Source of the DNA: a virus
Taxonomy: Duplodnaviria; Caudoviricetes
IMG/VR virus record: IMGVR_UViG_3300043036_000147
Span: 1 to 45,394 of that record
Direction: 5' to 3' (one strand)
Length of the DNA: 45,394 nucleotides
Shown here piece by piece: positions 1 through 45,394 of the stretch. Each line of letters starts with the position of its first letter. The first letter of the stretch is position 1. The notes beneath the pieces were generated by a model, which was not told the origin of the DNA, did not search any database, and saw nothing but the letters and a program-made list of their open reading frames with translations. The translations under genes and the position numbers were made by a program.

Positions 1-127
1 GTGAGGATCAAGCATGACCATTACTCCATCCCGCGACAACGCCAAGCTCATCGACCGCAGTGACATTGAGGCTTACTACGACATCATGTTCAGCGGTCTG
101 CCCGAAGGGCACCTGACCGTGCGAGGA
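1..127. repeat. 127-bp terminal direct repeat (copy 1); identical to 45268-45394
   Basis: Exact identity of the first and last 127 nt. 127 is a common assembler k-mer size, so this marks a circular, complete contig. Confidence 0.95.
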
Positions 128-2506
128 ATTGGTGAGAAGGGCACTCGCCAAGAGGGGCGATTCCGCGAGCAGCACTTCGCCATGTCGAGTGACACCGACA
201 TCCCCGATTGGGTTGCTGGGCACGCGAAGCGTTGGGGCAATCACCAGATCGCCACGTTCTGCGTGCCTGCCATTTTGTCCAGACCGAATGGAGACGCTGC
301 CAGCGTGGCTGCGATGGGCTGCATGATCTTGGACATGGACACCGACTGCGACACGCAGGAGGCGTGGGAGTGGCTGACGGCGACCATTGGTGAGCCGACG
401 ATGGTGGTGCGCAGTGGCGGCATCAATGGTGCCGGTTCACCGAAGCGGCACTTCTACTGGCGCTTGTCCGATGGTCACACCGAGATTCAGCGCATCGTGG
501 AGCTTCGCCATGTGCTCGCCCTGCGGTCTGGCGGTGACGTGCAGTTTGGCGTGGGCGACCACGGCGCTGCTCTCGGTCGAGCGCATCAGCCGATCCGCAT
601 TCCCGGCACCGTCCATAGCAAGGGCGGAGTCGTGTCAGAGGTGATCCTGGAGCAATACGACGACGCCGTCACCTATTCGCTCAGCGACATGGAGATCGCG
701 ATTCGCGCCATGCCTGCGGCACCCTGGTTGTCGGCAAGGGACCTTGACCGCGTTGACCGTCACGCAAATGGCAGCAGCATGCGGTCGCTGTTCGACACGT
801 CCAGCGGCAAGGAGCTTGGTGCCGGTCAAGCGCTGCTCAACACCAAGATTCACAGTGGCACCGCAGATGGCGTCAGCCGATACGACGCATTCAATGCGGT
901 CAGTGGTCACTACCTGCGCATCGCTCGGCTCGGCGAGATGACCGTCGATGATGCCTATGCAGCCCTGCGTGGCTGGGTGCTGGTCAACATGGTTCCACCG
1001 TGGCCCGACGAGCGCATCCGCAGTGAGTGGCGCAAGCTGCTGTCCAAGGATCAGCGTGAGCGTGGGCCGATCGTCAAGCAGACCGTTGCTCCTTCGCTGT
1101 TCAGCGCACAGTCCAGCCCAGATGCAGTTCGAGGCATTGCGGACCACGAGGTCGAGGAGGTCGATGAGATCGAGGTCATTGAAGGCGATGCCCAGGTCGT
1201 GGAGACGCATGTGGCGCATCGTGAATCGCCGCTGCTTCAGTGGGCCGGTCATCGGTGGGTCCAGGACCCTGCTCCAGAGCTGCCGTTCCTGGTGGCTGGG
1301 CTGATCTGCAAGGGTGAGCAGCACATGCTCGCAGCCGAAGGCGGTGCTGGAAAGAGCTACGCCATGATCGACCTCGCGATGCGCGTTGCCGCAAAGGGAG
1401 GCGATCCGACGCTGGAGCTTGAGTGGCTTGGCCAGCCCATCCTGGAAGGCGGCACCGTGGTGCTGATCCTGAACGAGGATTCGATGGTCACGGTGAATGG
1501 TCGCATGGTCAAGCTCAACAAGAATGGCCTGCTTCAGCGTGCCGGTGATCGTTTCATCCCACTGCCGATGTCCACGCTTGGCGGTGCTTTCACGTTGTCG
1601 GACGATGACGGCAACATGACCTCTCGGTGGGCGGAGATGTATGCCGCGCTGAAGCTCATCCCTGATCTGGCATTGGTGATCATGGACACGTTCAGCACGA
1701 TGCTGCATGGTCCTGAAGTCGATTCGGTGATCGTGAATGAGATGATGCGGCAGGCCAACAGGCTGACCGGCGAAACCGGAGCCGCCATGCTGTGGCTGCA
1801 TCACGTTCGGAAGCCGAGCGAGGACCCGGTGCGCAACGTCGAGGACATGAAGAACGCAGTGCGCGGCTCGACCGCCATCTTGGGGGCCATGCGGCTTTGC
1901 TTTGGGATGTGGAGAGCTGGCGACTGGGAGCGACGCTGCAAGGCGATGGGCATGAAGGCTGACCGCGATGCCATCTGGCGGTGTGCGGTCGTCAAAACGA
2001 ATCTGGACGTGCCGCTGATCAGCGAGAAGACGCTCGTCAGGCGCGAAGGAAGGCTGCTGGACCTCTCCGATTCCGATCCCTACAACAGGGGCAACCACGA
2101 CATTCGGGCTGCTTGGCTGGTCCTGGCTGTGAGGGAAGCCGCCAAGGCTGGCTTCCCCATGAGCAAGGGCGGGAAGAATGCCGCTGACGGCCTCTACGCC
2201 CGCAGGTCTGGCCTGCCGGAGGAGATCGGACGGCTTGGTCACCGCGAGTTGGCCAGCGCAGTCGAGCTGGCACTGGAGAAGAAGCTGATCGTCGCATGCT
2301 CGGCCAAGGGCGGGGCCAGTCCGAAGTGGCTGGACGTGCCGACGGGGACGTTTGCGACTCAGGTCGGCGGAGCTGACATGGAGAAGGGGGCCTGGACGCC
2401 GCCAGACTGGTCTGAATGGGTCTTTGACGGGGGCCAGGGCATCTGCGTCAAGGGCGGAAATGGCGCTCAGCACGTCCTGACCAGCTTGATGAGCAAGGCG
2501 CAATAG
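14..2506 (+). CDS. Primase-helicase: RepB/AEP-type primase N-terminus plus AAA_25/RecA-like helicase C-terminus
   Basis: N-terminal ILDMD, PTMVVRSGG, RHFYWRL and PIRIPGT primase motifs. C-terminal Walker A AEGGAGKS, Walker B LVIMD, LHHVRK and RGSTA. Coupled by ATGA to the upstream gene across the circular junction. Confidence 0.88.
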   Translation: MTITPSRDNAKLIDRSDIEAYYDIMFSGLPEGHLTVRGIGEKGTRQEGRFREQHFAMSSDTDIPDWVAGHAKRWGNHQIATFCVPAILSRPNGDAASVAAMGCMILDMDTDCDTQEAWEWLTATIGEPTMVVRSGGINGAGSPKRHFYWRLSDGHTEIQRIVELRHVLALRSGGDVQFGVGDHGAALGRAHQPIRIPGTVHSKGGVVSEVILEQYDDAVTYSLSDMEIAIRAMPAAPWLSARDLDRVDRHANGSSMRSLFDTSSGKELGAGQALLNTKIHSGTADGVSRYDAFNAVSGHYLRIARLGEMTVDDAYAALRGWVLVNMVPPWPDERIRSEWRKLLSKDQRERGPIVKQTVAPSLFSAQSSPDAVRGIADHEVEEVDEIEVIEGDAQVVETHVAHRESPLLQWAGHRWVQDPAPELPFLVAGLICKGEQHMLAAEGGAGKSYAMIDLAMRVAAKGGDPTLELEWLGQPILEGGTVVLILNEDSMVTVNGRMVKLNKNGLLQRAGDRFIPLPMSTLGGAFTLSDDDGNMTSRWAEMYAALKLIPDLALVIMDTFSTMLHGPEVDSVIVNEMMRQANRLTGETGAAMLWLHHVRKPSEDPVRNVEDMKNAVRGSTAILGAMRLCFGMWRAGDWERRCKAMGMKADRDAIWRCAVVKTNLDVPLISEKTLVRREGRLLDLSDSDPYNRGNHDIRAAWLVLAVREAAKAGFPMSKGGKNAADGLYARRSGLPEEIGRLGHRELASAVELALEKKLIVACSAKGGASPKWLDVPTGTFATQVGGADMEKGAWTPPDWSEWVFDGGQGICVKGGNGAQHVLTSLMSKAQ

Positions 2507-2541
2507 AATTTCCCCTTGTTGGGGCAAACCAAAACACGAAC

Positions 2542-2985
2542 ATGAATACGAACACGGACACGATGACGCAATACACCGGCACGAAAACACTCATGGCGAA
2601 GCCCATGACGAGAGGCGAATACAACGCCTTGCGCGAATGGAAGAGTATCCCAGGTGAAGACCAAGAGGCACCCGGCTATCTGGTGGAATACGAGGACAGG
2701 GGAACACCAAACCATGAGGACTTCAAGGGCTACATTTCCTGGTCACCGCAGGAGGTCTTTGAGAAGGTTTACTGGCCTTCGGCATCACCCGAGGATCGGG
2801 TGCGTCAGGAGGTCAAGGAACTGGTCAAGAAGGTCATTGCTTTGAGCCACTTCTTCACGACTGACGCCTTCAGGGAGCTGCCTGAAGGGCAGCGTGAATT
2901 GATGCGGAATCAGATCAGTTTGATGATGGAACTGGGGATGATTCTTCGCGCCAGATTGGACGCATGGAAGCTCACGGAGAGCTGA
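2542..2985 (+). CDS. Two-domain conserved phage protein, candidate anti-defence (signal-sponge-associated domains)
   Basis: N-terminal YTGTK...GYLVEY...YISWSPQEVFEKVY domain plus C-terminal helical hairpin (DRVRQEVKEL...QRELMRNQ...ILRARL) resembling the crAss001_48-like family, recalled from memory. Confidence 0.6.
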   Translation: MNTNTDTMTQYTGTKTLMAKPMTRGEYNALREWKSIPGEDQEAPGYLVEYEDRGTPNHEDFKGYISWSPQEVFEKVYWPSASPEDRVRQEVKELVKKVIALSHFFTTDAFRELPEGQRELMRNQISLMMELGMILRARLDAWKLTES

Positions 2986-3004
2986 AATCGCATCCAAGAA
3001 AACG

Positions 3005-3038
3005 AGGACACGGGGCCAAAAGCTCCGTGTCCTTTTTT
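3005..3038 (+). terminator. Intrinsic terminator
   Basis: 12-bp stem AGGACACGGGGC/GCTCCGTGTCCT, loop CAAAA, followed by a T run, just after the 2542-2985 gene. Confidence 0.75.
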
Positions 3039-3042
3039 ATGG

Positions 3043-3522
3043 TTGAAGCCAGTGAGCCTTGAGGACAAATTATCCGTCCTTATGAAAATCGAAGACATCA
3101 GCAGCGATCCAAATTATCTCTCTCACCTTTGCGCGCAGCTCCGCATGTTCTGTGCATCCAATCAGGTGATGCGAGGCGGTAAAAACACTCACATGGGCCT
3201 GTTTTGGCACATCAAAAATGGCAACAATCCACTCTCTCGTCCACTTGGGTGGAGGGCATGCGATGTCCTGGTGGACGAATGCGTTCGCCTTGGCTACCTC
3301 GTTTTGGAGCCGCTAAAAAACAAGCTCCGGTTGAACCCAACTTACAAGATTCCATCCGCCAATGACTTCCAAATCATGGAAAAACTAGCGGTCGATATTT
3401 ACCTTTCTGGCGTTACAAATGGGCGGTTCTCGACCTCCATTTCAACCCGGGACGGGGTGGAAACAATGAGGAAATTGGTGGATTTCCTGGGCTTCCTTAA
3501 AAACCATAAAACGGCGGATTGA
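3043..3522 (+). CDS. Hypothetical protein, possibly winged-helix DNA-binding; start uncertain (TTG 3043 or ATG 3082)
   Basis: 159-aa ORF filling the gap; segment LGWRACDVLVDECVRLGYLVLEP looks wHTH-like. Confidence 0.5.
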   Translation: MKPVSLEDKLSVLMKIEDISSDPNYLSHLCAQLRMFCASNQVMRGGKNTHMGLFWHIKNGNNPLSRPLGWRACDVLVDECVRLGYLVLEPLKNKLRLNPTYKIPSANDFQIMEKLAVDIYLSGVTNGRFSTSISTRDGVETMRKLVDFLGFLKNHKTAD

Positions 3523-3860
3523 TCGTTCGATTTCTGGATTTGAGGACACGGGCCCAGAGGGTTAAAATCCTGCTGGGCCCTTTGATTATCAAGCGTTCCA
3601 CAAGTGTTCCATGAAAATAGGCCAGGGTGCTTTTTGTTATAATTACTAGAGCCCGGCCTAAAAAAATTAGGAATCGGAATTTACCCCTCTGAAACCACTG
3701 ATTATCAATGGTTTCAGAAAATAGGACACGGGGACTATATAAAGAGAAGGAGGACTGGACTCCGTCCGTCCTATCAACTCTTCATCTCATCCTCTCCGAG
3801 GACTGCGGGGACTATCCGCTTCGCTGTCCCCTCGCCTCTGCAAGTCGATCTTCCGTTACA
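3523..3860. other. Putative replication origin / control region
   Basis: AT-rich region with AGGACACGGG repeats (3543, 3723; also 3005), two TGATTATCAA near-palindromes (3583, 3699), inverted repeat CTGAAACCA/TGGTTTCAG (3689-3717) and a GGGGAC-...CGCTTCGCT-GTCCCC hairpin (3807-3831). Lies downstream of the primase-helicase. Confidence 0.5.
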
Positions 3861-3931
3861 TCTTTATGCGCGAAGATTGGGCTGGTGAGCAAAGGTGGTT
3901 GCGCAAAAAGAAAATGCGTTGAGGATGCGGC

Positions 3932-4462
3932 ATGGGAATCGACAACAGACCAATGGTGGAAGAGCTGGCAGCAGAAATTGCGGCTGAGAAAAACATGCGC
4001 CGAAGCACGAAAAAACATGCGCCGAAGCACGGCAAGGCGACCACGCATCTCTGCGAGCGCAACGAGCGCGGCGTGATGTGGCCGACGCAGGCGATGAGTG
4101 CGCTGGAGCGGCAGTTTTTGAACTGCTGGCAGTATCACCACGGGCCAGACTTGGAACGGGAAACGGCTTTTGATCTGGAGGCGGGAGGCACGCGCCGCTG
4201 GCGTGCTGACTTTGTCCACCGTGAGAGCGGAACCCTGATTGAGATTGAGGGCGGCGCATGGAGCGGTGGACGGCACACGAGAGGAAAGGGATTCATCGAA
4301 GATGCGGAAAAGTATCTGCGGGCCTTCCAGCTCGGCTGGAATGTGCTTCGGCTAAGCTCAGGGCAGGTGAATCTTGCGGACGTGGGGCGGATTGTGGCAA
4401 AACTTCGCGGCGGGGAAGCTGGAAAGGCGGGAGCGCCGCAATGGTTGCAAAGTTTGCCATGA
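3932..4462 (+). CDS. PD-(D/E)XK endonuclease (Vsr/DUF559-like)
   Basis: RRWRADF...LIEIEGGAWSGGRHTRGKGFIEDAEKY...GWNVLR is the typical motif set of this small phage endonuclease family. Confidence 0.85.
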   Translation: MGIDNRPMVEELAAEIAAEKNMRRSTKKHAPKHGKATTHLCERNERGVMWPTQAMSALERQFLNCWQYHHGPDLERETAFDLEAGGTRRWRADFVHRESGTLIEIEGGAWSGGRHTRGKGFIEDAEKYLRAFQLGWNVLRLSSGQVNLADVGRIVAKLRGGEAGKAGAPQWLQSLP

Positions 4463-4553
4463 ATTTCGCGCTTGAATGCGTCGCGAGGGTGACCATAGCG
4501 GAAAGGGGGGGGCGATGCGTTAAAACGGATTTAAAATGGCAGGAAAAGGGCAC

Positions 4554-4585
4554 AAAAAAGCCGCAACTCGTGAGAGTTGCGGCTT
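4554..4585 (-). terminator. Intrinsic terminator ending the minus-strand operon
   Basis: 12-bp stem AAGCCGCAACTC/GAGTTGCGGCTT with a 4-nt loop; A6 on the + strand gives a U-tract on the minus strand; lies between convergent genes. Confidence 0.85.
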
Positions 4586-4614
4586 ATAGTGGGGCGGGCG
4601 GGTTGAGCGCTGGT

Positions 4615-4905
4615 TTATTGTTCGTCGTCTGGCCCAAGGATTAGAATCACTGTGGACTCGGTGGCACATGCCAGCCCAAAGGCGGGGTTGCGGCTGAACT
4701 CGTCTGTGATGTCGTTCCCGTCGTCGTCCTTTTCCGTTGAAAAGACGACGTGCCCGCCAAGCTCCGCCGCTTTATCTTGCCACTGTTTGCACCAGCGGTT
4801 CACCTGCTCTATCTCCTCATCTTCGAGGCCGGAGTCGTCCCCATTGTAGATGGAGCACAAGGCCCATGTCGGAACGTCGTCCTGATATTCTGCGAGTGTA
4901 TTCAT
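4615..4905 (-). CDS. Small acidic hypothetical protein (putative early gene)
   Basis: 96-aa ORF, VPTWALCSIYNGDDSGLEDEE motif, C/A-rich leader. Confidence 0.75.
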   Translation of the reverse strand: MNTLAEYQDDVPTWALCSIYNGDDSGLEDEEIEQVNRWCKQWQDKAAELGGHVVFSTEKDDDGNDITDEFSRNPAFGLACATESTVILILGPDDEQ

Positions 4906-4926
4906 GATGGTCTGTGATGTCGGGGA

Positions 4927-5028
4927 TTAGTGCCAAAGGATGATTGCGACTGATAACAGGGCGATTGTGCCGAGTATCCAAGCGCCTAACATGATCATCA
5001 TTTCGGCAGGGGTATCGTGTGGACTCAT
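4927..5028 (-). CDS. 33-aa membrane peptide (not in ORF track): MSPHDTPAEMMIMLGAWILGTIALLSVAIILWH
   Basis: Translated by hand; fills the gap between neighbouring minus-strand genes; single hydrophobic helix. Confidence 0.55.
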   Translation of the reverse strand: MSPHDTPAEMMIMLGAWILGTIALLSVAIILWH

Positions 5029-5032
5029 GGGA

Positions 5033-5185
5033 TTAAAGGGACTGAAAAGCGGTTATTATGAGGGCGGATAGAATGACAAGCAAGGCGAGCAAAGCGCGAG
5101 CGAGTCGGACTTTTGGGGAGGCGCGGCGCTTGTATGGCTTGAGGCGTGAAAGGATGGGAAGGATAGGGCGTAGGGGCGAGGGCAT
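5033..5185 (-). CDS. Small basic membrane protein
   Basis: Start re-called at ATG 5185 after a C-rich leader; basic N-terminus and C-terminal hydrophobic helix. Confidence 0.55.
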   Translation of the reverse strand: MPSPLRPILPILSRLKPYKRRASPKVRLARALLALLVILSALIITAFQSL

Positions 5186-5204
5186 GGGGTGAAAGGGTAA
5201 ATAT

Positions 5205-5366
5205 TTACTGGCGTGCATAAATGACCATGGAACGTGTGGAACTGGGGAAGCAGGAAACCATTCTTTGCGCCTCGTGCTCCGTTAGGTTGCGTTGCAAAAC
5301 TTGGCGGCGCTGTGAATGGCGCATGACTTTGATCACCTTGTATCTTTGGGCGGGTTGCGTTGTCAT
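5205..5366 (-). CDS. Small hypothetical protein
   Basis: MTTQPAQRYKVIKV...NLTEHEAQ; ATG 5366 preceded by leader ACCCATCACCACCTCAATTT. Confidence 0.65.
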   Translation of the reverse strand: MTTQPAQRYKVIKVMRHSQRRQVLQRNLTEHEAQRMVSCFPSSTRSMVIYARQ

Positions 5367-5385
5367 AAATTGAGGTGGTGATGGG

Positions 5386-6264
5386 TTAGAGACTGGAAAC
5401 AAGCGCTTGAATGCGCTCAAGCTCGCGCCATGTGATGCGGTGGCATCCCGCTACCACGCCTTCCAAGTTGATGGAGTCAACGTGATAGCCGACTACCTGA
5501 AAGGTTGTGCCGTTACGGTGCCAGCCGTGTTCGCGATGCGAGAAAACAAAGGCGAGCGATGTTCTGGCCTCATCCATGGGGATGGTGATGCCCTTGGAAG
5601 TTTGCACTACGTTGGATTCTGGCCCTTGTAGGATGCGCAGATACGTTGCACCACCGGGGAGGCGGTAGGTCGGGACGTCCTCGCCTGCCAACCATTTGCG
5701 CAGGTTCTCGCGTGCCTCCTTTTCCTCCTGTTCCTGCTGTAGTTTCATTCGTGCCTCGCGCTCCGCTTGGCGCTTTGCTTGCTCCGCTTGCATGGCCTCA
5801 ATGCCTTGAACGGTGCAAAGCATGCCGAGGCCGAATACGTCGCTTGTCTCTTGCGCGAGCGTAATCATGAAGAGGCATTCCGTTTCGTGCCTCTCAATCA
5901 CGGATTTGCGCCGTGGATAATCGCGGCGGGTTTCCGTGGCGGTTTTATGCGCATGCAGCGCCGCTTGCATGAGGGCTTCAGCGAAGCTGCCGGGATTTGA
6001 CACCTGATCAGAAGGGCCGCTGATGATGCGCATGAAGCCGGGGATTGCACGGCGCAAAAGGGTTTGATGCTTGCCGGTCGTGCGGGAATAATCCCGAGTG
6101 TTAAGGATCACGAGGTTGTGCTCAGGATAAAGGCAGGCGATGGAGGCAGCGTATGATTTATAGACGCGCCCTTCAAAGCTCATAGATGAGGGGGCACGAC
6201 CATACGGGGCGCGTTGATGAATATAGATGTGGGGCAGTTCGGCGGAGGTATAAACGGTTTTCAT
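5386..6264 (-). CDS. Hypothetical protein (putative early gene) directly downstream of the hammerhead ribozyme
   Basis: 292-aa ORF with a CACCAA-repeat leader. Confidence 0.8.
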   Translation of the reverse strand: MKTVYTSAELPHIYIHQRAPYGRAPSSMSFEGRVYKSYAASIACLYPEHNLVILNTRDYSRTTGKHQTLLRRAIPGFMRIISGPSDQVSNPGSFAEALMQAALHAHKTATETRRDYPRRKSVIERHETECLFMITLAQETSDVFGLGMLCTVQGIEAMQAEQAKRQAEREARMKLQQEQEEKEARENLRKWLAGEDVPTYRLPGGATYLRILQGPESNVVQTSKGITIPMDEARTSLAFVFSHREHGWHRNGTTFQVVGYHVDSINLEGVVAGCHRITWRELERIQALVSSL

Positions 6265-6300
6265 TTGGTGTATTGGTGTTTGGTGTTGGTGTTGCGGGTG

Positions 6301-6371
6301 TTGATTATCCGCGAAGCCCGAAAGGGCTTTTCGTCCCGTAATCGGCGGGACTCATCAGGCGGTTTATTCAA
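6301..6371 (-). ncRNA. Type I hammerhead ribozyme
   Basis: Minus strand reads CCGC-CUGAUGA-GUCCCG(CCGAUUA)CGGGAC-GAAA-AGCCC(UUUC)GGGCU-UC-GCGG. The catalytic core is complete and stems I-III pair perfectly. Stem I extends via UUGA/UCAA past an internal loop. Predicted cleavage 3' of C at 6313. Confidence 0.92.
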
Positions 6372-6954
6372 AAATTAAAGCCGATTCGATGCCTTCGATG
6401 GATTCGAGGAATTCCAGCGCCTCGCGTGTGGCCTCGCCTGCGGCCTCTTCGAGCATGTAGGAGCGGCCCCCGCGTGTGTCCTCAAAGCCCCAACAGGATG
6501 CGTTCAACTTTTGCACTACTTCAAACACGCCATTCTCCCTCTCGTGCATGAGTTCGGCGGTAAAGCCGATGTATGACCATTCGTCATTACACCATCCACG
6601 CAGGAAATCAAAATCACGGCGGACGGCTTCTGCAATGATTTCCCCTCTTGTGAGTTCGCTGGCATCCGCTTTTTTGAGCCTCGCGACTAGCCCCGTGATT
6701 TCATCCGTTCCGAGTCCCCATCCGTCACGCTCGGCAATGCGGGCGGCTTCTGCGGCATCGTAGAAGCGATGTGCACCGCGATAAGAGTTTAAAATCCATT
6801 CCCCCGGCCTTTTGTCTCGTGTGCTCCAGTCTGAGACGGGGCCGTGACCCTCGTCCATATCCCATGGAGCCCCGGTGTTTTCGTCTGGGTGTATCAGGAT
6901 GCGGATGGCATAGCCGTTGGCTAGCGTGTGCGTTTGCGTGTTGATGGTGTTCAT
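6364..6954 (-). CDS. Conserved phage hypothetical protein (putative early gene)
   Basis: 196-aa ORF with APWDMDEGHGPVSDW...RDKRPGE and GWCNDEWSYIG motifs. Confidence 0.8.
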   Translation of the reverse strand: MNTINTQTHTLANGYAIRILIHPDENTGAPWDMDEGHGPVSDWSTRDKRPGEWILNSYRGAHRFYDAAEAARIAERDGWGLGTDEITGLVARLKKADASELTRGEIIAEAVRRDFDFLRGWCNDEWSYIGFTAELMHERENGVFEVVQKLNASCWGFEDTRGGRSYMLEEAAGEATREALEFLESIEGIESALIFE

Positions 6955-6959
6955 GGTAT

Positions 6960-6989
6960 GGGGGGGGGGGTGGGATGGTGGGGGGGGGG
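6960..6989 (+). repeat. G11 and G10 homopolymer tracts (poly-C in the mRNA leader)
   Basis: G at 6960-6970 and 6980-6989. Confidence 0.9.
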
Positions 6990-7238
6990 TTAAAGGGCGG
7001 CCAGAACTTTACTAGGGACTGGCATATCGTTTGCAACGTAGCGAGCGTGCACCTTGTATTTATGGCCACCGCTTTGCAGGGAGCGCCCAAAGCCGCGAAA
7101 TGACAGCTTGATGTCTCCATGGGTGACGCCTCGCCAGCCCCAAACGTTGTTTCGGATGTCGGCGGGGACGTAGCAGTGACCAAAGCGGCGGGTTTGCAGG
7201 GCAAGGGTAATGAGTTTTTTTGCGTGTTCGGTGTTCAT
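6990..7238 (-). CDS. Hypothetical protein
   Basis: 82-aa ORF; leader CCCATACC-ATG shared with the next gene. Confidence 0.7.
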   Translation of the reverse strand: MNTEHAKKLITLALQTRRFGHCYVPADIRNNVWGWRGVTHGDIKLSFRGFGRSLQSGGHKYKVHARYVANDMPVPSKVLAAL

Positions 7239-7256
7239 GGTATGGGATTGGATGGG

Positions 7257-7451
7257 TTAGAAGGTGAATCCGGTGAAACAAGGGCAGAAACCACGGCGAA
7301 AGATTTCACTGCTTGCGTCGCTCCATCGTGTGAGGCTGTAGGCCTTAGATGTTGCATCATAGTGACCGCGAACCCAGACGGCCGCGGTGTCGGATGCAAT
7401 GAGGCGGACGAGTGCGCCGGGTTTGGTTTGGTTGATGGTGGTCTTTTTCAT
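7257..7451 (-). CDS. Hypothetical protein
   Basis: 64-aa ORF with C/A-rich leader, tightly packed. Confidence 0.65.
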   Translation of the reverse strand: MKKTTINQTKPGALVRLIASDTAAVWVRGHYDATSKAYSLTRWSDASSEIFRRGFCPCFTGFTF

Positions 7452-7463
7452 GGTGGTAGTGGG

Positions 7464-7616
7464 TTAAAAGTTCCAAGGCTTCGCGCCGTGCTGTTTTGCG
7501 ATGGCGTTTGCCTCGCGTTTGCCCTTGACGGGGTAGATCGTGCCGTCCACAGGGCGGACTTGTGGCGTGATGCGGACGGTTGGCTGTTTGCCGGTGGTGT
7601 AATGTGCGTATAGCAT
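7464..7616 (-). CDS. Hypothetical protein (first gene of the minus-strand operon)
   Basis: Start re-called at ATG 7616 after leader CACAACCCACCCCCACACACCACC. Confidence 0.65.
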   Translation of the reverse strand: MLYAHYTTGKQPTVRITPQVRPVDGTIYPVKGKREANAIAKQHGAKPWNF

Positions 7617-7649
7617 GGTGGTGTGTGGGGGTGGGTTGTGCGGTGTCGC

Positions 7650-7684
7650 GACACTTATCTGGCGCATAACGCGCCACAAGTCAA
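7650..7684 (-). promoter_or_regulatory. Putative promoter/operator of the minus-strand operon
   Basis: TTGACT (7684-7679) followed by the palindrome TGGCGC-N5-GCGCCA; the -10 element is weak. Confidence 0.4.
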
Positions 7685-7729
7685 GAGCAACCGGCTTTAT
7701 CTTTGCAGAGGGGGCGCATAAAATCGTGT

Positions 7730-8281
7730 ATGGAAGATACCAGAACGGGCGGAGGCATCGCATTCAATGAGGGTGCCGTAAGTAAAAATTCTAGCGATGG
7801 CCGATTCGTGGCAACTCAGAAGCTGACAGAAAAGCAGGAGGCTTTTTGCGTCGCCATCGTGGGCAATGGAGGCAATGCGGCACAAGCGGCTCTAACTGCG
7901 GGATACGCTAGCCGTCATAGCGCTTATGAGCTACAGGACTTGCCAAGCATCCAAGCCCGCATCAAGCAACTCCAAGGTAGGAGAATTTCTGGCTCCATGA
8001 GTAATAAAGCCCTAGACGTGCTTGATGACATCATGGGAAGCCCCGCATACCCGGCAGCGGCTAGGGTATCTGCTGCCAAAACAGTCCTAGAAATGGCAGG
8101 GCATGGCATCGTCGCGCAGGGCCAGCGCCTCCGCTACGGGCTGGACACTGAGAGCAAGGGGCTTGAGGAGATGTCCACTACTGAGCTTGAGGCATTCGTG
8201 AGCCGTCAAAGGGCGGCGCTTGACAGCCTTGAGGACGTATCGCGCTCAAATTCCGCCCCAGTCATTGAGCTAGAGCCTTGA
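7730..8281 (+). CDS. terS: Terminase small subunit
   Basis: LTEKQEAFC...GNAAQAALTAGY...PSIQARI is the HTH typical of TerS. ATG 7730 chosen as start. Confidence 0.8.
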   Translation: MEDTRTGGGIAFNEGAVSKNSSDGRFVATQKLTEKQEAFCVAIVGNGGNAAQAALTAGYASRHSAYELQDLPSIQARIKQLQGRRISGSMSNKALDVLDDIMGSPAYPAAARVSAAKTVLEMAGHGIVAQGQRLRYGLDTESKGLEEMSTTELEAFVSRQRAALDSLEDVSRSNSAPVIELEP

Positions 8282-8346
8282 TACTCAATGCTTTACACTG
8301 CCCCGGTAGGGCAGTGAGGTTGACAAGGCCGAGGCATGGATGGTCT

Positions 8347-8470
8347 CGCGCATACACGCACGCGTGCGCATGCACGCGCATACGCGCACACGGGCGCATG
8401 CCCGCATACCTGCACCCGCGCACCCGCGAACCCGACCCCCGGCACGGGGGCCTGCGCGCGCGCCCGCGCT
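8347..8470. repeat. Alternating purine-pyrimidine tract and GC hairpins; candidate packaging/terminus region
   Basis: Perfect pyrimidine/purine alternation 8347-8392 (46 nt), hairpin CCCCCG-GCA-CGGGGG, and a CG run near 8453-8463. Confidence 0.7.
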
Positions 8471-8604
8471 CTATATTACCCCCTCGTAGAAAGCCGCCAT
8501 AGTTTGAAATCAATATGACGCAATTTGCGCGTTGACATTGTGGCATAACTCGCCACCGTGGCGACCTCTCCAAACAGGAGCCAAACATCAACGCCACTGC
8601 ACCC

Positions 8605-9744
8605 ATGAAAAACAAAGAAGGACTTCTCTACAATCTAGCTTCATCTCTGGCAATCACCTACACCGACATCCTGCACGGTCGAGACCCAGCCGTCATGCTC
8701 TGGGATGATCTTGAACCCCAGGAGCGCGATCACTGCATCGACGCCATGATCGAAGCCCTGCCACAAGCCATCGACCAAGAGCTGCCAGACTCCATCCCAA
8801 CTCGCGCCCACCTCCGCAGCCACCTGAGCACCCAGATTCACGGCGGTGGGTCAGCATCCATCACTGGCTTCGACGACCTCTACGAGGACGTCCTCCTCAG
8901 CGTCAAGCTGGCCAAGACCTCCGGTGAGTTCGACGCCTTCTACCTCCAAAAAGAACTGGACGAAGCCAACCTGGAACTAGACGACGCCTGCGACAAAATC
9001 TCTTCGTTGGAGGAAGACCTTCGCCACATGACAAGCGAGCACGACTACCAACGCGGTCAACGCGAAGGAAACCGCGAATGGGCCATCAAAGCCGAAGAAA
9101 AGCTGATCAACGCCAACCAGCGCATTGCGGAGCTCGAAAGGGAATGCCAAGAAGACGGCGACGAAGAAAAAGAGCAATGGGAATCCACGCTCTACGCCTC
9201 GCAAGTCAAGCTCTCCCATGAGCGCGCTGTGAGCCAATCATGCAAAAACATCCTCGACCGCATTGCGGCAGTCTGCGGCGTCACCTATGGCGACGGCGAC
9301 GAATTGGTCAAGACGATCGTCAAGGCACGGCAAGTCGGCGAAAAGCTGAAAGAAGAAGTAGCAGAGCTTACCAAGCGCAACGCGGACCAAGAATCCAAAA
9401 TGCGCGAATTGAAGCTCGAAATCGAGGGCATCCTAGAGGAGTTCCAACTGCACTGCCCCACTGACGACGTGCTCGACATGGTGCGCTGCGCTTGCGAAGG
9501 CGGTCGCGATCTGATCAACCGCAACAAGTTCCTGGAGGACTCAATCTATGTGGACTCAATCTATGTCGGCGCACGCAAAGAAGTGTGCGATGAGGAATAC
9601 ACTCCGGCTCCTCCACGCGAGGAATTTCCACGGACATACAAAGGCTCCGACCAGTCATCGGTATGGCCTGTGTGCGTCACCATCATCGTCTGCACCATGG
9701 TGCCTTTTACGGCTTGGTTCTTCGGTGAACTCATCAAAGCATGA
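8605..9744 (+). CDS. Acidic coiled-coil protein with C-terminal transmembrane helix
   Basis: Heptad-rich central region; C-terminal VWPVCVTIIVCTMVPFTAWFF. Confidence 0.75.
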   Translation: MKNKEGLLYNLASSLAITYTDILHGRDPAVMLWDDLEPQERDHCIDAMIEALPQAIDQELPDSIPTRAHLRSHLSTQIHGGGSASITGFDDLYEDVLLSVKLAKTSGEFDAFYLQKELDEANLELDDACDKISSLEEDLRHMTSEHDYQRGQREGNREWAIKAEEKLINANQRIAELERECQEDGDEEKEQWESTLYASQVKLSHERAVSQSCKNILDRIAAVCGVTYGDGDELVKTIVKARQVGEKLKEEVAELTKRNADQESKMRELKLEIEGILEEFQLHCPTDDVLDMVRCACEGGRDLINRNKFLEDSIYVDSIYVGARKEVCDEEYTPAPPREEFPRTYKGSDQSSVWPVCVTIIVCTMVPFTAWFFGELIKA

Positions 9745-9789
9745 CTTGACTTGCGCTCATGGGCACCATCCATTAAGTTACCAGAACCC

Positions 9790-11547
9790 ATGAGCGCAGT
9801 CCCCCCAATTTACCAACCAGCCACCAACTTCGCAACGGAGGCCAGCCAACCAATTACGGTGGCTGGCCTTCCTGGTGCGGAGATGGATGCAGAATTCACC
9901 GGCATCCAGGCAACCCTCGGAGCCGTCCGATCCCGCCTCTCCGAGATTCAGCGTGACGACGGACTCATGCGGAACGGAGTCGTCGGAATTGATGCCCTCT
10001 CCAGTGCCGCTATCCAAGCCCTCGGAAGCAACGCTCTCAACCCACGGGGAGAATGGGCTGCAAACCGGGCCTACGCAGTCGGTGACGTCTTCAGTCGCGT
10101 CCAAGAGACTCGACTCGTCAAGACCGCCTACACCTCCGGTGCCACCTACAACCTCGGCAGCATCGACACCAACAACACGTCGGTCCTGGGCATGCCTCCT
10201 GACGTGGGTCAGGTGACGCGCAAAACCTTCAACGGAAACGGTTCCACCACCGTATTCACCCTGGACGTCGCACCCGTTTACGACACCAACATCCGCGTTT
10301 TTGTCAACGGTCTTTTTACGCTGGCAGGCACCGACTGGACGCTCAGCGGCACGACTCTCACGTTCACCTCTGCTCCAGCAGTGGGCACCAACAACATTGT
10401 GACCGAGGTGGGACAAGTGTCTTCGGTGGATTTGGCAGTGCTCCCTGGCTCTAGCGTGAACACTGTTCAGCTTGCCAACCTTGCCGTCACGACGGCCAAG
10501 ATCGCAGATGCCAACGTCACAACTGGCAAAATTGCAGACGCCGCAATCAATTCGGCAAAGATCGCCAATAATGCTGTCACTGCGGCAAAGTTTCCTGACG
10601 CAAGCATCACGACTGCCAAAATTGCCAACGGGGCCATCACTTCTGAAAAGATTGCGACTGCTGGCGTAGCGACGTCCAATATTCAGAACAATGCGATCAA
10701 TAGTGACAAGATTGCAGATAACGCTGTCGCATCTGGTAAAATACCCAACGGTGCAATCACTGGGGCAAAGATTGAAGACTTAGCAATCACTGAGGAAAAA
10801 ATTGCGGACGGAAGCATAACCAATGCAAAATTGAGTTCTTTTGCTGTCAACACTGATCAGCTTGAAGTCAATTCAGTGACGTCCATTAAGATTGCAGACG
10901 GAGCCGTCATTGGAGCCAAGATTTTAGATGGCACCATTACCGGGGCAAAGCTCAACGGTGCTCAAACCGGTGTCGCGCCAGTGTTCGGCGCTCGCGCCTG
11001 GGTTTCATTTGCTGGTCTCTCTACCGCTGAAAATAGAACTGCAACGTATGTGCAGAATAACACATTGACTGTTACCGTGACCCTGACAAATCACGGCTTT
11101 CGAGCTGGAGATTGGTTTTCTTGTGCTGTTACCAGCGGGGCTGTTGCAACCAACAGCTATCAAGTGACACAAGCGTTTCAACCTAACGTGTTTACTTTTG
11201 CAGTCCCTTCTGCCGTGACCACTTCTGGCAGCATGACCATTCGCCAAAGCACCATACTAGGGTCTGGCAATGTTTATAGGGTCAGTGGAATCAATGGCTA
11301 TTTTCTCATCAACTTCACCACGCCGTTGCCAACAGCCAACTATGCAATGATGGGAAGCTGCACTGCTTATGATGGAACCACCGTCAGAAGCGGAGTTGCC
11401 ATTAGGGCAAGCGGTGGAGCTAACACCAATTGGGGGAGCCCAGCTCAACTAAAAACAACTGGCGCAATACAGATCGTGGCTGGTGACACAAGCACAGGAA
11501 GTCTTACCACTAGCCCAAATGAGGTAAATTTGGTATTCTTCGGATGA
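9790..11547 (+). CDS. Tail fibre / receptor-binding protein
   Basis: N-terminal LSEIQRDDG virion-attachment-type segment, FNGNGSTTVFTL domain, about 17 ten-residue VTTAKIADxx repeats, C-terminal ARAWVSF...YFLINFTTPLPTANY tip domain. Confidence 0.85.
   Translation: MSAVPPIYQPATNFATEASQPITVAGLPGAEMDAEFTGIQATLGAVRSRLSEIQRDDGLMRNGVVGIDALSSAAIQALGSNALNPRGEWAANRAYAVGDVFSRVQETRLVKTAYTSGATYNLGSIDTNNTSVLGMPPDVGQVTRKTFNGNGSTTVFTLDVAPVYDTNIRVFVNGLFTLAGTDWTLSGTTLTFTSAPAVGTNNIVTEVGQVSSVDLAVLPGSSVNTVQLANLAVTTAKIADANVTTGKIADAAINSAKIANNAVTAAKFPDASITTAKIANGAITSEKIATAGVATSNIQNNAINSDKIADNAVASGKIPNGAITGAKIEDLAITEEKIADGSITNAKLSSFAVNTDQLEVNSVTSIKIADGAVIGAKILDGTITGAKLNGAQTGVAPVFGARAWVSFAGLSTAENRTATYVQNNTLTVTVTLTNHGFRAGDWFSCAVTSGAVATNSYQVTQAFQPNVFTFAVPSAVTTSGSMTIRQSTILGSGNVYRVSGINGYFLINFTTPLPTANYAMMGSCTAYDGTTVRSGVAIRASGGANTNWGSPAQLKTTGAIQIVAGDTSTGSLTTSPNEVNLVFFG
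10456..10959 (+). repeat. About 17 degenerate 30-bp (10-aa) coding repeats forming the fibre shaft
   Basis: VNTVQLANLA/VTTAKIADAN/VTTGKIADAA/.../ITGAKLNG. Confidence 0.9.
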
Positions 11548-13139
11548 GCAAACCCAGAGACGAGCGTGATGAGATCGGTCGCCAGATCAAGGCGGCTGAA
11601 CGCCTCCTAGCCGCAAAGCAGGCCAAGGACAGCCTCATCACGTTCACTCGTCTCATGATGCCTTCGCCCTCTGACCCCGAGGACGCATCGCAATCTCGCT
11701 ACGTCGCAGCCCTGCATCACCAGAAGATCGCAGCAGCCCTGGAGGAGGTTGAGCGCGGCAACATTCAACGCCTCATCATCGCAGTTCCACCGCGTCACGG
11801 AAAGTCCCAGCTCAGCTCCAAAGCCTTCCCGGCTTGGTTCATGGGTCGTGATCCATACCGTCAGGTCATCGTCGCGTCCTATTCCTCCACGATGGCAGAG
11901 GATTTTGGCAAAGAAGTGCGGGCCTACATGCAAACACCGGCATTCTCGCAGGTTTTCCCCGACTGCAAGCTCAAGAAGGGCGGCGAGGCATCAGACCGAC
12001 TCCAGACCGAGGATGGCGGCATTGCCGCTTTCGTTGGCGCTGGCGGTGCCCTGACTGGTCGCGGTGCCAATCTCTTGATCATTGACGACCCCATCAAGGA
12101 CCGCGCTGACGCTGACAGCACGACCATGCGTGACAACCTGTGGGAGTGGTTTACCTCGACCGCCATGACGCGACTCATGAGCGACAAGCAAAGCTCCATG
12201 GGTCGCGTGGTCATCATCATGACGCGCTGGCACGAAGATGACATCGTTGGTCGCCTGACCGACCGCAGCAACAAGCACTACTCCGAGCAGGAGGCGGCAA
12301 GCTGGAAGATGCTTCATCTTCCTGCCATTGCTACCGAGGACAATGACGTCATGGGGCGCAAGCTTGGTGAGCCGCTTTGGCCAGAGCGAATTGGCATTGA
12401 ATTCCTGAATTCACAGAAGCGCCTGTCTGCCAAAAACTTCGCGTCCCTGTATCAGGGATCGCCCAACCCAGAAGACGGCGAGTTCTTCAAGAAGGAATAC
12501 ATCATCGGCTACCGTCCAGACGAGCTTCCAAAAAACCTCAGGCGATACATTTCCTCGGATCACGCCGTATCAACCAAGCAAACGGCGGACAAAACGTGCC
12601 TCCTGCCGGGACTCCTGGACGAAGACGACGTTCTGTGGATTTCACCAGACGCATGGTGGAGACGCGGTGACTCCGCGCAGGTAGTAGAGGCCATGCTTCA
12701 GCTCATGAAGGTGCATAAGCCGCTGACTTGGTGGGCAGAACGCGGTCACATCTCCCAGTCCATCGGACCATTCCTGCGGCAACGCATGATGGAGGAGTCG
12801 GTGTATTGCGCGATTGAGGAAAAGACGCCGGTCAAGGACAAAATGACCCGTGCCCAGTCCATCCAAGGTCGAATGTCCATGGGAAAAGTGCGTTTTCCCA
12901 CGTTCGCCCCTTGGTGGGATGAGGCAGAAGCCGAGCTTTTGAAGTTCCCATCGGGCAAAAATGACGACTTTGTCGATGCCTTGGCGTGGCTGGGGCTCGG
13001 CCTCTCCACAATGGTGGCACCAAGCGCAATCAAGCCAAAAAGGGAGGACATGCACCCACCTGGGAGCATGGAGTGGATTCTCCGCCAGACATCCATGCAA
13101 ATGGCCACCGCAAAACGCGCCAACACTGCCGGTTGGTAG
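11544..13139 (+). CDS. terL: Terminase large subunit
   Basis: PPRHGKS Walker A, LLIIDDPIK Walker B, MTRWHEDD, and C-terminal nuclease with NDDFVDAL. Confidence 0.96.
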   Translation: MSKPRDERDEIGRQIKAAERLLAAKQAKDSLITFTRLMMPSPSDPEDASQSRYVAALHHQKIAAALEEVERGNIQRLIIAVPPRHGKSQLSSKAFPAWFMGRDPYRQVIVASYSSTMAEDFGKEVRAYMQTPAFSQVFPDCKLKKGGEASDRLQTEDGGIAAFVGAGGALTGRGANLLIIDDPIKDRADADSTTMRDNLWEWFTSTAMTRLMSDKQSSMGRVVIIMTRWHEDDIVGRLTDRSNKHYSEQEAASWKMLHLPAIATEDNDVMGRKLGEPLWPERIGIEFLNSQKRLSAKNFASLYQGSPNPEDGEFFKKEYIIGYRPDELPKNLRRYISSDHAVSTKQTADKTCLLPGLLDEDDVLWISPDAWWRRGDSAQVVEAMLQLMKVHKPLTWWAERGHISQSIGPFLRQRMMEESVYCAIEEKTPVKDKMTRAQSIQGRMSMGKVRFPTFAPWWDEAEAELLKFPSGKNDDFVDALAWLGLGLSTMVAPSAIKPKREDMHPPGSMEWILRQTSMQMATAKRANTAGW

Positions 13140-13190
13140 TAGTCAAACGCAGACAGATACCACATTTCAGGTTACAATCCCAGACATCTC

Positions 13191-15314
13191 ATGCTACTCG
13201 AAGACCCAAACCAAGCCTTCCCTGACCAGGGCAATTTCATTTCCACCCAGAACGGGTCAAACATCGAGATGCCCCATGCGCCCATTGCGGCAGACGACGG
13301 CACAATCTCTAGCGTCGTGCGCACGGTGCCAGAATTGCACCCAGCCCGCGCCCAATTGGTCAAGCAGTGGCAGGAAAAAATCAGCTCGGCCAAGAACTAT
13401 TGGGCCGGTGACTTCAAGCGCATGCGTGACAACATGAGCTTTGCAGGTGGCGACCAGTGGCCTGGAGACGGCGACTACTACATCGCCAACATCACGCAAC
13501 GCCACCTCCAGCAGCGCACAGCGGCGCTCTACGCCAAGAACCCACAGGTCGTGTGCAAGAAGCGCAAGCGCATGGAATTTGCCATCTGGGATGGAACCTT
13601 CCAGACGCTCACCGTGATGCAGCAGCAGCTCGCCATGATGCGCCAGACCGGCATCGTGAACCCACAGACGATGGCATTCATTGAGGACTTCATGCAAGGA
13701 TCGCAGAAGCGGCAGCAGATGGACAAGATTTCCAAGACTTTGGAGCTGCTTTTCAGCCACACCCTGGACAACCAGATGCCCCCGTTCAAGCTGAACATGA
13801 AGCAGCTCGTTCGTCGCACCCTCACAACCGGCGTGGGCTATGTAAAGCTGGGCTTCAAGCGTGAGCTTGAGAAGCGACCAGAAGACGTGGCACAGGTCAA
13901 TGTGCTTACCGATGCCGTCAAGGCCGCAGAGCGAGTCATGGCCGACCGCGAAGACGACCAAATCACCGACGACTCATCCGAGCTCGAAGTGCTGCGTCAG
14001 CAGCTTGACACTGCCAAATCTGGCATGCGCGACATGGTCACGTTTGAGGGCCTGACCTTCGACTTCCCACGCTCCACGTCCATCATCGTTGACCCTGCTT
14101 GCACCACCTTGCGCACCTTCAGCGGTGCCAAGTGGATCGCCCATGAGTTCATCCTCACACGCGATGACATCCAGGAAATCTACAACGTCGATGTCAAGTC
14201 GGCTCAGTCGGTCGATGGCATCACCGAGGTCAAACCCACGGACTCCAACGGCTTCGTCGTGTGGGAGATTTACGAGAAGAAGACCGGCCACGTCTTCACC
14301 GTGATGCAGGGCTACCAGGATTACCTGCGTGAGCCAGAGGCCCCAGACTTCTACCTCGAAAGGTTCTGGCCATTTTTCCCAGTCTGCTTCAACGAACTTG
14401 AAGCTGACGGCAGCAAGAAGAACAGCATCTTCCCGATCAGCGATGTCGAGCTTCTGAAGCCCATTCAGAAGGAATACAATCGCGCTCGCGAAGCGCTGCG
14501 ACGTCACCGCATGGCGAACCGCCCACGCCACGCTACGCCCGCAGGTGCCCTATCCGACACCGACAAGGACAACCTCATGGCGGCTGACGGCAACACTACG
14601 ATCGAGCTTCAGGGCCTCCAGTCCAATGAGGACATTCGGGCCAAGCTCATGCCGATCCCGACCATCCCGCTTGATCCGCAGGTCTATAACACCGACCTGC
14701 TGTTCCAGGACCTTCTGCGCACCGCTGGTGCTCAGGAGGCCAATCTGGGTGGCACAGGCGGTGGCACCGCCACCGAGAGCAGCATTGCTGAAAGCAGCCG
14801 CATGAGCAGCCTGTCGTCCAACGTCGATGACCTGGACGATCTTCTCACCGAGCTGGCCAAAGCAGGCGGTCAAGTGCTGCTGCTGGAGATGAGCCAGGAG
14901 ACAGTCAAGGAGATCGTTGGCCCAGGTGCCCTCTGGCCCGAGATGGACCGCGAGCAGGTCGCCAAGGAGATCGGCCTGGAGATTCGCGCTGGCAGCTCTG
15001 GTCGCCCGAACAAGGCGATGGAAATCCAGAACTTTGAGCGGATTATGCCGACCATGATCCAGATTCCAGGCATCAATCCCGAGTGGGTCGCCCGCGAAGC
15101 GGTCCGCCGCCTGGACGACGGCATTGAGTTCGAGGACGCATGGATTGGCAACGTGCCGTCTTTGATCGCCCAGAACGCCCAGGCTCAGCCGCAGCCCGGT
15201 GACCCCAACAGTCAGCCGACTGCGCAGGGGAATAAAGGTGGACAAAATGCCCCGTCTGCCGCAGGATCGCAATCTGGCGGACCACCGCAATTAGCACCAA
15301 ATCAAGCACCATAA
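13191..15314 (+). CDS. Portal protein
   Basis: 707 aa immediately after terL; helical; TATES motif and Q/P-rich tail typical of podovirus portals. Confidence 0.85.
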   Translation: MLLEDPNQAFPDQGNFISTQNGSNIEMPHAPIAADDGTISSVVRTVPELHPARAQLVKQWQEKISSAKNYWAGDFKRMRDNMSFAGGDQWPGDGDYYIANITQRHLQQRTAALYAKNPQVVCKKRKRMEFAIWDGTFQTLTVMQQQLAMMRQTGIVNPQTMAFIEDFMQGSQKRQQMDKISKTLELLFSHTLDNQMPPFKLNMKQLVRRTLTTGVGYVKLGFKRELEKRPEDVAQVNVLTDAVKAAERVMADREDDQITDDSSELEVLRQQLDTAKSGMRDMVTFEGLTFDFPRSTSIIVDPACTTLRTFSGAKWIAHEFILTRDDIQEIYNVDVKSAQSVDGITEVKPTDSNGFVVWEIYEKKTGHVFTVMQGYQDYLREPEAPDFYLERFWPFFPVCFNELEADGSKKNSIFPISDVELLKPIQKEYNRAREALRRHRMANRPRHATPAGALSDTDKDNLMAADGNTTIELQGLQSNEDIRAKLMPIPTIPLDPQVYNTDLLFQDLLRTAGAQEANLGGTGGGTATESSIAESSRMSSLSSNVDDLDDLLTELAKAGGQVLLLEMSQETVKEIVGPGALWPEMDREQVAKEIGLEIRAGSSGRPNKAMEIQNFERIMPTMIQIPGINPEWVAREAVRRLDDGIEFEDAWIGNVPSLIAQNAQAQPQPGDPNSQPTAQGNKGGQNAPSAAGSQSGGPPQLAPNQAP

Positions 15315-15562
15315 TGACATTGTTTCCTGATTCAGATGAGCCACCACCAGTCCAGCGGTCAAAAGTGGAACAGCTAAGGGATCGCATCCTGAACCTTGTG
15401 GCTATGCACAAGGAGTCCGACAGCCTTGAAGAAGGCGAGTGCCATGCCGCCTTTGTCATGGCGCTCAAGGGCTTGGATGCTAGATTGGAAGAGGATGAAA
15501 TTGCCGCTTGGGTGATACCTCCGAGAACCGGTCAATACGAGGGTCCAGCTTTGAGCGCATAA
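15314..15562 (+). CDS. Hypothetical protein
   Basis: 82-aa ORF coupled to the portal stop (TAATG). Confidence 0.6.
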   Translation: MTLFPDSDEPPPVQRSKVEQLRDRILNLVAMHKESDSLEEGECHAAFVMALKGLDARLEEDEIAAWVIPPRTGQYEGPALSA

Positions 15563-15622
15563 TGCACCTATAGTGCATTACTGATTGCGTCACTCATTGC
15601 GACAACCTTGGCGATGAGTGAC
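15560..15622. promoter_or_regulatory. Two adjacent inverted repeats upstream of the scaffold/capsid genes
   Basis: TAATGCAC-N5-GTGCATTA (15560-15580) and GTCACTCATTGC-N10-GCGATGAGTGAC (15589-15622). Confidence 0.55.
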
Positions 15623-15630
15623 ATTACTCA

Positions 15631-16722
15631 ATGGCCACACCCATACCATCCCTAACATCCAACTCCGAAGAGGCCCAGGTGCTTTCTGCGGATTCTCCAG
15701 TCGAGCAGGCAATCAACGAAGTGACACCGGTCGAAGTGCCGGTGGTTACCGAAGCCACCAAGCACGAAGAATTGCTTCGCGGCGTTGATGACGTTCTCAA
15801 AAAGAGCGCCGATGCAACTCCGGTCACCAAGACTGACGACACTGTTGTCACTAAAGCAGATGAAGTCGTAACCCCAACTGGCGACCAGCCAGTGGCCAAG
15901 GTTGATGATAAGCCATCCATTGATCCGTCTCTCCTGACCGACGTTGACAAGGAAGATGACAAGCTAGAATTCAAGGATCACCCTCGCTTCGTAGCGCTTC
16001 GCCAAGAGGCATTGCAATCACGGGCATCCGCACGGGCATTTGAGGCTCAGGTGCAGCCTCTGCGCGAAAGCGCCGAGAAGCTGTCGGCCATCAGCGGTTT
16101 CGTGAATGGCAACGGCATTTCAGAGGACGAGTTCGTTGAGGGCCTGGAGATCATGGCTGCTCTCAAGAACGATCCCCTCAAAGCCGCCAAGCTCCTCGCT
16201 CCGCACATTTCCCACCTTGGCAAGTTTACCGGCGAGGGAGAGCTGCCAAAGGAGCTTCAGGATCGCGTGTCTGACGGCGAGCTTTCTGAAGCTGCCGCAC
16301 GCGAGATCGTCCGCGCACGAACCGAAGCTAGCATTGCTCAGACGCAAGCTCATCGCGTGACGAGCGCACAGCAGCAAGAGATTGCCCAGCGCAATCTCGT
16401 CGAGGCTGGTCACGCAGTCTCCGCATGGGAGGCAAACATTTCCAGGACTGACGTGGACTATGCCAAGAAGCAGCCACTCGTCATTCGCCTCATTCAGGCA
16501 GAGGCGGCTCTCCGTCCTCCGCGTAATCCAACGGAAGCAATCGCTCTAGCTCAGCGCTGCTACACCGACATCAGCAAGAATTTCGTCACACAAGTGACGA
16601 AGACCGCGACGAAACCCACCCCGAGCACTGTTAACGGGTCGCAAGCCCGCAATCCAGTGCTTCCGAAGCCTAAGTCACTCCTTGATGGGGTGGGTCAGGT
16701 TCTCGCGGGAATCCGTGGCTAA
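15631..16722 (+). CDS. Capsid scaffolding protein
   Basis: Acidic disordered N-terminus, FKDHPRF motif, coiled coil; position directly before the major capsid gene. Confidence 0.75.
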   Translation: MATPIPSLTSNSEEAQVLSADSPVEQAINEVTPVEVPVVTEATKHEELLRGVDDVLKKSADATPVTKTDDTVVTKADEVVTPTGDQPVAKVDDKPSIDPSLLTDVDKEDDKLEFKDHPRFVALRQEALQSRASARAFEAQVQPLRESAEKLSAISGFVNGNGISEDEFVEGLEIMAALKNDPLKAAKLLAPHISHLGKFTGEGELPKELQDRVSDGELSEAAAREIVRARTEASIAQTQAHRVTSAQQQEIAQRNLVEAGHAVSAWEANISRTDVDYAKKQPLVIRLIQAEAALRPPRNPTEAIALAQRCYTDISKNFVTQVTKTATKPTPSTVNGSQARNPVLPKPKSLLDGVGQVLAGIRG

Positions 16723-16770
16723 TAAGTCGAACCGCAAACACCAAAACAACCCGACCCCTACTAGCCACCT

Positions 16771-17847
16771 ATGGCCTTTACTAACGACGAAATGAACGCA
16801 GTGCTGAACTACGTTCTCAACTACCACATCCGTGGCGATGCTCTCGCCCAGACCATCCAGGACAAGCCGCTTCTGAAGGCCATGAAGGCCAAGATGAAGA
16901 CCTTCCCTGGCGGTAAGGGCAAGATTGACGGCCCCGTCAAAGGCGAGTTCTTGAACAGCAACGGTGCTTTCTTCAAGGGCTTCAAGTTTGACGACACCGT
17001 CACCTTCCAGAACCCACGCGCCGTTCTCCGCCCGTCCTACGACTGGTGTCAGATTCATGGTGGTATCACCGTGACCTTTACCGAGCTCATGCAGGGCGGC
17101 ATCAAGGTCACCGATACCAACCTCGGCAGCGGCACCTCCAACTTCTCCGACGCGGAGAAGGTTCAGCTCACGAACCTCCTGGACGAAAAGGTCATGGACC
17201 TTACCGAGTCCTGGAGCCGCAAGATGAACGAGGCCCTCTGGAATGACGGCACGCAGGATGACGGGAAGCAGTTCCCAGGCATCACCGCCTACATCCAGGC
17301 ATCCAACACCGGCGTGACCACTGGTGGCCTTGCCCGCAACACCTACGCATGGTGGCGCAATCGGGCTGTGACCGGCATGAACACCGCCACAAGCCAGATC
17401 GTCAGCTCCACGCTGCGCACCGAAATTCGCCAGCTCCGCCGCTACGGTGGCAAGCCCACCCTCTGGCTTGCTGGCTCGAAGTTCCTGGAAGCCCTGGAAA
17501 AGGAGATCACGGAGAAATCCACGATCTTCGTCACCAACGGCAACCAGAGCGGCGCTCGCAAGATCGGGAACTACAGCATCGAGCTGCCCGGTATCGGCAC
17601 CATCGAATACGATCCAACCCTGGACGACCTGGGAACGATCAAGGGAGACGGCGTGGACTACTCCAAGCGTCTCTACGCTATCGACGTGGATCAGGGCTTC
17701 CAGCTCTGGGCTGTCGATGGTGAGGCTGAGCGTATCCACACTCCCGCTCGCCCAGAAAACAAGATGGCCATGTATCGCTCGCTTACCTTCGCAGGTGGCA
17801 CCGCTGCATTCCGCCTGAATGGCCAGGGTGTGTATTCCATCGCGTAA
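16771..17847 (+). CDS. Major capsid protein
   Basis: 358 aa, strongly biased codon usage, follows the scaffold gene and precedes a strong terminator. Confidence 0.88.
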   Translation: MAFTNDEMNAVLNYVLNYHIRGDALAQTIQDKPLLKAMKAKMKTFPGGKGKIDGPVKGEFLNSNGAFFKGFKFDDTVTFQNPRAVLRPSYDWCQIHGGITVTFTELMQGGIKVTDTNLGSGTSNFSDAEKVQLTNLLDEKVMDLTESWSRKMNEALWNDGTQDDGKQFPGITAYIQASNTGVTTGGLARNTYAWWRNRAVTGMNTATSQIVSSTLRTEIRQLRRYGGKPTLWLAGSKFLEALEKEITEKSTIFVTNGNQSGARKIGNYSIELPGIGTIEYDPTLDDLGTIKGDGVDYSKRLYAIDVDQGFQLWAVDGEAERIHTPARPENKMAMYRSLTFAGGTAAFRLNGQGVYSIA

Positions 17848-17871
17848 GCGACAACCCTGGAGCTCCGCATC

Positions 17872-17902
17872 AGCCCACCCTCGGAAACGGGGGTGGGCTT
17901 TT
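17872..17902 (+). terminator. Intrinsic terminator after the major capsid gene
   Basis: AGCCCACCCTCG-GAAA-CGGGGGTGGGCT followed by TTT. Confidence 0.85.
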
Positions 17903-17952
17903 GAGGTGCCGGGTAACCCCGATAAACATCATCACCAATCCACACTATCCAC

Positions 17953-18390
17953 ATGCAAATCTGCGACATCTTACTTCGCATCTCGCCATCAGAATCCAGC
18001 AACACGACCATCATTCGCCAAAATGTGACACCGGCAGAGATCGCGGTCCTGCGTCACATGAAGGGTCCAAATTGCGTCAGCTTTAACGGCAACCTTCGTG
18101 AGATTCAGCGCGGCTCAGCCACCGAAGGTCAGCGCCTGCAATCGGTTCACGGCAGCGCATTCACAGAGTTGTTCCCTGGCATGTCACCAACCTTGCCGCT
18201 CTTCTTTGAGCAGGTTGAGTTCGACATCAGCCACATCCCCAACGGCGATCCCTATGTTCCAGCTCCAGACGAAGCGCCGATCTTGGAGGAGGCCATCGTT
18301 GACACCATCTCTCCAGACTTGGCGGTCGCTGAACCCGTCAAGCACAAGGCATCCAAGCGCAACGCCAAGCAGCGCGAAACCTTCGCATAA
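17953..18390 (+). CDS. Virion-module hypothetical protein
   Basis: 145-aa ORF with VTPAEIAVLRHMKG motif, between capsid and adaptor genes. Confidence 0.65.
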   Translation: MQICDILLRISPSESSNTTIIRQNVTPAEIAVLRHMKGPNCVSFNGNLREIQRGSATEGQRLQSVHGSAFTELFPGMSPTLPLFFEQVEFDISHIPNGDPYVPAPDEAPILEEAIVDTISPDLAVAEPVKHKASKRNAKQRETFA

Positions 18391-18396
18391 GCCACC

Positions 18397-19086
18397 ATGA
18401 GAACGAAAACCCTTGACGAAATGGTAGTAATGCTTCGTGCTGAGTGCGGAGAAAGCACGAACGCCAGCATGGGAATCAACTCCGTTGAGGGTCTTCAACA
18501 GGTCATTCGTCGCACCCAGGAAACTCTTTACGATGAGTTCGATTGGCCACAGTTGGTCATTGACACTGACGAGTCTTTGCTGCCGTCTCAAAACACCTAC
18601 ACCATGAACGATGCCATCGACCCGATGCGCATCTTCAAGGTGTGGGTGAAGGACAGCGGCACCTGGGTCGAGATGGAATACGGCATCACGCCGGTTGACT
18701 ACAATGGCTCGGACCCAGAGGAGGGCGAGTCGGAAACTGTTCCAACTAAGTGGCAGTTTCGCGACGAGAACCAATTCGAGGTGTGGCCTGTTCCAGGCAT
18801 TGCTGGCACCATGCGGTTCCGCCACATTCGCACGTTGAAACCACTGCTTGCTGGCACGGATCGCAGCACGCTTGACGCCAACCTGATCGTGTTGTTTTGC
18901 GCTGCTGAACGTCTTGCAACCAAGAAGGATCAGAGCGCACCAATCAAGCTGCAAGCTGCTCAGCGCAAACTGGCATCCATTCGCAACCTGAGCACCCAGA
19001 AGAAGGTGTTTAGCACATACCAACCAATACCCACAGGAGAAAAACTTCCAGAAAATTGGGAGGTCAGGGTTCCACGCACAGCATAG
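18397..19086 (+). CDS. Head-tail adaptor (tail tubular protein A-like)
   Basis: Size, position, and QETLYDEFDWP / FEVWPVP motifs. Confidence 0.7.
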   Translation: MRTKTLDEMVVMLRAECGESTNASMGINSVEGLQQVIRRTQETLYDEFDWPQLVIDTDESLLPSQNTYTMNDAIDPMRIFKVWVKDSGTWVEMEYGITPVDYNGSDPEEGESETVPTKWQFRDENQFEVWPVPGIAGTMRFRHIRTLKPLLAGTDRSTLDANLIVLFCAAERLATKKDQSAPIKLQAAQRKLASIRNLSTQKKVFSTYQPIPTGEKLPENWEVRVPRTA

Positions 19087-19087
19087 C

Positions 19088-20827
19088 ATGCCATACATCC
19101 ACGTCACCAGTTTCAAGGAGGGCCTGGACTCTCGACGCGCACCATTGACAACCACTCAGGGCAGCATGCTTGTGGCTGAAAATGGTCACATCACGCGAGG
19201 TGGAGAGTTCGAGAAGCGCAAAGCATTCGTTCCAACATTTCAGCTTCCATCTGGCAGCTTTGGACTGCATGCAACCAGTTCAAGGCTTTACACTTTTGGC
19301 AGCTCATCTCTTGCGGGTCCGATGCCGCTTGGGGTAACATATCAGCAATTGATTCCTCCTCCAAGTGGTGGTTTATATCCATCAATGACTGAAGTGATTT
19401 CAACTGAGAGCTTCAACGGCTTGCCGTATGTTGTCGCTAGGTATAGCAATGGTAACGTGTATCATTTTTACAATGGAACAAGGGTGACAGACTGGGATGA
19501 TATTGCTCCAAATATTACCAGCTTGGCTACCCTTTGCTCGTCAATGGCCACATTGATCGACGCAGACCCCGAAGTGTCAGCGGCATACTCAGCCGTTGGA
19601 TCGCTTCAAGTTATCACCATCACTGGAAATACTAATAATGATGATTATTCTATCAGCGCAGTGGTAACAAACGATTTTTTTGGAGTGCTTGGGGTTTACT
19701 TGGAAATAGTAGTTACTCAAACCGCAACACCATCCAGGGTTAAAATTGTTGAATTAAGATTTGGGTTGACCGCCGTTGGGTATGATGTGAATGACCGAAT
19801 TACTGTTACCATCAGTGGTCGTCAATACACGCTTACGGGTGCTGCCAGCGGCACTGGTGGCCCCTTGCTTACTTATCGCGGCAAACTTTACACTGGACTT
19901 CAATCGTTGCTTTATTTTAGCAATATCAACAATCCAACAGATTGGTCGAGAGAGGGAGCTGGATTCATCAATATCAGCAATCAGACTGGCGGCGGAGAAA
20001 CATTGACTGGATTGGCACCATACCAATCGTTCATTGCGGTCATGTCTCGCCGCACCACTCAGATTTGGTCAGTTGACCCAGACCCAACGCTAAACCGGCT
20101 GGTTCAGATTCTCTCAAATGTAGGAACGATTGCTCCGCGTAGCGCCATCGGCTTTAGCGAGATCGACGTTTTCTTTCTCAGTGACAGCGGCATTCGCTCA
20201 CTGCGAGCCAGAGATAGTTCAAACTCTGCCATCTCCTATGACGTTGGCACATCCATTGACACCCTGGTGACTCGCCAGATGCGCAATACGGACGAGCAAT
20301 CAATTCTCAGGAGCTGTGGGGCACTTGAGCCTGTTGATGGAAGATACATGTTGGCGATTGGCAATACCATCTTTGTGTATTCGCATTTCCCCTCAAGTGG
20401 CATTAGCGCCTGGAGCACCTACAAAACCGGGTTCAACGTCGAGTGGTTTGCCACGCAAGCCAACAAGCTGTTTGCCCGTAGCGGCAACACGATCTACACC
20501 TACGGTGGCAACGACGGCCAGCAATATGATGACTGCGAGGTCAGCGTTGACCTGTCACTGCTCGACGCTGGAAGGCCACCGCAGAAAAAGACCTGGACGT
20601 CACTTGACATGATTGCCGATGGCACATGGAAGATTGAGGCAAATTTTGAACCAAAGACTTCCAATTTTGATCTGCTCGGGTATATTACCGACCAGAACGT
20701 CAGCACTCCTTCGTTTGCCATGAACGGGGAGGGGACCCACCTCTCACTTAAATTTCGTCATCAATCCAGTGAATACGCCAGACTCTCTGCCGCTATCTGC
20801 CACTTCCGAGGCGGTGATTCCGACTAG
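19088..20827 (+). CDS. Tail nozzle / tail tubular protein B-like
   Basis: FKEGLDSRR, ENGHITRGGEFEKR, beta-rich propeller-like sequence; follows the adaptor. Confidence 0.75.
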   Translation: MPYIHVTSFKEGLDSRRAPLTTTQGSMLVAENGHITRGGEFEKRKAFVPTFQLPSGSFGLHATSSRLYTFGSSSLAGPMPLGVTYQQLIPPPSGGLYPSMTEVISTESFNGLPYVVARYSNGNVYHFYNGTRVTDWDDIAPNITSLATLCSSMATLIDADPEVSAAYSAVGSLQVITITGNTNNDDYSISAVVTNDFFGVLGVYLEIVVTQTATPSRVKIVELRFGLTAVGYDVNDRITVTISGRQYTLTGAASGTGGPLLTYRGKLYTGLQSLLYFSNINNPTDWSREGAGFINISNQTGGGETLTGLAPYQSFIAVMSRRTTQIWSVDPDPTLNRLVQILSNVGTIAPRSAIGFSEIDVFFLSDSGIRSLRARDSSNSAISYDVGTSIDTLVTRQMRNTDEQSILRSCGALEPVDGRYMLAIGNTIFVYSHFPSSGISAWSTYKTGFNVEWFATQANKLFARSGNTIYTYGGNDGQQYDDCEVSVDLSLLDAGRPPQKKTWTSLDMIADGTWKIEANFEPKTSNFDLLGYITDQNVSTPSFAMNGEGTHLSLKFRHQSSEYARLSAAICHFRGGDSD

Positions 20828-20828
20828 G

Positions 20829-21296
20829 ATGTTGCTGGAGGACATTGAGCCGGTGGGACTCGCGCATGTTGTTCACAACATGCGCGAGTCAGATGTGCAT
20901 GAGATTTTTGCGACCACTAACGCGTCGAGTGCGCAGGAATATGTGGACGAGATGATGATGCTGAAAAGGGCTGGTTTGTGCGGTTGGATCGCCAGCCATA
21001 ACGGTGTGCCAATTGCAGCCCTTGGCATCATGCCCATGTGGCACAACGTCGTCAACGTGTGGATGTTTGCCACAGATGACTTTCCAAAGATTGCGCTGCA
21101 ACTGACGCGCTTTGTTCGTCGCAACATGGTTCCAGCCTTAGTGTCTGGCGGCATCCATCGTGCGCAATGCTTTTCAATGAATGGCCATGTGGTGGCCCAA
21201 CGCTGGCTCGAAATCCTCGGAGCCAAGCGAGAAGGAGTTGCCAAAGGTTTTGGCAGCGGCGGAGAGGACTTCACCCTATACTCTTGGACCTTATAA
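20829..21296 (+). CDS. GNAT-fold virion assembly protein (T7 gp13-like position)
   Basis: NMRESDVHEI, VWMFATD and AQRWLEILGAKREG motifs; sits between nozzle and ejection genes. Confidence 0.7.
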   Translation: MLLEDIEPVGLAHVVHNMRESDVHEIFATTNASSAQEYVDEMMMLKRAGLCGWIASHNGVPIAALGIMPMWHNVVNVWMFATDDFPKIALQLTRFVRRNMVPALVSGGIHRAQCFSMNGHVVAQRWLEILGAKREGVAKGFGSGGEDFTLYSWTL

Positions 21297-21299
21297 ATT

Positions 21300-21980
21300 A
21301 TGTGCGGCGGCGGCGGATCAGCAGCAAGAGACTCAGCTCGCGAAAGCGAGCGTCAGTTCAATTTTCAAATGGAGCAGCAAAAACTCGCTGAACAGCGAGA
21401 GGCGCAGCGCCAGCAAAAACTCAAAGAGGGCACGGCCAAGGTGAATTCCTTGTATGACCAATACACCCCGTCCTACTTCGACAACATCAGGAACAACTAC
21501 GTCACACAATATGCGAATCCGCAGATTGCCCAGCAGGAACAACGCGATGCCATGAAGGCACGCTTTGGCCTTGCTCGCAGCGGCATTCTTCAATCTAGCG
21601 CAGCAGCCAAAGAGTTGGCAGACATCTCCCAGGTGTATGGCCAAACTCGCCTGGACGCAGCAAGTCGTGGTCAGCAAATGGCCGAGAACCGACGCGCTGA
21701 CATCGAAAACAATCGACGGTCCACTCTGAATGCACTCCAGGCATCCGAGAACCCAGAGATCGCAGTAGCAAATGCCACACGCTCCCAGGACTCATTTACC
21801 GTGTCTCCTGCTGCTGTCGCCATCACTGACCTTCTTGGCAACGCTGCCAACATGGCTCGACGCGACTACATGGCTGCGCAGGCCGGAGGCAACAGCGGCG
21901 GCATCTTTTCCCCATTCTTTGGTCGAAACCAGGGAGGCCAAGCAGGTGGCCAAGGAACAACCAGAGTTCAACAATCCTAA
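21300..21980 (+). CDS. Internal virion (ejection) protein
   Basis: MCGGGG N-terminus, Q/A-rich helical sequence, synteny. Confidence 0.65.
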   Translation: MCGGGGSAARDSARESERQFNFQMEQQKLAEQREAQRQQKLKEGTAKVNSLYDQYTPSYFDNIRNNYVTQYANPQIAQQEQRDAMKARFGLARSGILQSSAAAKELADISQVYGQTRLDAASRGQQMAENRRADIENNRRSTLNALQASENPEIAVANATRSQDSFTVSPAAVAITDLLGNAANMARRDYMAAQAGGNSGGIFSPFFGRNQGGQAGGQGTTRVQQS

Positions 21981-21986
21981 CCAGCC

Positions 21987-22778
21987 ATGTGTGACTTCGG
22001 AGCATCCGCTTACATCGCGCTAGCTGCGGCAGGCGCTGCCGCCGCAAGTAATGCCATTGCGACAAACCAGAGCAACAAGGCGCAAAGCGCAGCCGTTGCC
22101 GCCGAGTCGCAGAGACAGCAACGCCTTCAGTTTCAGCAGCAGCAATACATCACTCAGCAGGAAGCTGAGAAGGAACAGGCTCGTCAAATGTTCCAAAGCC
22201 TCACACCTGAAATCAGCCAGGAGCGCATGCAGCAGCGCGAGGCCGAAACTGGCACGATGCTTGGTAACACCTACGTTGAATCTGCCGCGCCATCTTACGG
22301 CTCCGATCCAACTCGCGTTGGAGACTCGGTCAGCACAGTTGGAACCCCAACCCAAATGGGGGTTGGCGCTCCCAAGGCACTTGATTCAGCTTTCTCACGG
22401 GAGCTTGCCAGGGTGCTCGGATTCAACACGCAGCAGGCCAATGCTCGCGCCAATATGGACGCTCTTGGCATTGCGCAGAACCGCACCAATCAGGCGCTCC
22501 AACGCGGCACCGAAGGCATCGGTCTGCAAGGGCAATTCATCTCTGGACTCGGTCGTAATGTCCAAGGGATCGGCTCGCTCATGGACGCATCCAGCCGTGA
22601 TGCGGAGGCCCAAATTAAAGGTGCGGCAACCAAGGGCGAAAACTGGAGAACAGCCGCCCAAATCTTTGACCTCATTGGCGCTGGCGCATCATTGGCTGGT
22701 GGTGGTGGCAAAAAAGGAGGCGGCAAGGGAAGCAGCGGCGGCGGAGGAGCTACCGCATCCGCAGCACCAATCAAATAA
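21987..22778 (+). CDS. Internal virion (ejection) protein, gp14-like
   Basis: MCD start followed by a hydrophobic Ala-rich helix, Q-rich coil and Gly-rich C-terminus. Confidence 0.7.
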   Translation: MCDFGASAYIALAAAGAAAASNAIATNQSNKAQSAAVAAESQRQQRLQFQQQQYITQQEAEKEQARQMFQSLTPEISQERMQQREAETGTMLGNTYVESAAPSYGSDPTRVGDSVSTVGTPTQMGVGAPKALDSAFSRELARVLGFNTQQANARANMDALGIAQNRTNQALQRGTEGIGLQGQFISGLGRNVQGIGSLMDASSRDAEAQIKGAATKGENWRTAAQIFDLIGAGASLAGGGGKKGGGKGSSGGGGATASAAPIK

Positions 22779-22783
22779 ATATT

Positions 22784-24403
22784 ATGCCAGACTACACACA
22801 AGATTACATTGCGCGAGGTATTGGGGGAATCACCAACGCCCTCAAAGATGCCATGGACCCGCGCACGCAGATCGCCCTTCAGGCGGCACGTCGCGATGCC
22901 GAATTGCATCCGCTTCGACAGCAAAAATACCAATCAGACATTGATTTGAGCGGCGCTCGGGCTTTAACTGAGGGCGAAAGGATGGAGCTCTACAAGGCGC
23001 AAGCCGGTGATCAAACCATGCGCACTCGTTTTCGAGGCATGCTAGGCGGCGAAGCTGTGCCGCAGTATTTGCCTGATGTATCACCATTGATTGACAATGC
23101 CACCGCTAACTTCAAGGCGGCAGCTCAGTCTTATCCTGGTGCCGCTGCCCATCTTGGCCTAAATCTTGCCGCCCCAACACCAGCGCCAGGAGCAATGGCT
23201 GCGGACGGCTATCAGCAACCCAATGACTTGCTGCCACCTCTCAATGGTCCCGCGCCATTCCCAAGCAATTACAACTACCAGGAATTGGCAAGGATTGCGG
23301 CGGCTACTGCGGATAACCCCAATGCACCTGATTTGATAGAAGCGCTGGCAAGGGCGCAAGCATTGGGTGGTAGCGGCCCCATGACCGAAGATCAAGCGCG
23401 CCGCATAGCGCTTGCCCAAGGCTTGCTACCCAATGTGAACACCGCTGTCACGCCCCAGACTCAAACAGACATTCTGAGCGCCAAGTATGCCAACGCTATG
23501 GCGTTGGGAGATGCCAAAAATCAAACAACTCTTGCGGTGGGAGACGCAAGAAATAAAACCACTATTGCGGCAGCGATGATGAAAGGAGCCAATGGTGGAA
23601 ACGTGAATTTCAGCGAGGGGCAGAAAATGCAAGAAGCCGCACAGCAAACGGTCGATCAATTATATGGCATTGAGCGCGACGAAGCTGGCAACGTAACGAA
23701 CAGGGATCAAGCGATTGTGGCCCAAGCTGAAGCACTTACACGTCGCACAAGGCAATACATTCAATATCAGCAAATGGACCCCATTGGGGCCAGGGCACAG
23801 GCGCAGAAAGACCTGTTTGGTTCGGCGGACCGGGGCAACCCAGCTTACTACAATCAGCCTTCCACCAGTATGCTGCCGAGCTTGTTGGGCGGTCGCGATC
23901 AATACTTTAGCGCGAAGAACGTCAACCAAGACGCTACGGGTGATGTGGACCGAACTGGCTCAGCCGACCTGAACGGACCAAGCACTTCCCGTGATGCCAT
24001 GTTCGGCGAAAAGCTCGGGGTTGCCGGTCAACAGCAGCCCGCTGTGCTCCCGCCGATGCTTCCAGGTTTGGCAAGAAATCCGACTAATGAGTTTGCCCTG
24101 AGGCCGAGCAATAAAGAGGTGGAACAGCGCAAAAAGGACCAATCTGAAATGGCTGATCTTCAAGCGCAGGTGGCTCAAATTGAAACAAGCGTCAGGGCTG
24201 GAAAGGTAAAGCCTGGGCTTATGGAGTTCCAATGGAGTGACGAGCCAATGCCAAATCAAACCATTGACCTTAATAGCAACCCTGACGCTCGCAACAAGCT
24301 GATTGTGAAGCGAAAGAACCTGCTGGATAAGATCAACGCCCTGCAAAGTAAGATTGGCATCGCGCCCTCAATGGGCGATATTCAGAGTCTTTACGCTCCA
24401 TAA
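22784..24403 (+). CDS. Internal virion (ejection) protein
   Basis: 539-aa A/Q-rich protein in the ejectosome position. Confidence 0.6.
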   Translation: MPDYTQDYIARGIGGITNALKDAMDPRTQIALQAARRDAELHPLRQQKYQSDIDLSGARALTEGERMELYKAQAGDQTMRTRFRGMLGGEAVPQYLPDVSPLIDNATANFKAAAQSYPGAAAHLGLNLAAPTPAPGAMAADGYQQPNDLLPPLNGPAPFPSNYNYQELARIAAATADNPNAPDLIEALARAQALGGSGPMTEDQARRIALAQGLLPNVNTAVTPQTQTDILSAKYANAMALGDAKNQTTLAVGDARNKTTIAAAMMKGANGGNVNFSEGQKMQEAAQQTVDQLYGIERDEAGNVTNRDQAIVAQAEALTRRTRQYIQYQQMDPIGARAQAQKDLFGSADRGNPAYYNQPSTSMLPSLLGGRDQYFSAKNVNQDATGDVDRTGSADLNGPSTSRDAMFGEKLGVAGQQQPAVLPPMLPGLARNPTNEFALRPSNKEVEQRKKDQSEMADLQAQVAQIETSVRAGKVKPGLMEFQWSDEPMPNQTIDLNSNPDARNKLIVKRKNLLDKINALQSKIGIAPSMGDIQSLYAP

Positions 24404-27400
24404 TGAATCTCTCCGACCAAGACCTTGACAGGGCACTCCTCAATGCTCACACAGCAGGTGACCGCGCTGCCGCTACAGCCTTTGCCCAAGAGCGCCGCAA
24501 GCGTCAGGCTTCCCCACTAGGGGCAGAACTAGCTGCCTCCATGCGAGTCCCTGAACCACAGGGCTTCATGGAGGACAGCGGCATCAACGCCTTTGGTCGC
24601 GCTGTTCGCGAAAACATTGGTGGTGCTGCCGGTGCTGCCGCTGGTAGTGCTGCTGGCCTCAAGGGTGGCTTGGCCTTTGGTAATCTGCTGCCATTGCCTC
24701 CAGGCATTGGTGCAGCAGTTGGCGGTGGCATCGGGGCCATTGGTGGTGGCTTTGCCGGTGCCATGTTTGGCGGTCAGGCGCAACAAGCGGTGTATCCCAC
24801 CAGCGAAGACACGCGGAGGATTCTGGAGGCTGACGCACAGAAGTCTCCAGTCATGAGCACGGCTGGAAATCTCTTGCCATACTTGGCAACCTTGAAAATT
24901 TCACCGGGCAACCTTGGCACGGCTTTCACAAAGATCACGCCGCAGATGACTGCGGCTGAGACCAGCGCTATCGTTGGTAATCGCGTTGGCACCGCCCTTG
25001 GCGCTGGCCTTGGCGGCATCAGTGAGGTGGCGGTTCCAATGATCAGAGGTCAAGAAGTAAGTCCAGAAAGAGTTCTTCTTGGCGCTGCGGCGGGTGGCTT
25101 GTTTACTGAGCCAAATAAAGTTGGTAGGTTCCTTGGATTCCCCACTTCCCCTACGCTACGGCAGGTTCAAGCTGGCCAAATAGCAGCGTCAATGCCAACG
25201 CCGGACGTCGCTGCGACAGGGATTCCAACGCAGGCATCACCGCAACCAAACCCGATTGCTCCAGGGGTAGCCGTCAACACGGAGACCGGCATGGTGCAGA
25301 TGTCTCCAGAAATCAACGTGGATCAGGTAATCGGACCACGCGCAGTTGGATTCCCAGAAGCCGGAGTCGTGCCGGTGGACGACATATCCATGTTCTTCCG
25401 GCCACCCGTAGCCATTGACACACCAGCACCATTGGCATTGCCAGAGAATGCCACAAGCGGCATGCCGACGCCGCCAGCATTGCCAGAGTCTTCGCCCAAT
25501 AGCATGCGGGCCAGAATGGGCCAAGAACAGGCCGTTGAAATGCAGCAGCAGATCGAGCGGCTCCAGGCTCGCCGTGATGACATGGTTGCTCGCAAGGCTG
25601 ACCCCAAAGCCATCAAGCAAATCGAGAAGCAGCTCAAGGCTCGCGAGCAGGCCATGATGAGATTGGAGTTTGACTCAACCATCATTGCGCCACCAGTGGA
25701 GCAGGCCCCTCGTTCCATCGTGGAAAGGAATGCGATGGCGACACCGCCGCAATCGCGCCAGATCGTGCCAGAAATCCAGCCAACTCCGGTGCCTGTGCCT
25801 GAGCCGGTGCGTCAAGTGCCGCCTGCTGAAGCCAGCGCCAATGTAATTGCTGCTTCCATGGCGGCAGACGACCGTCTCCGCCAATCCCCAATGGGGGCAT
25901 CTGCGTTGCGTGAGCAAATGGCCGCAGCTCCTCAAGAGCGACCAGTTGATCCACGCATGGCAGCCAGGGCATCGGGTGAAGATGTCATTGGTCGCGGTGA
26001 TCGACCTGCATTCATGTCTGCTGACGCCATACAGCAGGCAAAGCTGGCGCAGGAATCCGTGTCGCAATCGCCAGTCGGAGCCGCAGGTTTGCGCGATCAG
26101 TTGAGTGCGCAATCGGAGAAGGTGAACACGATCCCAGAAGACCTCGCTCGCGCCAGGGCCAACATGGCAAAAGGCGGCAAGGAGGCCGAGCGAGTCAGGG
26201 ATAGCACTGAGCCGGTCGCCGCCTTCCGCCAAGCCAACGGTGAGCTGAAGATGTATGACGGCCATCATCGTCTCGTCAATGCGATCGACTCAGGCGCTGA
26301 GACGCTACCTGTCAATATTGACGGCGAGGGCGTCAAGAACATTCCAATTTCAGCATTTGTTGAAACGCCACCAAAGGCTGAACCGGTGCCAGCTCGCGCA
26401 GAGGTGCAGCCACAACTAATCACTCCGCGAGGAGAAGTGCCGACGACCGCTACCGAAGGCCAGCCCATGCCGGGAGGCAGCGGCAAGGCTCGGGATGCCA
26501 CTAAACCAGAGCAGATGACTCCGAATGAGCTGAAGGCATTCAGGAAAGCTGAAGCTGTGAGCATGGCTCAAGAGTCACTTTTGCGCGCAAAGTCTGGAGT
26601 AGAGGCTCCCAATGTGTTCACTAACGGCTTTAAGTCAAAAGCGGCAATGGTTCGCTCCCGTGAAACTGGCCTCCAAAACGCAATGGCTGCAATCCCTGAG
26701 GCCAACGTGTATGAAACAGTGGTTAATGCGGCTAACAATCAACGACCAGTATTAGCCCAACTTGTTGAATCGCTAAGTGATAAAGATACTGTTTTTGGAG
26801 CAGGTCCAACAGGTGAGCCCGGAGGAACATCTCCTTCTTTGCGCAAGCAGCTTATTGAAAACCTAAGCTCTAAGGGCTACGTCAAGCAAGGCGACCTCTA
26901 TGTGTTTCAACCGGCGAAGTCAGCCGAGGCACCAGCAGCAAGGCCAACGGAAGTTGAATTGACACCCTCGACAGTTGGCGTCAGTGTGGATAAAATACCA
27001 AATGCACAACAGGTCACACCAGTTACTTCACCATCACGTCAACCCAATGAGATATTGCAAGCTCCGGCTGCGACGGATGTTTCGAGAGGGGAGACTGTTA
27101 ATGCTGACTCTGCCATCAGCCCTAGCTTGGTGGATGCACCAGAAATAACCTCATTGCGCAAGCAACTTGAGAAGCTTGACGAGGACATCATTAGCGCCAA
27201 GGAAGACGGCGATGAGTATGGTGCCAAGGGTCTTGAGCTTGCGCGTCGTCGCGTTCAGGACAAGCTGAATGAAGCGTTAAACCCACAGACTCCAAAGTCC
27301 GTGGCTGACAAGATTCGCGCCATGAAGGTAAAGCCAGGATCAAAGGGTCAGGTTAGCCTGCCGCTATTTGGCCTGGATGATGTCACAATGCGTCGAGCTT

Positions 27401-30090
27401 GGAACGGCGCACTGGAAGTCGCAGCACGAGCCTATGAGGCCGGTGCCAGCTTGGCGAAAGCCGCAAAGGATGCCATCGCATACGTTCGCTCAAACTTCCC
27501 CAAGGCCACATTCAAGGATGCCGAGTTTGCCAGTGCAGTTGAGGCCGAATTGATAGATGGACTTGGCGCTGCCCGTCGCGCTGGCGACAAGGATGCGGCC
27601 AGAATGGCGGCTGACGACATGGACACAAATCCAGACAAGTTCTTTACCGACAATGGCAGCACTCCGGTGAAGACCTACATGGACGATGTGGACAAGACCA
27701 TGCGCAACATTGGTCGCGATGTCATGGGTGGACGCGCAGCAAAAGGCGTGTGGCAGAACGTGAAGAATTTCAATCGAAACATTCTTCGCGGCAACCAAGC
27801 TGCCTTGGACGACCTTGCCAAAGGTGGAGGCGGAACAGGACGTGCATCGCCAGCTCTGGAAAAGCTCAACACTGCAATCAACGGCACTCGCCCAGGCGAG
27901 CAAGGCAAAGGAGAGCGCGGTATCTGGGACGATACCAACACTAATTTGCGGTCCAAAAACAATGAGTTGGCCTCAGCGTATGATGGCATTTCTCCAATCC
28001 TCAACAATCTTGGGACCGTTGAGCAGGAGGCCCTATTGGCCAATCTTGTCAAGTGGCAGAAAGACACGTCATCGACCGCCAAGCTGAAAAATCAGCCAAC
28101 GATTTTGAATGCTGTGGAAACCTTGCGCAAGGTGACCAAGGATTTATACAATGACCTCAAGGCTAACGGCATTGACGTTGGAGATGCTGGACCCAACTAC
28201 TTTCAGCGCACCCTTGATGCAGACATGGTCCGTCGAAACTATGACGAGTTTGTGGATCAATTCACCAAGTTTTATGACGCCCAATGGAAACAGAATGATC
28301 CCAATTATGTCAGCGACATGGCCAAAGCTCGCGATGCTGCAAAAGCGTATGCGGACGCGGCCATCCTAGGTCACGAAGGCATCGCGCTTGATGGCAGCGA
28401 TTTGAACATGGGAGTTGCCCGTAGTGGCGATCCAGACTTCTTCAAAGCTAGAACATTTACTGGGGCCGTGTCTGACAGCATTGATCAAACCGCTGCCAAG
28501 TTTTACCATAGGAATCCATTCCAGACCCTTGCTCAGCAGATCAACCGAGTCGAACGGCGCATTGGTCTTGTGAGGGCTTTTGGCAAGATCGTCAAAGAGA
28601 ATGGCAAAGACGTCCTTGATCCAACTTTCAAGTGGCGAGAGTTCGTAGATGCAGCCGTCAAGGAGGGCAATGAGGGAATCGTCAAGGAAGTTCGCGAGCG
28701 CTACCAGATGATGTTCGGCATTGGCGGGAAGTTTGACCCAAGCACGCAGGCATTTCAACAGGCCGTGCGCAACCTGGGCTACTACTCATACCTGCCATTC
28801 TCCGGTATCAACTCCTTGACCGAGCCGACCGTCATTTCGATGCGCCTCAACAAGCCCATGTCTGGATTGTTTCAGTCATACGGCAAGGCGTTCCGCAGCA
28901 TGGCTCGGCAGATCAAAAACATGCCGCTCGACTACAAGGAGAAGCTGGCAGACAGACTTGGATTGGCTGAAAACGCAACCATGCGCATGGCTATCCATCT
29001 TGGCAAGATTGACGAACAAGGCGTCATGAGCAGCAAGGGCGTGAGCAAGTTCATGTTCCTGACCGGCAACAGCATTGTGAGCAACGCCACGTCGAATGCC
29101 TCTGTGGACATCGGCATGACCGCACTGCGCACGTCGCTGCTAGACTTCGAGTATGGCCGAGATGCCAACTCTGCACGCATGTGGCTTGAAGAGCTTGGCG
29201 TCAAGAAGGCCGACTTTGACCGCGTGAGCAAGTGGCTTGAAGGCCAAGCCAATGACGAAGCTCGGTTCAACAATGTGATGGAGAATAGCCCAGAGGCTGA
29301 GATCGTTCGCGATGCGCTGCGCAAGTTTGCGCGTGAGGCAAGATCGCTGCCTGACGCTGGCACCAAGAACCAGTATGCGTCTGGCCCAATCGGCTCCATG
29401 CTGCTCTCCCTGCAAAGCTACCTCTACGACTTCACCGACAAGGTGCTCGGTCGCAACTGGCGTCAGCTAAAGACCGGGCTGGCTGGCAAGACCACGTTCG
29501 ACGGTGACGTTGATCCGACCCAGCTCACGCCCCAAGAGCGCGTCCGACTCATGGCACCGATGATGCTCGGCATGCCCAGCTTGATCGCGGTCAATTATGG
29601 CCTCGCTTTGATGCGCGAGACGATGTATCCAGACCCAGAGAAGATTCGCCGCGACCGCGAGCGGACCACCGGTGAAATCAACTGGAACCGTTTCCAGCGT
29701 GCCCTGACGCGAAGCAACACGCTTGGTCCATACGACATGATCTACAACATGTTCACGCAGGCACGCTACGAAAAGGACGTGGCGGCGACTGCGCTGGGAC
29801 CATACATGGGTGGCGTTCTGGAGCTGGCGAAAGCTACCATCGCCCTGAACGAAGAGCGCAACAGCGCCAACACCAACACCGCCGAACGCAAAGCGGCACG
29901 AAACTTCTGGAACGTGGGACCGAAGCCGCTCATCAACATGGCGCTGTCCAGCCTCCCAGGCGGCAAGCTGGCACCAGTGGCAGCGGCAGGCATCCAGCTT
30001 GGATCGCAGCGGGCCGTCGCAGAAGGATTCGTGGACACGGTGGCCGGACCACAGAAAACCGAGAAGAATAAACCCAAGCGCACACCCTAA
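24403..30090 (+). CDS. Large internal virion / DNA-ejection protein with an embedded ParB/Srx-like segment
   Basis: 1895 aa; Gly-rich membrane-like N-terminal helices; EPVAAF...MYDGHHRLVNAIDSGAETLPV near 26210-26315; helical C-terminus. Confidence 0.75.
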   Translation: MNLSDQDLDRALLNAHTAGDRAAATAFAQERRKRQASPLGAELAASMRVPEPQGFMEDSGINAFGRAVRENIGGAAGAAAGSAAGLKGGLAFGNLLPLPPGIGAAVGGGIGAIGGGFAGAMFGGQAQQAVYPTSEDTRRILEADAQKSPVMSTAGNLLPYLATLKISPGNLGTAFTKITPQMTAAETSAIVGNRVGTALGAGLGGISEVAVPMIRGQEVSPERVLLGAAAGGLFTEPNKVGRFLGFPTSPTLRQVQAGQIAASMPTPDVAATGIPTQASPQPNPIAPGVAVNTETGMVQMSPEINVDQVIGPRAVGFPEAGVVPVDDISMFFRPPVAIDTPAPLALPENATSGMPTPPALPESSPNSMRARMGQEQAVEMQQQIERLQARRDDMVARKADPKAIKQIEKQLKAREQAMMRLEFDSTIIAPPVEQAPRSIVERNAMATPPQSRQIVPEIQPTPVPVPEPVRQVPPAEASANVIAASMAADDRLRQSPMGASALREQMAAAPQERPVDPRMAARASGEDVIGRGDRPAFMSADAIQQAKLAQESVSQSPVGAAGLRDQLSAQSEKVNTIPEDLARARANMAKGGKEAERVRDSTEPVAAFRQANGELKMYDGHHRLVNAIDSGAETLPVNIDGEGVKNIPISAFVETPPKAEPVPARAEVQPQLITPRGEVPTTATEGQPMPGGSGKARDATKPEQMTPNELKAFRKAEAVSMAQESLLRAKSGVEAPNVFTNGFKSKAAMVRSRETGLQNAMAAIPEANVYETVVNAANNQRPVLAQLVESLSDKDTVFGAGPTGEPGGTSPSLRKQLIENLSSKGYVKQGDLYVFQPAKSAEAPAARPTEVELTPSTVGVSVDKIPNAQQVTPVTSPSRQPNEILQAPAATDVSRGETVNADSAISPSLVDAPEITSLRKQLEKLDEDIISAKEDGDEYGAKGLELARRRVQDKLNEALNPQTPKSVADKIRAMKVKPGSKGQVSLPLFGLDDVTMRRAWNGALEVAARAYEAGASLAKAAKDAIAYVRSNFPKATFKDAEFASAVEAELIDGLGAARRAGDKDAARMAADDMDTNPDKFFTDNGSTPVKTYMDDVDKTMRNIGRDVMGGRAAKGVWQNVKNFNRNILRGNQAALDDLAKGGGGTGRASPALEKLNTAINGTRPGEQGKGERGIWDDTNTNLRSKNNELASAYDGISPILNNLGTVEQEALLANLVKWQKDTSSTAKLKNQPTILNAVETLRKVTKDLYNDLKANGIDVGDAGPNYFQRTLDADMVRRNYDEFVDQFTKFYDAQWKQNDPNYVSDMAKARDAAKAYADAAILGHEGIALDGSDLNMGVARSGDPDFFKARTFTGAVSDSIDQTAAKFYHRNPFQTLAQQINRVERRIGLVRAFGKIVKENGKDVLDPTFKWREFVDAAVKEGNEGIVKEVRERYQMMFGIGGKFDPSTQAFQQAVRNLGYYSYLPFSGINSLTEPTVISMRLNKPMSGLFQSYGKAFRSMARQIKNMPLDYKEKLADRLGLAENATMRMAIHLGKIDEQGVMSSKGVSKFMFLTGNSIVSNATSNASVDIGMTALRTSLLDFEYGRDANSARMWLEELGVKKADFDRVSKWLEGQANDEARFNNVMENSPEAEIVRDALRKFAREARSLPDAGTKNQYASGPIGSMLLSLQSYLYDFTDKVLGRNWRQLKTGLAGKTTFDGDVDPTQLTPQERVRLMAPMMLGMPSLIAVNYGLALMRETMYPDPEKIRRDRERTTGEINWNRFQRALTRSNTLGPYDMIYNMFTQARYEKDVAATALGPYMGGVLELAKATIALNEERNSANTNTAERKAARNFWNVGPKPLINMALSSLPGGKLAPVAAAGIQLGSQRAVAEGFVDTVAGPQKTEKNKPKRTP

Positions 30091-30098
30091 CAAGGGGC

Positions 30099-30127
30099 TT
30101 GCCAAAAACACCAGAAACGACTAAACT
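30099..30127 (+). promoter_or_regulatory. Sigma70-like promoter
   Basis: TTGCCA-N17-TAAACT, 9 nt upstream of ATG 30137. Confidence 0.55.
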
Positions 30128-30136
30128 ACCGCACCT

Positions 30137-31729
30137 ATGCCAGTCGCCGCTTTTCCCCTTGATGTCAGTTCGCCCGCAGCCCTTCACGCAGCCGTTGATT
30201 CCGCCGCGATCACGCCGTCCGATACAGCGCCAATGCGCTCCGTCAAGGCATCTGCCACTGATCGCAACGGCATCTTCCTGGAAGCGCTCAGCGTAGGCAC
30301 GGGAGGCAACGCGGTAACCCTCACCACGGTGCTCCCAGCCAACGAAAGCGCCAATATCTCGGTCGCTGTTGCCAGCAATGACACCACGGTCACGCTGGCT
30401 GCTACCGGCACCCCAGCCGTTCTTGAGGCTCAAGGCATGCGCTTTGAGTCAGTCACTCGCGGCACTGGCGGCAATAGCACCAGGGTGGCATTCGTGAACC
30501 CAGGGACCGCCAATGCCGCAGCATCCGTTTCCGTGGCTGGTTCTGACATCACGTTGAATCTGGCGACCAGCGCTGGATCGCGTGCCACCCTGGTCAATCA
30601 GGGCATGACCTATACAGCCCAGGCATTTGGCACAGGCGGCAATGCCATCAGCATTGCACTGGTGAATCCAGCCACTCCAAGCGCTGCCCTTTCTATCGGC
30701 GTTGCCGGCAATGCCATCACGGCCAATCTGGCTACCAATGCTGGCACCGCCCAGGTCGAAACGGCAACCGCCGTAGGCACCGTGACAGTTAGCGGCAATG
30801 CTGAGGTGGTCGTCACTGGCGCTGGCATCACCGGCTCACCAATCACCCTGGAGGTCCCCGTGCTCAACGGTGACACGCCAACTCTTTGGGCTGCGAAAGT
30901 TCGAGCAGCGCTTGCTGCCACCGCTGCCATCACCGCTCTTTATACCGTGGGTGGAACCGGCGCTGTCATCACCTTGACCGAGATTGTGCCGAACGGCGAC
31001 GACGGCACGCTCAACATTTCCCTCGCCACTGGCACGGCGACCGGCATCACCACTGCCGCAACCAGCGCCAACACCACTGCTGGCGTTGCTCCTGCCATCA
31101 CGACGAACCGCCAGCAGCTCTACGATGCCATCGTGGCATCCACTGCTGCATCCGCGCTGATCAGCGTGAACTTCAGCACTGGCGAAACCACCGTCCTGAC
31201 TGCGCTGACCGCAACCAATTTGTCCACAGGCGGCTCCAATCCAACCAGCATCATCACAAGCTCAGAGGCTTTGGCTCTTCTTCTTGCCAATGCCTCCGTG
31301 ACTGCTCTCGTCAAAGTCACTGACACCGACCTTTATTCTCCGCGTCATTTGACGGCATTCGCCATGACCTCGCTTTCTGGCGGAGCAGTGTCCAGCGCAT
31401 CCACGGTGCAAGCCGTGGTGAACGCGCTCAATGCAAACACCTCATTTGACGATCTTGCCATCGCATCGACTAACGTGAGCAACGGTTCGAACATCGCCCA
31501 GCCGCGAGCACTGGTCACGCTGGCAGGTGGAGTCACCGGTCAATGGGCGCTTGACTACAATTTCACCCGCGCCGTCTCCGTCAATGCTGACGGCAACTTG
31601 GCCTACCTAGATGTCAACAGCTCGACTCCGGTCGTGATGGCGGTCAAGGCTGGAGTCATGTATCCAATTGCGGTCAAAGGCATTCGCGCAACATCTACAA
31701 CTGCCACCGGTATCGTTGGCCACGTTTAA
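30137..31729 (+). CDS. Head spike base protein (RcGTA Rcc01079-like) with a large nested insertion
   Basis: Residues 1-33 (SSPA...AITPSDT) and about 472-530 (TRAVSVNADGNL...AGVMYPIAVKGIRATSTTATGIVG) together match the small spike-base family. About 440 aa of Ala/Thr-rich repeats lie between them. Confidence 0.7.
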   Translation: MPVAAFPLDVSSPAALHAAVDSAAITPSDTAPMRSVKASATDRNGIFLEALSVGTGGNAVTLTTVLPANESANISVAVASNDTTVTLAATGTPAVLEAQGMRFESVTRGTGGNSTRVAFVNPGTANAAASVSVAGSDITLNLATSAGSRATLVNQGMTYTAQAFGTGGNAISIALVNPATPSAALSIGVAGNAITANLATNAGTAQVETATAVGTVTVSGNAEVVVTGAGITGSPITLEVPVLNGDTPTLWAAKVRAALAATAAITALYTVGGTGAVITLTEIVPNGDDGTLNISLATGTATGITTAATSANTTAGVAPAITTNRQQLYDAIVASTAASALISVNFSTGETTVLTALTATNLSTGGSNPTSIITSSEALALLLANASVTALVKVTDTDLYSPRHLTAFAMTSLSGGAVSSASTVQAVVNALNANTSFDDLAIASTNVSNGSNIAQPRALVTLAGGVTGQWALDYNFTRAVSVNADGNLAYLDVNSSTPVVMAVKAGVMYPIAVKGIRATSTTATGIVGHV

Positions 31730-31735
31730 TTCGCC

Positions 31736-32599
31736 ATGATGATTGGACTCGGAATTGGGCCAAATTTCTTTCCGCCTGCCACTGGTGCTCCAGCTTTTGT
31801 GGGGGCGCTTGATGCCCTGGTCGCGCAAGGAGCGGTATTGCGTCACGCCTCTTCAGTTCGTCGGCTGCGCTCTCTTTACACTGGGCCAGCTTGTCGGCTA
31901 CGCGGTAACGGTGCCAATAATGCTGAAGCAGACATTGCCTTCCTGCCCGATGGAACACTTGATCTAGCTGCTGCCGCAGCCGTAGCCGCTGATAGCGGTG
32001 GCACACAGGCAAATTGGGTCACTGCGTATGATCAATTTCAAAATACGGATGCCACGCAGCCATCGGCAAGCAATCAAATGCAGTTTGGAACTACATTCCA
32101 AAGCCGTGGAGAAATGGGTGGTATAGCTGCCACCAATCGTTTTTTATCCTTTGATCTACAAGGCTTGAATCAACCGACTTTTTTTTCCATTGTTGGAAAT
32201 CAGGGTTCAATTCTTTTAACTAGGTTCTTACTGGGAACAGCAGCAAATTCATTAAACAGGTATGTCAGATTAAATACTTCAATTCCACAACAAAACTGGG
32301 GAACTACACTCGCTGGCACAAGCATTTCATTGGGAAAACATGTCTATGGTTTTTTGAGTAATGGCTCCAGCTCACAAATTTATATCGACGGAACCTTGAG
32401 TGCAACTGGGGATGCCGGTAATACACAGTTGGACATGACCCAAGCGCGAATTGGCGCAGGCCAATCAACCACCAACAATTGGAACGCCTCAGCAGGAAAC
32501 ACCATTTCGGAGGTAATTGTTTTTTCCAGTAACCCAACAACGCTTCCTGGGTGGCCCGCTTTCGTGGCCGCTCAGAAGACGCACTTTGGCATCCCATGA
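31736..32599 (+). CDS. Head fibre (Rcc01080-like N-terminus) with a ConA/LamG-like lectin domain
   Basis: MIGLGIG N-terminal anchor; SVRRLRSLYTGPACRLR, WVTAYDQ, IYIDG and ISEVIVF motifs. Confidence 0.7.
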   Translation: MMIGLGIGPNFFPPATGAPAFVGALDALVAQGAVLRHASSVRRLRSLYTGPACRLRGNGANNAEADIAFLPDGTLDLAAAAAVAADSGGTQANWVTAYDQFQNTDATQPSASNQMQFGTTFQSRGEMGGIAATNRFLSFDLQGLNQPTFFSIVGNQGSILLTRFLLGTAANSLNRYVRLNTSIPQQNWGTTLAGTSISLGKHVYGFLSNGSSSQIYIDGTLSATGDAGNTQLDMTQARIGAGQSTTNNWNASAGNTISEVIVFSSNPTTLPGWPAFVAAQKTHFGIP

Positions 32600-32994
32600 T
32601 TATCTACATCCCATCATCCGCAGCCGAATTACTCAGTAGCGAGATTTGGTCACTGACTCGCCCACCGCCTGTGCAAGGTGGCAATGCCACTAAGTATCTT
32701 TTCGGTTGGATTGATGACGTCGTGGGTCAGCGGTGGATTGAGGTGCATGACGACTGCTCCATTGTCATTCACTTGGACGCTGATATTGGCGGCATCGCTG
32801 ACATCCTTCAACCGTGGATCGACGCAGGTAAATTACCAGCCGACACCGGCACTCAATTGGCCACCCTGCTTGATTCCAAACGCGGTCAGCGTGTTGTCGT
32901 TTACGACGTCTTTCCGCAGCTCTTCAAGGACATGGCAAAGACGCACGAGCAACTGGTTGAAGCAGGTCTTCTGGCCGACATTGATGAGCAATAA
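32596..32994 (+). CDS. Hypothetical protein (possible fibre chaperone)
   Basis: ATGA-coupled to the head fibre gene. Confidence 0.6.
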   Translation: MIIYIPSSAAELLSSEIWSLTRPPPVQGGNATKYLFGWIDDVVGQRWIEVHDDCSIVIHLDADIGGIADILQPWIDAGKLPADTGTQLATLLDSKRGQRVVVYDVFPQLFKDMAKTHEQLVEAGLLADIDEQ

Positions 32995-32996
32995 AC

Positions 32997-33227
32997 ATGA
33001 AAGTTGACCTGACCTTATCCATCATAGCTGGGGCGGCGACTACCCTCGCCAGCGTAGGTTCCGCCATTTGGTTTGGAAGTTCCCGCTCATCTGACATTGA
33101 CCGTCTGAAGGTTGACGTTGACACGGTTATGCAATCCGACTTCGATCAGGGCAAAACATTGTCAAGGCTTGACGAGCGAACCGCTCTCATTCTGGATTCC
33201 GTCCGACGAATCGAGCAGCGCCCTTAA
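32997..33227 (+). CDS. Holin-like small membrane protein
   Basis: One N-terminal transmembrane helix plus coiled coil (LSRLDER); start of the lysis module. Confidence 0.5.
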   Translation: MKVDLTLSIIAGAATTLASVGSAIWFGSSRSSDIDRLKVDVDTVMQSDFDQGKTLSRLDERTALILDSVRRIEQRP

Positions 33228-33239
33228 TCATCAACACCC

Positions 33240-33863
33240 ATGCGCACACTCATCCTCATCATCAACGGCATCCTGACCGATCCACGCAAGGACAACGCCT
33301 GGACCGACAACGCTGAGCCGTGGTTGGAAACTATGATTGAGGGACCGATTGCCGTGTTCCGCTACGAATACAATGCCACGCCGCTTCTCCGGCGCTGGGG
33401 TCAAGCCAAGCGGGCCAAGAAGATCGCTGAGATCGTTGAGCATTACCAACGGCACGGCTATCGCATCATTCTCATTGGTCACAGCAACGGTTGCGACCTG
33501 ATCGCCCGAGTGCTCAAGACAACCCAGGTTGATCAGGTCCACCTCATCTCGCCCGCCACCGACGAGAGCGAACTGGACGTCGGCATCAAGGCTGGCAACG
33601 TGGGCCTTGTGTGCATCTACGGCAGCACCAATGACGCTGCGCTCAAATACGGCGCAAAGGCCAGCCGCGTCTTGTCGCTTGGGCTCCTAGGCTACGGATC
33701 GCTCGGCCTGCGCGGGCCAGCTTATGAAGCAGCCAACCCAGGAATCGTCATGGATTTCTCTGACAATTCCTACGGGCACAGCGACTGGATTCGCCCTGAC
33801 AAAAACCTCTACGACACGCTCAGGCTCATTGCTCGCAATGCCGGTCTGAAGGTCAAGTCGTAA
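33240..33863 (+). CDS. Alpha/beta hydrolase (esterase/lipase-like)
   Basis: INGI oxyanion segment, GHSNG nucleophile elbow, STND Asp and YGHSDW His. Confidence 0.82.
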   Translation: MRTLILIINGILTDPRKDNAWTDNAEPWLETMIEGPIAVFRYEYNATPLLRRWGQAKRAKKIAEIVEHYQRHGYRIILIGHSNGCDLIARVLKTTQVDQVHLISPATDESELDVGIKAGNVGLVCIYGSTNDAALKYGAKASRVLSLGLLGYGSLGLRGPAYEAANPGIVMDFSDNSYGHSDWIRPDKNLYDTLRLIARNAGLKVKS

Positions 33864-33931
33864 TGCTGGCCTCCAACGAGGATGCCAAAATAATTCTTGT
33901 GATAGCCATCATTTTGGCTATCCTCTTCTGA
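33863..33931 (+). CDS. 22-aa hydrophobic peptide MLASNEDAKIILVIAIILAILF (not in ORF track)
   Basis: TAATG coupling to the hydrolase stop; fills the gap before the endolysin. Confidence 0.4.
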   Translation: MLASNEDAKIILVIAIILAILF

Positions 33932-33943
33932 CCAAAATCCTAT

Positions 33944-34453
33944 ATGACCAAGTTCGCTAAAGCACTCATCAATCAGGCAAACAGGGAAATCGGAGTGAGG
34001 GAGGAAAGGCGAAACGGTGGTAAGCGAGTGGACCAATATCAAGCCGCATCCTGGTTGGAGAAAAAGCATTGGGGACCATGGTGCGCCACGTTCGTGTGCT
34101 GGGTCATTCGTGAAGTCATGAAGGAAATGGGCATGAAGGATTCCAAGACCTTCTCCAGGCCACAGACGGCGGCTGCGTTCGGCTTCGAGGAATGGTCAAT
34201 GGATCAAGGCAGCGAGACGTGGACCAAGAAGAATCCAGGCAATGACATTGCCGCTGGAGACATCGTGATCTTCAACTTCTCCCACATTGGTTTCGCCACC
34301 AGCGCTCCAAATGCCTCCGGTTTCTTCACGACCGTTGAAGGCAACACCAATCAAGCGGGATCGCGAGAAGGCGACGGCGTTTACGCCAAGCGTCGCAACA
34401 TCTCGACGGTGCGAAGTCGCATCCGCTTCCGAGAATTTCCACCGAGCGCTTAA
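33944..34453 (+). CDS. CHAP-domain endolysin
   Basis: PWCATFV (Cys), AGDIVIF, SHIGF (His) and VEGNT. Confidence 0.88.
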   Translation: MTKFAKALINQANREIGVREERRNGGKRVDQYQAASWLEKKHWGPWCATFVCWVIREVMKEMGMKDSKTFSRPQTAAAFGFEEWSMDQGSETWTKKNPGNDIAAGDIVIFNFSHIGFATSAPNASGFFTTVEGNTNQAGSREGDGVYAKRRNISTVRSRIRFREFPPSA

Positions 34454-34471
34454 TCCACACCACACCAACAC

Positions 34472-34903
34472 ATGCTACTCGAATCAAAAACCACTCACAA
34501 GAAAGCCCCTGCTGCTATCCCAGACAGCGGCTCACGCACCAACTTCGACACTGGCGCAGTGCGTGATTCATCTATCGGCAAGGGACTGCCAAGTCGTATC
34601 CCGCCGATTGCCATCATGAAGATGGCGAAGCGCTTTGAGGATGGTGCCAATAAGTATCCCGATGGACAGAGCGGTCCAAACTGGATGATCGGCATTCCGC
34701 TGTCTCGCTTCTACGACGCCATTGTGCGCCACTCTTTGCAGGCCGCAGAAGGCAACACGGACGAGGACCACATTGGCGCTGTCCTGTGGAACGCTGCGGC
34801 GTGGGCCTGGACCGAAGGCGAGATCGTGGCCGGTCGCCTGCCAATCGAATTGAACGACCTGCCATTCCACCCAAGTGGCACCGTGGCCCGTCATCGCAAG
34901 TAA
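34472..34903 (+). CDS. dATP/dGTP diphosphohydrolase domain protein (DUF5664-like)
   Basis: FDTGAVRD...GKG...GANKY...NWMIGIP...RH...EDHIGAVLWN. Confidence 0.82.
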   Translation: MLLESKTTHKKAPAAIPDSGSRTNFDTGAVRDSSIGKGLPSRIPPIAIMKMAKRFEDGANKYPDGQSGPNWMIGIPLSRFYDAIVRHSLQAAEGNTDEDHIGAVLWNAAAWAWTEGEIVAGRLPIELNDLPFHPSGTVARHRK

Positions 34904-34922
34904 TCCAGACTTCATCCGCACT

Positions 34923-35906
34923 ATGCCCAAAACCAAAGGAGAAATCGCCGCTTCCATGTTGCGCCGCTACCCGGCAGCAGACAACCGCACCATTGCCCGC
35001 GTTCTGCACGCCGAGCATGTCAATGCCTTCCCGAGCATTGAGGCTGCACGCAGTATGGTGCGCCACCTGCGAGGTGCCAACGGCAGGGTCAAATACACTC
35101 CTCAGCCCGACTTGGTCAGACCACTTGGGTGGCAAAAGGAGCGCATGCCAGAATCGCAATCCACCGCTCGCCACGAACTGCACATTACCGGAAAGCATCG
35201 CATCCTGATCATCTCCGATCTGCACGTCCCATACCACGACGCTGCCGCTGTCAAGGCTGCGCTGGACTACGGCAAGCAGCAGCGTGTGGACATCGTTTAC
35301 ATCAACGGCGACTTCGCCGACTTCTACGCCGTGAGCCGTCACGACAAAGACCCGACGCGCACGATGAAGAATGAGATCGAGCAGTGCCGCAAGATGCTTC
35401 GCCACATTCGCTCCAGGTTCCCCGATGCCCGCATCATCTTCAAGGTTGGCAATCACGAAGACCGCATGGAGCGATTCCTGGCCAAGAATGCGCCGGTTCT
35501 TCTCGGCGTTGCTGAGTTCCAAATCCCCGACATCCTCAAGCTCAACGAGCTGAACATCGAATACGTCCCAAGTCTGGGGCTGACGTTCATGGGCAGACTG
35601 CCGGTGTATCACGGGCATGAGTTGCCGCAGGGCATGAGCAGTCCAGTCAACCCAGCGCGTGGCATCTGGATGCGCGTGCAGGAGTCCATGATCTGCGGTC
35701 ACTGGCACCGGTCATCTGTCCACACCGAGAAGGTTGGCGTGCATGGCAAGGTGAAGTCCTGCTGGAGCCTTGGATGCCTCTGCAACATGACGCCAGACTA
35801 TGCGCCGGTCAATCGCTGGTCGCACGGCTTTGCCATTGTGGATACCCACGAAGACGGCAATTATGAGGTGGACAACAAGACCATTATTGAGGGGGTCGTG
35901 CGATGA
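34923..35906 (+). CDS. Calcineurin-like metallophosphoesterase
   Basis: SDLHVPYHD, NGDFAD, GNHEDR, HGH and GHWH motifs. Confidence 0.9.
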   Translation: MPKTKGEIAASMLRRYPAADNRTIARVLHAEHVNAFPSIEAARSMVRHLRGANGRVKYTPQPDLVRPLGWQKERMPESQSTARHELHITGKHRILIISDLHVPYHDAAAVKAALDYGKQQRVDIVYINGDFADFYAVSRHDKDPTRTMKNEIEQCRKMLRHIRSRFPDARIIFKVGNHEDRMERFLAKNAPVLLGVAEFQIPDILKLNELNIEYVPSLGLTFMGRLPVYHGHELPQGMSSPVNPARGIWMRVQESMICGHWHRSSVHTEKVGVHGKVKSCWSLGCLCNMTPDYAPVNRWSHGFAIVDTHEDGNYEVDNKTIIEGVVR

Positions 35907-36004
35907 TCTACGCGCCCTACATTTTGTTCTCGATCGCTGCAATCGTGTTCGTTGCGTGGTGCATGTTTGATGACGGTGGCCCGTCCGATCCAATCTATGC
36001 CTGA
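35903..36004 (+). CDS. 33-aa membrane peptide MIYAPYILFSIAAIVFVAWCMFDDGGPSDPIYA (not in ORF track)
   Basis: ATGA-coupled to the phosphoesterase and overlapping the next start. Confidence 0.45.
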   Translation: MIYAPYILFSIAAIVFVAWCMFDDGGPSDPIYA

Positions 36005-36269
36005 CAAGATCAAAGTGGTTGAACGCAAGCTTGGACAGCACCGGGCCTATGGCCTTCATTGGCCCGGTGAAATCCATATTGACACAAGGCTCAAGCCGAA
36101 GAAGCGGCTGGAGGTTGTCATCCACGAATACATGCACGAAATATGCCCTGAGTGGGACGAGAAGCATGTGACCGAACAGGCGGTCAAGATGTCAGACTTC
36201 CTGTGGACTCAGGGCTATCGCCGCCGTGTTACTGCACAGCGCCGCGCAAGTAGTCAGGGTGATGCTTAG
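35997..36269 (+). CDS. Small zincin-like metallopeptidase-domain protein
   Basis: EIHIDTRL...VVIHEYMHE HExxH motif; start re-called at ATG 35997. Confidence 0.7.
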   Translation: MPDKIKVVERKLGQHRAYGLHWPGEIHIDTRLKPKKRLEVVIHEYMHEICPEWDEKHVTEQAVKMSDFLWTQGYRRRVTAQRRASSQGDA

Positions 36270-37260
36270 CGTAGTGCTTGGTCACGACCGAGACTGAGTC
36301 GCCAAGCATGCCAGCAATGTCGAACAGCGATACGCCGCGACGAGCGGCATTCGTGGCCCAGGTCCTGCGCAAATCGTGTGGTGTGTATTCGTTGAATGCG
36401 GCGTTGCCGGTATCCTTGGCAAGCCTCTGCATCAGCGCCACCCACGCCGGATACACAGAGGCATCGCTACCCAGGACAAAATCGTTTTTCACGTCGTCAT
36501 TGAGCAGGCTTCGCATGGCTGACATCCTTGCTTTCAATCGAGTGCTCATTGGCACAGCAACACGCCGCTTGACGCTGCGCCTCTTGCCATCGCTGAAGTC
36601 AATCAGCGATCGCTGCAAATCGACCTGACGCCAGCACAAAGATTCAACGGCCTCTCGACGCGATGCCGTCTCGAAGGCGATGATGACGAAGTCCAGAAGC
36701 CGACCGTCTGCTTTTGATAGGATGAGTTCCATGTGGGCTGTCGGTATCACCACGTCGCGCGCCTCACCGTCAGATGGGCGAGTGATGTGAGGAAATGAGG
36801 CGGCTGGCATTCTGCGCTGCCTCACCGCATGGTTGAGGCACGCTATCAGCACGGTCAGCTCACGCCTGACGGTGGAGTCATTGGCGGTGCGTCTGCCGTG
36901 CAGTCCCTGGGCACGCTCGCGACCGTAGCGAAGCATGGCTGAGGCATCGAGAAGCTCAGGGCTCATGGTGCCAAAGGCGCACTTTAGGTTGGCCACAATG
37001 ATGGCGGTTCGCTCGTGGCTAGGACCGCCGTCGATTTGCTCATCAAAGTAGATGTCAAGCAGGGAGCTGACGTTCCATGTTTCGCCCGTTGGAGATGGCA
37101 GGTGACGAGTGCGCAACCAGTTTGCGTAAAAGGTGGCTGCCTCGGTGTGATCCTTGGTGGCTGTGGAGATACGTTTGCTTCTGCCGTTGTCGGTCCACAC
37201 GATCGTGTAGTAGCCGAATGCGTTTTGTTGGAGTCTTGGTTTGGATGCGTGTCTTGCCAT
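36229..37260 (-). CDS. int: Tyrosine recombinase / integrase
   Basis: N-terminal arm-binding-like segment (YYTIVWTDNGRSKRIST), TASRREAV (Arg), PHDLRRT (HxxR), LGDS, KHYAKH (Tyr); start re-called at ATG 37260. Confidence 0.9.
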   Translation of the reverse strand: MARHASKPRLQQNAFGYYTIVWTDNGRSKRISTATKDHTEAATFYANWLRTRHLPSPTGETWNVSSLLDIYFDEQIDGGPSHERTAIIVANLKCAFGTMSPELLDASAMLRYGRERAQGLHGRRTANDSTVRRELTVLIACLNHAVRQRRMPAASFPHITRPSDGEARDVVIPTAHMELILSKADGRLLDFVIIAFETASRREAVESLCWRQVDLQRSLIDFSDGKRRSVKRRVAVPMSTRLKARMSAMRSLLNDDVKNDFVLGSDASVYPAWVALMQRLAKDTGNAAFNEYTPHDLRRTWATNAARRGVSLFDIAGMLGDSVSVVTKHYAKHHPDYLRGAVQ

Positions 37261-37396
37261 AATGTGTTTGGGTTGTGTTGGGACAGTTACCTTGGCGACA
37301 ACTTGCCAGAATGCAAGCAAAACTTTTCTTCCATCGTGATGGGCAGATGCAAATTGCATTTGGTCAACGCCAAATGCGTGATAAATTGGAAGCTCT
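37261..37396. promoter_or_regulatory. Divergent control region between int and the HTH gene
   Basis: Palindromes CCATC-GT-GATGG, ATGCAA-A-TTGCAT, GCATTTGG-N6-CCAAATGC and TGGC-N8-GCCA; candidate -35/-10 elements on both strands. Confidence 0.55.
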
Positions 37397-37642
37397 ATGC
37401 TTCCAGAAAACCGCGTCTCCAATCTCATCTACTATCTCGGCGGTCGCGCCGGGTTTCACCGCGTTGCCTCCACCCTTGGCTCCGACATCTCTCTGTCAAC
37501 CATTGGATCATGGATCACTCGCAACAGTCTGCCAGCCAAATACATGCCGCTATGCAATCAGGTTGCGGTGGCAACCAAACGACCTCCAATCAACTGGTTG
37601 AAGTTTTTTGAACAAAAGGACTTGCCAACACAGGAAGCATAG
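37397..37642 (+). CDS. Cro-like HTH regulator
   Basis: LIYYLGG...ISLSTIGSWITRNSLPAKY pattern; first gene of the replication operon. Confidence 0.65.
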   Translation: MLPENRVSNLIYYLGGRAGFHRVASTLGSDISLSTIGSWITRNSLPAKYMPLCNQVAVATKRPPINWLKFFEQKDLPTQEA

Positions 37643-37696
37643 TTCATCACTCAAAACACTCCAACCACACGGAGTCAACACAACACAACACACATC

Positions 37697-38554
37697 ATGT
37701 CACTCATCATCAAAGCAGACGCTCGTCGTGCAGCACAAAAAACACGACCCATCAAGGCCGCTATCTTCGGAGCTTCTGGCACCGGCAAGACCACCCAGGC
37801 TCGCACACTGGACCCAAAGAAGACACTGTTCATTGACCTCGAAGCCGGGACCCTAGCGGTCGATGGCTGGGACGGTGACGTGGTCAGCGTTCGCGACGTT
37901 GCCGCAGCTCTCAATGTCCACCCATGGGAAGTCGCCCAGGCGCTTGCCCTGTATATGGGAGGACCTGATCCAGCCACCGCCGATCGCGACAACGACAGAT
38001 ACAACCGTGCTTACTACGAGCAAATCGTGGCGGTCTTTGGTCAGGACATCGACCTGACCAAATACGACACGATCTTCATCGACTCCATCACCGAGGTCAG
38101 CCGTCAATGCTTCGCCTTCTGCAAGACGCAGCCTGCGGCATTCTCGCCAAAGACCGGTGAGCCAGACACTCGCAGCGCCTACGGCATCCTTGGGCAGGAA
38201 ATGGTGCGCTGGCTCAAGCACTTGCAGCACGCTCCGTTCTCCGTCATCGTTGTTGGCATCCTGAACGAGGAGAAGGACGATCTGGGTCGCAAGTCGTTCG
38301 TGCCACAGGTCGAGGGTGCTAAGACAGCCAACGAGCTCCCTGGCATCTTTGACCTTGTGCTGACGCTCACCTCTGACAAGGACAGCGGTCGTCAGTTCGT
38401 ATGCCACCAGAACAATCCCCTGAAGTATCCGGCCAAGGATCGCAGTGGCACCCTTGATCTGCATGAGCCAGCCCACCTCGGCAAGCTCCTTGACAAGGTC
38501 AAGGCAGGCAAGCGTCTCGACATCAATCTTGACCCTCTCACGAAGGCGGAGTAG
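37697..38554 (+). CDS. AAA_24 / Sak4-like ATPase (recombinase)
   Basis: GASGTGKT, FIDLEAG, IFIDSIT and AKDRSG motifs; adjacent to SSB. Confidence 0.85.
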   Translation: MSLIIKADARRAAQKTRPIKAAIFGASGTGKTTQARTLDPKKTLFIDLEAGTLAVDGWDGDVVSVRDVAAALNVHPWEVAQALALYMGGPDPATADRDNDRYNRAYYEQIVAVFGQDIDLTKYDTIFIDSITEVSRQCFAFCKTQPAAFSPKTGEPDTRSAYGILGQEMVRWLKHLQHAPFSVIVVGILNEEKDDLGRKSFVPQVEGAKTANELPGIFDLVLTLTSDKDSGRQFVCHQNNPLKYPAKDRSGTLDLHEPAHLGKLLDKVKAGKRLDINLDPLTKAE

Positions 38555-38638
38555 TATCGACACCCACAATCACCGAGGGGCGGCGGTTTTTACCGCCCCA
38601 AACCACACACACAACACACCAACACCGCAATACCTAGT

Positions 38639-39406
38639 ATGAACTCACTCTTCAATCCATCCTCCGGCGCTGACAGCACCAAAGAACTCCTCCCTGACGG
38701 CACCTTGGCATTTGCCGTTGTCAGCATGTCCGACAAAGGACTCGCCAACAGTCAATCCACGGGTGGCGAATACGCCAACCTCGTCATCACTCTTGATGGC
38801 CCAGCACCCATCGGCAAGCGCAAGGTCTTCCACATGCTCGCCAACCCACTCGACACTGACAACAGTGAAGCGTGGCGCAAGATGGCGATCAGCGCAATCA
38901 CTCGCATCCTGGAAGCCTGCGGCACCTTCGATTACGAGTCCCCAGATTCCTACAAAATCTTCGACTTTGAAGGTGTCAGCTTCAGCCACATGCTGGAGCA
39001 CATCGAAGGCCAAAGCATTGCTGTCGAAGTCGGCATTCAAAAAGGGCAGGATGGCCACTCCGACAAGAACGTCATCAAGACGTTCCTCACTCCCTCCCAG
39101 GAGAAGAGCAGTAAGCGTGGTCGTCAGCTTTGGGACCTTCTCATGACCGGCGCAACCACGTCGAAGGTCGAGAAGAAGGTGGTGCCCGCTGCCGCCGCAC
39201 CTGCCGTCACGCCGAAGCCAGCCTCTGGCCCAGCCGCAATGGCGAAAGCCTCAGTTGGAGTCGGTGGCGGCATCGGTGGTGCCAAGCCTTCCGGTGGCAT
39301 TGGTGCCCCCAAGTGGGCCAATCGCCCTGCCACGCCAGTGGCCGCCAAGCCTGAGGCTGCGGCTGCTGAAGCGGTCCAGGAGCAGGTGATGCAGGGCGGC
39401 GAATAG
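38639..39406 (+). CDS. ssDNA-binding protein (DUF669-like)
   Basis: OB-fold-like N-terminus (LLPDGT...KRKVF...DKNVIK) and low-complexity tail with PKWA; follows the Sak4-like gene. Confidence 0.7.
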   Translation: MNSLFNPSSGADSTKELLPDGTLAFAVVSMSDKGLANSQSTGGEYANLVITLDGPAPIGKRKVFHMLANPLDTDNSEAWRKMAISAITRILEACGTFDYESPDSYKIFDFEGVSFSHMLEHIEGQSIAVEVGIQKGQDGHSDKNVIKTFLTPSQEKSSKRGRQLWDLLMTGATTSKVEKKVVPAAAAPAVTPKPASGPAAMAKASVGVGGGIGGAKPSGGIGAPKWANRPATPVAAKPEAAAAEAVQEQVMQGGE

Positions 39407-39413
39407 CCTTCAG

Positions 39414-39554
39414 CCCCTGGCAATGCGTCAATTCCGATTACCACACCAATTCGGGTTTGCCACAGCGTTGCCAGGGGATTAAATTTCAACGTATCCAGTG
39501 CGTAGGGAAATGTGTTGGTGTGGAAAAGTGTGATCCCTGCGCACTGGATTTTTT
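39414..39554 (+). ncRNA. Candidate structured sRNA: two long hairpins with complementary (kissing) loops
   Basis: Stem 1 39414-39426/39465-39477 (13 bp); stem 2 39493-39508/39534-39549 (16 bp); loop CCACACCAA (39441-39449) pairs with TTGGTGTGG (39515-39523). Confidence 0.65.
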
Positions 39555-39626
39555 GTTGCGGTTCGTATAGAGGAAGTATTCCAGACCGATTTACTGGAGG
39601 CGCGGGTTCGATTCCTGCACTGCAAC
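39555..39626 (+). tRNA. tRNA-like element with a non-canonical anticodon arm (nominal anticodon GAU)
   Basis: Acceptor TTGCGGT/ACTGCAA, D arm GTAT-AGAGGAA-GTAT, anticodon stem CCAG/CTGG with A:A at 31:39 and loop CCGATTT, T arm GCGGG-TTCGATT-CCTGC; no encoded CCA. Confidence 0.7.
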
Positions 39627-39641
39627 AACCTTCCCAACAAC

Positions 39642-39685
39642 ACCCCCGACGCCTCTGACTCAAGCGCACCACGGGGGTTTCTTTT
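39642..39685 (+). terminator. Hairpin with U-rich tail after the tRNA-like element
   Basis: ACCCCCG/CGGGGGT outer stem followed by TTCTTTT. Confidence 0.45.
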
Positions 39686-39705
39686 GCCCGCACGCCAACA
39701 CCATT

Positions 39706-41370
39706 ATGCAACTACGTCCACGTCAAGACATCTTCGTCCGCGCCAATCTCAAGGCGCTTAAGCAGCACAAAAACACCCTCGGCCAAGCCACCGTTGGCTT
39801 CGGCAAAACCATCTGCATCGGTGCCGGTATCGGCATGATTGGTGGCTACCAGCGCAGCCTCACTCTCCAGCACCGCGAGGAGCTGCTGGACCAGAACCTC
39901 ACCAAATTCAAGCGGGTCAACCCTGGCTACCTCACCGCAGCGATGAGCGCGGATGTCAAACGGTGGACACCAGAGGGCCACAACTTCGCGATGGTTCAGA
40001 CCCTGGTGAAGAACCTGGATCGCATGACGCCGGTGGACATCCTGACCATTGACGAGGGTCACCACGCACCGGCCTCGACCTACCGCAAGATCATCGACCG
40101 AGCCCGTGAGCTGAACCCAGACGTCCACCTGTGGCTGCTCACCGCAACGCCTGAGCGTGCTGACGGCAAGGGCTTGCGCGAGGTCGTGGACAATGTGGCC
40201 GACGTCGTGACGCTCGGCGAGATGGTGCAAGCCGGGTTTCTGGTGCGACCACGCACGGTGGTCATCGACCTTGGCATCAACGCGTCATCCATGCGCAAGA
40301 CGACGGCGGACTTCGACATGGACTATGCAGCGCAACTCCTGGACTTGGAGCCAATCACCGAGAAGGTCTTCGAGGAGTGGAAGAAGCAGGCCGGTGATCG
40401 TCGCACGGTGGGCTTTGCCACGAACGTCGAGCACTCCATGCACATGACCGACTACTTCGTGAAGCGTGGCATCACCGCAGAGCACATTGACGGCGAAACA
40501 CCCAAGGATGTTCGGCGCAAAATCCTACAGCGCCTGGATCGTGGCATCACCCAGGTGGTGTGGAACTGCAATGTTCTCACCGAGGGCTTCGACAGCCCGA
40601 GTGTTTCCGCCATCATCCTGCATCGACCATTCATGCACTTGAGCACGATGGTGCAGATGGCCGGTCGAGGGCTACGCACGATCAGTGAGCCGGAGAACTA
40701 CCCAGGCATCATCAAGGACGACTGCATCATCTTCGACTTCGGCGCATCCATCATGGAGCACCGCACGTTGGAGAGCGAATGCAACATTGAAGGGCGCAAG
40801 AAAGGCGGTGAAGCGCCCACCAAGGAGTGCGAGGAATGCGGTGCCGTGATACCTGCAAGCTGCCGCGTGTGCCCGATCTGTCAGCACGCCTTCGAGTTTG
40901 ACGCAAAGCTGAAGACGGCGACCGGAGAGTTCATGATGACCGAGGTGGAACTCATGCAGATGTCGCCTTTTCACTGGGAGACGCTGTGGTCATCGCCCGA
41001 CCCAAACGTCGTGATGGCCAACGCTCTCACCGCATGGTGCTGCCTAATCGAATATGGTGGCATCTGGTTCGCGTATGGTGGCATCCAGGGCAAGAGGGAC
41101 ATCAAGCTGTGCGGCACCAGCCACGACAAAATTCTGGCGATGGTCAAGGCGGACGATTTCCTGCGTGAGCACGGTGACAAGAGCAACAGCCGCAAGTCGC
41201 GATCCTGGTTGACCGATGACGCCAGTGACAAGCAATACGAACTGCTAGGAGAGAAGCCTCCCATCTTTGGGCGCATGTCCAAGTATCGCGCTGCCTGCAT
41301 GATTTCCTGGAAGTGGAACGAGAGCAAAATGCAACAAAGTATTTTTGCGAACTTCAAGAATTTCCGTTGA
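39706..41370 (+). CDS. SF2 (DExH) helicase with Zn finger, RadD/UvsW-like
   Basis: LRPRQ Q-motif, TVGFGKT, DEGHH, LTATP, LTEGFD, QMAGRGLR and CxxC...CxxC. Confidence 0.92.
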   Translation: MQLRPRQDIFVRANLKALKQHKNTLGQATVGFGKTICIGAGIGMIGGYQRSLTLQHREELLDQNLTKFKRVNPGYLTAAMSADVKRWTPEGHNFAMVQTLVKNLDRMTPVDILTIDEGHHAPASTYRKIIDRARELNPDVHLWLLTATPERADGKGLREVVDNVADVVTLGEMVQAGFLVRPRTVVIDLGINASSMRKTTADFDMDYAAQLLDLEPITEKVFEEWKKQAGDRRTVGFATNVEHSMHMTDYFVKRGITAEHIDGETPKDVRRKILQRLDRGITQVVWNCNVLTEGFDSPSVSAIILHRPFMHLSTMVQMAGRGLRTISEPENYPGIIKDDCIIFDFGASIMEHRTLESECNIEGRKKGGEAPTKECEECGAVIPASCRVCPICQHAFEFDAKLKTATGEFMMTEVELMQMSPFHWETLWSSPDPNVVMANALTAWCCLIEYGGIWFAYGGIQGKRDIKLCGTSHDKILAMVKADDFLREHGDKSNSRKSRSWLTDDASDKQYELLGEKPPIFGRMSKYRAACMISWKWNESKMQQSIFANFKNFR

Positions 41371-41441
41371 CTGAATGCCTTTAAGCGGTATCACGCATCG
41401 CCCTATGGCAACCACACACACCCACACCACCACAGTCACAC

Positions 41442-41699
41442 ATGCACTCGCGCACCTCATCCAAGGAACAGCCGCCAGCAAATAGCAAGAAGTCCATCAA
41501 AGTTGCCATTGCAGAAGCCAGCAATGTCAAGATGACGGAGATCACACTTGACCAGTATCACCAACTCCTGCGCAACACCATCCGGCTGGATGCCCTGGAG
41601 CGCAACGGAGTCGAAGGATGGAGCGGTTACGATGCCGCTTTTGACAGCGTCTATGACGACGCATGTATTGAAAAACTGCCAGTGAAATTTCTCGACTGA
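41442..41699 (+). CDS. Hypothetical protein
   Basis: LDALERNGVEGWSGYD motif; CA-rich leader. Confidence 0.65.
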   Translation: MHSRTSSKEQPPANSKKSIKVAIAEASNVKMTEITLDQYHQLLRNTIRLDALERNGVEGWSGYDAAFDSVYDDACIEKLPVKFLD

Positions 41700-41705
41700 A
41701 CCATT

Positions 41706-41948
41706 ATGAATCAACAACTAGAACAACTCAAAACCGAACTCCGCGAGTTTATCGAATTGTCGAAGACTTACATGATAATGGATAAATCAATCCGCAACAT
41801 CTCGCCAGCAATGGCGGAGTGTTTGCTAGTGGCAATAGATGGCATTGAAACAAGCCTTGTTTATGCTCATTTTATTGAAAAAACTGACATCGAAGCTCTG
41901 CAAAGAACTATCCAACAAATCCTCAACATCTGGGAGGCATCGAAATGA
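41706..41948 (+). CDS. Hypothetical protein
   Basis: 80-aa ORF, tightly packed. Confidence 0.6.
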   Translation: MNQQLEQLKTELREFIELSKTYMIMDKSIRNISPAMAECLLVAIDGIETSLVYAHFIEKTDIEALQRTIQQILNIWEASK

Positions 41949-42262
41949 CACAAGAACAAAAACAAATCAAGCTGGCTGAGGCTGCGGGTTGGAGACTTTT
42001 TTCACCATTTAAAAATCTTTGGGCACCGCCAAAACATGTTGTTGAGTATGAATGTGATGCATATCCCCTGCCCGATTTCTTCAACGACCTCAACGCGGTG
42101 CATGGGTTAGAGAAGGTGCTTGGTCCAAAAGGCCAATGGGAACTTTACGAAAAAGAAGTCGTAAAACTAACCGGCGGATGGGGTCAGGCTATGCACGCCA
42201 CCGCAGCCCAACGTGCCGAAGCTCTCGGTTTAACATTATCTTTATGGGAGGCAGCACAATGA
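41945..42262 (+). CDS. Hypothetical protein (phage ABA-sandwich-like); paralog of 44534-44899
   Basis: LPDFFNDLNAVHGLEKVL...ATAAQRAEAL. Confidence 0.65.
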   Translation: MTQEQKQIKLAEAAGWRLFSPFKNLWAPPKHVVEYECDAYPLPDFFNDLNAVHGLEKVLGPKGQWELYEKEVVKLTGGWGQAMHATAAQRAEALGLTLSLWEAAQ

Positions 42263-42378
42263 TCAGCGAAATCATCATCTTCACTTTCGGAATTTTTGTC
42301 ACTTCTGCGGTATGCATGAACCGCTACTGCGAAATGAAAGAATGGATTCACACTCACTCAGATAAATACAGACCATGA
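42259..42378 (+). CDS. Small membrane protein
   Basis: ATGA-coupled on both sides; MISEIIIFTFGIFVTSAVC. Confidence 0.5.
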   Translation: MISEIIIFTFGIFVTSAVCMNRYCEMKEWIHTHSDKYRP

Positions 42379-43007
42379 GAAACATCAACCTCCCCAAAAC
42401 AAAAGTCTTCATCCGCTGTGACGCTTTCGGTGGTGCAGATAACGAATTTGAACCAGCTTGGCTCGTTTCAGTTCGCGCAATGCGTAACCGACCTTTTTGC
42501 TTCCAGGCATGGATTGAAAAATACGCCGCATGCTATGACAAAATCCCGCCTCAGTGCGTCTATTGGTATGAACCTGAAGAAGATCACAAGCAGCTACCTC
42601 TGCACAAAGTTCAGATGTGGGAATGCTTGTCAGGTTCCATTGAACTCTGGCGCAAGGATCAGTTGAGCGACGTGCCAGTTTTGGTTAACCTTGGCAATGG
42701 CAATCCACCCATCGGCGGCCACTACTGGTTCACCATTGACCATCTACCAGAAGGACAATCATCTGGCCTCCTGGACATCGGCGATTCTGAACTGCTCGAA
42801 GAGCACAAAGAAGGCAACGTCATCAAGCTCAGCAACGGTCAGATTGCGATCTACCCGAACAACCGCATCAAATGGATGCCGATGTCGCTGACCGGCAAGG
42901 ACGCGGCCTCAACCATTCCACCGTGGAGCGTGGCCACGAACGCCCAATGGGATGAATGGTGGTCTGATTCTGACGAAGTGCTTGGCGATTCCAAGTGGGC
43001 TTACTGA
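42375..43007 (+). CDS. Conserved hypothetical protein
   Basis: 210-aa Trp-rich ORF with NGQIAIYPNNRIKW motif. Confidence 0.75.
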   Translation: MRNINLPKTKVFIRCDAFGGADNEFEPAWLVSVRAMRNRPFCFQAWIEKYAACYDKIPPQCVYWYEPEEDHKQLPLHKVQMWECLSGSIELWRKDQLSDVPVLVNLGNGNPPIGGHYWFTIDHLPEGQSSGLLDIGDSELLEEHKEGNVIKLSNGQIAIYPNNRIKWMPMSLTGKDAASTIPPWSVATNAQWDEWWSDSDEVLGDSKWAY

Positions 43008-43019
43008 GGACACATCAAC

Positions 43020-43199
43020 ATGGACACACCCATCATTGACCTCGGTAATGTCACAGTTCAGACCGACTTCTGGCTCACCAGCATGCAGGACCAGGACACC
43101 TGGGAATCTATGCGACGTGAGATCAAGCTGAACGCTTCACCAACGTGCTGCGCACCCACATGCTCAGCGCTTCAGCCTCACTCAGGCCAACGGCCTTAG
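43020..43199 (+). CDS. Possible 59-aa hypothetical protein (not in ORF track)
   Basis: ATG after CACATCAAC leader; 3' end overlaps the antisense HTH ORF. Confidence 0.35.
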   Translation: MDTPIIDLGNVTVQTDFWLTSMQDQDTWESMRREIKLNASPTCCAPTCSALQPHSGQRP

Positions 43200-43296
43200 C
43201 AATCACCGGCCAGCGCATTCTCTCATTGCGCAGCTTGACAATCTTCTTGAGCAGCGCTTCAGGGGATCGGTCATCGACCACAATCACTTCAGGCAT
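43123..43296 (-). CDS. Small HTH DNA-binding protein on the opposite strand
   Basis: LLKKIVKLRNERMRWPVIAKAVGLSEAEALSMW is a clear HTH pattern; start at ATG 43296 or 43305. Confidence 0.55.
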   Translation of the reverse strand: MPEVIVVDDRSPEALLKKIVKLRNERMRWPVIAKAVGLSEAEALSMWVRSTLVKRSA

Positions 43297-43303
43297 TTTC
43301 CAC

Positions 43304-44305
43304 ATGAACGACACTAGCACACCAGACGAACCCAGCAAGCAGGCACCAACGAAAAAGGAGATCGCTGCGGCAGAAAAAGCTGCGGCAGCAGAGGCGAAGC
43401 GAATCGCCAAGGAGCAAGCAGCCGCCGAGAAGGCGGAGGCTAAAGCCCTGGCTGACAAGGCCAAGGAGGAGGCAAAGGCAGTAGCCTTGGCCGAGAAGCT
43501 AGCAGCCAAGGAGATCAAGCAGCCCTTCGACACCGGGATGAACGTGATCCTGGATGACATGCTGGTCAAATTCGCTGACCTGAAGCGGTCAGAACCGAAG
43601 CGCAGCTACCTTGGGGCATCATCCTGGGGCAAGGAGTGTAAGCGTGAGCTGGCCTATGGCTGGCACCGCGTCGAGCCAGACAAGCCACCATTCAGCCCAG
43701 AGCTGTTCGCGATCTTCGCGATGGGTCATGCCGGTGAACCAGTCGTGGTCGAGATGATGCGAACCATGTTCACCATCGTCACCGAGAAGATGGACGGCAA
43801 GCAGTTCGCCTTCTACGCTCTTGGCGGCAAGTTGTCGGGCCACTGCGACGGCATCATCACCGATGGACCTAGCCACAAGGCAGACGGCACACCGCTGGTG
43901 TATCCCATGATCTGGGAGAACAAGATGCTCAATGCCAAGTCTTGGAAGAAAACTCGCGTGGATGGCATCAAGAAGTCCAAGCCAATCTACTACGCGCAGG
44001 TCAACTCATACGGTGCCTACTTTGACGTCGAGAATGGCGGCATCATCTCTTGCATGAACCGCGACTCTGGGGAACTCTACATCGAGCATATCCCATTTGA
44101 TGCGCTCAACGCCCAGGAGAGCAGCGACCGTGCTCTTGATGTCATCCAGAGCGAATCGCCTGAGGAGTTCCCTCGCATCCACGATGATCCAGAATGGTGG
44201 CAATGCACTTACTGCGATTATCGCTTGCGATGCCACGACATCAAGGCTCCGATGCAAATGACTCTTCCAAACTTCCCAAGCCCCACCAACCATGCCACTC
44301 ACTGA
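43304..44305 (+). CDS. Cas4-like PD-(D/E)XK exonuclease
   Basis: YLGASSWGKEC, GHCDG, WENK, YAQVNSY and CTYCDYRLRC (four-Cys Fe-S pattern); N-terminal AEK-rich helix; start re-called at ATG 43304. Confidence 0.85.
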   Translation: MNDTSTPDEPSKQAPTKKEIAAAEKAAAAEAKRIAKEQAAAEKAEAKALADKAKEEAKAVALAEKLAAKEIKQPFDTGMNVILDDMLVKFADLKRSEPKRSYLGASSWGKECKRELAYGWHRVEPDKPPFSPELFAIFAMGHAGEPVVVEMMRTMFTIVTEKMDGKQFAFYALGGKLSGHCDGIITDGPSHKADGTPLVYPMIWENKMLNAKSWKKTRVDGIKKSKPIYYAQVNSYGAYFDVENGGIISCMNRDSGELYIEHIPFDALNAQESSDRALDVIQSESPEEFPRIHDDPEWWQCTYCDYRLRCHDIKAPMQMTLPNFPSPTNHATH

Positions 44306-44537
44306 AGACCTCTTTGAAAACGACTTTAGCAAGTGCGTCGAAAGCCTGACAAAGGTTGCCAAGCGCAGGTTGCCGCCATCATGCAACACGCCGATGGCCG
44401 ACATCCCGGCTCACAAAAGGGACAAGGTCCACGCCAAGCGTTCACTGCGAGACTACATCTTGTCGGCACGATTCGCAGTGAAGACCGCAAAGAAACACGC
44501 CAAGCAGGCAATGCAAGAAGGGGACCGGCAACCATGA
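44292..44537 (+). CDS. Hypothetical protein
   Basis: 81-aa ORF overlapping both neighbours. Confidence 0.55.
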   Translation: MPLTEDLFENDFSKCVESLTKVAKRRLPPSCNTPMADIPAHKRDKVHAKRSLRDYILSARFAVKTAKKHAKQAMQEGDRQP

Positions 44538-44899
44538 CACCAGAAGAAAAACGAATCGCTGTAGCTGAGGCTTGCGACCTGTTCAAGCTCGCACCACTTC
44601 AACGCACCAACAGTGCGGGCCGAGTGTATAAGTCGGGCGCTTACCTGTGGTATTGCCGCAGCATTTACAAAGGAGGCGGGAGCGACTTTGCCCCGTTGCC
44701 AAATTACCTGGAAGACCTCAACGCCATGCACGACGCAGAGGAGACTCTGACCAAGGCTGAATGGCCTGTGTATCGAGAGAAGCTGCGTGCCTTGGCACTC
44801 AGCGGAAATCGACTGGTCTGGCAGATATGCAAGGCCGAACTCCACCACAACGCAGCACAACGAGCAGAAGCATTTTTACAAACGAAAGGACTCATCTAA
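44534..44899 (+). CDS. Hypothetical protein (phage ABA-sandwich-like); paralog of 41945-42262
   Basis: MTPEEKRIAVAEAC...LPNYLEDLNAMHDAEETL...NAAQRAEAFL. Confidence 0.65.
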   Translation: MTPEEKRIAVAEACDLFKLAPLQRTNSAGRVYKSGAYLWYCRSIYKGGGSDFAPLPNYLEDLNAMHDAEETLTKAEWPVYREKLRALALSGNRLVWQICKAELHHNAAQRAEAFLQTKGLI

Positions 44900-45063
44900 T
44901 GCCAATCACCATCCGAGAACTCATAGCAAAACTGGAGGCGCTTGCCCGCCGACACGATCAGAACGATTACGTCAAGCTCAACGACAGCAGCGACTTCACC
45001 CTGGTCTGGCGATCAGGCGGCAATGAGAAGAAGCCATACCTGGAAATCAAACCACTATCATGA
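44899..45063 (+). CDS. Small hypothetical protein
   Basis: TAATG-coupled; MPITIRELIAKLE. Confidence 0.55.
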   Translation: MPITIRELIAKLEALARRHDQNDYVKLNDSSDFTLVWRSGGNEKKPYLEIKPLS

Positions 45064-45284
45064 GCGAACAAGAACTCAGAGATCAAGTAGCCGCATCCGT
45101 TGCGCCGATCCTATTGCAGAAAGCGTTCACCGCGTCTTACAACAGCACGGTCCAGGTGATGGGATTTGACATTGAAGATGAAGCCGGTGCCGTTGCGAGC
45201 CAGTGCTTTATCTTTGCCGACATCTGGCTTGAGGCCAGGAAACAAAAGACGCACGTCGCCAAAGACAGTGAGGATCAAGCATGA
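45060..45284 (+). CDS. Hypothetical protein
   Basis: ELRDQVAA...CFIFADIWLEAR motif; ATGA-coupled to the primase start. Confidence 0.65.
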   Translation: MSEQELRDQVAASVAPILLQKAFTASYNSTVQVMGFDIEDEAGAVASQCFIFADIWLEARKQKTHVAKDSEDQA

Positions 45285-45394
45285 CCATTACTCCATCCCG
45301 CGACAACGCCAAGCTCATCGACCGCAGTGACATTGAGGCTTACTACGACATCATGTTCAGCGGTCTGCCCGAAGGGCACCTGACCGTGCGAGGA
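45268..45394. repeat. 127-bp terminal direct repeat (copy 2)
   Basis: Identical to 1-127. Confidence 0.95.

What the first reader, a model, noticed from the sequence alone, without database searches (positions are those of the whole stretch)
39414..39685. Unannotated structured RNA cassette: kissing-loop double hairpin followed by a tRNA-like fold
Seen in sequence: the 300-nt gap between SSB and helicase is almost entirely structured. Hairpin 1 (13-bp outer stem) exposes CCACACCAA. Hairpin 2 (16-bp stem) exposes the exact complement UUGGUGUGG, giving 9 bp plus a G-U. A U run, a cloverleaf and a final hairpin follow. Inference: this is a loop-loop pseudoknot ncRNA, or one that oligomerises hand-in-hand like phi29 pRNA. 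RNase P cleavage at the downstream tRNA-like element could mature its 3' end. I do not recognise it as a known family.
Basis: partly seen in the sequence, partly recalled or inferred. Interest (0 to 1): 0.85.

Follow-up and report, generated by a model that had tools for sequence, protein, structure and literature searches.

The report
Phage anti-leader RNA with tRNA tag
Between its SSB-like and helicase genes this uncultured phage carries a long hairpin whose loop is complementary to the start regions of several of its own DNA-replication genes, followed by a tRNA-shaped element with a variable anticodon loop, so it is likely a small antisense RNA that would be cut free at the tRNA mimic and would damp those genes together.

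Summary
The hairpins, the 9-bp + G-U loop complement, the U run, the cloverleaf and the last hairpin are all present. The cloverleaf passes Rfam's tRNA cut-off, but it has C33 and U37, and its anticodon loop changes in length between strains while its stems keep pairing: a tRNA mimic.

Its best match in the genome is 14 bp over the leader and AUG of ORF 34472. It also pairs with the SSB, helicase and 41442 leaders (shuffle P 0.001-0.002). In relatives the same slot holds other RNA folds whose loops match their own, different leaders (28 loci, permutation P 5e-5, not independent).

Best reading (0.6): a C4/CI-like antisense RNA against early-gene leaders. Loop 1 is an upstream target copy, and RNase P at the tRNA mimic likely makes the 3' end, as with mascRNA. 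Loop-loop covariation could not be tested because the loops are invariant. There is no support for a pRNA-like oligomer. Expression, processing and repression are untested.

The parts
38639..39406 (+). SSB-like gene (255 aa), upstream neighbour and likely target
   Evidence: No Pfam or PHROG hit itself. Homologues P0009 and P0013 hit phrog_378 'single strand DNA binding protein' at E 2.7e-5 and 4.1e-6.
39414..39477 (+). Hairpin 1; its loop carries a copy of the target word (39441-39450)
   Evidence: One outer U-G pair is broken in 5 of 8 runs.
39457..39485 (+). Candidate sigma70-type promoter (9 of 12, 17-bp spacer) in the 3' arm of hairpin 1; +1 would fall at about 39492-39493. Weak.
   Evidence: 1 found, shuffles 0.2. 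Not enriched in relatives: 4 of 35 against 1.9 expected.
39493..39549 (+). Hairpin 2, the proposed antisense RNA body; 16-bp stem, loop 39509-39533
   Evidence: z -4.9. One two-sided and four one-sided changes, all keeping the pair.
39510..39523 (+). G/U-rich anti-leader core of loop 2
   Evidence: Opening cost 1.5 kcal/mol. Complementarity to leaders.
39549..39554 (+). U run: 3' tail after RNase P cleavage, or a terminator tail
   Evidence: Sequence
39555..39627 (+). tRNA-like element: 8-bp acceptor, normal T loop, C33, U37, A31.A39 mismatch, no encoded CCA
   Evidence: Strain differences.
39642..39685 (+). Hairpin 3 with U-rich tail, possible terminator of the precursor. Weak.
   Evidence: z -1.4. 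abiF 24.2 bits, below the cut-off of 37.
39691..39701 (+). Target site in the helicase leader (11 bp, one G-U)
   Evidence: The site is unchanged in the rows shown, while the spacer to the AUG has 1- and 3-nt deletions.
39706..41370 (+). Superfamily II helicase
   Evidence: Pfam ResIII and Helicase_C; phrog_16
34460..34473 (+). Best target: 14 Watson-Crick pairs over the leader and the AU of the AUG of ORF 34472 (dATP/dGTP diphosphohydrolase domain)
38615..38625 (+). Target site in the SSB leader (11 bp)
41422..41443 (+). Target site in the leader of ORF 41442 (gp5.9-like); bulged duplex
37676..37696 (+). Weaker target: three 7-nt seeds in the Sak4 leader
6265..6292 (-). Four 7-10-nt seeds in the leader of ORF 6264 (-)

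Best explanation
Hairpin 2 carries a loop complementary to the leaders of several early DNA-metabolism genes and is likely a small antisense RNA that would block their translation, with the tRNA mimic behind it likely serving as the RNase P site that sets it free. Shown: the folds, the complementarity, stem-preserving strain changes, and loop-leader matches in relatives. Inferred: (1) the 5' end near 39492 comes from the promoter-like site or from cleavage in the A/U linker; (2) RNase P cuts at 39555/39556 and leaves a hairpin of about 62 nt with a U tail; (3) the free loop binds the open, C/A-rich, mostly SD-less leaders of 34472, SSB, helicase, 41442 and, more weakly, Sak4 and 6264, and lowers initiation, giving negative feedback on the replication module; (4) loop 1 is an upstream target copy that masks loop 2 in the read-through SSB mRNA, or is itself bound in trans, like P4 seqA.
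For: Genome-wide the best non-self partner of loop 2 is 34460-34473, and 3 of the top 6 sites lie within 25 nt upstream of a start. Among 42 leaders the top four are 34472, SSB, helicase and 41442; 1 of 1000 shuffled cores reaches the best score and 2 of 1000 the top-4 mean. Target sites are open, 0-1.8 kcal/mol. Only 2 of 42 leaders have an SD-type word. In 28 non-SD loci the slot RNA matches its own Sak4 leader better than other loci's (6.93 against 6.07 nt, permutation P 5e-5; 7 nt or more in 19 of 28), with lineage-specific words. Of 15 stem-pair changes in 8 runs, 11 keep pairing, 8 of them through G-U on the + strand. The anticodon loop varies in sequence and length, and a D-loop G and T-loop C56 change together in 2 runs. 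An upstream target copy of 7 nt or more is present in 4 of 16 relatives. Precedents: C4 (PMC5320573 passages), P4 CI seqA/seqC (PMC4825925 passage), RNase P 3' processing at tRNA-like structures (PMC4919922 passages).
Against: There are no expression or processing data. The promoter is a 9-of-12 match and is not enriched in relatives. The cassette itself was seen only in close strains; no homologue was found in 408 other loci, so loop-target covariation within this fold is untested. The 28 loci are related, some nearly identical, and hand-picked; 9 of 28 matched 6 nt or fewer. Loop invariance (0 of 32 changed places in 20 kissing nt) has about a 0.1 chance by my rough estimate, and 30 rows of differences were not shown. 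Repression rather than activation is inferred only from overlap with the start region; the SSB site ends 13 nt before its AUG. Hairpin 2 plus U6 could simply terminate.
Confidence: 0.6

Rival explanations
1. A cis-only switch on the SSB-helicase mRNA. Loop 2 pairs either with loop 1 or with the helicase leader, or the kiss tunes termination at hairpin 2 plus U6, and so controls helicase expression only.
For: Both partners lie on the same transcript. The fold of 39492-39730 pairs loop 2 with the helicase leader. Hairpin 2 ends in six U. Most relatives have a long hairpin, often with a U run, after SSB.
Against: The best site (14 bp) lies 5 kb upstream and others lie on the opposite strand. In relatives the matches are to Sak4, SSB and primase leaders outside the slot.
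Confidence: 0.18
3. An ordinary or decaying tRNA-Ile gene between terminator-type hairpins; the loop matches are a by-product of C/A-rich leaders.
For: ARAGORN and Rfam call a tRNA. Leaders are C/A-rich throughout the genome.
Against: C33 and U37, anticodon-loop indels with compensated stems. Composition-matched shuffles rarely reach the observed matches.
Confidence: 0.08
4. The RNA promotes translation. It acts as a phage-made adaptor that binds SD-less leaders, with the tRNA-like domain kept attached to engage the ribosome or a host factor.
For: Most sites lie 5-25 nt upstream of the AUG, where an SD would be. The three SD-type relatives score only 5 nt.
Against: The best duplex covers the AU of the AUG, and relatives' loops often include the anti-AUG bases. 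An intact tRNA elbow would invite RNase P.
Confidence: 0.08

Closest known systems
C4 antisense RNA of phages P1/P7 (Rfam RF01695)
   Same: A phage RNA with target-binding sequence in a loop, pairing over ribosome-binding regions, tied to RNase P (PMC5320573 passages).
   Different: No model hit. One hairpin with one large loop instead of three stems with loops a' and b'. RNase P would make the 3' end at a separate tRNA mimic rather than the 5' end. Several replication genes are the apparent targets.
CI RNA of satellite phage P4 with seqA and seqC
   Same: A processed RNA with complementary sites upstream and downstream of itself, restraining replication genes (PMC4825925 passage).
   Different: CI works through transcription termination in lysogeny. 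Here the sites sit at start codons across the early region, and no integrase or repressor was recognised among 41 ORFs scanned.
MALAT1/mascRNA and MEN-beta/menRNA 3' processing
   Same: A tRNA-like structure downstream of a non-coding RNA, cut by RNase P to make that RNA's 3' end (PMC4919922 passages).
   Different: Those are mammalian nuclear RNAs; here it is a phage hairpin of about 62 nt, and cleavage is untested.
GcvB (recalled, not tested)
   Same: A G/U-rich seed that pairs with C/A-rich translational enhancers of many mRNAs.
   Different: GcvB is a chromosomal Hfq-dependent sRNA with an unstructured seed; no sequence or Rfam relationship was seen.
tRNA (RF00005)
   Same: Cloverleaf and T loop; scores above the cut-off.
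   Different: Non-canonical and unconserved anticodon loop; 8-bp acceptor.

Membership tests
tRNA (decoding) | Cloverleaf scoring above the Rfam cut-off | tested here: met
   35.3 bits against 29; ARAGORN
tRNA (decoding) | U33, purine 37, closed 5-bp anticodon stem | tested here: not met
   C33, U37, A31.A39 in the window (alignment)
tRNA (decoding) | Conserved 7-nt loop and anticodon | tested here: not met
   1-nt and 2-nt deletions at 39588 and substitutions at 39590 and 39592 in X15, X18, X20
tRNA (decoding) | Aminoacylation and 3' CCA | not testable with these tools
   CCA is not encoded, but it can be added after transcription
C4 antisense RNA (RF01695) | Covariance-model match | tested here: not met
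   0 of 5 records (own genome and 4 relatives) at E up to 10; absent
C4 antisense RNA (RF01695) | Three stems with two target loops | tested here: not met
   A single hairpin in the window. Type B RNAs of relatives have two such loops.
C4 antisense RNA (RF01695) | Loop complementary to the ribosome-binding region of phage mRNA | tested here: met
C4 antisense RNA (RF01695) | RNase P maturation | not testable with these tools
   No RNA reads available; the geometry would give a 3' end, not a 5' end
P4 CI RNA | Complementary sites upstream and downstream of the RNA | tested here: met
   39441-39450 and 39691-39701
P4 CI RNA | Causes premature termination; lysogenic immunity | not testable with these tools
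   No integrase or repressor recognised in 41 ORFs, many of them unannotated
phi29 pRNA (features recalled) | Rfam match; phi29-type packaging context | tested here: not met
   No hit; small and large terminase at 7.7-13.1 kb, far from the locus
phi29 pRNA (features recalled) | Two complementary loops that form intermolecular rings | tested here: inconclusive
   Complementary loops are present; oligomers cannot be tested
abiF RNA (RF03085) | Score above the cut-off | tested here: not met
   Hairpin 3 scores 24.2 bits against 37

The most novel reading that the evidence does not exclude
A widespread family of freshwater podoviruses with SD-less leaders runs its replication module through an exchangeable RNA slot between SSB and helicase. 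At least four unrelated folds occupy it, each with loops co-evolved to that lineage's leader words. This lineage uses a captured tRNA body as a mascRNA-style processing tag and an upstream decoy loop as an on/off latch: a multi-target RNA regulon in phages with no recognised lysogeny genes.
Probability: 0.35. Interest if true: 0.8.

Novelty: new variant of a known kind. Interest (0 to 1): 0.62.

Why it matters
The phage antisense RNAs I could check (C4, CI) come from temperate immunity regions. This element points to one RNA co-ordinating a whole replication module through shared leader words in genes without SD sequences, and to 3'-end maturation by a tRNA mimic in a phage. It also warns that a phage 'tRNA' called by ARAGORN and Rfam can be a processing tag. 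The RNA is about 62 nt with predicted targets and cut site, so it can be tested in vitro without knowing the host.

Tried and rejected
Rfam: only tRNA passes in the window; nine weak matches at E up to 10; 0 hits in 20 relative loci at the cut-off; 2 chance hits in 12 loci at E up to 2.

Named phage collection: no DNA match beyond 22 bp and no SSB match.

IMG/VR pattern scans: 121 loci, a sample of about 2600 stretches, of which only L108 was read by eye and proved unrelated; 25 loci for the exact loop pair (the script output was cut); 21 loci for loop plus T arm. None showed the cassette. nhmmer over 408 held loci gave a best E of 0.39. No tRNA was found in the slot in 60 helicase loci.

DNA of the mid-distance relatives (P0002-P0008) could not be obtained. 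No RNA holder was listed, which is no evidence either way.

A conserved sigma70 promoter is not supported across the family. A DNA cruciform or origin is rejected: both strands fold alike as DNA, but the strain changes pass through G-U on the + strand only.

Literature searches found no description of this element. The primary C4/RNase P paper is not held. The supplements of PMC10690425 (10,006 viral candidate RNAs) and PMC2864571 were not searched and could list one of these folds.

In one search my hairpin-3 register was one base off; no strain change falls there.

Full report
Context. The window is a complete circular phage genome with a 127-nt terminal repeat. It has a terminase, capsid and tail block and an early module: diphosphohydrolase-domain ORF 34472, a phosphoesterase, Sak4, the SSB-like gene, the helicase, a Cas4-like exonuclease and an AAA primase. 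The host is unknown. Only 2 of 42 listed leaders have an SD-type word; most are C/A-rich. The close strains that I laid come mostly from runs labelled freshwater or lake.

Observation. Hairpins 1 and 2 have z -6.4 and -4.9; hairpin 3 is weak. The loop complement of 9 bp is reached in 450 of 100,000 composition-preserving shuffles. The cloverleaf is called tRNA-Ile(GAU) by ARAGORN and passes Rfam's tRNA cut-off. Nothing else passes; abiF and SpF41 are below theirs.

Strain evidence. Contigs from 8 of the 24 listed runs were laid on 39250-39850; 6 and 24 difference rows were not displayed, and some runs cover the region only in part. In 39407-39705 there are 32 changed places. Of 15 distinct stem-pair changes, 11 keep pairing. 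Three are two-sided: U-A to C-G in hairpin 2, and A-U to C-G and A.A to G-C in the anticodon stem. Eight are one-sided through G-U on the + strand, including one acceptor G-U repaired in two different ways. Two break one U-G pair of hairpin 1. Two apparent breaks in X18 re-pair when its deletion and insertion are taken into account (my reading by hand). The anticodon loop loses one base in X18 and two in X20. D-loop G39572 and T-loop C39609 change together to A and U in X15 and X20, a candidate elbow covariation and probably a single event. This is the pattern of an RNA whose tRNA shape, not its anticodon, is selected. None of the 32 places falls in the 20 kissing nucleotides; that gives no covariation and, by my rough estimate, has about a 0.1 chance.

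What loop 2 pairs with. A scan of both strands ranks 34460-34473 first: 14 Watson-Crick pairs over the leader and the AU of the AUG of ORF 34472. The SSB and helicase leaders (11 bp each) are also in the top six; loop 1 ranks far lower. Against 42 leaders the core's top four are 34472, SSB, helicase and 41442. Shuffled cores reach the best score in 1 of 1000 trials and the top-4 mean in 2 of 1000. Of 58 sites with 7-nt seeds, 15 lie within 45 nt upstream of one of 43 starts, against 1.35 under a uniform expectation; that expectation ignores leader composition, so one search is the fairer control. One seed lies before the major capsid gene, so the set is not purely early. Targets and loop are predicted open.

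Relatives. Loci found with SSB and helicase alignments (SSB about 29-45% identical) lack this cassette but fill the slot with other folds. Type A has a GAGA-type hairpin and a loop or strand carrying anti-AUG bases (6 sequences; 6 of 9 predicted pairs with two-sided change). Type B has two G/U loops (11 sequences; RNAalifold recovered only the second hairpin, 8 of 12 pairs two-sided). L001 and L002 have two G/U-loop hairpins. I picked 36 representatives by hand; 31 had a spacer of 60 nt or more and a Sak4 leader; 3 SD-type loci were set aside and scored only 5 nt; two spacers were trimmed by hand. In the other 28 the spacer matches its own Sak4 leader by 6.93 nt on average, against 6.07 for foreign leaders (P 5e-5 in 20,000 permutations). 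Nineteen of 28 reach 7 nt or more and 9 do not. The loci are related, so the P value overstates the support. The matching words differ by lineage and recur before the same genes: Sak4, a 140-146-aa ORF, the exonuclease, the primase, SSB or the helicase. An upstream target copy of 7 nt or more, like loop 1, occurs in 4 of 16 relatives with hand-chosen sites.

Ends. A 9-of-12 sigma70-type site lies at 39457-39485, which would put +1 at the foot of hairpin 2. It is weak: 9 such sites in 12 kb against 5.1 expected, and 4 of 35 relatives against 1.9. The A/U-rich linker could equally be a nuclease site (inference). Either way hairpin 1 would be left behind. RNase P at the mimic would give a hairpin of about 62 nt with a U tail (inference, by analogy with mascRNA; PMC4919922 passages).

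Mechanism. I commit to a trans-acting anti-leader repressor (0.6). Rivals: a cis switch (0.18), an ordinary tRNA with chance matches (0.08), an activator (0.08), a structural pseudoknot or pRNA-like oligomer (0.06).

Comparison with what is known. It works like C4 and P4 CI but fails C4 membership. Papers: PMC5320573, PMC4825925, PMC4919922, PMC12197685, PMC2864571 and PMC10690425 were seen as passages; the PreS preprint 10.1101/2024.10.31.621285 as a listing only; features of GcvB and pRNA are recalled. Eight searches found no report of this element; supplements were not searched. Earlier agent notes describe similar tRNA-like plus anti-leader designs in other phages. I saw them after forming this reading (notes). 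They are unchecked and not evidence, but they suggest a recurring class and lower the uniqueness of this case.

Verdict. A real and conserved structured RNA, a new variant of a known kind. Interest 0.62.

Noticed in passing
window 6307-6363 (-): A type I hammerhead-like ribozyme with full core and three stems (Rfam Hammerhead_1 20.3 bits, below the cut-off of 34). It lies about 45 nt upstream of ORF 6264, whose leader has four seeds complementary to loop 2.
   Followed up: partly
L307:9930-9998, L051:10728-10802, L068:4200-4277, L080:752-828, L239 and L251:9897-9978: 'Type A' structured RNA before the helicase, with two-sided stem changes and anti-AUG bases. No Rfam hit for the members scanned.
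   Followed up: partly
L060, L070, L081, L085, L090, L253, L254, L258, L259, L268, L066 (coordinates): 'Type B' RNA with two G/U loops, C4-like in layout but with no RF01695 hit in the three records tested. The loops match ACCGAC-type and CCCAAC-type words before starts.
   Followed up: partly
L217:350-470 and L219:1501-1620 (+): Another phage with the same loop word: a C/A leader with AUG, then a hairpin with the complementary G/U loop, then further C/A leaders.
   Followed up: no
L001:2843-2985, L002:3597-3720: Two hairpins with G/U-rich loops after SSB, followed by C/A tracts at the next start codon.
   Followed up: partly
L301, L274, L260, L255, L273: Relatives with SD-type leaders seem to lack an anti-leader RNA in the slot; the 3 scored reach only 5 nt.
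   Followed up: partly
window 41442-41699: An ORF with a T7 gp5.9-like RecBCD inhibitor domain; its leader is one of the top targets.
   Followed up: no

What the first reader, a model, noticed from the sequence alone, without database searches (positions are those of the whole stretch)
39510..39523. Hairpin-2 loop is perfectly antisense to a phage start-codon region: possible anti-leader sRNA
Seen in sequence: loop AUGUGUUGGUGUGG (39510-39523) is the exact 14-nt reverse complement of CCACACCAACACAT at 34460-34473, which is the leader plus the AT of the start codon of the dNTP diphosphohydrolase gene. Shorter matches occur in other leaders (CACACCAACAC before SSB, ACACCAACAC before the 5386-6264 gene). 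This phage uses CA-rich leaders instead of SD motifs. Inference: the RNA could repress or sponge CA-rich translation-initiation regions of phage or host mRNAs, with the hairpin-1 loop as a built-in decoy or switch. Caveat: the low complexity of CA leaders raises the chance of a match.
Basis: partly seen in the sequence, partly recalled or inferred. Interest (0 to 1): 0.75.

Follow-up and report, generated by a model that had tools for sequence, protein, structure and literature searches.

The report
Phage RNA hairpin antisense to leaders
An uncultured temperate phage carries a hairpin whose open loop is the mirror image of the C/A-rich signal in front of several of its own genes, so it is likely a small RNA that damps their translation, but no transcript or effect has been seen and the single gene first proposed as its target is absent from the relatives examined.

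Summary
The 14-nt match is real: loop 39510-39523 is the exact reverse complement of 34460-34473 (leader plus AU of the dATP/dGTP diphosphohydrolase gene), and both sides are predicted to be open. Its rarity is moderate: p 0.003-0.016 with composition-aware shuffles, about 0.09 for any 14-mer of the spacer. The one-gene reading fails co-conservation, as 0 of 8 near-complete relatives carry that gene. A broader reading fits better. Six of the loop's 13 best sites genome-wide are gene starts (cut-off chosen afterwards; 0 of 132 mono- and 3 of 149 dinucleotide shuffles match this), including the adjacent helicase leader (11 bp). The hairpin ends in U6, sits beside a hairpin with a complementary loop and precedes a degenerate tRNA. 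In non-SD relatives the same SSB-helicase slot holds other, non-homologous RNAs with GU-rich or CAU loops, some covarying with the next gene's leader. Best reading: a GcvB-like multi-target anti-leader RNA in a C4-like setting (0.45). Rivals: a cis-only pseudoknot (0.25) or a terminator with a chance loop (0.2). No close relative or RNA data could be examined.

The parts
38639..39406 (+). SSB-like gene after the Sak4/AAA_24 gene; the SSB label is inferred
   Evidence: No Pfam hit itself; 4 of 16 aligned relatives hit DUF669 weakly, best E 0.0025; follows the AAA_24/Sak4 gene
39414..39477 (+). Hairpin 1; its loop carries CCACACCAAU (39441-39450), the 9-10-nt complement of the hairpin-2 loop (candidate kissing partner or decoy)
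   Evidence: -33.3 kcal/mol, z -5.4; duplex -16.6, opening cost 0.17; 9 nt or more in 432 and 1320 of 20000 shuffles
39457..39485 (+). Weak sigma70-like promoter whose start would fall at the base of hairpin 2
   Evidence: 9 of 12 consensus matches; 3 such sites found against 1.4 +/- 1.1 expected, so weak
39493..39554 (+). Hairpin 2 (16-bp stem, 25-nt loop) plus U6 tract: candidate small RNA or terminator-like 3' end
   Evidence: -28.4 kcal/mol, z -6.4; plus strand favoured by a U-G pair (-28.4 against -24.5) and by the U tract
39510..39523 (+). GU-rich anti-leader segment of the loop; also the start of a 7-codon ORF (MCWCGKV, 39510-39533)
   Evidence: opening cost 1.5 kcal/mol in the hairpin alone, 3.0 in the whole spacer
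39555..39627 (+). Degenerate tRNA-Ile(GAU)-like cloverleaf (C33, U37, extra base in the acceptor, no CCA); possible RNase P site
   Evidence: Rfam tRNA 35.3 bits, ARAGORN
39642..39686 (+). Weak hairpin plus U tract, abiF-motif-like
   Evidence: RF03085 24.2 bits, below the gathering score of 37, E 0.036; z -0.6
39691..39701 (+). Site in the helicase leader pairing 11 bp (one U-G) with the loop; candidate cis target
   Evidence: duplex -18.3; coordinates
39706..41370 (+). DNA helicase gene
   Evidence: phrog_16, E 3e-74
34460..34473 (+). Best target: leader plus AU of the dATP/dGTP diphosphohydrolase gene (34472-34903)
   Evidence: 14 of 14; duplex -25.5, opening cost 0.02; PF18909
38615..38625 (+). 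Site in the SSB-like gene leader, 11-nt perfect complement
   Evidence: -19.7
41422..41444 (+). Site in the leader of the gp5.9-like RecBCD inhibitor gene (41442)
   Evidence: 12 of 14; -20.2; PF25708
6283..6292 (-). 10-nt site in the leader of gene 6264-5386
17937..17958 (+). Weaker site at the start of gene 17953; a similar one lies at 19065-19086 before gene 19088
   Evidence: -19.0 each

Best explanation
Hairpin 2 is likely a roughly 62-nt phage small RNA whose open GU-rich loop would pair with the CACACCAAC-type signal, and in one case the start codon, in front of several phage genes and so likely lowers their translation. It would arise as the U-tailed 3' end of the Sak4-SSB transcript, by cutting at the downstream tRNA-like element, or from a weak promoter at its base (all inferred). 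These leaders lack Shine-Dalgarno motifs, so masking the unstructured C/A enhancer would block ribosome loading, as GcvB does at ACA enhancers. The best predicted sites are the diphosphohydrolase, RecBCD-inhibitor, SSB and adjacent helicase leaders. In transcripts that also contain hairpin 1, a 9-10-bp loop-loop pair would hold the seed inactive; RNA lacking hairpin 1 would be active. Shown: the sequences, complementarity and statistics. Predicted: the folds and accessibility. Inferred: transcription, processing, pairing in the cell and the sign of the effect.
For: Perfect 14-mer covering AU, p 0.003-0.016. Loop and main target predicted open. Six of the 13 best non-self sites lie in start windows that make up 1.6% of both strands, against a mean of 0.53 and 0 of 132 reaching 5 for mononucleotide shuffles, and a mean of 2.4 with 3 of 149 reaching 6 for dinucleotide shuffles, all three near-copies of the real loop. 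Mean of the five best leader duplexes matched by 1 of 300 leader shuffles. U6 tract and plus-strand U-G pairs. Loops after the SSB gene in relatives are more GU-rich than other intergenic loops (82 against 228 loops, 0.52 against 0.42, p 0.0015). A different RNA in the same slot keeps CAU in 11 of 13 distinct loop arms, with CAC and UAU in the other two. Structured spacers of 132-324 nt occur in 7 of 7 new close clusters, while 44 of 47 distant clusters have spacers of 26 nt or less. GcvB precedent (PMC3879156, passages).
Against: No RNA evidence. No close relative could be read, so the loop's own conservation is untested; pattern scans gave only unrelated hits (30 loci; 25 loci). The top-13 cut-off was chosen after seeing the list, and none of ranks 14-29 is a start. 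Mean pairing over all leaders is no better than for shuffled loops (143 of 300) and the top-five mean is matched by 28 of 300. The family anti-start score is weak (p 0.04; 3 of 26 loci individually below 0.05; this window 0.16; related clades, crude gene calls). Any 14-mer match from the spacer has p about 0.09. The best target gene is absent from 8 of 8 relatives. Where covariation is visible in relatives it points to cis pairing.
Confidence: 0.45

Rival explanations
1. Cis-only structure: the loop pairs within its own transcript, with the hairpin-1 loop or with the helicase leader about 170 nt downstream, as a pseudoknot switch for helicase translation; matches to distant leaders are by-products of a shared C/A vocabulary.
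For: 9-10 bp with hairpin 1 (-16.6) and 11 bp with the helicase leader (-18.3). In one clade of relatives a UGUGUG loop and a downstream CACACA are invariant in 10 of 10 sequences and extend together to 14, 12 and 9 bp in L066, L114 and L116. The next gene's leader ranks first or second among own-locus starts in 7 of 10 hand-picked GU-loop cases, 7 of which are from that one clade.
Against: Here the helicase leader ranks only 7 of 31 or 4 of 44. The kiss is modest statistically (432 and 1320 of 20000). It does not explain the five extra bases of the 14-mer. In L103, L099 and L001 own pairs are no better than swapped ones.
Confidence: 0.25
2. An ordinary terminator or processing hairpin at the end of the Sak4-SSB unit, with a loop that matches low-complexity leaders by chance.
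For: Stem plus U6. Long U-tailed hairpins with unrelated loops, some C/A-rich, follow the SSB gene in many relatives. p about 0.09 for any 14-mer, and the feature was picked from a whole genome.
Against: A 25-nt loop is large for a terminator (general knowledge; the scan's loop limit of 8 misses the full stem). The order of bases in the loop fits leaders better than shuffles do. The neighbouring hairpin shows the complement in its loop.
Confidence: 0.2
3. A dedicated antisense RNA for the dATP/dGTP diphosphohydrolase gene alone.
For: Strongest duplex (-25.5, next -20.2), and the only perfect site that covers the start codon.
Against: Gene absent from 8 of 8 near-complete relatives; in the 8 of 9 homologue loci with a readable ATG the leaders lack the motif. 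Other leaders pair nearly as well with the whole loop (-26.5 against -27.8).
Confidence: 0.05
4. The loop is GU-rich for another reason: it is a 7-codon leader peptide (MCWCGKV) or the relic of a small gene whose start sat in a hairpin loop, or the minus strand displays the C/A loop as a leader mimic (AgvB-like decoy or ssDNA signal).
For: ATG at 39510 and TGA at 39531 both lie inside the loop. In L003, L004 and L006 a similar-looking hairpin holds the ATG of a 52-57-aa gene. The minus-strand hairpin is also stable (-24.5).
Against: Stem similarity is not significant (scores 22-28; 417 and 113 of 3000 random windows reach 24 and 28). The small-protein profile finds nothing in the window (best E 0.9). 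U-G pairs, the U tract and the tRNA-like element all point to the plus strand.
Confidence: 0.05

Closest known systems
GcvB sRNA of enterobacteria (PMC3879156, passages read)
   Same: GU-rich single-stranded seed; C/A-rich targets in or next to initiation regions that act as translation enhancers; several targets
   Different: Phage-borne; seed shown in a hairpin loop rather than an unstructured stretch; targets lack SD motifs; no Rfam match; Hfq dependence and repression untested
C4 antisense RNA of phages P1/P7 (PMC5320573, PMC12197685, PMC8198154, passages read); P4 CI RNA recalled, not read
   Same: Temperate-phage RNA with loop-displayed antisense; complementary sites upstream and downstream in the same operon; tRNA-like RNase P candidate in the cassette
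   Different: Here the antisense loop is in a separate hairpin 5' of the tRNA-like element, there is one seed rather than a' and b', the downstream gene is a helicase rather than icd-ant, and there is no Rfam C4 match
AgvB prophage anti-sRNA (passage in PMC12197685; PMC4104026 listing only)
   Same: Hairpin 1's loop mimics the target of a GU-rich seed
   Different: The mimic lies in the same cassette as the seed; no function shown

Membership tests
GcvB | Sequence or structure match to the GcvB family | tested here: not met
   No Rfam match at gathering score or at E up to 10
GcvB | GU-rich accessible seed | tested here: met
   13 consecutive G/U bases; predicted opening cost 1.5-3.0 kcal/mol
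GcvB | Several C/A-rich targets at initiation regions | tested here: met
   Predicted only: 6 of 13 best sites
GcvB | Conserved seed | tested here: inconclusive
   No close relatives readable; no homologue among the distant ones
GcvB | Hfq-dependent translational repression | not testable with these tools
   Needs experiment; host unknown
C4/CI antisense RNA | Match to the Rfam C4 models | tested here: not met
C4/CI antisense RNA | Antisense loops carried by the three-stem RNA itself | tested here: not met
   The antisense loop is in hairpin 2, outside the cloverleaf
C4/CI antisense RNA | Complementary sites in the same operon, one at the downstream gene's initiation region | tested here: met
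   39441-39450 upstream and 39691-39701 downstream; the flanking arrangement in C4 is recalled
C4/CI antisense RNA | RNase P processing | not testable with these tools
   A tRNA-like substrate is present; no RNA ends available
functional tRNA-Ile gene | U33, purine 37, regular acceptor and T stems | tested here: not met
   Anticodon loop CCGAUUU and an extra base between T stem and acceptor
abiF RNA (RF03085) | Rfam gathering score of 37 | tested here: not met
   24.2 bits

The most novel reading that the evidence does not exclude
In phages of hosts that start translation without Shine-Dalgarno motifs, the slot between SSB and helicase is an exchangeable RNA cassette: different lineages fill it with unrelated folds that display anti-initiation loops (GU-rich anti-enhancer or CAU anti-start) or C/A-rich leader mimics. 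This would be an RNA layer that attacks the generic initiation signal itself, timing replication genes and possibly silencing host or superinfecting-phage mRNAs, with built-in decoys as the counter-move.
Probability: 0.2. Interest if true: 0.8.

Novelty: new variant of a known kind. Interest (0 to 1): 0.5.

Why it matters
How translation is regulated where Shine-Dalgarno motifs are absent is poorly understood. A phage RNA aimed at C/A-rich leaders would identify those leaders as functional signals, give a GcvB-like mechanism in a phage, and is directly testable with reporters. The uncatalogued RNAs in the same slot of relatives are ready for covariance modelling. AI notes from this scan describe anti-leader hairpins in other phages (unchecked), so the kind may be common; that lowers the surprise of this one case.

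Tried and rejected
Close relatives: eight proteins 59-95% identical to the SSB-like gene exist, but no scan returned their DNA (best locus matches 45% for SSB, 57% for Sak4), so direct covariation is untested. No expression data were obtained. Pattern scans for the loop (30 hits) and for the two-loop pair (25 hits) gave no hairpin-displayed homologue and no related phage. A cross-clade cis permutation test (p 5e-5) is rejected as evidence: it is confounded by GC content and by closing stems counted as loops. The pair count on alignment A3 was misregistered by gaps and is not used. Second-loop targets in the GU clade: nothing beyond 9-10 nt. Seven near-complete relatives show no 14-nt loop-to-start match; the best is 12 nt in L021. 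Homology of hairpin 2 to the ORF-start hairpins is not significant. Host not identified: Sak4 relatives in genomes are mostly proteobacterial at 40-53%, from a scan of only 3 of 64 parts. Rfam found nothing in relatives' spacers. Seven literature searches and term look-ups in one preprint (10.64898/2026.09.22.753630) found no description of this element; subscription papers and supplements were not seen.

Full report
Setting. The window is a whole 45,394-base virus record with integrase, terminase, major head, tail-fibre, Sak4, helicase and primase-like genes: a temperate tailed phage of unknown host. The 30 bases before 35 starts are 37% C, 33% A and 12% G (one start was misplaced by 3 nt), and SD motifs are not evident. 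The finding lies in the 299-nt spacer between an SSB-like gene (label inferred; weak DUF669 hits in 4 of 16 relatives) and the helicase gene.

Observation. The 14-mer is an exact, non-extendable reverse complement of 34460-34473 and covers the AT of the start of the PF18909 gene. The spacer holds hairpin 1 (39414-39477), hairpin 2 (39493-39549, 25-nt loop) with U6, a degenerate tRNA-Ile-like cloverleaf (39555-39627; Rfam 35.3 bits, anticodon loop CCGAUUU) and a weak abiF-like hairpin below threshold. U-G pairs, the U tract and the tRNA all indicate the plus strand.

Chance. A match of 14 nt or more arose in 10 of 3000 leader shuffles, 310 of 20000 loop shuffles and 3 of 20000 mononucleotide shuffles of the core, but in 172 of 2000 shuffles of the whole spacer against the whole genome. 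Mean pairing over all leaders equals that of shuffled loops (143 of 300), so most of the broad complementarity is composition. The order of bases adds something. Six of the 13 best non-self sites are start regions (34472, 41442, 38639, 39706, 17953, 19088). Mononucleotide shuffles average 0.53 and none of 132 reaches 5; dinucleotide shuffles average 2.4 and 3 of 149 reach 6, all near-copies of the loop. The cut-off of 13 was chosen after seeing the list, and ranks 14-29 hold no start.

Partners. Core duplex energies are -25.5 (diphosphohydrolase), -20.2 (gp5.9-like gene 41442), -19.7 (SSB), -18.3 (helicase, 11 bp with one U-G) and -16.6 kcal/mol (hairpin-1 loop). Opening the loop costs 1.5-3.0 and the best target 0.02 (the helicase site was opened 2 nt off register, 0.8-3.3). 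A weak promoter-like site would start RNA at the base of hairpin 2 (3 found, 1.4 expected).

Relatives. Proteins 59-95% identical exist but their DNA could not be obtained, so all comparisons use phages whose SSB is about 26-45% identical. None has a recognisable homologue of hairpin 2. The diphosphohydrolase gene is missing from 8 of 8 near-complete relatives, and homologues in other phages have other leaders, so the one-gene model has no comparative support. The slot itself is informative. In one search, 7 of 7 new clusters with a strong SSB-profile score have structured spacers of 132-324 nt, whereas 44 of 47 distant clusters have 26 nt or less, many with SD-like G runs. Loops after the SSB gene are more GU-rich than control intergenic loops (82 against 228; p 0.0015) and slightly more anti-start (p 0.04); only 3 of 26 loci pass alone, 5 of 31 representatives gave no loops, and the clades are related. 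One clade keeps an invariant UGUGUG loop and a CACACA in the next gene's leader (10 of 10), extended together in L066, L114 and L116 but not better than swapped pairs in L103, L099 and L001: evidence for cis pairing. A second, uncatalogued three-arm RNA has CAU in 11 of 13 distinct loop arms, CAC and UAU in the others, and 9-10-nt matches to A-rich starts of own genes in 4 of 11 loci tested, after dropping two self-matches. A third group puts the start codon of a 52-57-aa gene in the loop; the window lacks that gene. These RNAs are analogues, not homologues, and bear on the window only as context.

Mechanism. I favour a multi-target anti-leader RNA (0.45). Hairpin 2 would be freed by termination at U6, by cleavage before the tRNA-like element, or by its own promoter; its loop would mask C/A enhancers of early and accessory genes, and hairpin 1 would sequester the seed in longer transcripts. 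GcvB acts this way on ACA enhancers, and ACAA repeats are cited there as promoting initiation without SD (PMC3879156, passages). The setting recalls C4 of P1/P7, an RNase P-processed RNA whose loops occlude a ribosome-binding site (PMC5320573, PMC12197685, PMC8198154, passages). The element is a member of neither family: no Rfam match, and the antisense loop lies outside the cloverleaf. A cis-only pseudoknot (0.25) is the main rival, because that is what covariation shows in relatives. A terminator with a chance loop (0.2) remains credible, since the feature was picked from a whole genome and p is only about 0.01.

Novelty. Seven paper searches (listings and abstract starts only, except the papers named above and the preprint) found no description. 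Supplements and subscription papers were not seen. Earlier scan notes report anti-leader hairpins in other phages; they are unchecked and not counted as support. Verdict: new variant of a known kind, interest 0.5.

Noticed in passing
L021:10640-10735, L073:745-852, L052:10725-10830, L118:3228-3328, L287, L300, L286, L288: Uncatalogued three-arm RNA before the helicase gene in relatives (RUGSU junction, GAGAY-capped stem, CAU-loop stem, GUGAAWCA); 76 matches, 13 distinct arms; no Rfam hit at E up to 1 in L073. In several its ATG opens a 21-28-codon ORF ending in an ATGA overlap with the helicase start.
   Followed up: partly
L088, L094, L098, L085, L067, L105, L058, L069, L280: spacer after the SSB gene: A second uncatalogued cloverleaf-like RNA with conserved GUCGGU, UUCC and GUUGG elements behind a long hairpin; no Rfam hit.
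   Followed up: no
L001, L002, L066, L099, L101, L103, L114-L116, L174-L179: spacer after the SSB gene: Two-hairpin junction whose UGUGUG loop can form a pseudoknot with the next gene's leader; the second loop often carries UCAUGGC.
   Followed up: partly
L003, L004, L006, L067, L073, L084, L102, L110, L118: between SSB and helicase: Small 50-80-aa protein family, in three cases starting inside a hairpin loop and overlapping the helicase start; absent from the window.
   Followed up: partly
window 39555-39627: Degenerate tRNA-Ile-like element; also scores 30 bits on the tRNA-like SpF41 sRNA model, below its gathering score. Its 3' half could pair with the 5' arm of the downstream hairpin (-13.6), a possible antiterminator.
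   Followed up: partly
window 39642-39679: abiF-motif-like hairpin before the helicase leader (24.2 bits, below gathering); a similar-looking hairpin is seen by eye in L085 but did not reach E 1.
   Followed up: partly
L286, L287, L288, L300, L306, L118, L052, L088: first hairpin after SSB: Loops are C/A-rich and leader-like, as in hairpin 1 of the window; possible decoys.
   Followed up: no
window 39510-39761: The frame of the 7-codon loop ORF stays open past its single TGA through the rest of the spacer and into the helicase gene; probably chance.
   Followed up: partly
window 37260: The integrase probably starts at ATG 37260 behind a C/A-rich leader, not at 37428.
   Followed up: no
L003:5780-5856: suhB/mmgR RNA (62.7 bits) in a related phage.
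   Followed up: no
window 41442-41699: T7 gp5.9-like RecBCD inhibitor gene directly after the helicase.
   Followed up: no
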